In this document: in pieces, positions 1 through 64,000 of the stretch
Layout of the letters: every line of letters begins with the position of its first letter
Position numbering within the stretch: position 1 is the first letter of the stretch
Source: Escherichia coli
GTDB taxonomy: Bacteria > Pseudomonadota > Gammaproteobacteria > Enterobacterales > Enterobacteriaceae
Direction: 5' to 3' (one strand)
Length of the DNA: 64,000 bases
Assembly (NCBI RefSeq): GCF_050920415.1
Contig: NZ_CP169309.1
The notes under the pieces: model-generated
Database searches by the model: none
Seen by the model: only the letters and a program-made list of their open reading frames with translations
What the model was told of the DNA's origin: nothing
Position numbers and translations under genes: made by a program

Positions 1-12275: not shown

Positions 12276-12716
12276 ATGGACAAGCAACGCGGTTTTACAC
12301 TTATCGAACTGATGGTGGTTATTGGCATCATTGCCATTTTAAGCGCCATTGGTATTCCCGCTTATCAAAACTACCTGCGCAAAGCCGCACTCACCGACAT
12401 GCTACAAACCTTTGTGCCTTACCGTACCGCCGTAGAGTTGTGCGCGCTGGAACATGGTGGATTAGATACCTGCGACGGTGGCAGCAATGGCATTCCCTCG
12501 CCTACCACCACCCGCTATGTTTCAGCCATGAGTGTGGCAAAGGGCGTGGTGTCGCTGACCGGGCAAGAAAGTCTCAATGGGCTAAGCGTCGTCATGACAC
12601 CGGGTTGGGATAACGCAAACGGCGTCACCGGCTGGACGCGCAACTGCAATATTCAAAGTGACAGCGCATTGCAGCAAGCCTGCGAAGATGTCTTTCGCTT
12701 TGATGACGCCAACTAA
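12276..12716 (+). CDS. ppdD: Type IV prepilin (major pilin-like) PpdD
   Basis: 146 aa ORF; N-terminus MDKQRGFTLIELMVVIGIIAILSAIGIP is a class III signal peptide (G/FTLIE cleavage motif). Confidence 0.95.
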   Translation: MDKQRGFTLIELMVVIGIIAILSAIGIPAYQNYLRKAALTDMLQTFVPYRTAVELCALEHGGLDTCDGGSNGIPSPTTTRYVSAMSVAKGVVSLTGQESLNGLSVVMTPGWDNANGVTGWTRNCNIQSDSALQQACEDVFRFDDAN

Positions 12717-12725
12717 GGAGCGGCA

Positions 12726-14111
12726 ATGAATATTCCACAGCTCACCGCCCTGTGTCTGCGTTATCAGGGAGTCTTGCTGGATGCCAGCGAAGAGGTGGTT
12801 CATGTTGCGGTGGTCGATGCCCCTTCGCATGAGCTACTGGACGCATTGCATTTCGCTACCACCAAACGTATTGAGATCACCTGCTGGACGCGCCAACAAA
12901 TGGAAGGTCACGCCAGTCGCACCCAACAGACATTGCCCGTAGCTATTCATGAGAAGCATCAGCCCAAAGCAGAGTTGCTGACTCGAACGTTACAATCTGC
13001 GCTGGAACAACGCGCGTCTGATATTCATATCGAACCAGCGGACAATGCCTACCGCATCCGCTTGCGTATCGACGGTGTATTGCATCCTTTACCGGATGTT
13101 TTACCGGATGCCGGAGTCGCATTAACCGCCAGATTAAAAGTGCTGGGCAACCTGGATATTGCGGAACATCGCCTGCCGCAGGACGGGCAATTCACTGTCG
13201 AACTGGCAGGAAACGCCGTCTCATTTCGTATTGCGACCTTACCATGCCAGGGTGGTGAAAAGGTGGTATTAAGGTTGTTACAGCAGGTGAGCCAGGCACT
13301 GGATATCAACACGCTGGGGATGCAGCCGTTACAACTGGCGGACTTTGCTCATGCCTTGCAACAACCACAGGGACTGGTGCTGGTAACTGGCCCTACAGGC
13401 AGCGGCAAAACGGTCACGCTTTATAGTGCCCTGCAAACGCTGAATACCGCTGACATTAATATTTGTAGCGTCGAAGATCCGGTTGAGATCCCCATAGCCG
13501 GACTAAACCAGACGCAAATCCATCCGCGTGCCGGTCTTACCTTTCAGGGCGTTTTGCGTGCGTTATTGCGCCAGGACCCTGACGTCATCATGATCGGAGA
13601 GATCCGCGATGGCGAAACAGCAGAGATCGCTATTAAAGCGGCGCAAACCGGTCACCTGGAGTTGTCTACCCTACACACCAATTCCACCACTGAAACGCTG
13701 GTACGTTTACAGCAAATGGGAGTCGCCCGCTGGATGCTCTCATCGGCGCTTACGCTGGTAATAGCCCAGCGTCTGGTACGTAAACTTTGCCCACATTGTC
13801 GCCTGCAGCAAGGGGAGCCCATCCATATTCCAGACAATGTATGGCCGTCGCCGCTGCCCCGCTGGCAAGCACCCGGTTGTGTACATTGCTACCACGGTTT
13901 TTATGGTCGCACGGCCTTATTTGAAGTTCTGCCCATAACACCGGTCATACGTCAGCTTATTTCCGCTAATACCGACGTTGAATCGCTGGAAACGCACGCC
14001 CGACAGGCGGGTATGCGAACGCTTTTTGAAAACGGCTGCCTGGCGGTGGAGCAAGGCTTAACCACCTTTGAAGAGTTAATCCGCGTATTGGGAATGCCGT
14101 ATGGCGAGTAA
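12726..14111 (+). CDS. hofB: Type IV pilus assembly ATPase (GspE/PilB family)
   Basis: 461 aa ORF with Walker A GPTGSGKT and Cys tetrad (CPHC..CVHC); between ppdD and hofC. Confidence 0.95.
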   Translation: MNIPQLTALCLRYQGVLLDASEEVVHVAVVDAPSHELLDALHFATTKRIEITCWTRQQMEGHASRTQQTLPVAIHEKHQPKAELLTRTLQSALEQRASDIHIEPADNAYRIRLRIDGVLHPLPDVLPDAGVALTARLKVLGNLDIAEHRLPQDGQFTVELAGNAVSFRIATLPCQGGEKVVLRLLQQVSQALDINTLGMQPLQLADFAHALQQPQGLVLVTGPTGSGKTVTLYSALQTLNTADINICSVEDPVEIPIAGLNQTQIHPRAGLTFQGVLRALLRQDPDVIMIGEIRDGETAEIAIKAAQTGHLELSTLHTNSTTETLVRLQQMGVARWMLSSALTLVIAQRLVRKLCPHCRLQQGEPIHIPDNVWPSPLPRWQAPGCVHCYHGFYGRTALFEVLPITPVIRQLISANTDVESLETHARQAGMRTLFENGCLAVEQGLTTFEELIRVLGMPYGE

Positions 14112-15303
14112 GCAACTCTGGCGCTGGCGTGGCATAACCGGCGACGGCAATGCGCAAGATGGGATGCTATGGGCAGAGAGCCGTGCTTTGCTGCTCATAG
14201 CACTACAGCAACAGATGGTTACCCCACTTAGCCTGAAGCGAATCGCCATCAATTCTGCGCAGTGGCGAGGAGATAAAAGCGCGGAAGTCATTCATCAACT
14301 GGCGACGCTACTCAAAGCCGGGTTAACGCTTTCTGAAGGGCTGGCACTGCTGGCGGAACAGCATCCCAGTAAGCAATGGCAAGCGTTGCTGCAATCGCTG
14401 GCGCACGATCTCGAACAGGGCATTGCTTTTTCCAATGCCTTATTACCCTGGTCAGAGGTATTTCCGCCGCTCTATCAGGCAATGATCCGCACGGGGGAAT
14501 TGACTGGTAAGTTAGATGAATGTTGCTTTGAACTTGCTCGACAGCAAAAAGCCCAACGTCAGTTAGCCGATAAAGTGAAATCAGCGTTGCGTTATCCCAT
14601 CATCATTTTAGCGATGGCAATCATGGTGGTTGTGGCAATGCTGCATTTTGTACTGCCGGAGTTTGCTGCTATCTACAAGACCTTTAACACCCCATTACCG
14701 GCGCTAACGCAGGGGATCATGACGCTGGCAGACTTTAGTGGCGAATGGGGCTGGCTGCTGCTGTTGTTCGGCTTACTGCTGGCAATAGCCAATAAGTTGC
14801 TGGTGCGCCGCCCGACCTGGCTCATCGTGAGGCAAAAATCACTGTTACGCATCCCAATTATGGGTTCACTGATGCGAGGGCAAAAACTCACGCAGATCTT
14901 TACGATTCTGGCGCTGACACAAAGTGCAGGCATTACTTTTTTACAGGGCGTAGAGAGCGTCAGAGCAACAATGCGCTGTCAGTACTGGGAGCAACTTCTG
15001 ACACAAATCCAGCACGATATCAGTAACGGTCATCCTATCTGGCTGGCGCTAAAAAATGCCGGTGAGTTTAGCCCGCTCTGTTTGCAATTAGTGAGAACAG
15101 GAGAGGCATCCGGTTCGCTGGATCTCATGTTAGACAACCTCGCCCGTCATCATCGGGATAACACCATGGCGCTGGCGGATAACCTTGCAGCCTTGCTCGA
15201 ACCGGTGTTGCTGGTCATAACGGGAGGAATTATCGGTACGCTAGTGGTGGCAATGTATTTGCCAATTTTCCATTTAGGCGATGCGATGAGTGGGATGGGA
15301 TAA
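14101..15303 (+). CDS. hofC: Type IV pilus platform protein (GspF/PilC family)
   Basis: 400 aa polytopic ORF; start overlaps hofB stop by 11 nt. Confidence 0.94.
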   Translation: MASKQLWRWRGITGDGNAQDGMLWAESRALLLIALQQQMVTPLSLKRIAINSAQWRGDKSAEVIHQLATLLKAGLTLSEGLALLAEQHPSKQWQALLQSLAHDLEQGIAFSNALLPWSEVFPPLYQAMIRTGELTGKLDECCFELARQQKAQRQLADKVKSALRYPIIILAMAIMVVVAMLHFVLPEFAAIYKTFNTPLPALTQGIMTLADFSGEWGWLLLLFGLLLAIANKLLVRRPTWLIVRQKSLLRIPIMGSLMRGQKLTQIFTILALTQSAGITFLQGVESVRATMRCQYWEQLLTQIQHDISNGHPIWLALKNAGEFSPLCLQLVRTGEASGSLDLMLDNLARHHRDNTMALADNLAALLEPVLLVITGGIIGTLVVAMYLPIFHLGDAMSGMG

Positions 15304-15304
15304 C

Positions 15305-15328
15305 GCTGGCGTGTTACTCCACGCCAGC
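15305..15328. terminator. Hairpin between convergent hofC and guaC
   Basis: GCTGGCGTG-ttactc-CACGCCAGC perfect 9-bp stem between the two stops; no strong U-run. Confidence 0.4.
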
Positions 15329-15337
15329 ATTGGGAGA

Positions 15338-16381
15338 TTACAGATTGTTGAAGATGCGGTTTTCTTGTTCCTGTACACGGATAAATGTGGTGCGCTTGGT
15401 CAGCTCTTTCAGGCGTGAAGCCCCAACGTATGTACAAGCTGAACGCAGGCCGCCCAAAATATCACGCGCGGTATTTTCAACCGGGCCTCGCAGCGGCAGC
15501 TTAACGGTTTTACCTTCTGCTGCGCGATATTCCGCAACGCCGCCAACGTGACGTTTCATCGCAGACTCGGAGCTCATGCCGTAGAACAGCATAAATTTCT
15601 CGCCGTTCTCCTCAACGATGCGACCACCGCTCTCTTCGTGGCCCGCCAGCATGCCGCCAAGCATGACGAAATCGGCACCGCCGCCAAAGGCTTTCGCGAC
15701 ATCGCCCGGCGTGGTGCAGCCACCGTCGCTGACGATCATTCCGCCCAGACCATGCGCAGCATCGGCACATTCGATCACCGCAGAAAGTTGCGGATAACCG
15801 ACGCCTGTTTTGACGCGAGTTGTACAAACAGAACCTGGGCCAATGCCAACTTTAACGATATCAGCACCGGAGAGGATAAGCTCCTCACACATTTCACCTG
15901 TCACGACGTTGCCAGCACAAATGGTTTTGGTCGGCCACGCTTCACGCGCTTTCGCAACGAACTGCACGAAGTGTTCGGAATAACCATTCGCCACGTCAAT
16001 ACAAACGAAGTTTAATGCCGGGTTCAGGTCGAGAATCTGTTTAGTTTTTTCGAAGTCCGCATCAGACGTACCGGTAGAAACCATCACATGTTTCAGCACA
16101 TCAGCGGAAGAATTGTTGATAAACGCTTGCCACTCTTCGACAGAATAGTGTTTATGCACAGCAGTCAGAATATCAAAAGAAGCCAGCGCAGAGGCCATAG
16201 AAAATGTGCCTACGGTGTCCATATTTGCGGCGATAATCGGCACGCCGGACCAGCTCTGACCTGAATGTTTGAAGGTGAATTGACGTTCCAGTTCAACATC
16301 GGAACGGCTTTTAAGAGTGGAGCGTTTAGGGCGGATGAGAACGTCTTTAAAACCTAACTTCAGATCTTCTTCAATACGCAT
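15338..16381 (-). CDS. guaC: GMP reductase
   Basis: 347 aa ORF ([35 protein letters not shown]..), IMPDH/GMPR fold. Confidence 0.97.
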
Positions 16382-16605
16382 GTGCGGATTCCTGGGGTTA
16401 ATGGCTATAAGGGTAAGAGCGCAACTCCAGTGACGCTATCATACGCACTAATCAATGCGGCGCAAGACTGCGAAATTGTCTTTTTTTACGCTACAATCCC
16501 ATAAATTTACCTGGTAAATAGTGAGCGAACGTTTCATCAATTTCGCTTTCGTGCGCTCATTTTTAACGTTTTGATAATCATGATGAATTCCCGGGAATAT
16601 AAATT

Positions 16606-17226
16606 ATGAGGTATATAGTTGCCTTAACGGGAGGCATTGGCAGTGGCAAGAGTACCGTTGCCAATGCGTTTGCTGATCTCGGAATTAACGTCATTGATGC
16701 CGATATTATTGCGCATCAGGTGGTTGAACCAGGTGCACCTGCGCTACATGCAATTGCTGATCACTTTGGCGCTAACATGATTGCTGCTGATGGAACATTG
16801 CAGCGCCGGGCCTTGCGCGAGCGGATTTTCGCCAACCCGGAAGAGAAAAACTGGCTTAACGCCCTGCTGCATCCGCTGATTCAGCAAGAGACGCAACACC
16901 AGATCCAGCAAGCATCTTCCCCCTATGTACTTTGGGTTGTGCCATTGCTGGTAGAAAACTCATTGTATAAAAAAGCGAATCGAGTGCTGGTGGTGGATGT
17001 CAGCCCAGAAACGCAACTTAAACGCACCATGCAGCGCGATGATGTCACTCGCGAGCATGTTGAACAAATTCTTGCTGCTCAGGCAACGCGCGAAGCCCGC
17101 CTTGCCGTGGCAGATGACGTCATTGATAATAACGGCGCACCGGATGCTATCGCATCGGATGTTGCCCGCCTGCACGCACACTATTTGCAGCTTGCGTCGC
17201 AGTTTGTCTCACAGGAAAAACCGTAA
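16606..17226 (+). CDS. coaE: Dephospho-CoA kinase
   Basis: 206 aa ORF; P-loop GGIGSGKST near N-terminus. Confidence 0.96.
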
Positions 17227-17969
17227 TGCAGACCCAGGTCCTTTTTGAACATCCACTAAATGAAAAAATGCGTACATGGCTGCGCATTGAGTTTTTGATT
17301 CAGCAACTCACCGTTAATCTACCCATCGTTGACCACGCTGGCGCGCTGCATTTCTTCCGTAATGTCAGTGAATTACTGGATGTTTTCGAGCGCGGCGAAG
17401 TCCGTACTGAGCTGTTGAAAGAACTTGACCGGCAGCAACGTAAACTCCAGACCTGGATTGGCGTGCCTGGCGTGGACCAGAGCCGTATTGAAGCATTAAT
17501 TCAGCAGTTAAAAGCGGCGGGGAGCGTATTAATTTCCGCGCCGCGTATCGGGCAATTTCTGCGTGAAGATCGTTTGATTGCTCTGGTGCGTCAGCGACTG
17601 AGCATCCCAGGCGGCTGTTGTAGCTTTGATTTACCTACATTGCACATTTGGCTGCATCTACCCCAGGCGCAGCGCGACAGCCAGGTAGAAACCTGGATTG
17701 CCAGCCTGAACCCGCTCAACCAGGCACTTACCATGGTGCTGGATTTAATTCGCCAGTCGGCCCCCTTCCGTAAACAAACCAGCCTGAATGGTTTTTATCA
17801 GGATAACGGTGGCGATGCCGACTTGCTGCGCCTGAATCTGTCGCTCGATTCACAGCTTTATCCGCAAATTTCCGGTCATAAGAGCCGTTTTGCCATTCGT
17901 TTTATGCCGCTGGACAGTGAAAACGGACAGGTACCGGAACGTCTGGATTTCGAACTGGCCTGTTGCTAA
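17226..17969 (+). CDS. zapD: Cell division protein ZapD (YacF)
   Basis: 247 aa ORF ([24 protein letters not shown]..); ATG overlaps coaE stop (TAATG). Confidence 0.95.
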
Positions 17970-17978
17970 GGAGTAAAA

Positions 17979-18176
17979 ATGTCAGAAACTATTACGGTGA
18001 ATTGCCCAACCTGCGGGAAAACGGTGGTGTGGGGTGAAATCAGCCCGTTTCGGCCATTTTGTTCCAAACGTTGTCAGCTGATCGACCTCGGAGAATGGGC
18101 TGCTGAAGAAAAACGAATCCCCAGCAGTGGCGATCTTTCCGAAAGCGATGACTGGAGCGAAGAGCCAAAGCAGTGA
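17979..18176 (+). CDS. yacG: DNA gyrase inhibitor YacG (zinc finger)
   Basis: 65 aa ORF with CPTCGK..CSKRCQ zinc ribbon and acidic C-terminus. Confidence 0.94.
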
Positions 18177-18185
18177 CATTTTATC

Positions 18186-18365
18186 TGATGCGACGCTGGC
18201 CTGATAAGACGCGGGCAGCGTCGCATCAGGCATCGTGTGCAAATGTCGGATGCGGCGGGAACGCCTTATCCGACCTGCAAGATCTTTTATATCAACGTGT
18301 TAAAAAATTGTAGGCCTGATAAGACGCGCCAGCGTCGCATCGGGCATCCAGTGTAAATGTTGGAT
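18186..18365. repeat. REP/BIME palindromic repeat cluster (yacG-mutT intergenic)
   Basis: Several copies of GCCTGATAAGACGCG..CGTCGCATCAGGC and GCCGGATGCGGCG-type palindromes. Confidence 0.85.
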
Positions 18366-18377
18366 GCCTTAACCGAT

Positions 18378-18767
18378 CTACAGACACTTAAGCTTCGCAA
18401 TTACCGGTTCATTGGCTGGCGGAAAATCATCGGCATTCAGACCAACCAGCGACATCCACTCACCGGGTTGCCCTTCTTTACCCCACGGCTCCCCTTCCCA
18501 GCTTTCGACCAGCCAGAACCACAGAGTTATATGCCTGTCCGGGAATTCATATTCCAGTTTTTCAAATAGCGAAAAATGTTGTGGGGTAATCCCGACTTCT
18601 TCCTGAAGTTCACGCACCACCGCCTGTTCCGGCGTTTCGCCCATTTCAATTTTACCGCCAGGAAACTCCAGTTTATTCGCCATGTGCGCATCTGCGGCGC
18701 GACGGGTTATAAAGATTTCATTGTTCTCGTTGCGAATAATACCTACCGCAATTTGCAGCTTTTTCAT
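18378..18767 (-). CDS. mutT: 8-oxo-dGTP diphosphatase (Nudix)
   Basis: 129 aa ORF; Nudix box GGKIEMGETPEQAVVRELQEEVGI. Confidence 0.96.
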   Translation of the reverse strand: MKKLQIAVGIIRNENNEIFITRRAADAHMANKLEFPGGKIEMGETPEQAVVRELQEEVGITPQHFSLFEKLEYEFPDRHITLWFWLVESWEGEPWGKEGQPGEWMSLVGLNADDFPPANEPVIAKLKCL

Positions 18768-18781
18768 TGTCTTAAACCTAT

Positions 18782-18809
18782 AAAAAAGGCGCAGAATCCT
18801 GCGCCTTTT
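18782..18809 (-). terminator. Intrinsic terminator after secA (bidirectional-looking)
   Basis: aaaaaa-GGCGCAG-aatcc-TGCGCC-tttt; 18 bp downstream of the secA stop and about 15 bp upstream of the mutT start. Confidence 0.6.
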
Positions 18810-18826
18810 ACTTCAACTGTTAGCTT

Positions 18827-21532
18827 TTATTGCAGGCGACCGTGGCACTGCTTGTATTTTTTACCAGAACCGCACGGGCAAGGATCATTACGTCCAACTT
18901 TGCGTTCACCAGTTTGTGCCGCCAGTGCAGCTGCGGCTGCAGAGTCGTCATCCTGATGGCTAAGCTGCTGCATTTGCGCTAAACGCTCGGCTTCCATACG
19001 ACGCTGTTGTTCCAGCTCCTCAACCTCTTCAGGCATACGTACCTGAACTTTGCTCAGCGTGCTGATAACTTCATATTTCAACGACTCCAGCATCGCTGCA
19101 AACATGGAGAACGATTCACGTTTGTATTCCTGCTTCGGATCTTTCTGTGCATAGCCACGCAGGTGGATACCTTGACGCAGATAATCCATCGCCGCCAGGT
19201 GCTCTTTCCACAGGGAGTCAAGCGTTTGCAGCATGACGCCTTTCTCGAAGTGACGCATCATCTCAGCGCCAACCACTTCTTCTTTACGCTGATACACTTC
19301 GATGGACTGCGCCAGAATACGCTCACGCAGCGTCTCTTCATGCAGTTCTGGCTCTTTGTCCAGCCACTCGGCAATCGGCAAATCGAGGTCGAAATCGTTC
19401 TTCAGACGTTCCTGCAGCCCCGGAATATCCCACATTTCTTCCAGCGACTGCGGCGGAATGTAGGCATCGATGGTCGCTTTGAACACATCTTCACGAATGC
19501 TGTTGATGGTATCGCTCACATCGCTGACATCCAGCAGTTCATTACGCTGGGAGTAAATGGCGCGACGCTGATCGTTAGCCACGTCATCATATTCCAGCAG
19601 TTGCTTACGAATATCGAAGTTACGGCTTTCAACTTTACGCTGAGCGTTGGCAATCGCTTTGGTCACCCACGGGTGCTCGATGGCTTCGCCTGGTTTCATA
19701 CCCAGTTTACGCATCATGCCGGAAACACGGTCAGAAGCAAAAATACGCATCAGCGCATCTTCCATCGACAGGTAGAAACGGGAAGAACCGGCATCCCCCT
19801 GGCGCCCAGAACGACCGCGTAGCTGGTTATCGATACGACGAGATTCGTGACGTTCTGTACCGATGATATGCAGACCACCTGCAGCCAGTACCGCATCGTG
19901 ACGCACCTGCCAGTCGGCTTTGATTTTTTCAATTTGCTCTGCGGTCGGATTTTCCAGCGCGGCAACTTCTGCCTGCCAGCTACCACCGAGCACAATATCT
20001 GTACCACGACCCGCCATGTTAGTCGCGATAGTCACCGCCGCGGGATAACCCGCTTGTGCAACAATCGCTGCTTCGTTAGCGTGGAATTTGGCGTTCAGAA
20101 CGTTGTGTTTGATACCGGCTTTGGTCAGCTCGTTTGACACCAATTCCGATTTTTCGATGGAGATAGTACCCACCAGCACCGGCTGGCCTTTCGCAGTACG
20201 TTCTTTGATATCTTCAATGATCGCCTGAATTTTTTCCGCTTCAGTCATGTAGACCAGGTCCGGCAGATCTTTACGAATCATTGGACGGTTGGTCGGAACA
20301 ACGACGGTATCCAGCTTATAGATGGAGCTGAATTCGAAAGCTTCGGTATCAGCAGTACCGGTCATCCCCGCCAGTTTTTCATACAGACGGAAGTAGTTCT
20401 GGAAGGTGATCGACGCCAGCGTCTGGTTTTCGTTCTGGATCTGTACACCTTCTTTCGCTTCCACTGCCTGATGCAGGCCATCGGACCAACGACGTCCCTG
20501 CATGGTACGACCGGTGTGTTCGTCAACGATGATAACTTCACCATCTTTAACGATGTAGTCGACGTCTCGGGTAAACAGCGCATGAGCGCGCAGCGCCGCC
20601 GTTACGTGGTGCATCAGCATGATGTTGGCCGGAGAGTACAGAGACTCCCCTTCATCCATGATGCCTTCTTTCACCAGCAGTTCTTCAATCAGCACCAGAC
20701 CACGTTCGGTCAGGTTCACCTGGCGAGATTTTTCGTCCACCGAGAAGTGGCCTTCGCCCTGGAAGGTTTCGGAGTCTTCTTTTTCCTGACGGATCAGGTG
20801 CGGAATAATTTTATTCACGCGTTTATACATTTCCGAGCTGTCTTCTGCCGGGCCGGAAATGATCAGCGGTGTACGCGCTTCATCGATCAGGATGGAGTCC
20901 ACTTCGTCCACCAGCGCATAGTGCAGTTTACGCTGTACACGTTCTTCAGGGCTGAACGCCATGTTATCGCGCAGGTAGTCAAAGCCGTATTCGTTGTTCG
21001 TACCGTAAGTGATGTCAGCTGCGTAAGCTTCACGCTTCGCCGGTGCTGGCATGCCCGGCAGGTTGATACCGACAGTCAGGCCAAGGAATTCAAACAGCGG
21101 ACGGTTGTTTTCGGCGTCACGTTGCGCCAGGTAGTCGTTGACGGTAACAACGTGTACGCCCTTACCGGTTAATGCGTTCAGGTAAGCAGGCAGCGTTGCG
21201 GTCAGGGTTTTACCTTCACCGGTACGCATTTCCGCGATGCAGCGTTCGTTAAGAACCATACCGCCGAGTAACTGAACGTCGAAGTGACGCATACCAAAGA
21301 CGCGCTTACTTGCCTCACGCACCACAGCGAAAGCTTCTGGGATCAGATTTTCCAGCACTTCGCCTTTTTCCAGACGTGCACGAAACTCTGCGGTTTTCCC
21401 TTTCAGTTCTTCGTCGGAGAGTTTTTCCATCTCCGGTTCCATGGCATTGATGATGTTGACGACTTTGCGCATCCGGCGCAGGGTGCGATCGTTACGACTA
21501 CCGAAAACTTTAGTTAATAATTTGATTAGCAT
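18827..21532 (-). CDS. secA: Preprotein translocase ATPase SecA
   Basis: 901 aa ORF ([23 protein letters not shown]..), C-terminal zinc motif [14 protein letters not shown]. Confidence 0.98.
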
Positions 21533-21593
21533 AATAAAATCTCAAACGCCCCGCGTTGCGGAGTCAATAAAATGAAGTAAAGGTTTATTGTTG

Positions 21594-22310
<717 letters not shown>

Positions 22311-22336
22311 AATTTTATACGACAGTATAAATGTCG

Positions 22337-23275
<939 letters not shown>

Positions 23276-23354
23276 CTATCCAACCGAAGTGTACTATACA
23301 TTCGGCGGGCCAGTTTAGCACAAAGAGCCTCGAAACCCAAATTCCAGTCAATTC

Positions 23355-24506
23355 TTAATCAGCTTGCTTACGCAGGAATGCTGGGATATCCAGATAATCC
23401 GGCTCTTTCGCAGTTTGCGGTGCGTTGTCATTCACGACTTTAGCAACCGGTTTCTGCTCCTGAGTCAGCGGTGCCATCCCGTGCTGCTGGTAGCGATCCA
23501 TCACTGGCTGCTGAACCTGCTTATTGGTCACCAGGGTGATTTCAGGACGTTTGTCCATACCGATACCTGTCGCAACAACGGTTACGCGCAGCTCGTCATT
23601 CATATCCGGGTCAAGAGAAGTACCGATAACCACAGTTGCGTTGTCGGATGCAAATGCACGGATGGTGTTACCTACCGTTTCGAACTCATCCAGACGCAGG
23701 TCGAAGCCCGCCGTGATGTTAACCAGCACGCCGCGCGCGCCAGACAGATCGATATCTTCCAGCAGCGGAGAGGAGATAGCCATTTCAGCAGCTTCTTCCG
23801 CACGGTCTTCGCCGCTCGCCACACCAGAACCCATCATTGCGTAGCCCATTTCAGACATTACGGTACGTACGTCTGCAAAGTCCACGTTCATCAGGCCTGG
23901 ACGAGTAATCAGTTCAGCGATACCTTGCACAGCACCTTTCAGTACATCGTTCGCTGCGCCAAATGCATCCAGCAGGGAGATACCGCGGCCCAAGACTTTC
24001 AGCAGTTTGTCGTTAGGGATAGTGATCAGAGAGTCCACATGCTTGGACAGTTCAGTGATCCCCTGCTCAGCGAATGCCATACGCTTCTTGCCTTCAAAGT
24101 TGAAAGGCTTAGTCACGACAGCAACGGTCAGGATCCCCAAATCTTTTGCCACTTCAGCGACAACTGGTGCTGCACCTGTACCGGTACCACCACCCATACC
24201 CGCAGCAATAAAGACCATGTCTGCACCTTCCAGCGCCGCACGCAGTGCATCGCGATCCTCATCAGCCGCATTACGGCCAACTTCTGGATTTGCGCCAGCT
24301 CCCAGTCCTTTGGTGATACCGCTACCGATTTGAATCGTCTGTCCAACCGCTGTTTTACGCAGCGCTTGTGCATCGGTATTTACCGCGAAGAATTCAACAC
24401 CTTCAATGCGCTCGCGCACCATGTGTTCAACAGCATTACCGCCGCCGCCGCCGACGCCGATGACTTTAATCACCGCGTCATTGGTAAGTTCCATTGGTTC
24501 AAACAT
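23355..24506 (-). CDS. ftsZ: Tubulin-like cell division GTPase FtsZ
   Basis: 383 aa ORF with tubulin signature GGGTGTG. Confidence 0.98.
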
Positions 24507-24566
24507 AGTTTCTCTCCGATTTGTGCCTGTCGCCTGAGGCCGTAATCATCGTCGGCCTCATAAAAA

Positions 24567-25829
24567 TTAAAACTCTTTTCGCAGCCAACTATTGAGTCGC
24601 TTGATCCACGAGCCAACTGATGCTGTAACACGTTTTTCTACTTCAGCTTCACCGTTAAGATGTGACTCTTTCCCATAGTGAAGCAATCCCACCGCCGTCG
24701 AATAATACGGCTCCTGAGCATAATCCGTTAAACCGGTAATGTTCAGCGGCGCGCCGATACGCACTTGCGTATGAAACACGCGCTGAGCACAGGCTGCAAG
24801 ACCTTCGATCTGCGCTGCGCCACCAGTTAAAACAATGCCTGCCGCCAGGTGATGTTTAACCCCTTGTTGGCGAAGCTTTTCCTGCAACTGCAATATCTCT
24901 TCGTTGACCAGGTTGAGCAGCTCGGTATAGCGCGGCTCGATCACCTCTGCCAGGGTCTGACGTTGCAGACTCCGCGGTGGACGACCGCCTACGCTCGGCA
25001 CTTCCACGCTCTCATCTTTTCCAACGATGGAACCCAGCGCACAACCGTGGCGAACTTTAATCGCTTCGGCGTCGCTTGGCGGCGTGCCAAAGGCGTAAGC
25101 GATATCACTGGTCACGACATTGCCAGCATAAGGAATTACCTTAGTGTGGCGCAATGCCCCACCGGTATAAACGGCGATATCCATTGTACCACCACCGATA
25201 TCGACGACGCAGACACCCAGTTCACGTTCATCTTCCGTCAATACCGAATAACTTGATGCCAGTCCGGCAAATATCAGTTGGTCAACTTTCAGCCCACAAC
25301 GTTCAACCGCTTTGACGATGTTTTTCGCCATATCGTTGTGACATGTGATCAGATGCACTTTTGCCTGCATCCGCACGCCCGAAAGTCCTACCGGATTCTT
25401 GATCCCTTCCTGATAGTCAATCGCATACTCTTGCGGGATCACATGCAGCACACGATGCTCATCGCGCACACGCACTGATTTCGCGGTATGGACGACGTTT
25501 TCCACATCTTCTTGCGTCACTTCTTCTTCAGAAATAGGCACCATACCAATTTCATTCTGGCAGCTGATGTGCTTACCAGAAAGCGCCAGATATACCGAAG
25601 AGATCTGACAATCTGCCATCAATTCTGCCTGGTCAATGGCGCGTTGTACGCACTTGACCACGGATTCGAGGTCGTTTACCCCGCCTTTATCCATACCACG
25701 CGACGGGCAGCTGCCCACGCCAATGATATTGACCATACCGTCGGGCAGAACTTCCCCTACTAAAGCGGCAACCTTCGCGGTACCAATCTCCAGTCCTACT
25801 ACCAGTTTTCTGTCCGTCGCCTTGATCAT
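24567..25829 (-). CDS. ftsA: Actin-like cell division protein FtsA
   Basis: 420 aa ORF ([27 protein letters not shown]..). Confidence 0.97.
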
Positions 25830-26656
25830 TGTTGTTCTGCCTGTGCCTGATTTTGTTGCTGAGTAGATTCCTCTGGCGGCAAAGGCGCCCAGCCTACTGC
25901 CGCTCCAGAGTCATAACGCAAATCAACGTAGCTAATCCGTTTGCCATCGGTTTGCGCCTGCTGCTGTAAAACCGGATAAAGTTCTACAAAGCGAGCCAAA
26001 CGTTTCATCGTATCGCCCCGGCCAAGATTGAGCTTAATATCGTTATTCAGCGTCAACTGCCAGGAACGCCGCGCGGTCATCGCCGCTTCCTTCAGAGTAA
26101 ATCTGTCCTTTGCCAGCATCTGCCCCATTTCGCGATAGCCCTGCAACACTTCATTGGCGCTGCCTTCCGGGCCATACAGCATTGGAAGCACCTGCTTGCT
26201 GGTGCGATCTGGCGGCACGCTGAAAGTGTTTCCTTCCGCGTCTACCATATGTTGATCATTCCACCGCGCAATCGGCACATATTCAACCAGATGAATCTTC
26301 AATTCATCAGGCCACTGCTTTCTGACGCTCACCTGCTTAATCCACGGCAGGCGTTGTTCTATTTGCGTCTGGATGATGTTGACATCCTGGGTCATAAAGG
26401 TACCTGGCTCACCCAATGCCAGGATCGACTGTCGGATATCGTCATTACGCGTGTAATGGCGTTCACCGGTCAACACCAGCTTTGAGAGCGGCAGGCGTTG
26501 CGCATCTTCCATCCAGCCCAACACGACCCAGCCGCTCACCAACACTGTCGTTAAAACGGTCAGCAGGAAAAGGATCCCCGCCAGACGCGTTCCATTATTG
26601 CGGCGAGAAGAAACCTCTTCTTCGCTGTTTCGCGTGTTCAGAGCAGCCTGCGACAT
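25826..26656 (-). CDS. ftsQ: Cell division protein FtsQ
   Basis: 276 aa ORF, single TM segment then POTRA/beta domains; stop overlaps ftsA start by 4 nt. Confidence 0.96.
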
Positions 26657-26657
26657 A

Positions 26658-29046
<2,389 letters not shown>

Positions 29047-29099
29047 TCTTTACGCCATTAACTTCTTACATTCATACGATGCAAAAGGCATCGCTACAA

Positions 29100-30167
29100 T
29101 TACGCCCGGGCAGCCCGGCTCACTTCATTTGCCACTCGCTCGGTGGCATCCGGAATGGATGCAGCACGGGCGCGTTCTGCCATGGTTAATAAGGTTTCTC
29201 GCGACCACCCGGCCAGGGTGTTGGCGACAGCATCCACAGTAAGCTGTGGCTGCTCGATAATTTTGGCTGCGCCCGCTTTTTCCAGCGGTAGCGCATTCCA
29301 GTATTGCTGGCGGTCTTTATGTTGAAACGGCACAAACAATGCCGGTAGCCCCGCTGCGGCAATTTCACTCACCGTTAACGCACCGGAGCGGCAAACAACG
29401 ACATCTGCCCACGCATACGCCGCCGCCATATCATCAATAAATTCCGTCACTTTATGCTGCGGTTGCCCCGCTTCCGCATACGCCTGTTCAACGGATTGTT
29501 GCGAACCTTTGCCGCTCTGATGCCAGATAGTGACTGAATCACCCAGTTTCGCAGCAACCTGCGGCATTGTCTGGTTAAGAATGCGTGCGCCCTGGGACCC
29601 CCCCACTACCAACACACGAACCGGACCTTCACGACCAGCCAAACGTTGCTGCGGCAGTGGCAACGCCAGCACATCGGTACGCACCGGGTTACCCACCACT
29701 TCCGCATTAGGGAAAGCGCCTGGAAACGCCTGCATCACTTTGGTGGCAATCTTCGCCAGCCATTTATTGGTTAAGCCCGCAATACCGTTTTGTTCATGAA
29801 GTACAACCGGAATGCCTAACGACCACGCTGCCAGTCCACCTGGACCTGATACGTAGCCGCCCATACCGAGCACCACATCAGGTTTGAACGCTTTCATAAT
29901 CGCCCGTGCCTGACGCCAGGCGTTAAAAATACGCAGAGGTGCAGCTAACAGTGCTTTTATACCTTTACCACGCAGACCAGAGATACGAATGAAATCAATT
30001 TCGATGCCATGTTTTGGCACTAAGTCCGCTTCCATACGGTCGGCAGTCCCCAGCCAGCGAACTTGCCAACCCTGAGCCATTAGATGGTGCGCAACCGCCA
30101 GTCCCGGGAACACATGTCCACCGGTTCCGCCGGCCATCACCATTAATCGCTTTCCTTGACCACTCAT
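29100..30167 (-). CDS. murG: Lipid II synthase (UDP-GlcNAc:undecaprenyl-PP-MurNAc-pentapeptide GlcNAc transferase)
   Basis: 355 aa GT28 ORF ([29 protein letters not shown]..). Confidence 0.97.
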
Positions 30168-31408
30168 CGTGAACCTCGTACAAACGCCTGCGCTTTCTCC
30201 AGACGCGTTTCATAATCAATACGCAACAGCATCATGATGGCTGTCGACATAATCAGTAAGCTCGAACCACCGTAACTGATCAGCGGCAATGTCAGACCTT
30301 TGGTCGGTAACATCCCCGCTGCCGCGCCTACGTTAACCAGCGCCTGGAAACTAAACCAGATGCCAATGGAACAGGCGAGAAAACCGGAAAAACGATGGTG
30401 AATTTCTAATGCTTTACGGCCAATCGACATCGCACGAAAAGCGACGAAGAATACCATTAAAAGTGCCAGCACCACACCGACATACCCCAGTTCTTCGCCG
30501 ATAATGGCGAAAATAAAGTCAGTGTGTGCTTCCGGCAGATACTCCAGTTTTTGAACCGAGTTACCTAAACCTTGCCCCCACAGTTCGCCGCGACCAAACG
30601 CCATCAGCGATTGCGTTAACTGATAGCCGCTGCCAAAGGGATCTTCCCACGGATTCCAGAATGCGGTAACACGGCGGATACGGTACGGTTCGGCGAGGAT
30701 CAGTAACACAACCGCTGAAATCCCCATGCCGATAATGGCAATGAACTGCCACAATTTCGCCCCCGCCAGGAACAACATCGCCAGCGTGGTCACAAACAGC
30801 ACCACCACCGTACCAAGGTCTGGCTGTGCCAGCAGTAACACTGCCAACACCAAAATCACGCCCATCGGTTTCAAGAAGCCGCGCAGGTTATTACGCACTT
30901 CGTCGCCTTTACGCACCAGATAGTTGGCGATATAGCAAAACAGCGACAGTTTTGTCAGCTCCGCAGGCTGGATACGCAGCAAGCCGAGATCGATCCAACG
31001 CGATGCCCCTTTAACAGAGCTACCCACTACCAGAACGATCATCAACAGGATGATTGAACCGAGTAGCATCGTAGCGCTGTAACGTTGCCAGAACTCCATC
31101 GGCAGACGCAGCGTAATGATCGCCAGAATGAACGCCAGGATCAGGTAGACGCCATCACGCTTAGCGAAGAAAAAGGGATCGTTAGTCAAGCGTTGTCCGA
31201 TAGGCATTGATGCGGACGTCACCATGATAAAGCCGATCGCCGCGAGGCCGAAGGTCAGCCACAGTAAGGTGCGATCGTACATGATCAGGCTGTCGGTATC
31301 TTTTTCCCGCGAGCCCATCACCCAGCCCTTTAGCGCCGTGGAGATCCAGACCAGAATACTGAATCCTGGCAGGCGCGGCATTTTCAGGCGAGGGAGAGAT
31401 AAACGCAT
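30164..31408 (-). CDS. ftsW: Peptidoglycan glycosyltransferase FtsW (SEDS family)
   Basis: ORF 30164..31411; ATG at 31408 (MRLSLPRL.., 414 aa) preferred over the upstream TTG; overlaps murD stop by 1 nt. Confidence 0.95.
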
Positions 31409-32724
31409 CAACCTAACTCCTTCGCCAGACGGGCAAACTCATTGCCTCGTTGTTCAAAGTTCTTGAATTGATCAAGGCTGGCACAGGCCGGGGAGAGCAG
31501 AACCATATCTCCTGGTTGAACACGCGGAGCCAGCAAGCGCATCGCCTGTTCCATGGTTTCGGTTTGTTCTGCCACTTCCGGGCGCAGTGCCGCCAGCTGT
31601 GCGCCGTCACGACCGAAACAATACAAACGTACGTTATCGCCATTCAGGTAACGTGCCAGCGGACTAAAGTCCGCCGATTTACCATCGCCGCCCAGCAACA
31701 AATGCAGCGTGCCATCTACGTGCAGGCCATTGAGCGCCGCTTCCGTACTGCCGACATTGGTCGCTTTCGAGTCGTTAATCCAGCGCACACCGTTATGTTC
31801 CAGCACCACTTCAAAGCGATGCGGCAAACCAGTGAACGTAGTTAACGCTTTCAGGCTACTGGCGCGTGGCAAACCAGCTGCGTCTGCCAGCGCCAGTGCC
31901 GCCAGCGCATTGGTGTAGTTATGCTGACCGGAAAGTTTCATCTCTTTCACGTTCAACACTTTCTCGCCTTTCACCCGCAGCCAGGTTTCACCCTGCTGAT
32001 GATTCAGGTGATAGTCGCCCATATTGATACCAAAGCTAACGCAGCGTTCATCCGCACCACGAATCGGCATTGTTAAGGCATCATCAGCATTAACCACGCA
32101 AACTTTCGCATTTTCATAAATGCGCAGTTTTGCCGCACGATACTGCTGTAAACCAAATGGATAGCGATCCATATGATCTTCAGTCACGTTCAGAATGGTC
32201 GCTGCTACCGCCTGTAAGCTGGAGGTGGTTTCAAGCTGGAAGCTCGACAGCTCGAGCACGTACAGTTCGCACTCATCATCCAGCAGCATCAACGCAGGCA
32301 GGCCAATATTGCCACCCACACCAACGTTAACCCCCGCCGCTTTCGCCATTTCACCCACTAGCGTGGTGACCGTGCTTTTGCCGTTAGAACCGGTGATCGC
32401 CACAATCGGTGCTTGTGCTTCGCGGCAGAATAGCTCGATATCGCCAACGATTTCGATTCCGGCATCAGCGGCAGCGCTTAAGGATGGATGCGCCAGTGCA
32501 ATACCGGGACTGGCGACAATCAGATCGGCCGCCATCAGCCATTCATCATTCAGACCGCCCGTGTGGCGTTCTACGGCTTCGGGTAATTTATCCAGGCCAG
32601 GCGGTGTCATACGCGTATCCATAACGCGCGGCGTCACACCGCGAGCGAGGAAAAAGTCCACGCAAGAAAGCCCGGTGAGGCCCAGGCCGATAATGACGAC
32701 ATTTTTACCCTGGTAATCAGCCAT
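31408..32724 (-). CDS. murD: UDP-N-acetylmuramoyl-L-alanine--D-glutamate ligase
   Basis: 438 aa Mur ligase ORF ([11 protein letters not shown]-loop). Confidence 0.97.
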
Positions 32725-32726
32725 GA

Positions 32727-33809
32727 TTAACGTACCTTCAGCGTTGCCAGACCAATCAGGACCAGCATCAGCGAAATAATCCAGAAACGTACAATGACGC
32801 GCGGTTCCGGCCAGCCTTTCAGTTCATAGTGGTGATGAATCGGTGCCATGCGGAAAATACGTTGTCCGCGCAGTTTAAAGGAGCCGACCTGCAGGATGAC
32901 GGAAAGTGTTTCTACCACGAACACGCCCCCCATAATCACCAGCAGGAATTCCTGACGCAGCAGTACGGCGATAATGCCTAACGCACCACCTAACGCCAGC
33001 GAACCGACATCGCCCATAAAGACCTGCGCCGGATAGGTGTTAAACCACAGGAAGCCCAGCCCTGCCCCGACTATCGCGGTACAGACAATGACCAGTTCCC
33101 CGGCGTGTCGTAGATACGGTATGTGTAAATAGCTGGCAAAGTTCATGTTGCCGGTTGCCCATGCCACCAGCGCAAAACCACCGGCGACGAATACAGTCGG
33201 CATAATCGCCAGGCCATCAAGACCATCGGTCAGGTTTACCGCGTTGCCAGTACCCACAATGACGAAGTAAGCCAGCAGAATGTAGAACAGCCCCAGTTGC
33301 GGCATCACATCTTTAAAGAACGGAACCACCAGCTGCGTTGCGGGCGTGTCTTTGCCGGCAAGGTACAGCGCGAAGGCAACACCCAGCGCAATGACCGACA
33401 TCCAGAAATACTTCCAACGAGCGATCAACCCTTTGGTGTCTTTACGCACCACTTTGCGATAGTCATCAACAAAGCCAATGATGCCGTAACCTACCAGCAC
33501 CACCAGTACGCACCAGACGTACGGATTGGATGGATAAGCCCACAGCAGCACGGAGATCACAATCGCCGTCAGGATCATAATCCCGCCCATGGTCGGCGTA
33601 CCGCGCTTGCTGAAGTGTGATTCAGGACCGTCGTTACGCACCACCTGACCAAAGGAGAGTTTTTGTAAATGAGCAATCATGCGCGGGCCCATCCACAATG
33701 AGATGAACAGCGCAGTCAGCAGGCTGACGATGGCGCGAAACGTCAGATAGGAAAAGACGTTAAAGCCGGAATAATATTTGACCAAATGTTCGGCCAGCCA
33801 AACTAACAT
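32727..33809 (-). CDS. mraY: Phospho-N-acetylmuramoyl-pentapeptide transferase
   Basis: 360 aa polytopic ORF ([27 protein letters not shown]..). Confidence 0.97.
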
Positions 33810-35161
33810 GTCCCATTCTCCTGTAAAGCGCGTACTACCTCTTCCATGGCAGCACTACGTGAACCCTTAACTAAAATCGTAATTACCTGTTGCTCAGCAA
33901 TCAGTGATTTAAGACGTGTGATAAGCGCAGTTTTATCGGAAAAATGTTCGCCAACGCCGCTGGCGGTGCTGATAGCATGGCTTTGTTTACCCACACTTAA
34001 CACGCGGTCAATACCCGCCGCCTTCGCCGCTTCGCCCACCTGTACATGGCAGGCCTCGCTTTCAGCGCCCAGTTCCGCCATATCGCCCACCACCAGCACA
34101 CGGTAGCCCGGCATTTCAGCCAGTACCTGAACAGCGGCGGTCATGGAGCCGACGTTAGCGTTGTAGGAGTCGTCGAGCAGCAACTGATTTTCCGCCAGTT
34201 GAATGGGGAACAGACGGCCAGGAACAGCTTTCAGATTTGCCAGCCCCGCTTTAATAGCATCAAGCGTTGCGCCCACGGACATGGAGAGCGCAGCGGCTGC
34301 CAGCGCATTCGCAATATTGTGACGCCCCGGCAACGGCAGCAGAACATCGACGCTACCCGTTGGGGTTTGCAGCGTAAATTCCGTACCGTGCGAGGTCACG
34401 TGGATATTGGTGGCGGTGAAATCGCTGTTGTTAGCATTCGGTGAGAAGCGCCACACTTTGCGTGAGCCAATCACACTCTGCCAGTTCAGCCAGTCGTTGT
34501 TGTCGGCATTCATAATGGCGATACCGTTTTCCGGCAGGCCGCTAAAGATTTCACCTTTCGCTTTCGCGACACCCGCAAGCGAGCCAAAACCTTCCAGATG
34601 CGCCGCTGCCAGGTTGTTGACCAGCGCCGCTTCCGGGCGAGTCAGACTCACAGTCCAGGCAATTTCGCCCTGATGGTTCGCGCCAAGTTCAATTACTGCG
34701 TAATCGTACTCTGGCGTTAAGCGCAACAGCGTCATCGGTACACCGATATCGTTGTTGAGATTGCCTGCCGTATAAAGCGTGTTGCCACACTGGCTTAAAA
34801 TCGCTGCCGTCATCTCTTTAACGGAGGTTTTGCCGGAGGAACCGGTCAGAGCAACCACGCGCGCCGGAACTTGCTGGCGAACCCATGCAGCCAGTTCACC
34901 AAACGCCAGACGCGTATCCTTGACGATTAACTGCGGCAGATCGATATCCAGCGGACGGCTAACCAGCAGTGCACCCGCACCGCCAGCTTTCGCCTGGTCA
35001 GCAAAATCATGGGCATCGAAACGTTCGCCTTTCAGGGCAACAAACAGGCAACCCGGCGTCAATTTACGGGTGTCAGTGGTTACAGCATCAAGGGTAATAT
35101 CTGCCCCTTTTAGTTCACCGTTGAGAATATCGGTAAGTTGGCTAAGGGTTACGCTAATCAT
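33803..35161 (-). CDS. murF: UDP-MurNAc-tripeptide--D-Ala-D-Ala ligase
   Basis: 452 aa Mur ligase ORF ([11 protein letters not shown]). Confidence 0.97.
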
Positions 35162-36645
35162 GCAATCACCCCCAGTAGACGCGCTACCGTGACGCGATCG
35201 GAGTAGTCCAGACGCTGGTTGCCAACAATCTGATAATCCTCATGGCCTTTGCCCGCGATCAGCACCACATCATTCTCTTTAGCCTGCATAACAGCGCAAG
35301 TCACCGCTTCAGCGCGGCCTTCCATCACTTTGGCATGTCCGGCGTCCAGCATTCCCGCCAGAATATCGTTGATGATAGCGCGCGGTTCTTCGGTACGCGG
35401 GTTATCGTCCGTTACCACCGCCACGTCAGCAAACTCTTCAGCAATTGCTCCCATCAGTGGACGCTTACCTTTATCGCGATCGCCACCACAGCCAAAGACG
35501 CACCACAGCTTGCCTGCACAGTGAAGACGTGCAGCCTGCAAGGCTTTTTCCAATGCATCCGGCGTATGCGCGTAATCCACCACCACCGTCGGTTTGCCCG
35601 GTGCAGTGAACACTTCCATACGTCCGCAAACCGGTTGCAGACGCGCGGCGGTTTTTAACAGATCAGCCAGCGGGTAGCCAAGTGCCAGCAGCGTCGCCAG
35701 CGCGAGCAGCAGGTTGCTGACGTTAAAAGCGCCCATCAGATGGCTTTCAATTTCGCCATCACCCCAGCTTGAGCTAAAGCGAATAGTCGCACCGCTGTCG
35801 TGATAGTTCACTTCAGTCGCTTTCAACCAGCGTCCGTGACAGTTCGGATTGATATGATCTTCCATTGATACCGCAACCGCGTCCGGCAGTTTTGCCAGCC
35901 AGCGGCGGCCCACTTCATCGTCGGCGTTAATAATCGCCTGACCGCAATGATGCTCAGAATAAAGCAGCCATTTCGCGGCTTCGTAGTGTTCCATATCACC
36001 ATGATAATCAAGGTGATCGCGGCTTAAGTTGGTAAAGACCGACGCCGCAAATTTCAATGCCGCCACACGGTGCTGTACCAGTCCGTGGGAGGAAACTTCC
36101 ATTGCGCAAAAAGTCGCGCCCTGATCCACCAGCCCCGCCAGCTCATGCTGAACATCGACTGCCGAACCGGTGGTATTTTCTGTCGGGATCACTTTTCCCA
36201 GCAGGCCGTTACCAACGGTGCCCATTACCGCGCTGGTTTCGCCAAGCAGTTGGCTCCACTGCGCCAGCAGCTGGGTAGTCGTGGTTTTGCCGTTGGTGCC
36301 CGTTACGCCTACAAGACGTAAATTGTCAGAGGGTTCATGGTAAAAGCGGCCCGCCAGTGCAGATAAACGCTCGTTGAGCTGGCTGAGATAGATGACTGGT
36401 ACGCCGTGCATTTCACGGATTTCACCGTCGGTCGCCTCATCTTTCGCCTCTGCAATAATGGCAGCCACACCTTGCGCTATCGCCTGCGGGATATATCGAC
36501 GCCCGTCCGCCTGATGACCTACTACAGCTACAAAGAGATCGCCCGCCGCAGCCACACGGCTGTCGAGTGTCATCTCTCGCAGTGCTCGCGAAGGTGCGTC
36601 TGGCACCCACGGAGCAAGAAGGTCGCGCAAATTACGATCTGCCAC
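35158..36645 (-). CDS. murE: UDP-MurNAc-L-Ala-D-Glu--meso-diaminopimelate ligase
   Basis: 495 aa Mur ligase ORF ([11 protein letters not shown]). Confidence 0.97.
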
Positions 36646-38398
36646 CTGTCCCCTCGCCTTGATTAATCACAAATTCATTTTTATCGCCCGTTGTCAGCGC
36701 ATCCGGCTCGATGTTCATGGTACGCAATACGCCGCCCATGATGGCACCAAAGACCGGCGCGGAAACGGCGCCGCCGTAGTATTTACCCGCCTGCGGATCG
36801 TTGATAACAACAACCAGCGCGAAGCGCGGCTGACTCGCAGGCGCAACGCCTGCGGTATAAGCAATATATTTATTGATGTAGCGACCGTCCGGCCCGACCT
36901 TTTTCGCGGTACCGGTTTTAATGGCGATACGATAGCCTTTAATCGCCGCCTTCACGCCGCCACCGCCCGGTAGCGCCACGCTTTCCATCATATGCACCAC
37001 GGTGCGAACAATGGACTCCGGGAAGACACGTTCACCGGGAACCGGGGGATCAACTTTGGTAATCGACAGCGGGCGATAAATGCCATAGCTGCCGATAGTT
37101 GCGTAGACTCGCGCTAACTGTAACGGTGTTACCATTAGCCCATAGCCGAAAGAGAAGGTGGCCCTCTCTATGTCAGACCACCGTTGTTTTTGAGGATATA
37201 AGCCACTGCGTTCTCCGACCAACCCCAAATTGGTCGCTTTTCCCAGTCCAAAACGTGAGTAAGTATCTACTAACGCTGAGGACGGCATCGCTAACGCCAG
37301 TTTGGAAACACCGACGTTACTCGACTTCTGTAATACCCCGGTCAGGGTTAATTCGCTGTAGCGTGCCACGTCTTTGATTTCGTGGCCGTTAATTCGATAA
37401 GGAACGGTATTCAGTACCGAGTTTTCTCGCACCACGCCACGTTGCAACGCGGTCATCACCACCATCGGTTTGACCGTTGAGCCAGGTTCAAACACGTCGG
37501 TGATGGTACGGTTACGCATCGCCTCTTTCGGCGTGCCACTCAGATTGTTTGGGTTGTATGACGGGCTGTTAGCCATCGCCAGCACTTCACCGGTGTTGAC
37601 ATCCACCAGCACGGCACTACCAGATTCAGCCTTGTTAAAGGCCACCGCGTTATTCAGTTCGCGATAAACCAGCGCCTGCAGGCGTTCATCAATACTCAGC
37701 GCCAGGTTGTGTGCCGCCTGACTGTCGGTGGAAGAGATATCTTCAATTACGCGACCATAGCGGTCTTTACGCACAATGCGCTCGCCAGGCTGCCCGGTAA
37801 GCCATTTATCGAAACTCTTCTCGACGCCCTCAATCCCCTGACTATCGACGTTAGTAAAGCCGATGAGGTGAGCGGTCACTTCGCCAGACGGATAGTAACG
37901 GCGAGATTCTTCACGTAGATGAATCCCCGGCAGCTTCAGTTTTTTGATGTACTCAGCCATGTCAGGGTTAACCTGACGCGCCAGATAGATAAAGCGCCCT
38001 TTCGGGTTGGCATTAATGCGGGCGGAAAGTTGATCCAGCGGAATATTGAGCGCGTTAGCCAGCGCCTTCCAGCGGTCACCGACGCTGATGCCGCCAGCTT
38101 CATGCACTTCTTTCGGGTCGGCCCAGATCGCTTTTACTGGCACACTCACTGCTAACGGGCGACCAGAACGGTCGGTAATCATGCCGCGGGAGGTGGAAAC
38201 TTGCTGAACGCGAAGAGAACGCATGTCGCCCTCTTTTACCAGCATATCCGGGGAGATAACTTGTAACCACGCTACGCGTCCGAGCAGAAAAGCCAGCGCC
38301 AGGAGAATACAGCCGCATAACAACGCAAAACGCCAACTGATAAAGTTGGCATGTTCTTCCTGACGTTTTGGTTTCTGCGTTTTCGCCGCTGCTTTCAT
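36632..38398 (-). CDS. ftsI: Penicillin-binding protein 3, septal transpeptidase
   Basis: 588 aa ORF with N-terminal TM segment and transpeptidase motifs STVK, SSN and KTG. Confidence 0.97.
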
Positions 38399-38413
38399 GC
38401 GTCGCGTTTATCC

Positions 38414-38779
38414 TTATTTTTGCACTACGATATTTTCTTGTGACGGATCAACATGCTGCATTTGCAGCTTTTCCGTGGCGATCCTTTCCACCCGGCTATG
38501 GTCGCCGAGCGCATTCTCTTCAAGGATCAGGTTGCGCCATTCAATGTCTAAAGCATCTCGCTCCAGCACCAGTTGTTCGCGCTGAGCGGTCAGTAAACGG
38601 GTATGGTGCGCCGTGGTTACCACGGTCACCGCCGTCAAAATAATGCAAATGAACAGGCAGAGTGGCAGCTTCCCAAATCGCAAAAGATCGTCACCGATAA
38701 CACCAGGCAATGCATGGCGCTCGTGGCTTCCCATCGATCCTTTAACTTTGCTTAGAGCTTCTGTCACTCTGCTGATCAT
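38414..38779 (-). CDS. ftsL: Cell division protein FtsL
   Basis: 121 aa bitopic ORF ([48 protein letters not shown]..). Confidence 0.95.
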
Positions 38780-39717
38780 GCGTTCGTCCTCTCTGCAATA
38801 CGCAGAACTGAACTACGGGCACGAGGGTTCTCAGCCACCTCTTCTTCGCCCGGCATTAACTTGCCTAGTGCTCGCAGCTGACGGCCACCCAGTTTTTTGA
38901 GTTGCTCTTCAGTCATCGGTAACCCTGCCGGAACTTGCGGACCACGGCTGTTTTCACGCATAAAGCGTTTCACAATGCGGTCTTCCAGCGAGTGGAAGCT
39001 GATGATCGAGAGCCGCCCCCCCGGGGCCAGCACGTTGAGCGAGCTTTTTAGCGCCTGCTCTATCTCCTCCAGTTCACTGTTTACCCAAATGCGCACCGCC
39101 TGGAAGGTACGGGTCGCGGGATGTTTAAACTTATCTTTCACCGGCGTTGCGGCAGCCACGACTTCCGCCAGTTCTTTGGTGCGGGTCATCGGCTGTTCGC
39201 GGTTTCGCTCGACAATGGCGCGGGCAATGCGTTTGGCAAAACGCTCTTCACCATAGGTTTTCAATACCCAGGCGATATCGGCTTCTTCTGCGGTTTGTAG
39301 CCATTCAGCGGCTGACTGCCCACGGGTTGGGTCCATACGCATGTCCAGCGGACCATCGCGCATAAAGGAAAAGCCGCGTTCAGCATCATCAAGTTGCGGT
39401 GAAGAGACGCCAAGATCGAGGAGAATGCCGTCGATCTTGCCGATAAGATCGCGCTCGGCAACGTATTCGCCCAGCGCGGAGAAAGGTCCGTGGATGATGG
39501 AGAAGCGCGGATCATCAATAGTCTTCGCAACGGCGATAGCCTGCGGGTCGCGATCGATCGCCAGCAAACGCCCCTCTTCGCCAAGCTGCGAGAGGATCAG
39601 ACGTGAGTGACCACCGCGACCAAAAGTCCCATCAATGTAGATGCCATCAGGACGGATATTGAGGCCATTAACGGCTTCATCCAGCAGCACCGTAGTATGT
39701 TTATAGTTTTCCATCAT
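38776..39717 (-). CDS. rsmH: 16S rRNA m4C1402 methyltransferase
   Basis: ORF 38776..39846; start taken at internal ATG 39717 ([16 protein letters not shown].., 313 aa). Confidence 0.94.
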
Positions 39718-39718
39718 T

Positions 39719-40177
39719 TTATAGAGACAAGTCCTGCAGTCGCTCCGATAAGTCTCCAGTAGCCAACTGCTCTGCGTCGATATCTTCCTTGACCTGTTGA
39801 TGCCAGGTTGTTTCATCCCACAGCTCAAACTTGTTGAACTGTCCAACCAGCATCACTTCTTTTGTCAGACCGGCATGTTGCCGCAGTACTGGCGCGATTA
39901 ACAATCGACCGGCGCCATCCATCTGACATTCGCTGGCATGACCTAACAGAAGGCGCTGCACACGGCGCTCAACCGGGTTCATGCTCGACAGACGCGATAA
40001 TTTTTGCTCGATAATTTCCCATTCAGGCAGGGGGTAAAGCAGCAGGCACGGGTGATGAATGTCAATGGTGCAAACCATTTGACCGGCAGCGTTCTCAAGC
40101 AGCTGTTCCCGATAACGGGTAGGCACTGATAAGCGCCCTTTGCTGTCGAGATTGACTAACGTTGCTCCCCGGAACAT
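39719..40177 (-). CDS. mraZ: Transcriptional regulator MraZ
   Basis: ORF 39719..40213; start taken at ATG 40177 ([19 protein letters not shown].., 152 aa) with AAGGGGTGAGG ribosome-binding site upstream. Confidence 0.93.
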
Positions 40178-40196
40178 GCCAGCCTCACCCCTTATT

Positions 40197-40221
40197 CCCA
40201 CTTTGCCCCACAATTTCCCAC
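40197..40221 (-). promoter_or_regulatory. MraZ operator / Pmra region: three GTGGG direct repeats at 10-bp spacing
   Basis: Minus strand reads GTGGGaaattGTGGGgcaaaGTGGG directly upstream of the mraZ ribosome-binding site. Confidence 0.7.
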
Positions 40222-40734
40222 TGAAAGGAGTTTACGGAGCGGAGGAAAAGCTTGTCAAGCCAGTCACAAGGCATACCGAGGTAAAAAACCCGATGTTTAC
40301 GGCTAATATCAGCGTTGTTTATTTTACGTCCAACGTGCGAAGCAAATTAACGTTATGAATAGCTGTAAGAAAAAATCCCTCATGGTCATCACCGTTTTAA
40401 AATGACTAACTATTTTCCACAGCAAATATAAAGTGTCAGTTTGCGACGCGAGCGGCATTTTAGGACATATCTTCCCCGGTTAACAGTCCCTGTTGCGTCT
40501 GTGTGGCGCTTGATGCCAGCAGGTTTGCGCAAAAGCAAAGAAAAGTGTTTGTTAAATCGGCAATTCATCTCTGCATGTAACAAAATAATGCAAAAACGCT
40601 CTGTCAATATTGCTTAATTATTGTGAATTTCAGCAGGTGAGTTAATTAATGGGCGGGTTTAAAAGCATTTATCAATAATAGCCAGGAATAGTCTTATTTA
40701 CTTTAAGGATATTGATGTCCATTCCCGTACTCGA

Positions 40735-40771
40735 CGCGCCAATGAGAAATTCACTGGCGCGTATTTTTGTT
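40735..40771 (+). terminator. Terminator-like hairpin plus U-run oriented on the + strand, abutting the cra stop
   Basis: CGCGCCAaTGA-gaaat-TCACTGGCGCG followed by TATTTTTGTT on the + strand; in the cra (minus) direction the hairpin is followed by GTCGAG, not U. Confidence 0.45.
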
Positions 40772-40777
40772 CGCGGC

Positions 40778-56453: not shown

Positions 56454-57218
56454 CTAAACCCCAACCACTTTCCGCAAAATATCGATATATACCGGCATCA
56501 ACGGGTGGCGAATTAACACCACCAGCGCCACCACGCCGATGGCAGAAATCAACGGTGTCAACCACAACAAATGACCGCGCGACAAATAATGACTTAAACG
56601 ATCAGTTACCTTGCCGCTGCGCCATAACCGCCAACACAGCCAGCCGCCAACCCACAAAAACACCGCTGTTGCCAGCAGCAACCACTTAAATTCACCGCTC
56701 TGCATCCCGGCAGGAATATCGATCGCCGCACCCGCCAGAATCCCCGGCAGGAAGTAAAACGGAGGCCATAACAGGCAGCCGATAATATTTGGCGTAATAA
56801 ATTTCGCCACCGGGAGATCCAACATTCCCGCCACCATTGGCACCAGCGGACGCGTCGGGCCGACAAAACGACCGACCAGAATGGTAAACATGCTGTGTTG
56901 ATGCAACGCATGTTCAGTTTTATCGAGTAATGCTTTGTTCTTCTTCAGAAATGACCAGCGATGCAACGGCTTTTTAAAACGCCAGCCCAGCCAGAAGGAG
57001 ATCCAGTCGCCCAGCAGGCAACCGACGATCCCTGCCAGCCAGGCGTGCCAGAAACTTAACTCGCCGCTGCCAATCAGCGCCCCCAGTCCCGCCATTAGCA
57101 CCGTACCGGGTAAAATCAAACCGACCAGCGCCAGCGACTCCAGAAAGGCCACCAACACCACCGCCATCAATGAATACACGGTGGATTGGGTAATAAAGTG
57201 TTCCAGCAATGCTTGCAT
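56454..57218 (-). CDS. yabI: DedA-family inner membrane protein
   Basis: 254 aa polytopic ORF (MQALLEHFITQSTVYSLMAVVLVAFLESLALVGLILPG..). Confidence 0.93.
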   Translation of the reverse strand: MQALLEHFITQSTVYSLMAVVLVAFLESLALVGLILPGTVLMAGLGALIGSGELSFWHAWLAGIVGCLLGDWISFWLGWRFKKPLHRWSFLKKNKALLDKTEHALHQHSMFTILVGRFVGPTRPLVPMVAGMLDLPVAKFITPNIIGCLLWPPFYFLPGILAGAAIDIPAGMQSGEFKWLLLATAVFLWVGGWLCWRLWRSGKVTDRLSHYLSRGHLLWLTPLISAIGVVALVVLIRHPLMPVYIDILRKVVGV

Positions 57219-57303
57219 AATGTGCCTGTCAAATGGACGAAGCAGGGATTCTGCAAACCCTATGCTACTCCGTCAAGCCGTCAATCATCTGATTCGTTAC
57301 CAA

Positions 57304-58182
57304 TTATGACAACTTGACGGCTACATCATTCACTTTTTCTTCACAACCGGCACGGAACTCACTTGGGCTGGCCCCGGTGCATTTTTTAAATACCCGCGAG
57401 AAATAGAGTTGATCGTCAAAACCAACATTGCGACCGACGGTAGCGATAGGCATCCGGGTGGTGCTCAAAAGCAGCTTCGCCTGACTAATGCGTTGGTCCT
57501 CGCGCCAGCTTAAGACGCTAATTCCTAACTGCTGGCGGAACAGATGCGACAGACGCGACGGCGACAGGCAAACATGCTGTGCGACGCTGGCGATATCAAA
57601 ATTGCTGTCTGCCAGGTGATCGCTGATGTACTGACAAGCCTCGCGTACCCGATTATCCATCGGTGGATGGAGCGACTCGTTAATTGCTTCCATGCGCCGA
57701 AGTAACAATTGCTCAAGCAGATTTATCGCCAGCAGCTCCGAATAGCGCCCTTCCCCTTGCCCGGCGTTAATGATTTGCCCAAACAGGTCGCTGAAATGCG
57801 GCTGGTGCGCTTCATCCGGGCGAAAGAAACCGGTATTGGCAAATATCGACGGCCAGTTAAGCCATTCATGCCAGTAGGCGCGCGGACGAAAGTAAACCCA
57901 CTGGTGATACCATTCGCGAGCCTCCGGATGACGACCGTAGTGATGAATCTCTCCTGGCGGGAACAGCAAAATATCACCAGGGCGGCAGACAAATTCTCGT
58001 CCCTGATTTTTCACCACCCCCTGGCCGCGTATGGTGAGATTGAGAATATAACCCTTCATTCCCAGTGGTCGGTCGATAAAAAAATCGAGATATCCGTTGG
58101 CCTCAATCGGCGTTAAACCCGCCACCAGATGGGCGTTAAACGAGTATCCCGGCAGCAGGGGATCATTTTGCGCTTCAGCCAT
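57304..58182 (-). CDS. araC: Arabinose operon regulator AraC
   Basis: ORF 57304..58233; start taken at ATG 58182 ([41 protein letters not shown].., 292 aa). Confidence 0.96.
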
Positions 58183-60221
<2,039 letters not shown>

Positions 60222-60231
60222 GGACACGACA

Positions 60232-61734
60232 ATGACGATTTTTGATAATTATGAAGTGTGGTTTGTAATTGGCAGCCAGCATCTGTATGGCCCGGAAACC
60301 CTGCGTCAGGTCACCCAACATGCCGAGCACGTCGTTAATGCGCTGAATACGGAAGCGAAACTGCCCTGCAAACTGGTGCTGAAACCGCTGGGCACCACGC
60401 CGGATGAAATCACCGCTATTTGCCGCGACGCGAATTACGACGATCGTTGTGCAGGTCTGGTGGTATGGCTGCACACCTTCTCTCCAGCCAAAATGTGGAT
60501 TAACGGCCTGACCATGCTCAACAAACCGTTGCTGCAATTCCACACCCAGTTCAACGCGGCGCTGCCGTGGGATAGCATCGATATGGACTTTATGAACCTG
60601 AACCAGACTGCACATGGCGGTCGCGAGTTCGGCTTTATTGGCGCGCGTATGCGTCAGCAACATGCTGTCGTTACCGGTCACTGGCAGGATAAACAGGCAC
60701 ATGAGCGTATCGGCTCATGGATGCGTCAGGCGGTATCTAAACAGGATACCCGTCATCTGAAAGTCTGCCGTTTTGGCGATAACATGCGTGAAGTGGCGGT
60801 CACCGATGGCGATAAAGTTGCCGCACAGATCAAGTTCGGTTTCTCCGTCAATACCTGGGCGGTTGGCGATCTGGTGCAGGTAGTGAACTCTATCAGCGAT
60901 GGCGATGTTAACGCGCTGGTCGATGAGTACGAAAGCTGCTACACCATGACGCCTGCGACACAAATCCACGGCGAAAAACGACAGAACGTGCTGGAAGCGG
61001 CGCGTATTGAGCTGGGGATGAAGCGTTTCCTGGAACAAGGTGGCTTCCATGCGTTCACCACCACCTTTGAAGATTTGCACGGTCTGAAGCAGCTTCCAGG
61101 CCTGGCCGTGCAGCGTCTGATGCAGCAGGGCTACGGCTTTGCGGGCGAAGGCGACTGGAAAACTGCCGCCCTGCTTCGCATCATGAAGGTGATGTCAACC
61201 GGTCTGCAGGGCGGCACCTCTTTTATGGAGGACTATACCTACCACTTCGAGAAAGGTAATGACCTGGTGCTCGGCTCCCACATGCTGGAAGTCTGCCCGT
61301 CGATCGCCGCAGAAGAGAAACCGATCCTCGACGTTCAGCACCTCGGTATTGGTGGTAAAGACGACCCGGCCCGCCTAATCTTCAACACCCAAACCGGTCC
61401 GGCCATTGTCGCCAGCCTGATTGATCTCGGCGATCGTTACCGTCTGCTGGTTAACTGCATCGACACGGTGAAAACGCCGCACACCCTGCCGAAACTGCCG
61501 GTGGCGAATGCGCTGTGGAAAGCGCAGCCGGATCTACCAACCGCTTCCGAAGCGTGGATCCTTGCTGGTGGCGCGCACCACACCGTCTTCAGCCATGCGT
61601 TGAACCTCAACGATATGCGCCAGTTTGCCGAGATGCACGACATTGAAATCACGGTGATTGATAACGACACCCGCCTGCCAGCGTTTAAAGACGCGCTGCG
61701 CTGGAACGAAGTGTATTACGGATTTCGTCGCTAA
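60232..61734 (+). CDS. araA: L-arabinose isomerase
   Basis: 500 aa ORF ([39 protein letters not shown]..). Confidence 0.97.
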
Positions 61735-61737
61735 GTA

Positions 61738-61835
61738 GCTGCATCAGGTATGTAACGCCTGATGCGACGCTGACGCGTCTTATCAGGCCTACGCGCTGTG
61801 ATTTTGTAGGCCGGATAAGCAAAGCGCATCCGGCA
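61738..61835. repeat. REP palindromic repeats (araA-araD intergenic)
   Basis: GCATCAGGtatgtaACGCCTGATGCGACGCTGACGCGTCTTATCAGGCCTAC and GTAGGCCGGATAAGCAAAGCGCATCCGGCA units. Confidence 0.85.
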
Positions 61836-61848
61836 CGAAGGAGTCAAC

Positions 61849-62544
61849 ATGTTAGAAGATCTCAAACGTCAGGTTTTAGAAGCCAACCTGGCGCTGCCAA
61901 AACACAACCTGGTCACGCTGACCTGGGGCAACGTCAGCGCCGTTGATCGCGAGCGCGGCGTCCTGGTGATCAAACCTTCCGGCGTCGATTACAACGTTAT
62001 GACCGCTGACGATATGGTCGTGGTCAGCATCGAAACCGGTGAAGTGGTTGAAGGTACGAAAAAGCCCTCCTCCGACACGCCAACTCACCGGCTGCTCTAT
62101 CAGGCATTCCCGTCCATTGGCGGCATTGTGCATACGCACTCCCGCCACGCCACCATCTGGGCGCAGGCGGGCCAGTCAATTCCGGCAACCGGCACCACCC
62201 ACGCCGACTATTTCTACGGCACCATTCCCTGCACCCGCAAAATGACCGACGCAGAAATCAACGGCGAATATGAGTGGGAAACCGGTAACGTCATCGTTGA
62301 AACCTTCGAAAAACAGGGGATCGACGCAGCACAAATGCCCGGCGTTCTGGTCCATTCTCACGGCCCGTTTGCATGGGGCAAAAATGCCGAAGATGCGGTG
62401 CACAACGCCATCGTACTGGAAGAAGTCGCTTATATGGGGATTTTCTGCCGCCAGCTTGCTCCGCAGTTACCGGATATGCAGCAAACATTGCTGGATAAGC
62501 ACTATCTGCGTAAACATGGTGCGAAGGCATATTACGGGCAGTGA
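61849..62544 (+). CDS. araD: L-ribulose-5-phosphate 4-epimerase
   Basis: 231 aa class II aldolase-family ORF ([46 protein letters not shown]..). Confidence 0.97.
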
Positions 62545-62564
62545 TGACTGTATAAAACCACAGC
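62545..62564 (+). promoter_or_regulatory. LexA (SOS) box upstream of polB
   Basis: TGACTGTATAAAACCACAGC contains CTGT-N8-ACAG; begins immediately after the araD stop, 55 bp upstream of the polB GTG. Confidence 0.6.
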
Positions 62565-62573
62565 CAGTCAACC

Positions 62574-62604
62574 AAAACCAGGCTATACTCAAGCCTGGTT
62601 TTTT
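62574..62604 (+). terminator. Intrinsic terminator after araBAD
   Basis: aaaACCAGGCT-atactca-AGCCTGGT-tttttt, 30 bp downstream of the araD stop. Confidence 0.8.
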
Positions 62605-62618
62605 GATGGAATTTCAGC

Positions 62619-64000
62619 GTGGCGCAGGCAGGTTTTATCTTAACCCGACACTGGCGGGACACCCCGCAAGGGACAGAGGTCTCTTTCTGGTTAGCGACGG
62701 ACAACGGGCCGTTACAGGTTATGCTTGCACCGCAAGAGTCCGTGGCGTTTATTCCCGCCGATCAGGTTCCCCGCGCTCAGCATATTTTGCAGGGTGAACA
62801 AGGCTTTCGCTTGACGCCGCTGGCGTTAAAAGATTTTCACCGCCAGCCGGTGTATGGCCTTTACTGTCGCGCCCATCGCCAGTTAATGAATTACGAAAAG
62901 CGCCTGCGTGAAGGTGGCGTTACCGTCTACGAGGCCGATGTGCGCCCGCCAGAACGCTATCTGATGGAGCGGTTTATCACCTCTCCGGTGTGGGTCGAGG
63001 GTGATATGCGCAATGGCGCTATCGTTAATGCCCGTCTGAAACCGCATCCCGACTACCGCCCGCCGCTCAAGTGGGTTTCTATTGATATTGAAACCACCCG
63101 CCACGGTGAACTGTACTGCATCGGTCTGGAAGGCTGCGGGCAGCGCATCGTTTATATGCTGGGGCCGAAGAATGGCGATGCCTCCGCGCTTGATTTCGAA
63201 CTGGAGTACGTCGCCAGTCGTCCGCAGCTGCTGGAAAAACTCAACGCCTGGTTTGCTAACCACGATCCTGATGTGATCATCGGCTGGAACGTGGTGCAGT
63301 TCGATCTGCGAATGCTGCAAAAACATGCCGAGCGCTACCGTATTCCACTGCGTCTGGGGCGCGATAACAGTGAGCTGGAGTGGCGCGAGCATGGCTTTAA
63401 AAACGGTGTGTTTTTTGCCCAGGCTAAAGGTCGGCTAATTATCGACGGTATTGAGGCGCTGAAATCTGCATTCTGGAATTTCTCTTCATTCTCGCTGGAA
63501 ACCGTCGCTCAGGAGTTATTAGGCGAAGGAAAATCTATCGATAACCCGTGGGATCGGATGGACGAAATTGACCGCCGTTTCGCCGAAGATAAACCTGCGC
63601 TGGCGACTTATAACCTGAAAGATTGCGAGCTGGTGACGCAGATCTTCCACAAAACTGAAATCATGCCGTTTCTACTCGAACGGGCGACGGTGAACGGCCT
63701 CCCAGTAGATCGGCACGGGGGATCGGTGGCGGCGTTTGGTCATCTCTATTTTCCGCGAATGCATCGTGCTGGTTATGTCGCGCCTAATCTCGGCGAAGTG
63801 CCGCCGCACGCCAGCCCTGGCGGCTATGTGATGGATTCGCGGCCTGGTCTGTATGATTCGGTGCTGGTGCTGGACTATAAAAGCCTGTACCCGTCGATCA
63901 TCCGCACCTATCTGATTGATCCCGTCGGGCTGGTGGAAGGCATGGCGCAGCCTGATCCAGAGCACAGCACCGAAGGCTTTCTCGATGCCTGGTTCTCGCG
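62619..64000 (+). CDS. polB: DNA polymerase II (B family), 5' portion (3' end outside window)
   Basis: Frame open from GTG 62619 to the window end; translates [30 protein letters not shown].. with exonuclease motifs and the pol motif [10 protein letters not shown]; not in the ORF track because no stop lies in-window. Confidence 0.93.

Follow-up and report, generated by a model that had tools for sequence, protein, structure and literature searches.

We identify the three consecutive genes at positions 12276-15303 of the analysed Escherichia coli DNA (a 64-kb stretch, hereafter the window) as the known chromosomal ppdD-hofB-hofC operon, and are highly confident in this assignment. The operon encodes parts of a type IVa/DNA-uptake pilus whose expression is expected to depend on CRP and Sxy, and its three reading frames are open, with the caveat of a valine-to-glutamate substitution at residue 312 of the HofB ATPase (V312E). 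Its status as a known core operon follows from three observations: out of 5426 complete E. coli genomes, 5424 match the locus and 5423 carry 80% or more of it as a single piece, it lies between nadC and guaC, and its mature pilin is identical at 139 of 140 residues to the subunit of the EHEC PpdD pilus (PDB 6GV9). We encountered no evidence that contradicts the identity of the operon. ppdD-hofB-hofC is a textbook cryptic core locus in which open frames are the rule, and its recognition here as such is correct but ordinary. Open frames are necessary, not sufficient, for function, and a radical substitution in the His box of the motor, such as this lineage has, is invisible to inspection of open reading frames.

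Organization of the locus and its products

The open reading frame listing of the window revealed no frameshifts and no stops within the frames of ppdD, hofB and hofC (Table 1), and their lengths of 441, 1386 and 1203 nt equal those of the K-12 genes (b0108-b0106). The genes, their order, their junctions and their flanks are likewise the same as in K-12, with the order ampE-ampD-nadC-ppdD-hofB-hofC-guaC-coaE. At the nucleotide level, the window diverges from K-12 by 3.5% in hofB and 5.3% in hofC, which translates into 13 amino acid differences in HofB and 18 in HofC, including HofB V312E and HofC P294Q. The latter is rare, being found in 2 of the 5426 complete genomes. The PpdD protein is identical to that of K-12, a wild-type pilin; at the DNA level, a single nucleotide differs from K-12 across the 441 of this short gene. 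In a sample of 14 genomes, the piS of ppdD is low, at roughly half the value of the flanking genes.

The hofB and hofC genes overlap by 11 nt (ATGGCGAGTAA), the sole overlapping junction of the operon. The ppdD/hofB junction is close-coupled and non-overlapping, with a 9-nt spacer and a Shine-Dalgarno sequence (AAGGAG) overlapping the stop codon of ppdD. The first-pass annotation had described a fully intact operon with overlapping junctions. As far as the reading frames are concerned this description stands, as it does for the hofB/hofC overlap; it does not extend to the ppdD/hofB junction or, given HofB V312E, to functional integrity. Its further statement that this is the only surface-machinery cluster of the window is in line with a collinear annotated record, where the other genes are housekeeping ones (pdh, the dcw cluster, secA, lpxC, leu, thi and ara), leaving the operon as the sole pilus or secretion cluster. 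An Rfam scan and a repeat search returned no matches inside the ppdD-hofB-hofC locus. The hairpin between hofC and guaC is strong (-18.1 kcal/mol, z-score -3.3 by RNA folding), but a candidate intrinsic terminator 3' of hofC was rejected because a T tract is absent on both strands. For the same reason any terminator role of this hairpin is a putative one, with a bidirectional transcript end being possible.

Table 1. Features of the ppdD-hofB-hofC region, in coordinates of the window.
Feature	Position	Strand	Remarks
Candidate CRP-S (Sxy-dependent CRP) site TTCTTCGTAACGCCTCGCAAAT	12129-12150	+	Diagnostic C6 and G17; right half perfect
Putative -10-like hexamer CGTAAT	12170-12175	+	Read from the sequence; ~30 nt downstream of the CRP-S centre
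ppdD, major type IVa prepilin (146 aa)	12276-12716	+	ATG start, without internal stop
hofB, PilB/GspE-family hexameric assembly ATPase (461 aa)	12726-14111	+	ATG start, without internal stop
HofB Walker A GPTGSGKT (residues 222-229)	13389-13412	+	Columns invariant or nearly so in alignment A1
HofB His box GHLELSTLH (residues 309-317)	13650-13676	+	From the sequence
HofB tetracysteine motif CPHC (355-358)...CVHC (385-388)	13788-13889	+	From the sequence
hofC, PilC/GspF-family inner-membrane platform protein (400 aa)	14101-15303	+	ATG start, without internal stop
GC-rich 9-bp hairpin in the 34-nt gap between convergent hofC and guaC	15305-15328	none	Predicted by RNA folding

All three products score above the curated cut-offs of their NCBIfam equivalog models, which, along with the K-12 synteny, upholds the original naming of the operon: PpdD reaches 269 bits with NF007862 (cut-off 138), HofB 812 bits with PRK10436 (cut-off 617) and HofC 654 bits with NF007861 (cut-off 401). 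PpdD begins with a basic 6-residue leader, MDKQRG, followed by FTLIELMVVIGIIAILSAIG, with G-1, F+1 and E+5 and a hydrophobic N-terminal helix, as in a class III signal peptide, and the Pfam N_methyl (E 2.5e-10) and TIGR02532 (E 4e-9) models both match it. Its four cysteines, at prepilin positions 56, 66, 124 and 136, could form the two disulfides of enterobacterial pilins, a pattern that has been described (bioRxiv 10.1101/2021.04.14.439816).

HofB matches the Pfam T2SSE model with an E-value of 1e-144 and the PilB and GspE structures in the PDB with values down to 4e-104, and its AlphaFold2 model has a mean pLDDT of 90.9. Beside the Walker A motif it possesses an Asp box (EDPVE, 250-254), an atypical Walker B motif (VIMIGEIR, 287-294) and the His-box histidines H310 and H317, all of them in invariant or nearly invariant columns of alignment A1. 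The residues C355, C358, C385 and C388 are invariant in a 61-sequence alignment and constitute the tetracysteine motif, which binds zinc and is typical for ATPases of the PilB/GspE clade (PMC5424180). HofC has two T2SSF domains (PF00482 in two stretches, E 2e-56) and matches the PilC structure 3JC8 with an E-value of 5e-45. Hence, the description of the products as a prepilin with a class III signal peptide (here the MDKQRG leader and the N_methyl match), a GspE-type ATPase with Walker A and cysteine tetrad, and a full-length GspF-type platform protein is borne out in each case.

Regulation and proposed mode of action

The first-pass annotation had the operon as silent in the laboratory and implicated in DNA uptake, and published work agrees on both points. 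The ppdD transcript escaped detection, and its level rises 90-fold on induction by Sxy, in dependence on CRP (PMC1635313). Cultures of 72 ECOR strains yielded no PpdD, K-12 PpdD is reported to be processed after Sxy induction, and Sxy-dependent DNA uptake requires hofQ (PMC3330819); for the use of DNA as a nutrient, the same paper serves as a second-hand source (PMC3330819).

CRP binding and Sxy dependence were established on a K-12 fragment (PMC1635313), and the candidate CRP-S 22-mer falls inside this ppdD promoter fragment, which CRP bound in an electrophoretic mobility shift assay. We infer that the CRP-S site is exactly this 22-mer. The 16-nt CRP-S core is matched at 12132-12147 with two mismatches; it is the same as in K-12 and identical in all 15 aligned E. 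coli sequences. The motif scan was discarded as stand-alone evidence: it gave 36 matches across the window against 47 expected, which is not above chance, and the match at this position is not significant by itself. The scan therefore counts here solely in combination with the mobility-shift fragment and the conservation of the core. The spacing between the CRP-S site and the -10-like hexamer, in which base 12172 is polymorphic (T in the window, A in K-12), suggests a class II geometry with a predicted transcription start near 12182. A consensus scan of 11900-15600 found no sigma-70-type promoter (0 against 3.1 expected), which fits an activator-dependent promoter.

Drawing on homologous systems and the papers cited here, we propose the following mode of action. 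The operon would stay off unless CRP-cAMP and Sxy act jointly at the CRP-S site approximately 136 nt upstream of ppdD. Once made, the PpdD prepilin is likely to insert into the inner membrane, where PppA or GspO, which are encoded elsewhere, would cut off the 6-residue leader after Gly-1. By analogy with related motors, the HofB hexamer would hydrolyse ATP and, acting via the HofC platform, lift pilins from the membrane onto the growing pilus. Four minor pilins (PpdA, PpdB, YgdB and PpdC) probably prime this filament, which would then cross the HofMNOP alignment complex and, after it, the HofQ secretin. None of the genes hofMNOPQ, ppdAB-ygdB-ppdC or those for a prepilin peptidase is located within the 64-kb window. 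In MFDS1022581, a near-clonal sister genome that differs from the window by four SNPs and one 15-nt indel over 64 kb, hofMNOPQ, gntX, dprA, pppA, yggR and ppdAB-ygdB-ppdC are all annotated as intact. Neither outcome that would have refuted the first-pass annotation was obtained: the frames in the window show no frameshifts or stops, and the secretin operon and the prepilin peptidase gene are intact in this close relative.

Parallels with other pilus and secretion systems

The hemorrhagic coli pilus operon hcpA-hcpB-hcpC of EHEC O157:H7 is the same locus and the same operon, and its pilin differs from that of the window only at prepilin position 121 (T in the window, A in EHEC). EHEC is reported to make PpdD pili on Minca medium (PMC2920817). 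When ppdD-hofBC of EHEC is expressed in K-12, PpdD appears at the surface (PMC2649431). Further, the operon has been linked to adhesion in EHEC in the literature, and a kidney-colonisation defect has been tied to hofQ in UPEC (PMC2649431).

The pilABCD genes of Haemophilus influenzae and pilA/pilBCD of Pseudomonas aeruginosa supply the same functions, namely a major pilin, a PilB-type ATPase and a PilC-type platform protein, and in Haemophilus the CRP-S/Sxy control is the same as well (PMC1635313). HofB shares about 45-50% identity with those PilB ATPase cores that have been solved; its N-terminus is about 100 residues shorter than that of PilB and it falls under the TIGR02538 PilB cut-off. 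Unlike in Haemophilus and Pseudomonas, no pilD follows hofC: guaC converges upon it instead, and the peptidase gene pppA is unlinked, as seen in the sister genome. The GspG-GspE-GspF components of type II secretion systems, such as Klebsiella Pul and the E. coli T2SS-beta, comprise a homologous pilin-like subunit, tetracysteine ATPase and platform protein, and type II secretion has the prepilin peptidase in common with the PpdD system. It forms a periplasmic pseudopilus, whereas the product of the PpdD system is an extended pilus.

The HofB V312E substitution and alternative readings

Codon 312 of HofB (13659-13661) is GAG (Glu) in the window and GTG (Val) in K-12. The changed base lies directly 3' of a Dcm site (CCTGG followed by A). 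Residue 312, the equivalent of V415 of Geobacter PilB, is situated between the two His-box histidines, which contact the gamma-phosphate and take part in inter-subunit coupling (PMC5424180), and in the AlphaFold2 model residues 311-316 form a beta strand within the confidently modelled core. The position is occupied by valine in all 117 homologs and, across 150 diverse relatives, by V in 149, L in 10 and I in 3 motifs, making it aliphatic in 162 of 162; HofB of the window, with its glutamate, is devoid of this feature. With a profile penalty of 5.3 bits, V312E is the costliest of the 13 HofB differences from K-12. A 41-mer bearing E312 was recovered from 1 of the 5426 complete genomes and the corresponding V312 41-mer from 5156. 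Judged by conservation, this lineage-specific substitution, located in the strand between the two His-box histidines, is probably damaging and more likely weakens or abolishes the motor than leaves it unharmed. On account of V312E, the open frames are no proof of a working motor. The aliphatic residue is a conserved feature and not a formal family criterion, and its replacement lowers confidence in the activity of HofB, not in its homology.

A basecalling artefact, considered in view of the adjacent Dcm site and of an amber codon inside such a site in the hofC of the sister genome, is rejected as the source of V312E: 84 contigs, whose accessions stem from several separate submissions, encode the exact HofB protein with E312, and one draft assembly matches the window over 7386 nt at 100% identity, with all three frames open there as well. 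The same 84 contigs eliminate the possibility that the change is private to a clone of two genomes; it is an allele of a lineage, if still one that is seen in 1 of 5426 RefSeq complete genomes. As HofB is unchanged on these 84 contigs, E312 has persisted in the lineage, which is compatible with its being tolerated. The sole complete genome that shares E312 is the sister genome, where hofC carries an amber codon (W240*). Tentatively, and with more doubt than conviction, we raise the possibility that V312E is a natural loss-of-function or strongly hypomorphic allele of a small lineage, whose pilus and DNA-uptake motor would then be dead in spite of three seemingly flawless frames, with the amber codon in the sister hofC as a second hit, and that the two mark the earliest decay of a cryptic operon. 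Were E312 inactive, the lineage would amount to a set of natural hofB mutants, usable for testing the role of the pilus in DNA uptake, in utilisation of DNA as a nutrient or in colonisation.

Three readings other than that of a known pilus operon with a probably impaired motor deserve consideration. According to one, the genes are components of type II secretion rather than of a pilus system. RefSeq indeed names the hofB product 'type II secretion system protein GspE', the NCBI equivalog for HofB is named 'GspE', HofB and HofC share their superfamilies with GspE and GspF, and the Klebsiella Pul secreton can assemble PpdD (cited in PMC2649431). However, HofB scores below the curated cut-offs of both GspE (TIGR02533, 450 against 630) and PilB (TIGR02538, 480 against 676), and since PRK10436 is the only cut-off passed, HofB represents an orthologous group of its own within the PilB/GspE clade. 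HofC similarly falls short for GspF (TIGR02120, 263 against 424 bits), PpdD is a genuine pilin whose pilus structure has been solved, and in the window no pseudopilin genes and no gspC/D/L/M adjoin the operon. Moreover, the sister genome has a separate, complete T2SS-beta cluster that includes a gspE, gspF and gspG of its own, and we consider this reading very improbable. It is hardly more credible that the genes are neutral junk, open by chance and functionless in any E. coli. Their piN/piS values in 14 genomes (ppdD 0.13, hofB 0.11, hofC 0.12) lie far below 1, which argues for purifying selection on all three, including ppdD, for which a dN/dS-type check had been suggested. These values are nevertheless 3- to 6-fold above those of the flanking housekeeping genes (nadC 0.04, guaC 0.02), and the raised synonymous diversity of hofB and hofC in the same sample, as well as the absence of PpdD from cultures of all 72 ECOR strains, could be read in favor of neutrality. 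Against it speak the near-universal presence of the locus, nearly always in one piece; full-length orthologs with 66-89% identity in E. albertii, E. fergusonii, Citrobacter, Salmonella, Enterobacter and other Enterobacteriaceae; and published phenotypes in the form of DNA uptake (PMC3330819), EHEC pili (PMC2920817) and the hofQ effect in UPEC (PMC2649431).

The remaining alternative, to which we accord a considerable chance of being right while leaning against it, is that this lineage carries the operon as a relic undergoing decay: the motor would already be dead through V312E, the intactness of the frames only apparent, and additional hits would be building up. The aliphatic conservation of the replaced residue in all 162 motifs and its invariance as valine in the 117 closer homologs, the largest profile penalty among the differences from K-12, and the place of residue 312 in the modelled core strand between the His-box histidines (PMC5424180) all favor such decay, as does the rarity of E312 among complete genomes, whose one carrier also has the hofC amber. 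Pseudogenes occur elsewhere in the species, too, with a hofB frameshift in MIN14 and, in GN03204, a hofB that is annotated as partial and spans the start of the record. The persistence of HofB on its 84 contigs, and of the exact HofC protein on 103, runs counter to decay, and because the draft assembly identical over 7386 nt keeps three open frames, there is no sign of its rapid further progress. Finally, the amber codon of the sister hofC lies within a Dcm deamination hotspot (CCTGG to CCTAG) and could be an independent accident.

Identity and integrity of the operon

The region is the known core operon ppdD-hofB-hofC, named hcpABC in EHEC. This assignment follows from matches to the locus across the species, from gene order and gene lengths equal to those of K-12 MG1655, from the structural match of PpdD, from the homologs of HofB and HofC, and from the orthologs of HofB. 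The first-pass annotation had identified and read the operon in the same way, and is supported by the K-12 order as well as by model scores: PpdD and HofC exceed the curated cut-offs of their NCBIfam equivalog models (269 against 138 bits and 654 against 401 bits, respectively), as HofB does for PRK10436 (812 against 617 bits), a model of the HofB group that NCBI names 'GspE'. None of the canonical NCBIfam PilB, GspE and GspF models reaches its cut-off with the operon products. At the level of Pfam domains, PpdD combines N_methyl and Pilin, HofB has T2SSE (E 1e-144) plus a weak MshEN N-domain, and HofC has two T2SSF domains. Mature PpdD is identical to the EHEC PpdD pilus subunit (PDB 6GV9) at 139 of 140 residues, HofB matches solved PilB, GspE and PilF ATPases (best E 4e-104), and HofC matches PilC. 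HofB has full-length orthologs in E. albertii, E. fergusonii, Citrobacter, Salmonella, Enterobacter, Lelliottia, Kosakonia and others.

The three consecutive frames are all open where they had been placed, and the motifs named for them were all recovered: the prepilin leader and cleavage site (MDKQRG|FTLIE), the HofB Walker A motif (GPTGSGKT, residues 222-229) and the Cys tetrad (CPHC at 355-358 and CVHC at 385-388). The claim of overlapping junctions holds for hofB/hofC, which share 11 nt, but not for ppdD/hofB, which are separated by 9 nt with an AAGGAG ribosome-binding site overlapping the ppdD stop codon. Upstream lie ampE, ampD and nadC, and downstream the convergent guaC, followed by coaE, zapD and yacG; the base composition is ordinary, with an operon GC of 0.49-0.55, similar to the flanks. 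The 34-nt gap between hofC and guaC holds a GC-rich hairpin with a 9-bp stem, GCTGGCGTG/CACGCCAGC (-18.1 kcal/mol, z-score -3.3), with no T tract on either side.

Features of the operon, its flanks and the rest of the window, with diversity in 14 genomes
Feature	Position	Strand	Product or source	piN/piS	piS
tp2	6811-6924		Rfam
nadC (flank)	11180-12073			0.04	~0.055 (flanks 0.052-0.057)
Candidate CRP-S site	12129-12150		22-mer
-10-like hexamer	12170-12175		CGTAAT
ppdD	12276-12716	+	146 aa; ORF list for 10000-18000	0.13	0.028
hofB	12726-14111	+	461 aa; ORF list for 10000-18000	0.11	0.081
hofC	14101-15303	+	400 aa; ORF list for 10000-18000	0.12	0.114
Hairpin	15305-15328
guaC (flank)	15338-16381			0.02	~0.055 (flanks 0.052-0.057)
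naRNA4	18198-18275		Rfam
STnc40	18782-18851		Rfam
PssrA-like sRNA, ftsA-ftsZ junction	24498-24587		Rfam
Leu leader	46084-46233		Rfam
SgrS	50992-51218		Rfam
TPP riboswitch	52975-53074		Rfam

Distribution and selection in E. coli

Almost all E. coli carry this previously described operon: segment 12074-15337 is matched in 5424 of 5426 complete genomes, in 5423 of those 5424 with at least 80% of it in one piece, and the one-piece loci are always annotated as ppdD, gspE (hofB) and hofC. The K-12 PpdD protein is identical to that of the window, its gene differing by a single synonymous base; HofB and HofC differ by 13 and 18 residues. Across the window, K-12 and 12 genomes spread over the identity range (n = 14), the operon is under purifying selection, several-fold weaker than that on its housekeeping neighbours. 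Synonymous diversity climbs along the operon from ppdD through hofB to hofC in these 14 genomes. Differences from close relatives are clustered along the region, which suggests recombination mosaics. In MIN14, hofB is frameshifted; in GN03204 it is annotated as partial, but the gene there spans the record start. N_methyl and T2SSE also occur together in rare E. coli entries of the protein database, 527-576 aa long (P0002, P0003, P0015), apparently the result of read-through or fusion between PpdD and HofB.

A rare HofB allele and the sister genome

What the present analysis adds is V312E alone, an allele which shows that open frames are no proof of a functional apparatus. In hofB of the window, codon 312 reads GAG (Glu); K-12 and each of the 12 further sampled strains whose hofB is full length have GTG (Val). 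A 41-mer carrying the E allele matches one of 5426 complete genomes, the sister genome MFDS1022581, as against 5156 for the V allele. The changed base lies directly 3' of a Dcm site, and a methylation-linked basecalling error was suspected; this is excluded by the exact HofB protein on 84 contigs and by the draft genome GCA_002133995.1, which matches the window without a difference over 7386 nt. The allele is thus genuine and rare, and belongs to a lineage.

Residue 312 falls within the His box (GHLELSTLH), between H310 and H317. These two histidines correspond to H413 and H420 of Geobacter PilB, which contact the ATP gamma-phosphate and a threonine in the adjacent subunit (PMC5424180). In an AlphaFold2 model (mean pLDDT 90.9), residues 311-316 form a beta strand between two helices. 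Position 312 is Val in 117 of 117 homologs of 66-97% identity; in the His boxes of 150 cluster representatives (162 motifs, 38-59% identity) it is Val in 149, Leu in 10, Ile in 3 and never polar. On a profile of 57 relatives, reverting E312 to Val gains 5.3 bits, whereas each of the other twelve differences from K-12 shifts the score by at most 1.9 bits. Judged by such conservation, V312E is probably damaging to HofB, while the fact that many contigs retain the allele would also fit with its being tolerated. It could be a sign that the operon is beginning to decay in this lineage, a tentative reading judged less likely than not.

MFDS1022581 (NZ_CP169399.1) is collinear with the window, differing over 64 kb by four SNPs and, in thiP, a single in-frame indel of 15 nt. 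Its hofC, flagged by RefSeq as a pseudogene, carries an amber codon, W240* (TGG to TAG; A for G at window 14819), where the window retains TGG. The change converts CCTGG to CCTAG within a Dcm site, a classic 5-methylcytosine deamination amber hotspot. HofC P294Q (codon 294, 14980-14982; CCG or CCA to CAG) is likewise rare: of the 5426 complete genomes, only two match its 41-mer context, MFDS1022581 and EC42405, a bovine strain. The latter has a HofC identical to the window's but a HofB with V312, and its hofB (2754-4151 of L019, the EC42405 locus) encodes 465 aa owing to an in-frame LPDV insertion that follows residue 121.

The reading of the operon as intact had been made to hinge on secretin and prepilin peptidase genes elsewhere in the genome. 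In MFDS1022581, the closest available genome, it survives: hofMNOPQ and pppA are annotated intact there, along with gntX, dprA, the PilT-like yggR and the minor pilin cluster ppdA-ppdB-ygdB-ppdC. The full-length prepilin peptidase there is pppA, in a complete, intact T2SS-beta cluster away from the bfr-rpsJ interval. That interval, the K-12 position of the gsp-alpha type II secretion cluster, lacks the cluster in MFDS1022581; all that remains is an ORF of 155 aa that contains a complete Peptidase_A24 domain (L020, the MFDS1022581 locus, 8375-8842; E 1.7e-21).

Regulation, silence and surroundings

A consensus scan of 11900-15600 found no sigma-70-type promoter, with 3.1 expected by chance. The 202-nt nadC-ppdD spacer contains a candidate CRP-S site, TTCTTCGTAACGCCTCGCAAAT, with a perfect right half (TCGCA) and the C6/G17 pair that defines such sites; taken alone, this motif match is not above chance. 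Its 16-nt core is the same in 15 of 15 aligned E. coli sequences, and its position falls within the fragment of K-12 DNA shown to bind CRP in vitro (PMC1635313). Sxy induces ppdD 90-fold, dependent on CRP and cAMP (PMC1635313). The -10-like hexamer would put the candidate at about -41.5, a class II geometry. Base 12172 within this hexamer is polymorphic (T here, A in K-12 giving CGAAAT, and G in F2_81), and might alter basal promoter strength.

The silence in the laboratory and the role in DNA uptake ascribed to the operon both find support in the literature. The ppdD transcript had escaped earlier efforts at detection (PMC1635313), and no PpdD was made in culture by any of 72 ECOR strains (PMC3330819). 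On Minca medium, pili of PpdD are formed by EHEC (PMC2920817), and EHEC ppdD-hofBC expressed in K-12 yields surface PpdD (PMC2649431). A hofQ mutant loses Sxy-dependent DNA uptake (PMC3330819), and the same paper cites growth on DNA as dependent on competence-gene homologs.

The operon also stands as the sole pilus or secretion cluster of the window, as had been proposed: elsewhere the collinear MFDS1022581 annotation lists only housekeeping genes, namely yacH, lpd, aceEF, pdhR, aroP, secA/M, lpxC, the dcw division/cell-wall cluster, cra, ilvIH, leuO, leuLABCD, sgrRST, thiBPQ, araCBAD and polB. An Rfam scan of the window gave no match inside the ppdD-hofC locus and seven above the gathering score elsewhere. 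At about 54092-54093 in thiP, the window is without the 15-nt stretch CGGCTGGTTAATTCC, in part a tandem duplication of GTTAATTCC, which is present in MFDS1022581.

Follow-up and report, generated by a model that had tools for sequence, protein, structure and literature searches.

The hairpin between secA and mutT of Escherichia coli: a catalogued Rho-independent terminator that probably limits mutT expression to read-through

Partial intrinsic terminators are known from within operons of E. coli, where they are found in the arrangements rpsU-(T1)-dnaG-rpoD and rplL-(attenuator)-rpoBC, the latter as part of rplKAJL-rpoBC. In this study, we revisited a hairpin that lies between secA and mutT. 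MutT removes 8-oxo-dGTP and its loss turns E. coli into a strong A:T-to-C:G mutator; how the MutT dose is set therefore bears on the control of the mutation rate. An element with the same location has been described in Salmonella as the Rfam family STnc40, which has in common with our locus the position between secA and mutT, the hairpin and the U-tract. In the passages of Smirnov et al. (2017) that deal with STnc40, it is reported among the ProQ-associated small RNAs of Salmonella and referred to as 'a hypothetical mutT attenuator' (PMC5391140). Those passages cite Pfeiffer (2007) and Naville & Gautheret (2010) for STnc40, the second of these being a screen for premature terminators (PMC5391140); the main text of Naville & Gautheret (2010) makes no mention of STnc40. 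The terminator is already known, as Rfam contains it under the name STnc40 and a possible role as mutT attenuator has been considered for it, and in this respect no new biology is added here. What our analysis adds is the point that a promoter inside secA would still need read-through of this terminator, together with a comparison of 75 hairpin-bearing loci and of more distant relatives.

The window, by which we mean the whole stretch of 64,000 nt of E. coli DNA analysed here (contig NZ_CP169309.1), carries secA and mutT one behind the other on the minus strand (Table 1). Read along this strand, the spacer between them is AAGCTAACAGTTGAAGT-AAAA-GGCGCAG-GATT-CTGCGCC-TTTTTT-ATAGGTTTAAGACA-ATG, in which ATAGGTTTAAGACA represents the 14 nt between the T-run and the mutT ATG at 18767. 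The window is 100% identical over 801 nt to E. coli strain MFDS1022581, and its positions were converted to those of K-12 according to K-12 = 129811 - window. The secA-mutT region was found in 5,424 of the 5,426 complete E. coli genomes. When the 801-nt stretch 18300-19100 was compared with these genomes, identity of at least 99% was seen in only one of the 5,426 and identity of 90-95% in 2,080; the 101 nt around the terminator, on the other hand, are at least 99% identical in 2,584 complete genomes. The divergence therefore sits in mutT and/or in the REP region. The MutT protein of the window presumably differs from that of K-12 at two residues. The convergent yacG/mutT spacer contains REP/BIME-type repeats (window 18198-18275 and 18313-18378) and gives Rfam naRNA4 (RF02564) matches of 73.5 bits, which is above the threshold, and of 39 bits; because of these repeats the 801-nt query matched a median of seven places per E. 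coli genome. Elsewhere in the window, hofC forms an ORF of 400 aa at 14101-15303, although the reference record of 100% identity (L001 7798-8801) annotates this gene as a pseudogene that is interrupted by a stop.

Table 1. Positions of the features of the secA-mutT locus in the window
Feature	Position	Strand	Basis or remark
secA CDS, 901 aa	21532..18827	minus	Stop codon 18829-18827; ORF list, and annotated likewise in the E. coli record of 100% identity
Plausible weak promoter inside secA	19483-19449	minus	-35 TTCAAA 19483-19478, -10 TACATT 19462-19457, published TSS 19449
Rfam RF02057 STnc40 match	18851-18782	minus	Last 25 nt of secA, 3' UTR, hairpin and U6
secA-mutT intergenic spacer, 59 nt	18826..18768	minus	Same length in most Escherichia loci
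A-run AAAA, lengthens the stem by A-U pairs	18809-18806	minus	RNA fold
5' stem arm GGCGCAG	18805-18799	minus	Sequence and fold
Tetraloop GATT, without sequence constraint	18798-18795	minus	Loop variety across hairpin-bearing loci
3' stem arm CTGCGCC	18794-18788	minus	Sequence and fold
U-tract TTTTTT	18787-18782	minus	Sequence; K-12 RNA 3' ends map here
Shine-Dalgarno-like AGG of mutT	18779-18777	minus	9 nt before ATG, 2 nt past the U-tract
mutT CDS, 129 aa, 8-oxo-dGTP diphosphatase	18767..18378	minus	ORF list and annotation of the same reference record

The original prediction, made from the letters of the window, had described a hairpin flanked by an A-run and a T-run at 18782-18809, which is exactly where we find it, and had placed this terminator about 15 bp upstream of the mutT start, in good agreement with the length of ATAGGTTTAAGACA. 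It had further stated that the hairpin takes up nearly all of the spacer, which is an overestimate, as it covers, with both runs included, 28 of the 59 nt and thus about half. RNA folding gives a stem of 11 pairs, seven in a G-C-rich part and four of the A-U type, with a 4-nt loop and a centroid energy of -16.7 kcal/mol. In its 221-nt context, which is not more structured than shuffled sequences (z = -0.08), the hairpin is the sole element on which the minimum-energy and the centroid fold agree. We defined a strict terminator motif as a perfect 7-bp stem with at least five G-C pairs and a loop of 3-8 nt followed by T6; the 64-kb window contains about five such sites and none of 30 dinucleotide shuffles contains any, and the exact palindrome GGCGCAG-N4-CTGCGCC is unique in the window, with 0.05 occurrences expected by chance. 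A consensus terminator scan of the window did not list the secA-mutT hairpin, presumably because the A-U extension of the stem leaves only four T residues within the tail window; our search with the strict motif did pick it up. The site combines a G+C-rich stem-loop, an adjoining U-run, a stop codon upstream on the same strand and 3' ends formed in vivo, as expected for an intrinsic terminator. Features of a bidirectional terminator were not found: the opposite strand offers only TTTT followed by AC, and secA and mutT are co-oriented. For this region, the excerpted TRS tables list minus-strand termini only at K-12 positions 111466-111549 (PMC10687069). The secA-mutT hairpin is a Rho-independent terminator of secA, of an ordinary and already catalogued kind.

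That the hairpin terminates secA transcripts, as had been proposed, is supported by published RNA 3' ends, which come from E. coli K-12 and not from the strain of the window. Between the hairpin and the first mutT codons, the K-12 sequence given in the TRS table does not differ from that of the window. According to the excerpts of this table, an RNA 3' terminus is located on the K-12 plus strand at 111025-111036 (window 18786-18775), that is on and just past the U-tract, with 111030 or 111033 (window 18781 and 18778) as the dominant positions (PMC10687069). The excerpts give a TRS signal of 0.946 in LB RNAtag-seq (rank 546, adjusted p 1e-77 to 1e-108) and of 0.98-1.0 in other RNAtag-seq and term-seq datasets, on a scale on which 1 corresponds to zero read starts in the downstream window and which is a local 3'-end statistic rather than a termination efficiency (PMC10687069). 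Measured in this way, the secA signal is as strong as the excerpted signals of the operon-end terminators of thrC (0.93), talB (0.94) and lpxC (0.88-0.98), and also of guaC; in addition, the terminus is classed there as 'alternative primary in TU', meaning that secA is annotated as not being the last gene of its TU (PMC10687069). The curated Term-seq list of Adams (2021), which is short, does not contain this 3' end, and the SMRT-Cappable-seq supplements hold nothing on the secA-mutT site. Antisense to mutT, Adams (2021) did report a region of Rho-dependent termination, located at K-12 111226(-), which corresponds to about 18585 on the plus strand of the window, and transcripts coming out of yacG are seemingly stopped by Rho inside mutT.

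We then compared the locus across relatives at one genome per species, which gave 80 loci, 73 with secA upstream of mutT, four with another gene upstream and three that were too short. The hairpin is kept in all 73 other Enterobacteriaceae loci in which secA lies upstream of mutT. The counts that follow are based on 75 hairpin-bearing loci including the window, except for the distances, which were tallied over 76 sequences as the window's strain appears twice. The G-C stem starts 21 nt past the secA stop codon in the window and 18-23 nt past it in 72 of the 76 sequences, and the gap between the T-run and the mutT ATG measures 13-14 nt in 62 of them and never exceeds 23 nt. In about 56 of the 75 loci, the ATG has a GGA, GGAG or AGG motif at a distance of 7-10 nt. 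Each stem arm is invariant in 74 loci, the exceptions being GGCGCGG (L033) and CTGCGCT (L009), whereas the loop occurs in 17 different sequences. In the T-run, T1-T4 and T6 are invariant and the fifth position is T in 71 loci; the four bases that follow are A in 65, T in 73, G in 58 and G in 63, giving AT(G/A)G. Upstream of the stem, A is found at position -1 in 72 loci, at -2 in 73, at -3 in 63 and at -4 in 51, and positions farther out vary freely.

Since the half-sites are invariant around a free centre and no compensatory pair change in the stem was seen across these approximately 75 genomes, the palindrome could be read as a DNA site for a dimeric regulator of mutT or secA, with its likeness to a terminator being secondary. 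We consider this hardly credible. The conservation is asymmetric, as it takes in T6 and AT(G/A)G on the 3' side of the stem but no more than AA on its 5' side, and both stem variants can form G-U wobble pairs only in secA-sense RNA. Furthermore, RNA 3' ends map onto the U-tract in the excerpted TRS tables (PMC10687069), the palindrome occurs just once in the window, and distant relatives swap the sequence and keep a hairpin with a U-tract. These relatives, whose MutT proteins are 43-60% identical and most of which have secA directly upstream, carry after secA unrelated stems such as GAGGCTCAA/TTGAGCCTC, CGGCGG/CCGCCG and GCCCGCC/GGCGGGT, with the ATG about 20-100 nt away. A structure that is retained while its sequence is replaced at depth fits a function at the RNA level.

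The spacer itself has been enlarged in Salmonella (151 nt), C. sedlakii (101 nt) and a Buttiauxella MAG (233 nt), in each case upstream of the mutT-proximal hairpin, and the hairpin thus stays attached to the mutT ribosome-binding site. In the Buttiauxella MAG (L061), two copies of the hairpin flank an insert of approximately 165 nt, as if duplicated by the insertion. In E. coli 510016 (L091 3069-3780), IS200C has inserted exactly after the terminator T-run, at a point corresponding to window 18782/18781, which pushes mutT about 0.7 kb away; the right end of the IS200 element provides a hairpin of its own about 24 nt before the ATG. In Atlantibacter (L060, L067 and L077) and in one Citrobacter freundii strain (L024), a mutT homologue, the product of which is 77-80% identical, is located 12 nt behind another gene and has no hairpin. 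The 238-aa ORF ahead of it is taken by us to be yggN, and a MutY-like gene as well as what appear to be trmB and yggL lie nearby. Behind this yggN-like ORF, the 12-nt gap leaves no room for a promoter. One distant lineage likewise has no hairpin in a secA-mutT spacer of only 17 nt. Both the relocation in Atlantibacter to 12 nt behind another gene and the 17-nt spacer count in favour of a mutT gene without a promoter of its own, and these two natural variants, together with the IS200 insertion behind the U-tract, could be used as ready-made experiments.

With regard to where mutT transcription starts, the original prediction had held that there is no room for a promoter past the terminator, and had named a mutT start between the hairpin and the ATG as the contrary sign to look for. 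Its view stands: besides the short distance of 14 nt, no sigma-70-like site overlaps the spacer in either of two scans (a promoter scan and a PWM scan), and the K-12 table of Kim (2012), which reflects a single study with a single set of conditions and may have missed weak or condition-specific starts, lists no TSS between the hairpin and the mutT ATG (PMC3415461). Over the final 120 nt of secA, the PWM score reaches no more than 4.4, and scores of at least 7 arise four times per kb per strand by chance. A promoter lying over the hairpin and spacer was considered and dismissed: the TATAGG after the T-run has GGCGCA at the place of the -35 element, and the best local PWM scores are 4.1-4.4. A promoter within the final 250 nt of secA was likewise dismissed as unsupported, since this part shows no constraint on synonymous sites and the TG of an extended -10 candidate is not conserved. 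Farther upstream, synonymous variability dips at 19075-19048, where the best PWM hit, of 7.4, is also located; this score is at chance level, no TSS has been reported there and the codons are preferred ones, and we regard the dip as noise. The lowest synonymous variability in the last 500 secA codons was found at window 20236-20263 on the minus strand (z = -1.08). This dip adjoins an RpoF (sigma-28) SELEX peak reported at K-12 109556 (window 20255), near which a search for a sigma-28 motif gave only a weak match, TAAAGATC-N11-GTCTACAT.

The sole TSS assigned to mutT in the table of Kim (2012) is K-12 110362, which corresponds to window 19449 inside secA, 682 nt upstream of the gene, and it was represented by 16 reads as compared with 323 for the secM start (PMC3415461). 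The TSS fits a -10 TACATT and a -35 TTCAAA with a PWM score of 6.9, and the final T of this -10 hexamer comes from an Ile codon for which 62 of 66 species use ATT, a stronger bias than in any other of 30 conserved Ile columns; a weak promoter at 19449-19483 is therefore plausible. Should most of the mutT mRNA originate here rather than at the secM promoter, mutT would in part be uncoupled from the secretion-controlled expression of secM-secA. We think this rather unlikely, given the small share of reads and given that the -10 element is dictated by conserved Tyr/His-Ile codons, so that its conservation is mostly driven by the protein; in addition, no Klebsiella TSS for the orthologous position is present in the TSS tables examined. 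Transcripts from this promoter would also meet the terminator 640 nt later. As the terminator sits between any such promoter and mutT, a promoter inside secA needs read-through just as the secM promoter does, and we infer that read-through is the source of mutT mRNA in both cases. Of the original proposal, according to which mutT is expressed either by read-through or from a promoter embedded in secA, the dependence on upstream transcription holds, as indicated by the class 'alternative primary in TU' and by the TSS inside secA; the either/or does not.

The identity of the hairpin with STnc40 rests on a match to RF02057 ('STnc40, Salmonella enterica sRNA') that scores 81.8 bits against a gathering score of 45 (E 1e-14) and covers the model over its full length (1-70). 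At the S. Typhimurium locus (L082), the match is at 1419-1486 (68 nt, 59.8 bits), between the end of secA at 1349 and the start of mutT at 1501. In E. coli, the 5' 25 nt of the match belong to the secA coding sequence, and in Salmonella the 5' part lies in a REP-like insert; as these parts are not homologous, only the terminator is truly common to STnc40 of the two species. The label 'sRNA gene' may thus be generous for what could be the 3' end of an mRNA. Alternatively, STnc40 could represent the 5' leader of a mutT-specific transcript made from a promoter in the last approximately 60 nt of secA, with the hairpin as its attenuator. The Rfam model does begin at 18851, a weak extended -10-like TGgTAAAAA at 18866-18858 would set the start at this 5' edge, and the phrase quoted above from the STnc40 passages of Smirnov et al. 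(2017) points in the same direction (PMC5391140). It nevertheless seems to us a very unlikely reading: on the 5' side of STnc40 in E. coli, the best promoter score is the 4.4 mentioned above, far below chance level, and the table of Kim (2012) holds no TSS (PMC3415461). The TG is limited to about 19 of 75 species, and synonymous sites over the final 250 nt of secA are, as noted, without constraint. In view of the insert in Salmonella, the 5' boundary of STnc40 is not conserved either, and such a transcript would still have to be read through the very same hairpin.

A different question is whether the released RNA has a function of its own. The near-invariance of the stem exceeds what a generic terminator needs, which hints at an additional constraint that the proposed role as a valve for mutT does not explain; binding of ProQ or a precisely tuned efficiency are possible reasons. 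ProQ ligands typically have an A-run that pairs with the U-tract so that a short tail stays single-stranded, and A-U pairs of this kind are seen in the fold of the hairpin. The STnc40 fragment might accordingly be a ProQ-bound sRNA acting in trans, or a docking site through which ProQ stabilizes secA mRNA, and this function, and not the dosage of mutT, would then account for the extreme conservation. It would also agree with the listing of STnc40 as ProQ-associated in Salmonella in the relevant passages of Smirnov et al. (2017) (PMC5391140). Against this, STnc40 has no known target or phenotype and no defined 5' end, and the RNA outside the hairpin is not conserved except as secA coding sequence. 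We regard a function of this type as unlikely, and it would in any case be compatible with a terminator that works as a valve and not exclusive of it.

We consider it very probable that the hairpin acts as the Rho-independent terminator of secM-secA and that mutT, having no promoter of its own, is fed by read-through across it, so that the terminator works as a fixed valve. A secM-secA-mutT transcription unit is listed in EcoCyc. RNA polymerase would release most secM-secA transcripts at the U-tract, at about 18782-18778 of the window, and the released 3' fragment would be the RNA that has been catalogued as STnc40. Translation of mutT would take place only on the minority of transcripts that read through, on which the ribosome-binding site begins 2 nt past the U-tract, and these transcripts would start at the secM promoter and perhaps also at the weak promoter inside secA. 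In this way, the terminator would serve as a fixed valve within the operon, holding MutT at a much lower level than SecA. Both read-through as the source of mutT mRNA and the setting of dosage as its purpose are what we infer from these data taken together. As the stop is nearly complete, with signals that reach 1.0, one may ask whether enough MutT could come from read-through alone.

The valve is probably constitutive and not switchable, as there is no competing antiterminator structure: on the sense strand, no upstream complement of either stem arm was found (no upstream CTGCGCC complement). Nor is there a leader peptide ORF or an aptamer upstream of the terminator, with just 17 nt between the secA stop and the A-run and with no other Rfam family in the spacer. 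A regulated attenuator or riboswitch was therefore rejected, as antiterminator, leader ORF and aptamer are all missing and only the terminator hairpin is stable in the 221-nt fold; the absence of an antiterminator in particular argues against a switch at the secA-mutT terminator. It could still be imagined that read-through is tuned by a trans-acting factor or by the conditions of growth, thereby adjusting the MutT dosage and the A:T-to-C:G mutation rate, or that STnc40 acts in trans on mRNAs of DNA metabolism. This idea is prompted by the near-total invariance of the stem and the reported association with ProQ, and we give it only a slight chance of being correct. If either regulated read-through or a function of STnc40 in trans were true, this would provide a link to the control of the mutation rate. 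As it appears at present, the MutT dose seems to be set in a plain manner, by a strong and highly conserved terminator that separates a gene with an abundant and essential product from a passenger lacking its own promoter.

Among known systems, STnc40 resembles RaiZ, which derives from the 3' end of raiA, in that it shares the terminator of an mRNA, and its association with ProQ has been reported in the very paper on RaiZ, in the passages already referred to (PMC5391140). Unlike RaiZ, it has no known trans target, seed or processing site, and its conserved part is the terminator alone. As with the trpL and thrL attenuators and with riboswitches, a terminator is found immediately ahead of the coding sequence that would be regulated. 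The secA-mutT locus differs from these in having no leader ORF, no antiterminator pairing and no aptamer. The arrangement compares better with rpsU-dnaG-rpoD and rplL-rpoBC, from which it differs in that the ribosome-binding site of the distal gene lies only 2 nt from the U-tract, which is unusually tight. As is the case in those two operons, a hairpin followed by a U-tract between co-transcribed genes would here lower the expression of a promoter-poor distal gene, and an abundant proximal product, SecA, is paired with a scarce distal one, MutT.

What the first reader, a model, noticed from the sequence alone, without database searches (positions are those of the whole stretch)
40178..40260. 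MraZ operator repeats sit directly against the mraZ ribosome-binding site
Three GTGGG direct repeats with exact 10-bp periodicity (40197-40221, minus strand) lie about 20 bp upstream of the mraZ ATG. This is the signature of MraZ autoregulation of the dcw cluster promoter and places the operator over the likely transcription start rather than far upstream.
Basis: partly seen in the sequence, partly recalled or inferred. Interest (0 to 1): 0.2.

Follow-up and report, generated by a model that had tools for sequence, protein, structure and literature searches.

The report
Known MraZ operator at E. coli Pmra
This is the already characterised DNA site where the E. coli MraZ repressor binds over the start of its own cell-division operon; it is base-for-base the same as in the K-12 strain used for the experiments, so it is real but ordinary.

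Summary
Three GTGGG repeats lie on the minus strand at 40221-17, 40211-07 and 40201-197 with an exact 10-nt period. The pattern occurs once in the window (0.01 expected by chance) and ends 19 nt before the mraZ ATG (40177). The window is an E. coli chromosome. From the Pmra -35 through the ATG it is identical to K-12 MG1655 except for one spacer base (40241). It is therefore the published MraZ operator (Eraso 2014), not a new feature. Published start-site data put +1 at 40221 (Cappable-seq, first G of box 1) or 40215 (older mapping, 38-nt UTR). I sampled 117 mraZ loci from other species without reference to the operator. Of these, 86 carry a perfect (GTG[G/T]N6)x3 on the mraZ strand, always at period 10, with none on the reverse strand and 0.1 expected. 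A -10-like hexamer ends 6-9 nt before box 1 in 39 of the 86, but the distance to the ATG ranges from 10 to 186 nt. So closeness to the ribosome-binding site is a side effect of E. coli's short 5' UTR, not a conserved design. A G-quadruplex reading is possible for E. coli but is not conserved (6 of 117). Verdict: already known, low interest.

The parts
40253..40258 (-). Pmra -35 hexamer TTGACA
   Evidence: Consensus scan, 10 of 12 matches with an 18-nt spacer. Identical in K-12. Conserved as cTTGACA across Enterobacterales and Alteromonadales. The published PdhR gel-shift probe (window 40233-40276) covers this hexamer, not the repeats.
40241..40241 (-). Single-base difference from K-12 (C here, A in K-12) in the Pmra spacer
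   Evidence: It is the only substitution in the proximal 200 bp of the intergenic region.
40229..40234 (-). Pmra -10 hexamer TAAACT
   Evidence: It ends 7 nt before box 1. A TANNNT hexamer ends 6-9 nt before box 1 in 39 of 86 operator-bearing loci from other species.
40221..40221 (-). Transcription start by Cappable-seq (K-12 89,590; gives a 44-nt 5' UTR)
   Evidence: Supplementary GTF of PMC4782308, mapped to the window by alignment.
40215..40215 (-). Transcription start by the classical mapping (38-nt 5' UTR; K-12 89,596)
   Evidence: Cited in PMC7761207 and PMC5089854, mapped. It lies 13 nt after TAAACT, which is unusually far, so 40221 is the better fit to the promoter geometry.
40217..40221 (-). 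MraZ box 1 (GTGGG)
40207..40211 (-). MraZ box 2 (GTGGG)
40197..40201 (-). MraZ box 3 (GTGGG; GTGGT in E. albertii and Citrobacter)
40188..40191 (-). GGGG exactly in phase with the boxes: a possible degenerate fourth box, part of AAGGGG next to the Shine-Dalgarno sequence (speculative)
   Evidence: An in-phase match of at least 3 of 4 bases after the last perfect box occurs in 18 of 86 loci, against 1-10 at other offsets. 16 of 86 loci have four perfect boxes.
40183..40186 (-). Shine-Dalgarno core GAGG, 5 nt before the ATG
39719..40177 (-). mraZ coding sequence (152 aa plus stop), with two DXXXR motifs (D11-R15, D87-R91) and K13
   Evidence: Residues read from the translation.

Best explanation
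The three phased GTGGG boxes are the operator of the MraZ repressor at Pmra, the first promoter of the E. coli dcw (division and cell wall) cluster. MraZ is encoded by the gene immediately downstream. It binds as an oligomer with one subunit per box. The 10-bp spacing puts successive boxes on the same face of the helix. The boxes span +1 to +25 relative to the Cappable-seq start (or -6 to +19 by the older mapping), so bound MraZ occupies DNA that RNA polymerase must cover at Pmra. It thereby represses mraZ and the downstream dcw genes in a negative autoregulatory loop. Shown here: the sequence, its statistical uniqueness in the window, its identity to K-12, its position relative to the promoter and published start sites, and its deep conservation. 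Taken from the literature: MraZ binding and repression in K-12, and the one-subunit-per-box major-groove contacts seen in M. genitalium. Inferred: steric occlusion of RNA polymerase as the mechanism of repression.
For: The exact triplet occurs once in the window against 0.01 expected. The window is an E. coli chromosome, and the promoter-operator-RBS segment is identical to K-12 except at 40241. The 101-bp segment is at least 99% identical in 5395 of 5423 E. coli genomes. The surrounding intergenic region is 3.5% diverged from K-12, with 20 of 21 substitutions lying distal to the promoter. The gene downstream is MraZ (PF02381, E=4e-47), with K13/R15 and a second DXXXR motif matching the residues shown to contact the boxes. 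In 117 mraZ loci chosen by coding sequence only, all true homologues at 24-96% identity, 86 have a perfect (GTG[GT]N6)x3 on the sense strand. The reverse strand has none, 0.1 is expected from shuffles, and every case has period 10 although periods 9-12 were tested. Most of the other 31 have two perfect boxes plus one degenerate in-phase box. Start sites: K-12 89,590 maps to 40221 and the 38-nt UTR maps to 40215. Literature: MraZ binds the repeats and represses Pmra in E. coli, and the repeats lie downstream of the -10 box. Cryo-EM shows one MraZ subunit per GTG(G/T) box, and the start site of M. genitalium lies inside box 1.
Against: No binding or expression experiment could be run here, and the primary papers (Eraso 2014, Hara 1997, Mengin-Lecreulx 1998) are not in the held library, so their content is taken from citing papers. 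The two published start sites differ by 6 nt. The occlusion mechanism, as opposed to blocking promoter escape or acting as a roadblock, is inferred and not demonstrated.
Confidence: 0.94

Rival explanations
1. The G-runs of the three boxes plus the adjacent AAGGGG form a G-quadruplex on the sense DNA strand or in the 5' UTR RNA. On this view the quadruplex, rather than or in addition to MraZ binding, controls mraZ expression, as proposed for S. aureus PmraZ.
For: The E. coli sequence fits the canonical motif GGG-N7-GGGG-N6-GGG-N5-GGGG (40219-40188), with a G4Hunter-like score of 1.46-1.59. With the start at 40221 all four runs are transcribed. PMC11796246 reports a G4 downstream of PmraZ in S. 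aureus and claims conservation in Gram-negative bacteria.
Against: Only 6 of 117 mraZ loci have a canonical G3 motif upstream, against 86 with phased boxes. The closest relatives (E. albertii, Citrobacter) lack it because box 3 is GTGGT. In 28 of 86 loci none of the three boxes contains GGG. An invariant T in GTGG and a strict 10-nt period are expected for a protein site, not for a quadruplex. With the older start at 40215 the first G-run is not in the RNA.
Confidence: 0.04
2. Because the boxes are transcribed and lie next to the Shine-Dalgarno sequence, they act at the RNA level, through UTR structure or protein binding to the mRNA, to control mraZ translation.
For: The boxes lie at +1 to +25 of a 44-nt UTR. 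Box 3 is 3-10 nt from the SD-like sequences.
Against: The UTR plus early coding RNA folds no better than shuffles (MFE -11.6 kcal/mol, z=0.49). The predicted helix does not involve the boxes. The box-to-ATG distance varies from 10 to 186 nt and the intervening sequence is not conserved, even within Enterobacterales (20 nt versus about 30 nt). The conserved neighbour of the boxes is the -10 hexamer. MraZ is a SpoVT/AbrB-type double-stranded-DNA binder.
Confidence: 0.02
3. The repeats are a chance product of the G-rich oligomer skew of this strand, or the binding site of another regulator such as PdhR.
For: GTGGG is 2.6-fold more frequent on the minus strand of the window (67 against 26). PdhR was reported to bind the mraZ promoter region weakly.
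Against: Dinucleotide-preserving shuffles give 0.01 expected matches. The triplet is conserved across phyla only on the mraZ strand. The PdhR probe corresponds to window 40233-40276, covering the -35 and spacer, and does not include the boxes. Its binding was very weak in vitro, with 1.7-fold ChIP enrichment.
Confidence: 0.005

Closest known systems
E. coli K-12 MraZ operator at Pmra (mraZ1p): three direct repeats between the -10 box and mraZ (Eraso et al. 2014, J Bacteriol 196:2053)
   Same: It is the same locus and the same sequence. The -35, -10, all three boxes, RBS and start codon are identical, and the flanking genes are the same: cra upstream, then rsmH-ftsL-ftsI downstream.
   Different: One base in the promoter spacer (C at 40241, A in K-12). 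Most sampled E. coli genomes share the window's version of this segment: 13 of 20 evenly spaced rows were 100% identical.
MraZ binding repeats of B. subtilis (three GTGG[A/T]G with 4-nt spacers) and Mollicutes ((AAAGTGKN3)x3; four boxes in M. genitalium, cryo-EM PDB 9qlr/9qlg/9sx6)
   Same: GTG(G/T) core, 10-nt period, location at the mraZ promoter, and autorepression. The consensus unit derived here, (A/T)3-GTGG-(G/T)-(A/G)-A, matches it.
   Different: E. coli has three perfect boxes of the GTGGG type plus at most one degenerate in-phase GGGG. M. genitalium has four boxes and an octameric MraZ, whereas a dodecamer has been suggested for E. coli MraZ.
Burkholderia cenocepacia PmraBc operator (four 7-nt repeats with 3-nt spacers)
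   Same: It lies downstream of the -10 box and overlaps the transcription start.
   Different: The start is 100 nt upstream of mraZ there, so the operator is far from the RBS. This shows that closeness to the RBS is not part of the design.
S. aureus PmraZ G-quadruplex (PMC11796246)
   Same: A G-rich stretch downstream of the mraZ promoter. The E. coli sequence also fits a canonical G4 pattern.
   Different: G4 potential is not conserved in my sample (6 of 117). No structural evidence exists here for the E. coli sequence.

Membership tests
MraZ operator (MraZ boxes / MBRs) at the dcw promoter | At least three direct repeats with a GTG(G/T) core | tested here: met
   GTGGG three times at 40221, 40211 and 40201 on the minus strand.
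MraZ operator (MraZ boxes / MBRs) at the dcw promoter | 10-nt centre-to-centre period | tested here: met
   The period is exactly 10. All 86 perfect triplets in other species also have period 10, although periods 9-12 were tested.
MraZ operator (MraZ boxes / MBRs) at the dcw promoter | [quoted passage not shown] | tested here: met
   mraZ (PF02381) starts at 40177 and is followed by rsmH, ftsL, ftsI and murE. No triplet was found on the reverse strand in any species.
MraZ operator (MraZ boxes / MBRs) at the dcw promoter | Located downstream of the -10 box and overlapping the transcription start | tested here: met
   The -10 hexamer ends 7 nt before box 1. Published starts map to 40221 and 40215.
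MraZ operator (MraZ boxes / MBRs) at the dcw promoter | Cognate MraZ carrying the DNA-contacting residues (K13, R15 and the second DXXXR arginine) | tested here: met
   The translation reads ...LDSKGR... (D11, K13, R15) and ...MDGAGR... (D87-R91). These residues are described as essential.
MraZ operator (MraZ boxes / MBRs) at the dcw promoter | Direct MraZ binding and MraZ-dependent repression | not testable with these tools
   Published for the identical K-12 sequence (Eraso 2014, as cited). The primary paper is not held.
Canonical G-quadruplex motif | Four runs of at least 3 G separated by loops of 1-7 nt | tested here: met
   GGG-N7-GGGG-N6-GGG-N5-GGGG at 40219-40188.
Canonical G-quadruplex motif | Conservation of G4 potential at mraZ promoters, as claimed in PMC11796246 | tested here: not met
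   Present in 6 of 117 loci and absent from E. albertii and Citrobacter.
PdhR box at mraZ | Reported PdhR site coincides with the repeats | tested here: not met
   The published probe TCGGTATGCC...CCTCAGCTCC corresponds to window 40276-40233, upstream of the boxes.

The most novel reading that the evidence does not exclude
In E. coli and its nearest relatives the operator may extend to a fourth, degenerate in-phase box (GGGG, 40191-40188) that abuts the Shine-Dalgarno sequence. Alternatively, the transcribed boxes (+1 to +34) may form an E. coli-specific RNA or DNA G-quadruplex. In either case the short 5' UTR would couple transcriptional autorepression to control of translation initiation, which would give the RBS adjacency a function after all.
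Probability: 0.05. Interest if true: 0.4.

Novelty: already known. Interest (0 to 1): 0.08.

Why it matters
As found, it matters little. It re-identifies from raw sequence the textbook autoregulatory site of the dcw cluster in a strain whose operator is identical to K-12. The modest added value is the comparative result. In a sample of 117 species chosen without reference to the operator, the phased GTGG boxes are close to universal. They lie near the -10 hexamer and the transcription start, and their distance to the start codon is free to vary. That argues the operator works at the promoter and not at the RBS. It also argues that the recently proposed G-quadruplex is not the conserved feature.

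Tried and rejected
I tried to read the primary papers (Eraso 2014 PMC4010979, Mengin-Lecreulx 1998 PMC107448, Hara 1997 PMC179470), but none is held, so their content is taken from citing papers. A text search for 'TGGGN' with MraZ found only irrelevant papers, and PMC9395523 added nothing on the operator. The terminator scan of 39700-40800 found none. RNA folding of the UTR gave no signal. Rfam found no family in the cra-mraZ intergenic region. The 164-aa TTG-initiated ORF (39719-40213) from the ORF listing reads through boxes 2 and 3. I rejected it as a mechanical N-terminal extension, because RefSeq annotates the 152-aa ATG start and the homologues begin at MFRG. The G-quadruplex reading was considered and rejected as the conserved function. 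My first impression of a rigid 7-nt gap between the -10 hexamer and box 1, taken from the close relatives, was corrected to a 6-9 nt window. A genome-wide count of triplet sites in E. coli was not possible with these tools; only the 64-kb window was checked.

Full report
OBSERVATION. On the minus strand the window reads TTGACA (40258-53), an 18-nt spacer, TAAACT (40234-29), cctttca, GTGGG (40221-17), aaatt, GTGGG (40211-07), gcaaa, GTGGG (40201-197), aat, AAGGGG (40193-88), t, GAGG (40186-83), ctggc, ATG (40177). The pattern GTGGGN5GTGGGN5GTGGG, allowing up to one mismatch, occurs exactly once in the 64 kb. Dinucleotide-preserving shuffles give 0.01 expected matches. No other GTGG or TGGG triplet at this phasing exists on either strand.

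WHAT AND WHERE. The window is an E. coli chromosome. A 701-bp query across the region hits 5423 of 5426 complete E. coli genomes, with cra and mraZ annotated on either side. The best hit shows the order ilvI-ilvN-cra-mraZ-rsmH-ftsL-ftsI, which matches the window's ORFs. The ORF starting at 40177 is MraZ (Pfam PF02381, E=4e-47). It carries K13/R15 and a second DXXXR motif (D87-R91). Solved MraZ structures exist, including recent DNA complexes. Aligned with K-12 MG1655, the segment from upstream of the -35 through the start codon is identical except for C at 40241, where K-12 has A, in the promoter spacer. Everything published for the K-12 promoter and operator therefore applies to this sequence.

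WHAT IS KNOWN. The primary papers are not in the held library, so I rely on how later papers describe them. Eraso et al. 2014 showed that E. coli MraZ binds a repeated sequence upstream of mraZ and represses transcription from Pmra, including its own gene. That site lies downstream of the -10 box. Pmra transcripts are described as starting 38 nt upstream of mraZ. The same GTG(G/T) boxes at 10-nt period are described for B. subtilis, Mollicutes and M. genitalium. In M. genitalium, cryo-EM shows one MraZ subunit inserted in the major groove of each box, and the start site lies inside box 1. In B. cenocepacia the repeats also overlap the start site, which there is 100 nt from mraZ.

TRANSCRIPTION START. 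The Cappable-seq TSS table for K-12 lists one strong start on the mraZ strand at 89,590 (score 27.2), with weaker ones at 89,360 and 89,237. A gap-aware alignment maps 89,590 to window 40221, the first G of box 1. That is 7 nt after TAAACT and gives a 44-nt UTR. The classical 38-nt position maps to 40215. That position is 13 nt beyond the -10 hexamer, which is unusually far, so 40221 fits the promoter geometry better. Either way the start is at box 1. The boxes span +1 to +25, or -6 to +19 by the older mapping. This region is expected to be covered by RNA polymerase at the promoter (general knowledge), so occlusion of the polymerase is the most economical mechanism. That step is inferred.

CONSERVATION. 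Within E. coli, the 101-bp promoter-operator segment is at least 99% identical in 5395 of 5423 genomes. The 601-bp intergenic region differs from K-12 at 21 positions, of which 20 lie distal (40384-40745) and only 40241 is proximal. For other species I scanned the species-representative genomes with a pattern built only from the MraZ N-terminal coding sequence, so the sample is blind to the operator. All 120 loci encode true MraZ homologues at 24-96% identity. Of the 117 with at least 150 nt of upstream sequence, 86 have a perfect (GTG[GT]N6)x3 on the mraZ strand. The reverse strand has none and shuffles give 0.1 expected. All 86 have period 10, although periods 9-12 were tested. Most of the other 31 have two perfect boxes plus one degenerate in-phase box. 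The consensus unit is (A/T)3-GTGG-(G/T)-(A/G)-A.

PROMOTER VERSUS RBS. Anchoring the sequences on box 1 shows cTTGACA, about 18 nt, then TAAACT just upstream of the boxes across Enterobacterales, Alteromonadales and Pasteurellales. A TANNNT hexamer ends 6-9 nt before box 1 in 39 of 86 loci, against 1-7 loci (mostly 1-4) at any other offset. The distance from the last box to the ATG, in contrast, ranges from 10 to 186 nt with a median of 37. The sequence in between is unconserved even among enterobacteria: 20 nt in Escherichia and Citrobacter, about 30 nt in several other Enterobacterales. The operator therefore sits close to the promoter and start site, not at a set distance from the RBS. The adjacency stressed in the finding's title is a consequence of E. 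coli's short UTR.

RIVALS. (a) G-quadruplex. The boxes plus AAGGGG fit a canonical G4 motif, and a 2025 paper proposes a G4 downstream of PmraZ in S. aureus with claimed conservation in Gram-negatives. In my sample only 6 of 117 loci have such a motif. E. albertii and Citrobacter lack it because box 3 is GTGGT. In 28 of 86 loci none of the three boxes contains GGG. An invariant T and strict 10-nt phasing point to a protein site. (b) RNA-level role. The UTR folds no better than shuffles (z=0.49), and the variable distance to the RBS argues against it. (c) PdhR. The published probe covers the -35 and spacer (40233-40276), not the boxes, and binding was very weak. (d) Chance. This is excluded.

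RESIDUAL NOVELTY. E. coli has GGGG at 40191-88, exactly in phase with the boxes. An in-phase match of at least 3 of 4 bases after the last perfect box occurs in 18 of 86 loci, against 1-10 at other offsets, and 16 loci have four perfect boxes. A degenerate fourth box reaching the SD region is therefore possible but unproven. I give this, or a G4-based coupling to translation, about 5%.

VERDICT. The feature is real and correctly interpreted, but already known. Interest is low.

Noticed in passing
L123:170-180 (E. coli WS3294A, NZ_CP035819.1), corresponding to window 40218-40222: One complete E. coli genome has a 5-bp deletion (CAGTG) that removes the GTG core of MraZ box 1 and the Cappable-seq start base, leaving only two intact boxes. 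It could be a natural operator or promoter variant, or an assembly error.
   Followed up: partly
window 40215 vs 40221 (minus strand): The two published Pmra start sites disagree by 6 nt: the classical mapping gives a 38-nt UTR and Cappable-seq gives 44 nt. The classical one lies 13 nt after the TAAACT hexamer, which is unusually far.
   Followed up: partly
window 40451 and 40574 (minus strand): Cappable-seq lists two weaker upstream starts in the cra-mraZ intergenic region (K-12 89,360 and 89,237). The first has a TAAAAT hexamer 5 nt upstream and the second has a TTGACA at -35 distance. Their transcripts would have to read through the MraZ operator.
   Followed up: partly
window 40384-40745 vs 40178-40383: Substitutions against K-12 in the 601-bp intergenic region are strongly uneven. 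20 of 21 lie in the distal part and only one (40241) in the proximal 200 bp. Only 19 of 5423 E. coli genomes are at least 99% identical to the window over 40100-40800, so the distal part marks a less common lineage.
   Followed up: no
whole window: GTGGG is 2.6 times more frequent on the minus strand (67) than on the plus strand (26). This may reflect a G-rich oligomer skew of the leading strand, which was not tested. It raises the local background for G-rich repeats, but not enough to explain the triplet.
   Followed up: no
window 24498-24587 (-), 18782-18851 (-), 18198-18275 (-), 6811-6924 (+): Rfam gathering-score hits to the small-RNA families PssrA, STnc40, naRNA4 (CssrE) and tp2, in and beyond the dcw cluster. 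None was examined.
   Followed up: no
window 50992-51218 (-), 46084-46233 (+), 52975-53074 (+): Expected landmarks of this E. coli region: SgrS sRNA, the leucine operon leader and a TPP riboswitch.
   Followed up: no
window 39719-40213 (-): The mechanical ORF list gives a 164-aa TTG-initiated version of mraZ that reads through boxes 2 and 3. This is an artefact of the longest-ORF rule. The annotated and conserved start is the ATG at 40177.
   Followed up: yes
L001:1851-1937: RefSeq annotates a 28-aa hypothetical protein between ilvN (the small subunit gene of the ilvI operon) and cra in the genome identical to the window. It was not examined.
   Followed up: no
L047, L112 (Rhodobacteraceae); L064, L091, L108, L115 (Legionella): These mraZ loci lack a perfect box triplet within 250 nt. 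Legionella keeps two in-phase boxes in three of its four loci, and one Rhodobacteraceae locus (L047) has a triplet 405 nt upstream. This fits the long UpsM-containing 5' leader described for Rhodobacter (PMC5089854).
   Followed up: partly

Follow-up and report, generated by a model that had tools for sequence, protein, structure and literature searches.

Efficient hairpin-driven transcript release by the RNA polymerase of E. coli normally needs a U-rich RNA:DNA hybrid. A class of 3' ends that form without such a tract was described by Dar and Sorek in 2018 (PMC6061677), who located 143 of 144 Rho-dependent 3' termini just past stable stem-loops that lack U-rich tails. The stems of this class protect against the exonucleases PNPase and RNase II, the sequence downstream of them is enriched in C over G, and the termini are reported to have no upstream A-tract; as the same study makes clear, steady-state 3' ends cannot tell termination from trimming. 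Another related structure is the bidirectional terminator between mog and satP, for which the TRS table (RNAtag-seq/Term-seq, PMC10687069) shows an upstream A-run, a hairpin and no U-tract on the mog side, and yet a 'Primary' 3' end.

We analyzed a stretch of 64,000 nucleotides of E. coli DNA (hereafter, the window), in which a hairpin follows the cra gene. Like the protective stem-loops of Dar and Sorek, the cra hairpin combines a stable stem-loop with a precise 3' end a few nucleotides further on and no U-rich tail; it likewise belongs to a lowly expressed regulatory gene and is followed by an untranslated region, in which C exceeds G only beyond the first stretch downstream. It differs from this class by its upstream A-tract, and at cra the participation of Rho and of trimming is a step that we infer. 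The comparison with mog/satP is similarly mixed: both structures are flanked by an A-run and, on the opposite side, by a T-run, and in both the A-run, U-less strand still has a primary 3' end, but the cra hairpin has no known convergent unit and its 3' ends have been mapped for a single strand. Finally, the cra hairpin resembles a canonical intrinsic terminator in being GC-rich and placed directly behind the stop codon, and in several other genera it has a U-tract as well, whereas in Escherichia the U-tract is missing from the cra strand (2/8 U) and is present only on the opposite one. Taken as a whole, the best explanation, which we consider fairly probable, is that 40735..40761 (- strand) is the 3'-end-defining stem-loop of a monocistronic cra mRNA, a U-less structure that would block 3' exonucleases as described for Rho-dependent transcripts.

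Genomic context of the cra hairpin

The gene order on the - strand of the window is ilvI > ilvH > cra > 600-bp spacer > mraZ > rsmH > ftsL, and the K-12 orientation is the inverse of the window orientation. The cra (fruR) coding sequence (40778..41782, - strand, 334 aa) was taken from the list of open reading frames and ends with a stop codon at 40778-40780; it matches the annotated cra of NZ_CP169399 at 100% and K-12 b0080 at 99.7%. The mraZ coding sequence (39719..40177, - strand) is supported by the same list and by the annotation of related genomes. Over positions 40100-40900 the window is 100% identical to E. coli MFDS1022581 and ~97% identical to most of the 5,423 complete genomes. The spacer between the two genes contains zero annotated features in K-12 or in the identical strain MFDS1022581.

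Since mraZ and cra are both encoded on the - strand, the mraZ promoter points away from cra. The original prediction had pictured a + strand RNA that runs divergently from the mraZ promoter region, which was based on the wrong gene orientation: cra and mraZ are co-directional, and such an RNA would be antisense.

On the other side of cra, the PGAP annotation of the identical strain contains a 28-aa 'hypothetical protein' (WP_032160836.1) between ilvH and cra, at window positions ~41864-41950 (- strand). It overlaps the ilvH terminator hairpin (41937-41915) and does not appear in the K-12 annotation.

Structure of the hairpin and its two tails

The hairpin is a GC-rich stem-loop with a stem of 11-12 bp and a 5-nt loop, as defined by its sequence, folding, the K-12 3' ends and a comparison of 82 loci. 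Read on the + strand, its arms are CGCGCCAATGA (40735-40745) and TCACTGGCGCG (40751-40761), which enclose the loop GAAAT (40746-40750). The adjacent positions 40762..40771 form an A-run on the cra strand (AACAAAAATA), that is, a T/U-run on the + strand (TATTTTTGTT), which is separated from the cra stop codon by 6 nt (40772-40777). Owing to this T-run, the hairpin turns a canonical terminator face to the spacer. Read in the cra direction, the sequence after the stem is TCGAGTACGG.

When folded as the - strand, the sequence forms a perfect 11-12 bp stem with one G.U pair, and the bare hairpin has an energy of -18.3 kcal/mol. The G.U position becomes an A.C mismatch on the + strand, where the energy is -14.4 kcal/mol. 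The Z-scores of the hairpin range from -2.5 to -3.3 in comparison with dinucleotide shuffles. The + strand tail UAUUUUUG contains 6/8 T and has a T-score of 3.2, which is comparable to that of the neighbouring ilvH terminator (4.3), and this strand therefore presents the stem-loop and the U-tract of an intrinsic terminator despite one A.C mismatch. The cra-strand tail UCGAGUAC, with 2/8 T and a T-score of 1.0, falls short of the U-rich tract of an intrinsic terminator; the cra strand does possess the stable GC-rich stem-loop and, by homology to K-12, the mapped 3' end. Directly 5' of the stem on the cra strand lies AACAAAAAUA, with 6-7 A among the last 8 nt. A simple terminator scan flagged the hairpin on neither strand, because of the mismatch on the + strand and the absence of a T-run on the - strand. 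Sequence, folding and tail scores thus confirm the structural part of the original prediction, namely a near-perfect 11-bp stem with a T-run on the + strand and no U-tract towards cra.

The 3' end of the cra mRNA

In K-12, the orthologous hairpin occupies positions 89,049-89,076. The TRS data (PMC10687069) contain a + strand 3' terminus at 89,081/89,082 that is labelled 'Primary cra' in several datasets, with R of 0.70-0.885 and adjusted p-values that extend from ~1e-24 to non-significant (some libraries, weakest dataset). For this terminus the table records a hairpin energy of -19.3 kcal/mol and no U-run longer than 1. SMRT-Cappable-seq (PMC6131387) recovered a full-length primary 5'-triphosphate transcript from 87,968 to 89,082 that covers b0080 only, and the cra TSS was independently placed at 87,969 by Cappable-seq in K-12. 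By pairwise alignment to K-12 89,081/89,082, the cra mRNA 3' end of this strain is expected from homology at 40729..40730 (- strand), which puts the mapped end (40730/29) 3-5 nt past the stem. Hence cra transcripts run from the cra promoter to 3-5 nt past the stem, as shown in K-12 and transferred to the window by homology; the rare hairpin allele of the window, described below, counts against this transfer. A cra 3' end is absent from the Term-seq lists of Adams 2021; its peak is thus not strong in all datasets.

These maps support the proposal that the hairpin is a weak or unconventional cra terminator, in that the K-12 cra RNA ends at the hairpin according to both TRS and SMRT-Cappable-seq; the mechanism by which the end is formed is what we infer below. 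As a cra 3' end, the hairpin is nothing unusual, and public 3'-end datasets already contain it. Being the ordinary gene-end structure of cra, it gives no indication of a hidden gene on the opposite strand.

Probable mechanism of 3'-end formation

Because the cra strand lacks a U-tract, the hairpin is most likely no classical intrinsic terminator. The class of termini described by Dar and Sorek favours termination downstream, followed by trimming to the stem. RNA polymerase would probably be released slightly downstream of the hairpin, within the AT-rich, untranslated spacer. The likely release factor is Rho, since C exceeds G 40-120 nt downstream: the C:G ratio is 18:8 (2.25) in 40694-40615, and C/G is 1.5 in 40654-40575. 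Trimming by 3'-to-5' exonucleases as far as the stable stem would follow and produce a precise and stable 3' end. Two features speak against this scheme, namely the lack of a C excess in the first 80 nt downstream (C/G 1.08) and the upstream A-tract, which Escherichia retains. A promoter located ~60 nt downstream (TSS 40668) could be an alternative contributor, by roadblock or collision.

The bicyclomycin (Rho) table of Adams 2021 has no entry at cra. The lack of a listed bicyclomycin-dependent region counts against a role of Rho and is in favour of the main rival, a direct, unconventional intrinsic termination, in which the very stable 11-12 bp GC stem would free RNA polymerase without a U-tract, perhaps aided by NusA/NusG or the conserved tail GAGUACG, and the mapped 3' end would be the true termination point. 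The 3' end is indeed precise and only 3-5 nt from the stem, the TRS signal of 0.80-0.885 implies that most transcripts end there, and the GAGTACG tail is invariant across Escherichia. Moreover, in many other genera the orthologous hairpin carries a U-tract and is a normal terminator, suggesting that termination at this position is ancestral. Nevertheless, we regard direct termination as unlikely: a tail with 2/8 U and a T-score of 1.0 is at odds with the established dependence of E. coli RNA polymerase on a U-rich hybrid, and steady-state 3' ends fit trimming equally well.

Under the preferred explanation, release in the spacer and trimming to the stem, the T-run on the + strand, the complement of the A-run in the cra 3' UTR, would have at most a secondary job. 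This job may be to stop weak + strand transcription of the AT-rich spacer before its antisense entry into cra.

Possible transcription on the opposite strand

The original prediction had also considered an unannotated + strand transcript that ends at ~40,770. No K-12 minus-strand 3' end (the window + strand) at 8903x-8904x was found in the thresholded TRS, Adams 2021 Term-seq and SMRT-Cappable-seq tables, and this part of the prediction was not borne out. In the TRS tables, whose rows are consecutive by coordinate, there are zero K-12 minus-strand 3' ends from ~83.5 kb to 91 kb. Two observations had been named in advance as speaking against the + strand RNA, and both were essentially made: although the hairpin has no U-tract towards cra, the cra transcripts end at it, and the tables, as far as their thresholds reach, contain no + strand 3' end. 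Overall, the original interpretation is partly supported.

A possible source of + strand transcription is a symmetric -10 element at 40674..40680, recognized from Cappable-seq and from the geometry of bidirectional promoters. On the - strand it reads TATTAT (40680-40675) and serves the mapped TSS 40668 (Cappable-seq K-12 89,143 (+)); on the + strand it reads AATAAT (40674-40679) and could give a predicted TSS near 40686. In the two hexamers, positions 2 and 6 pair with one another, and the ATAAT core is invariant in five Escherichia sequences. According to Warman et al., bidirectional promoters with an 18-bp offset account for ~19% of E. coli TSSs, and the symmetric -10 has exactly this arrangement. 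From the predicted TSS to the T-run one can draw a hypothetical RNA of ~88 nt (40686..40772, + strand), which is suggested by the terminator face, the symmetric -10 and a conserved block; the 3'-end tables give it no support. An Rfam scan of 39700-41900 at E<=10 returned chance-level matches only, among them the single match of the hypothetical RNA, to Spot_42 (E=9.6), whose 15.6 bits are far below the gathering score of 80.

These elements could be combined into a bidirectional or collision terminator, in which a weak + strand transcript starting at the predicted site (~40686) ends at ~40772, and converging polymerases help to stop cra. In this reading, the + strand face would insulate cra from antisense transcription. 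The + face is of terminator grade (-14.4 kcal/mol, 6/8 T, T-score 3.2), the -10 of the mapped - strand TSS 40668 overlaps the + strand AATAAT, and the A-run and the block 40674-40730 are conserved across Escherichia while the neighbouring sequence has diverged. In addition, collision-driven hairpin terminators that are unlike intrinsic ones (the class of Ju et al. 2019) are described for E. coli. On balance we consider the collision reading, the lesser of the rivals, quite improbable. The + strand 3' end is missing from the thresholded tables of three studies, a convergent gene is annotated neither in K-12 nor in the identical strain, no -35 can be recognised in the + strand promoter (8/12), the Rfam match is not significant, and the stem in the window is weaker on the + strand. 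Within the thresholded tables no transcript reads into the + face and ends there, which would be compatible with a rare or conditional RNA; the 3' ends on both strands that mark a bidirectional terminator of convergent units were not found.

A two-faced insulator, whose U-less face ends the cra mRNA and whose canonical face ends a short Escherichia-specific + strand RNA (~88 nt) started from the other side of the symmetric -10, is likewise quite improbable. If true, it would mean a new sRNA or an antisense-insulating transcript beside the global regulator cra, and converging polymerases could be the reason that cra transcription stops with no U-tract present.

Conservation of the hairpin in Enterobacteriaceae

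We fetched 82 Enterobacteriaceae loci with Cra as the query. For the best hairpin found no more than 80 nt from the cra stop, the median energy is -17.75 kcal/mol, and a value of <= -10 is reached in 81 of the 82 loci, as compared with -6.25 kcal/mol for spacer-internal controls and -7.1 kcal/mol for shuffles. The position of the hairpin is kept between genera; its sequence is not, nor are all of the hairpins homologous in sequence. Atlantibacter, Kosakonia, Phytobacter, Cedecea, Franconibacter and some Enterobacter have a textbook terminator with the U-tract in the cra direction, often with an upstream A-run, and U-poor tails stand behind the cra hairpin in Salmonella, Klebsiella and Kluyvera. 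The sequence GCGCCAG...CTGGCGC is common to Escherichia (E. coli, sp. MOD1, albertii, whittamii and sp. E1V33) and to part of Citrobacter.

The positional conservation bears on another explanation, that the hairpin is a chance or mobile (REP-like) palindrome without a role in transcription. Such an origin might account for hairpin sequences that vary by genus and for the REP-like GCCGGATAAGGCG after cra in C. koseri. However, the position is kept in 81/82 loci with energies far beyond those of the controls, the hairpin has no similarity to the REP consensus, and it is present in one copy at one place per genome in the 5,423 E. coli genomes. Contradicted also by the mapped 3' ends, this explanation was rejected as scarcely credible.

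Escherichia has lost the U-tract and retains the upstream A-run. An A-run of at least 4 is retained in the E. coli strains, sp. MOD1, albertii, whittamii and sp. E1V33, though the other 3' UTR sequence diverges, and the tail GAGTACG is invariant across the genus. The stem is paired in 96% of cells of the alignment, and a single compensatory change, from C-G to U-A, occurs in E. whittamii. Covariation in the Escherichia hairpin is indistinguishable from that in shuffles, there being too little variation, and the support therefore rests on positional conservation.

When the best hairpin was picked independently for each strand, the sense-strand hairpin was the more stable one in 59 loci and that of the other strand in 21, an asymmetry that fits selection on the cra RNA. 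The pattern in Escherichia is mixed: 4/6 favour the sense strand, and K-12 and sp. MOD1 slightly favour the other.

The hairpin allele of the window (upper stem GUGA/UCAU) is rare, as only 18 of the 5,423 genomes have at least 99% identity over the 75 bp of 40716-40790. Most complete E. coli genomes are 90-95% identical over 40716-40790, versus ~97% over the surrounding 800 bp. The top of the hairpin is thus a local divergence hotspot in which pairing is preserved; relative to K-12, the stem of the window allele is preserved and even longer.

Two loci have unusual sequence arrangements behind cra. In E. coli 23CRST031, an IS1 is inserted 3 nt past the stem (equivalent to window ~40731), leaving the hairpin intact and displacing the downstream spacer; it provides a natural variant that parts the hairpin from its usual downstream sequence. 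In Citrobacter koseri, a REP-like GCCGGATAAGGCGG...GCCGCCATCTGGCA within the first ~90 nt after cra replaces the simple hairpin of its relatives.

The cra-mraZ intergenic region

The non-coding spacer (40178..40777, - strand) was characterized by TSS mapping, ORF conservation and locus comparison. As originally described, it is long and holds only short ORFs: its 600 bp make it the largest gap between co-directional genes in the window, where a crude median gap is 42 bp, and none of the short ORFs is conserved. The spacer measures 557-733 bp in all 77 loci in which mraZ was found. The ORF 40410..40607 that had been singled out does exist, with 65 aa and a TTG start according to the ORF list. 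As candidates for a hidden protein gene, the seven short ORFs including 40410..40607 were rejected, for none is intact across genera. A hydrophobic peptide (..FFLQLFITLICFARWT) over the second conserved block described below was rejected as well: its start codon is missing in 25 of 72 loci with the anchor motif and its length is variable, so that the similarity is merely DNA conservation.

Four TSS equivalents in the spacer are directed towards mraZ (- strand), at 40668 (K-12 89,143), 40574 (89,237), 40451 (89,360) and 40221 (89,590, Pmra). The Cappable-seq signal is 27 for Pmra and 9.4, 6.2 and 2.1 for the three upstream starts. The E. coli Pmra, with a leader of 38 nt, is the accepted main promoter; given the three upstream TSSs, the dcw operon may have long alternative leaders of up to ~490 nt. 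In the window, Pmra (TTGACA-18-TAAACT, 40258-40229) and three TGGGN MraZ operator repeats together occupy 40195..40258 (- strand), as supported by a promoter scan, ~100% conservation and the TSS at 40221. We take the TGGGN repeats to be MraZ boxes in the established sense (Eraso et al. 2014). An intergenic 3' end equivalent lies at 40331 (K-12 89,480; TRS).

Conservation of the spacer is blockwise. Besides Pmra there are two near-invariant blocks, which equal it in conservation with 92-99% identity across 77 Enterobacteriaceae. The first (40430..40470, - strand; 97-99% over the 77 Enterobacteriaceae) contains a -10 TAAAAT and the TSS equivalent of K-12 89,360, and the second (40340..40375, - strand; TTTTTTCTTACA..TATTCATAACGTTAATTTGC, ~92%) is situated just upstream of the K-12 89,480 3' end equivalent. 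The interval that spans both blocks is of near-constant length (133-138 nt). For the candidate transcript 40452-40318 (- strand), RNAalifold with 63 sequences yielded zero consensus pairs; with no shared RNA structure, the blocks look like DNA-level regulatory sites or promoters. Inspection of the conserved blocks by eye for sigma-54, sigma-28 and LacI-family/Cra-operator motifs gave partial matches only. The spacer, its blocks and its upstream starts are unnamed in the main text of the literature searched.

A further motif, ATTnRGATnAtTCC (e.g., TTAGGATAATTCC and TTAAGATTATTCC), occurs ~60-90 nt past the cra stop in most genera (window 40685-40700; loci L007-L082 of the comparison). It is partly palindromic and includes a -10-like GATAAT on the cra strand.

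The closest described counterpart of the spacer, as distinct from the hairpin, is found in Rhodobacter sphaeroides, where the dcw cluster has an extended leader with the 5'-UTR-derived sRNA UpsM (PMC5089854). The two have in common a long conserved non-coding region before mraZ, which in K-12 includes the upstream TSSs and the internal 3' end 89,480. They differ in that there is no sequence relationship between them, and that the E. coli internal 3' end has no terminator hairpin.

Biological significance

The hairpin itself brings little new biology, as the 3' end mapped at it belongs to a well-studied gene and the structure falls into a described class of U-less 3' stem-loops. It does give reason for caution in scans that rely on sequence only, where the true end of the adjacent gene can be a hairpin with its T-run on the "wrong" side; the orientation of a T-run alone does not predict a hidden transcript. 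The spacer is of modest value in its own right, since near-invariant blocks and three mapped upstream starts precede an essential division and cell-wall operon. Of modest value, too, is the comparison across the family, which shows a gene-end hairpin that stays in place as its sequence and U-tract turn over.

Follow-up and report, generated by a model that had tools for sequence, protein, structure and literature searches.

The araA-araD intergenic region

The window, by which is meant the whole 64-kb stretch of Escherichia coli DNA analysed (contig NZ_CP169309.1), carries araB, araA and araD on one strand. The last two genes are separated by a spacer that holds a pair of inverted repetitive extragenic palindromes (REPs) and ends in the araD Shine-Dalgarno sequence (Table 1). 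A spacer of 114 bp had been proposed by a sequence-only reading, and the gene coordinates bear this length out. The Y-type REP forms an imperfect hairpin of 14 bp that is present in both the minimum free energy (MFE) and centroid folds. The hairpin of the opposed REP is also found in the fold, and the feet of the two REPs pair with each other (inverted repeat I1). This second REP is presumably of the Z2 type, an assumption made from its length of 30 nt and the Z2 consensus. Z1-type REPs elsewhere in the window (56350-56383 and 18245-18276) are 4–5 nt longer.

The left flank includes GCATCAGG (61741-61748), which the inverted-repeat finder reported as fully complementary to CCTGATGC (61758-61765; inverted repeat I6). 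Judged by its sequence, this flank looks like a vestigial REP tail followed by an inter-unit joint. Its homology to the K-12 junction GCATCCGGCATTCAAC is suggested by identity at 12 of 16 positions. A consensus scan of the araA-araD spacer found neither a promoter nor an intrinsic terminator. In an Rfam scan of 55000-64000, the REP-derived family naRNA4 matched 61737-61789 and the REPs of the thiQ-yabI spacer below threshold; the naRNA4 scores were 33–37 bits, where the gathering score is 59.5, and no RNA family was assigned in this interval.

Table 1. Genes and repeat features at the REP-bearing spacers, in window positions.
Feature	Position	Strand	Size	Basis or remark
araB	58521-60221	+		ORF list
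araA (L-arabinose isomerase) CDS	60232..61734	+		ORF list; annotated araA in CP169399 (100% identical)
araA stop codon TAA	61732-61734	+
araA-araD spacer	61735..61848		114 bp
Left flank GTAGCTGCATCAGGTATGTAAC	61735..61756	+	22 nt	Allele parsing
Y-type REP, ends in CTAC	61757..61792	+	36 nt	Inverted repeat I2, fold, similarity
S-type (short) linker GCGCTGTGATTTT between REP feet	61793..61805	+	13 nt	Sequence
Z2-type REP (presumed type), GTAG start, opposite orientation to Y REP	61806..61835	+	30 nt
Right flank CGAAGGAGTCAAC	61836..61848	+	13 nt	Sequence
araD Shine-Dalgarno AAGGAG	61838-61843	+		Sequence
araD (L-ribulose-5-phosphate 4-epimerase) CDS	61849..62544	+		ORF list; annotation of identical record
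yacG-mutT spacer	18177..18377		201 bp	K-12: 111434..111648, 215 bp
yacG-mutT Y fragment	18185-18198
yacG-mutT Y REP	18198-18232
yacG-mutT Z1 REP	18245-18276
IHF-consensus-like TATCAACGTGTTA in the long yacG-mutT linker	18290-18302
yacG-mutT Y REP	18310-18346
yacG-mutT Z1 REP	about 18360-18381			Damaged by 11-bp internal deletion
thiQ-yabI spacer	56342..56453		112 bp	K-12: 113 bp; 1-bp indel
thiQ-yabI Z1 REP	56350-56383
thiQ-yabI Y REP	56398-56435			Preceded by 14-nt linker

Repeat copy number relative to E. coli K-12

In E. coli K-12 MG1655 (NC_000913.3), araD lies at 65855-66550 and araA at 66835-68337, which leaves a spacer of 284 bp, close to the value of about 280 bp that the sequence-only reading had given. 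The two spacers differ by 170 bp, or 2 x 85 bp, which is exactly two tandem units. Each 85-bp unit in K-12 consists of a Y REP (36 nt), a linker (13 nt), an inverted Z2 REP (30 nt) and the joint TTCAAC (6 nt). Three such units stand in tandem in K-12 within the same flanks that enclose the single unit of the window. Tandem Repeats Finder reported a period of 85 bp, 3.1 copies and a 96% match for the K-12 spacer, and no tandem array for the araA-araD spacer of the window. The difference between the two spacers is one of REP-pair unit number, one versus three.

Classification of the element

REPs are imperfect palindromes of 20–40 nt whose foot is a conserved GTAG or CTAC. Both palindromes of the araA-araD spacer have this form: each is imperfect, the one at 61757-61792 ends in CTAC and the one at 61806-61835 starts with GTAG. 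They are also extragenic and repeated, and the window holds related copies in two further spacers. The Y REP matches that of the thiQ-yabI spacer (56398-56434) with 94.6% identity over 37 nt at an E value of about 1e-9, and a 714-bp query across the araA-araD spacer matched at a median of 8 places in each E. coli genome. With a degenerate REP pattern, 2 matches were obtained in the window against 0.00 expected in shuffled sequence; this and the E value put the REPs far beyond chance. This pattern had a fixed 5-nt loop and missed the Y REP of the ara spacer, which has a 4-nt loop; it was replaced by a blastn-short search with the REPs of the window. The REP-bearing regions of the 64-kb window are the araA-araD, yacG-mutT and thiQ-yabI spacers only. 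In the whole-window alignment to K-12, most of the intergenic indels fall in these three.

The araA-araD locus is a BIME-2, and the allele in the window is its single-unit form. Y and Z2 REPs are opposed, the latter presumed from the consensus and from its 30 nt, compared with the 32–34-nt matches to the Z1 REPs of the window. The linker is short, at 13 nt versus 32 nt for the Z1-Y linker of the yacG-mutT cluster. Multiple tandem copies, which are a feature of BIME-2, are absent from the window, where there is one unit; the locus has two or three units in other strains.

Ton-Hoang et al. (2012; PMC3333891) state that BIME-2 copy number varies between strains. That source also cites Espeli and Boccard (1997) for the binding and cleavage of BIME-2 by DNA gyrase. 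PMC1187871, citing Bachellier (1997; Genetics 145:551), describes BIME-2 loci as generally present and highly polymorphic in length. The ara locus resembles the BIME-2 polymorphism outlined in PMC3333891 in its alternating Y and Z2 REPs, its short linker, its strain-variable unit number and the likeness of units within the locus. It differs from BIME-2 arrays in that the window has one unit only, and hence no tandem array by itself.

The yacG-mutT and thiQ-yabI spacers

The sequence-only reading had held that REP clusters in the window are shorter than in K-12. Alignment showed that the lengths differ from K-12 in all three spacers, to unequal degrees: the ara spacer has two units fewer, the yacG-mutT spacer is 14 bp shorter (201 versus 215 bp, where about 14 bp had been estimated), and the thiQ-yabI spacer differs by 1 bp only. 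A difference in the number of REP units, which had been offered as the explanation, is correct for the ara spacer and incorrect for yacG-mutT, where loss of a REP unit was ruled out by alignment.

Two REP pairs around a long linker, which includes an IHF-consensus-like site, are present at yacG-mutT in both the window and K-12. The 14 bp are accounted for by an 11-bp deletion (K-12 GGCGAAAACGC) in the mutT-proximal Z1 REP and by three indels of 1–2 bp (+1, -2 and -2). With one stem arm and the loop deleted, the damaged Z1 REP can no longer form a hairpin. The CTAC foot of this REP overlaps the mutT stop codon (TAG, minus strand, 18378-18380), and the REP thus adjoins and partly supplies the end of the gene. 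The annotated length of mutT varies among other E. coli strains and is either 390 or 399 bp. The yacG-mutT region was matched at 99% or above in CP169399 only, and the next best genomes (94.5%) do not have the deletion. From these comparisons, the deletion looks private to the lineage of the window. One REP pair and a spacer near 99 bp, without the IHF-site linker and the second pair, are seen at yacG-mutT in about half of the E. coli genomes sampled. Unit number thus varies at yacG-mutT as well, but does not account for the difference between the window and K-12.

The yacG-mutT cluster may be related to BIME-1/RIP elements, in which a long linker with an IHF site separates one Y from one Z1 REP. 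Its Z1 and Y REPs enclose a long linker with TATCAACGTGTTA (18290-18302), a putative IHF site by comparison with the IHF consensus WATCAANNNNTTR. The order of Z1, linker and Y fits BIME-1/RIP, but two further REPs flank it. Unlike BIME-1/RIP, the cluster has two REP pairs and is hence composite or atypical, and in the window one of its Z1 REPs is short of 11 nt of the stem-loop.

Length alleles of the araA-araD spacer in E. coli

The length of the araA-araD spacer was read from the match span of a query made of the coding flanks alone. In the E. coli collection of 5,426 complete genomes, 5,398 matched this query, and 59 were taken at even steps down their ranking. Three units (284 bp) were found in 21 of the 59 genomes (about 36%), one unit with a BoxC-like palindrome (168 bp) in 18 (about 31%), two units (199 bp) in 13 (about 22%) and one unit alone (114 bp) in 7 (about 12%). 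An earlier sample had given 114-, 168- and 199-bp alleles in the ratio 5 : 12 : 7, with a further 15 matches split by BLAST owing to the repeats, and the tallies of the two samples are consistent. The araA-araD locus is a four-allele length polymorphism: three alleles differ in carrying one, two or three units, and the fourth adds a BoxC-like palindrome to a single unit. The statement that REP unit number commonly varies among strains is upheld by these frequencies, as it is for BIME-2 loci by PMC3333891 and PMC1187871.

In the 168-bp allele, a 57-nt BoxC-like palindrome (…CCCCTCGCCCCTTTGGGGAGAGGGCCGGGGTGAGGGG…) replaces 3 nt just 5' of the araD Shine-Dalgarno sequence, and thus sits between it and the Z2 REP. 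The 114-, 199- and 284-bp alleles share the right flank CGAAGGAGTCAAC unchanged; the 168-bp allele departs from it upstream of AGGAG. A search with the BoxC-like core pattern found no copy within the window; the insert exists only in the 168-bp allele of other strains.

Alleles were parsed in detail in 15 E. coli strains, including K-12, and the one-unit alleles among them occur on at least four sequence backgrounds. That of LF4-1 combines the left flank of K-12 with unit 1 of the K-12 array. CFE299, GmF052 and A36 share a three-unit allele, and the alleles of DETEC-P881 and AR_0104 differ from its unit 3 by a single substitution (AAATCGC for AAAGCGC). By sequence, these two backgrounds are most simply read as exact 170-bp contractions of three-unit alleles, and the locus thus repeatedly expands and contracts. 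The unit of 2013C-4282 matches that of the 168-bp allele of EC42405. The unit in the window, a mosaic of variants found in several alleles, has its nearest counterparts in PCN033 (168 bp) and in unit 1 of ETEC-2264. Among the 30 genomes with flanks nearest to those of the window (97.2–100% identical), the spacer is 114 bp in 23 and 168 bp in 7.

Direction of change

For the outgroups, a DNA pattern was run against a single genome of each species; it gave 49 loci, 42 of them with both araA and araD. A single inverted REP pair is present in Salmonella enterica subsp. arizonae (100 bp) and in several Citrobacter species (95–98 bp), including Citrobacter koseri. Within Escherichia, the spacer of the type strain of E. 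albertii is 114 bp long and holds one unit, and that of Escherichia sp. MOD1-EC7003 is 284 bp long and holds three. In addition, a 230-kb contig labelled Chryseobacterium sp. 18061 (CACSKA010000010.1) carries araA and araD of the enterobacterial type (84% and 92.5% amino-acid identity) that are separated by REPs, which suggests a mislabelled or contaminated assembly.

A spacer shorter than that of K-12 need not reflect loss, since E. albertii and almost all of the closest relatives of the window likewise have one unit. One unit could even be the ancestral, never-expanded state in the lineage of the window, with the three units of K-12 derived, a history to which the exact 114-bp spacer of the E. 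albertii type strain, the single REP pairs of S. arizonae and Citrobacter spp. and the prevalence of 114 bp among the nearest relatives by flanks all lend themselves. The three units of MOD1-EC7003 do not fit it, however, nor do the two other one-unit haplotypes that are clearly contractions of three-unit alleles. The flanks also speak against it: a mutated left flank (…GGTATGTAAC) is common to all E. coli alleles parsed, whereas the inter-unit joints of E. coli (…GGCATTCA[A/C/G]C) retain the form of the left flank in E. albertii and MOD1-EC7003. Because the flank is mutated and the joints are not, the multi-unit arrays of E. coli would descend from older arrays and would not have been rebuilt from the one-unit allele of E. 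coli. On balance, an ancestral, never-expanded single unit is possible but rather doubtful. It is far less credible, to the point of being hardly worth entertaining, that the 114-bp spacer is an artefact in which short-read assembly collapsed three units into one. Assembly can collapse tandem units of this kind (85 bp, 96% identity), but an array of about 255 bp fits within an ordinary paired-read span, and 114 bp occurs in about 12% of complete genomes, in several haplotypes, and in E. albertii. The complete genome CP169399 is, moreover, 100% identical to the window in 714 bp across this spacer, in secA and in the yacG-mutT spacer.

Mechanism of copy change and predicted RNA structure

Unit number at araA-araD changes in exact steps of 85 bp. 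The change would most likely have come about by unequal homologous recombination or replication slippage between near-identical tandem units, and TnpA(REP), the REP-associated transposase, may also contribute. Recombination and amplification of BIMEs are raised by Ton-Hoang et al. (2012; PMC3333891). As in the REPIN/RAYT system (Nunvar, 2010, PMC2817692; Bertels and Rainey, PMC3337134), an inverted REP doublet is the unit gained or lost. Unlike that system, no RAYT gene lies within the window, and the exact 85-bp steps are more simply explained by homologous recombination between tandem units.

In the polycistronic araBAD mRNA, the two REPs are predicted to fold into stable hairpins right after the araA stop codon. 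The RNA of the window allele folds into two hairpins at -48.9 kcal/mol (z = -2.5), and that of the K-12 allele at -139.3 kcal/mol (z = -5.6). One unit would retain the hairpin structure, and three units would give at most a quantitative strengthening. The predicted arrangement resembles the REP hairpins of malE-malF, which likewise lie between co-transcribed genes and immediately 3' of the upstream gene. The malE-malF REP was reportedly described as an intra-operon mRNA stabiliser by Newbury and colleagues in 1987, and work by Khemici and Carpousis in 2004 is said to have dealt with intra-operon REP stabilisers as well. Unlike at malE-malF, stabilisation at araBAD would be expected by analogy only. 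Judged by other intra-operon REPs, the hairpins would impede 3'-to-5' exonucleases and could also partly attenuate transcription or read-through into araD, so that araB-araA mRNA would be expected to outlast araD mRNA. Protection of upstream mRNA from 3'-exonucleolytic decay by REPs appears as a general statement in PMC9023263. Literature searches on REPs in araA-araD or in araBAD mRNA returned nothing relevant. As the consensus scan found no intrinsic terminator in the spacer, any role in termination would be Rho-dependent or absent.

Two other candidate effects were rejected. Pairing of the S linker with the araD Shine-Dalgarno sequence appeared in the MFE fold; it is weak and missing from most of the ensemble. 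Ribosome stalling at the araA stop codon by a REP needs the REP to lie within about 15 nt of that codon, and the first full REP begins 22 nt past it.

The araA-araD spacer very probably carries a minimal-copy element of the BIME-2 type within a recombination-driven allele series, with hairpins that would stabilise or attenuate araBAD mRNA. The sequences show the anatomy of the element, the allele series with its frequencies and recurrence, and its occurrence in outgroups; the recombination mechanism and any consequence for RNA or DNA topology are inferred.

Hairpin elements across the Enterobacteriaceae

A stable GC-rich hairpin element is present in the araA-araD spacer (47–284 bp) of all 42 Enterobacteriaceae species sampled. 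The elements come from families that are not related to one another: some are REPs, some are BoxC-like and some are hairpins with a T run. Their fold z-scores are mostly below -2. In Klebsiella, Kluyvera, Enterobacter and others, the spacer is occupied by related BoxC-like elements. In C. freundii, Atlantibacter, Silvania and Huaxiibacter, a T run after the hairpin makes the element look like an intrinsic terminator.

The presence of a hairpin element after araA in all 42 species may reflect selection, and may equally reflect mere tolerance of the spacer. Cells without AraD build up toxic L-ribulose-5-phosphate, and araD expression matters for this reason. Unit number and the BoxC variant might be regarded as selected alleles that tune the ratio of AraB and AraA to AraD and not as neutral markers. 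The recurrence of a hairpin element in every species sampled, despite the unrelated families, points in this direction, as does the position of the elements directly before the araD ribosome-binding site; differential expression by intra-operon BIMEs is reported in PMC9023263. Palindromic elements are, however, inherently structured and insert in any permissive spacer, so that structure alone is no proof of selection, and recurrent gain and loss together with the intermediate frequencies of the four alleles fit neutrality equally well. We regard such tuning in E. coli as unlikely. The wider proposal is improbable to the same degree, namely that selection in the Enterobacteriaceae keeps a hairpin 3' of araA while the element itself turns over, with the hairpin setting the AraA:AraD ratio as a stabiliser or attenuator and the E. 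coli alleles tuning expression.

Lineage of the window and other differences from K-12

The window allele is present, 100% identical, in the public complete genome CP169399. This record is of strain MFDS1022581, from animal-source food in South Korea, to which the window is 100% identical. The lineage is a rare one in E. coli: for four segments tested, only 1–14 of about 5,400 complete genomes matched at 99% or above. Identity to K-12 is 97.0% over 326-50952, and 95.7% and 95.0% across sgrR-thi-ara-polB.

The setA gene (K-12 77621-78799) is absent from the window, where leuD adjoins the 3' end of sgrS/sgrT and the junction lies between the leuD stop codon and the sgrS terminator (50959-50992). 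Of 5,399 E. coli genomes, 2,145 have the junction without setA as a contiguous stretch, O157:H7 among them, and the sgrS/sgrT segment of strains with setA is only about 87% identical. The absence of setA is an ordinary presence/absence polymorphism. In thiP (ORF 54064-55659), the window does not have 15 nt of K-12 (74474-74488, TGGTTAATTCCAGGT) at about 54096, an in-frame indel of 5 codons near the N-terminus.

Implications

The one-unit ara spacer is a real, ordinary and already known kind of strain-to-strain length variation. Nothing in this finding alters the current understanding of REP and BIME elements, and in that respect it matters little. With its four length alleles, the araA-araD spacer is a clean marker of potential use for typing strains. 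In addition, the natural series of alleles, with one, two or three BIME units or one unit plus BoxC, is convenient for testing the effect of intra-operon REPs on downstream expression.

Follow-up and report, generated by a model that had tools for sequence, protein, structure and literature searches.

An araBAD terminator probably nested within the polB core promoter in an Escherichia coli araD-polB spacer

The spacer between araD, the last gene of the arabinose operon, and polB, the gene for DNA polymerase II, is very probably a dual-use element in which the araBAD terminator is nested inside the polB core promoter. The spacer was analysed in a 64,000-nt stretch of E. coli contig NZ_CP169309.1, called the window here, and its features are listed in Table 1. 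In the proposed mechanism, the araBAD RNA, with both hairpin arms and the U-run, would fold into the hairpin and be terminated at about 62603-62606. The loop of the same hairpin would provide the polB -10 hexamer, and RNA polymerase would start at 62596, within the 3' arm. The polB RNA would then hold only the UGG of the 3' arm and the U-run, and since it lacks the 5' arm it could not form the terminator, so that transcription would continue into the gene through a 23-nt leader. LexA on its box would block the -35 region.

Earlier catalogues for E. coli already record the LexA box, the terminator of araBAD and the start site at 23 nt, and the K-12 polB (dinA) control region is the same locus in another Escherichia. 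The polB sequence papers of 1990-91 by Iwasaki et al. and Chen et al., and the work of Lee et al. from 1986, are said to describe the box and the terminator side by side. Our text searches on the polB promoter and on polB/araBAD read-through returned nothing relevant in the literature that they covered. The present analysis contributes a corrected geometry and a pattern across genera, in which the promoter is invariant and the hairpin is kept mainly beside araD.

Table 1. Coordinates of the features at the araD-polB junction (window positions).
Feature	Position	Strand	Remarks
araD CDS, last araBAD gene	61849..62544	+	From ORF list; annotated araD in NZ_CP169399
Homologue of minor second start, inside araD	62453	+	166 nt upstream of polB GTG; K-12 65946, EDL933 70878
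araD-polB spacer	62545-62618	+	74 bp; from arabinose operon to DNA polymerase II gene
LexA (SOS) box CTGTATAAAACCACAG	62548..62563	+	CTGT-N8-ACAG palindrome, AT-rich centre
-35 position, CAGCCA	62561..62566	+	At 17-bp spacer; overlaps 3' end of LexA box
Terminator 5' arm AAAACCAGGCT	62574..62584	+	Also promoter spacer, -23 to -13
polB -10, TATACT	62584..62589	+	In terminator loop; 7 nt upstream of start
Terminator 3' arm AGCCTGGTTTT	62592..62602	+	From folding and inverted-repeat search
polB transcription start	62596	+	T of GCCTGG in 3' arm; by homology to K-12 65803 and EDL933 70735
polB leader, 23 nt	62596..62618	+	Lacks 5' arm
T-run, 6 T	62599..62604	+	Read from sequence
polB (DNA polymerase II) CDS	62619..64000	+	GTG start; extends past window end

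The spacer, its LexA box and its hairpin

The spacer follows the araD stop codon (TGA, 62542-62544), and araC, araB and araA lie upstream of araD. The annotation of the open reading frame at 62619 as polB was taken from the identical record of E. coli MFDS1022581 (NZ_CP169399), to which the window has 100% identity over 601 bp, compared with 90-95% over 601 bp for most E. coli. The window therefore comes from a divergent Escherichia lineage. The K-12 counterpart of the spacer (65781-65854, minus strand, b0060/b0061) is also 74 bp long, and K-12 coordinates were obtained as 128399 minus the window coordinate. The two spacers differ by four substitutions, all of them outside the LexA box, the -10, the core stem and the T-run; the LexA 20-mer and the GTG are also the same in both.

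The earlier note had placed a LexA-type box by the araD stop, and its coordinates were confirmed, with CTGTATAAAACCACAG beginning 3 nt past the stop codon. The 20-mer at 62546-62565 equals the K-12 polB/dinA box base for base, and when compared to TACTGTATATATATACAGTA it has 13 matches in 20 positions, counted by eye from the sequence. An alignment of 82 sequences, from more than 20 genera, shows no variation in the half-sites CTGTA...CAG, and polB is a member of the LexA regulon according to a review (PMC6590174). With positions counted from the mapped start, the box occupies -48 to -33, and its centre is at -40.5. It therefore lies over the -35 region and overlaps the polB core promoter, as an operator would, and we expect LexA to bind it in the window strain.

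The bare pattern CTGT-N8-ACAG is not significant when taken alone, as the 64-kb window holds two occurrences where 0.55 would be expected, and two were also reached in 8 of 100 shuffles. The other match, CTGTTGCTCTGTACAG at 53129-53144, has a GC-rich centre, lies within a 331-codon ORF (53093-54088, plus strand) and is probably due to chance. In the window strain, an outer 6-nt inverted repeat, TGACTG...CAGTCA, extends the LexA palindrome to 62545-62570. K-12 has CAATCA at this position, so the extension is strain-specific. A different arrangement was found in E. coli Z1323HEC0462 (NZ_CP148331; L086:1500-2300), where an inserted IS200C element separates the polB LexA box from the hairpin with the -10. 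The box is thereby shifted about 720 bp from the polB promoter, and at this distance normal LexA control of polB has probably been lost.

The hairpin that had been proposed at 62574-62604, downstream of the LexA box and ahead of the polB start codon, was also recovered. It is an inverted repeat with 11-nt arms of 100% complementarity and a 7-nt loop, and its stem extends into the T-run; the distance from its end to the GTG, given before as 15 bp, is 14 nt (62604 to 62619). The stem begins 30 nt after the araD stop and contains a 7-bp core (CCAGGCU/AGCCUGG), and its outermost pair is A-U in the window and G-U in K-12. Folding gave -16.3 kcal/mol (z -3.7) for the hairpin segment and -23.6 kcal/mol (z -4.3) for the RNA of the whole spacer, and none of 200 shuffles was as good as the latter. 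Dcm sites (CCWGG) are present in both arms.

With its G+C-rich stem-loop and the U-run directly after it, the element has the structure of an intrinsic (Rho-independent) terminator. It stands directly past a co-directional operon and is kept in the loci where araD is adjacent, as is expected of the terminator of that operon. We infer that termination occurs here in vivo, and the araBAD 3' ends should be found at about 62603-62606. In term-seq data (Adams 2021) there is no araD 3' end, only one internal to polB; we account for this by the ara genes being uninduced in that set. A search of Rfam with 62300-62800 gave no match, and a scan for consensus promoters and terminators called neither in the spacer. 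The miss of the scan is explained by its rules, because the stem enters the T-run and the -35 is poor. In a second-hand statement, the araBAD terminator is described as weak, within the lowest quartile, and so the insulation between araBAD and polB may be leaky and only partial.

Promoter and start site of polB

The start site was taken from published maps covering three strains or species. Kim et al. 2012 (PMC3415461, supplement) give the K-12 polB start as 65803, with a 23-nt leader and an upstream sequence ending in ...GGCTATACTCAAGCCT; the K. pneumoniae start (...GGCTATAATCAGGCCTG) lies 1 nt downstream of that position and is likewise within the 3' arm (PMC3415461). For O157:H7 EDL933, Cappable-seq, which captures only triphosphate 5' ends, places a start at 70735, which every condition column contains (PMC10469882, supplement). 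We checked this position on the EDL933 sequence and found that it is the same T, 7 nt past TATAAT. The comparison table of PMC10469882 also quotes RegulonDB v10.5 for K-12, with 23 nt from the polB start to the GTG. A start on T is unusual, and the reads of Kim 2012 are low (2 and 4). The ROSE in vitro start-site data set has no polB entry, the Shigella M90T dRNA-seq data have no entry for polB or araD, and Cho 2014 provides expression values but no start sites.

The start had been predicted inside or next to the 5' arm of the hairpin, and the three published maps correct this to the 3' arm. The consequence drawn from it, that polB transcripts escape the terminator, still holds, as the RNA starts within the hairpin and the 5' arm is missing from it. 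The earlier note had regarded a start upstream of 62570 as evidence against the idea, and the main start site lies downstream of that point, at 62596. From the start through the first 62 nt of the coding sequence (62596-62680), no significant structure was found in the RNA (z -0.16).

A minor second start is known inside araD, at 65946 in K-12 (PMC3415461) and at 70878 in EDL933, where it appears in some condition columns only (PMC10469882). An RNA from the window homologue at about 62453 would carry the entire hairpin. The -10-like sequence of this upstream start is TATTCT in K-12 and TTTTCT in the window.

The -10 hexamer of the main promoter, TATACT, is close to TATAAT and ends 7 nt before 62596, within the usual 6-8 nt. 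Its first base is the last one of the 5' arm, and the rest of it takes up most of the loop. At the -35 position, CAGCCA matches TTGACA in only 2 of 6 positions and does not qualify as a -35 element. A promoter overlapping the LexA box had been envisaged, and this is right for the -35 region, which the box covers, but not for the -10, which sits in the hairpin loop outside the box. A strong -10 together with a poor -35 fits a promoter that is driven by its -10 or preferred by sigma-S. The hexamer is preceded by a C at -13 (CTATACT), and a C at -13 with TATACT resembles the -10 preferred by sigma-S. RpoS is stated to be needed for full polB expression in the part of PMC6590174 that cites Dapa 2017. 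The C at -13 with TATACT is consistent with this reported contribution, and sigma-S may be used at this promoter.

The -10 is polymorphic within Escherichia. TATACT is found in the window, K-12 and E. whittamii, and the consensus TATAAT in O157/O145, AR_0372, TUM2330 and E. albertii. The K-12 85-mer is at least 99% identical in 2455 of the 5380 matching E. coli records. EDL933, which has TATAAT, shares its start site with K-12, which has TATACT.

Survey of polB loci in the Enterobacteriaceae

The scan covered 80 Enterobacteriaceae polB loci, with one genome per species. A LexA box followed by TATA[A/C]T was found in all 80 loci (TATAAT in 67 and TATACT in 13), and 5 of the 6 positions of the hexamer are invariant in the alignment. 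The distance from the box to the -10 is 20 bp in 77 loci and in one more by alignment (78/80), and 21 bp in the remaining two. The LexA box is separated from the 5' arm by 10 nt of freely varying sequence, and we therefore take the fixed spacing to reflect a single promoter unit.

Retention of the hairpin depends on the neighbouring gene. The hairpin is intact in 56 of the 57 loci where araD is adjacent to polB (median -14.8 kcal/mol), the one loss being in Pluralibacter gergoviae. When another gene lies between araD and polB, it is intact in 10 of 21 loci and lost in 11. The difference gives a Fisher p of 5e-7, a value that overstates the independence of these related sequences. The losses at non-adjacent loci fall into about five lineages, namely Salmonella, Citrobacter sedlakii, Superficieibacter, Pseudocitrobacter and Phytobacter. 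Among the non-adjacent loci that were checked, most have a separate strong hairpin directly past the araD stop, in several cases with a T-run, for example AAGAAGAGGGTCTGGAAACAGACCTTCTTTTATTTTT in Pseudocitrobacter. With the promoter kept everywhere and the hairpin mainly beside araD, these patterns of conservation are modest but clear evolutionary evidence that the element has a dual function.

In several genera, 0.7-1.1 kb of inserted DNA separates araD from the LexA box of polB, and the insertion point is always upstream of the box. The insert contains a divergent DUF4751 gene (Salmonella and Citrobacter) or a co-directional DUF218 gene, and in Pseudocitrobacter an unassigned 170-aa ORF with hydrophobic stretches. 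We also considered whether retention is set by the direction of the neighbour, with the hairpin kept after co-directional genes and lost after divergent ones. The counts of intact hairpins, 6/13 against 4/8, do not cleanly support this rule, and it was rejected.

The stem in Buttiauxella differs fully in sequence yet remains complementary (GTGGTC/GACCAC), with TATAAT in the loop; this case favours a structural role over recognition of the sequence. Covariation in the stem is no higher than in controls, which is due to the stem sequence hardly varying. The 5' arm motif AACCAGG is conserved in 9 of the 11 loci without the 3' arm, and the 10 nt just upstream of it vary freely. Since the 5' arm is conserved where the 3' arm has been lost, part of its conservation does not come from pairing, and this part (-23 to -13) could represent a promoter determinant or a binding site.

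Alternative readings, related systems and consequences

A different location for the polB -10 would be inside the LexA box, at TATAAA (62551-62556), with the start at or just before the 5' arm. This hexamer matches TATAAT in 5 of 6 positions, and the geometry would agree with that of many SOS promoters, in which the box covers the -10 or the start site. We nevertheless regard it as very unlikely and rejected it, as it is contradicted by the published start sites: none of the maps for K-12, EDL933 and K. pneumoniae reports a start there. In addition, TATAAA lacks the critical final T and becomes TACAAA in Salmonella and Citrobacter, and an RNA begun at about 62563 would include the complete hairpin and be terminated by it instead of escaping. 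The chance that the inverted repeat serves chiefly as a DNA operator, at which a dimeric regulator would flank the -10, and not an RNA terminator, is slighter still. Such an operator would account for a stem conserved as sequence with almost no covariation and for a 5' arm that persists where the 3' arm is lost. It would not account for the T-run directly after the repeat, for the repeat being lost almost exclusively from loci where araD and polB have ceased to be neighbours, for the new hairpins after araD in loci without the repeat, or for Buttiauxella, which keeps the pairing with a different sequence. Moreover, we know of no candidate regulator for it.

Another reading takes the hairpin as an attenuator, with polB fed mainly from upstream, through the start internal to araD or through araBAD read-through, and with a leaky hairpin setting the level. 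The second start 166 nt upstream, present in two independent data sets, speaks for this route, as does the reported weakness of the araBAD terminator. On the other hand, the upstream start is seen in some EDL933 columns only and the 23-nt start in all of them, and the invariant -10 in the loop with its fixed 20-bp spacing to the LexA box argues for a local promoter. We consider the attenuator improbable as the main route; the upstream route and the promoter at 62596 can coexist as minor and major. The attenuator reading parallels a proposal for uvrD, for which Easton and Kushner in 1983 reportedly described a terminator-like hairpin located after an SOS promoter and ahead of the coding region. 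Both are LexA-regulated repair genes in which a hairpin of the terminator type separates the operator from the start codon. However, transcription of uvrD begins ahead of its hairpin, so that the hairpin is part of the RNA and a candidate attenuator, whereas the polB start is inside the hairpin and its own RNA does not contain the hairpin.

For the nested terminator and promoter proposed here, phage phiX174 offers another comparison. Its terminator T_H is described as overlapping promoter pA, and the overlap as confounding the measurement of terminator strength. A terminator and the next promoter thus share one short stretch in both cases, but T_H/pA belongs to a phage genome and has no repressor operator, and the comparison concerns the overlap as such.

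If the nested arrangement is correct, the same 30 bases would stop a strongly inducible sugar operon and start a damage-inducible polymerase gene, and this dual use would depend on the second RNA starting within the hairpin. Measures of araBAD terminator strength by downstream reporters may then be inflated by the embedded promoter, and mutations in the terminator will also alter the polB promoter. We further suggest, only tentatively and as an unlikely extension, that arabinose-driven transcription cross-talks with the SOS control of Pol II and that the 5' arm carries an extra promoter constraint. Cross-talk is conceivable because the 3' end of the araBAD transcript extends over the LexA operator and the terminator would set polymerase free directly on the polB promoter. 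Its possible routes are leakage at a weak terminator, eviction of LexA from its box and promoter occlusion. polB may therefore respond to arabinose, and if the cross-talk is real, the sugar status of the cell would change the levels of Pol II.
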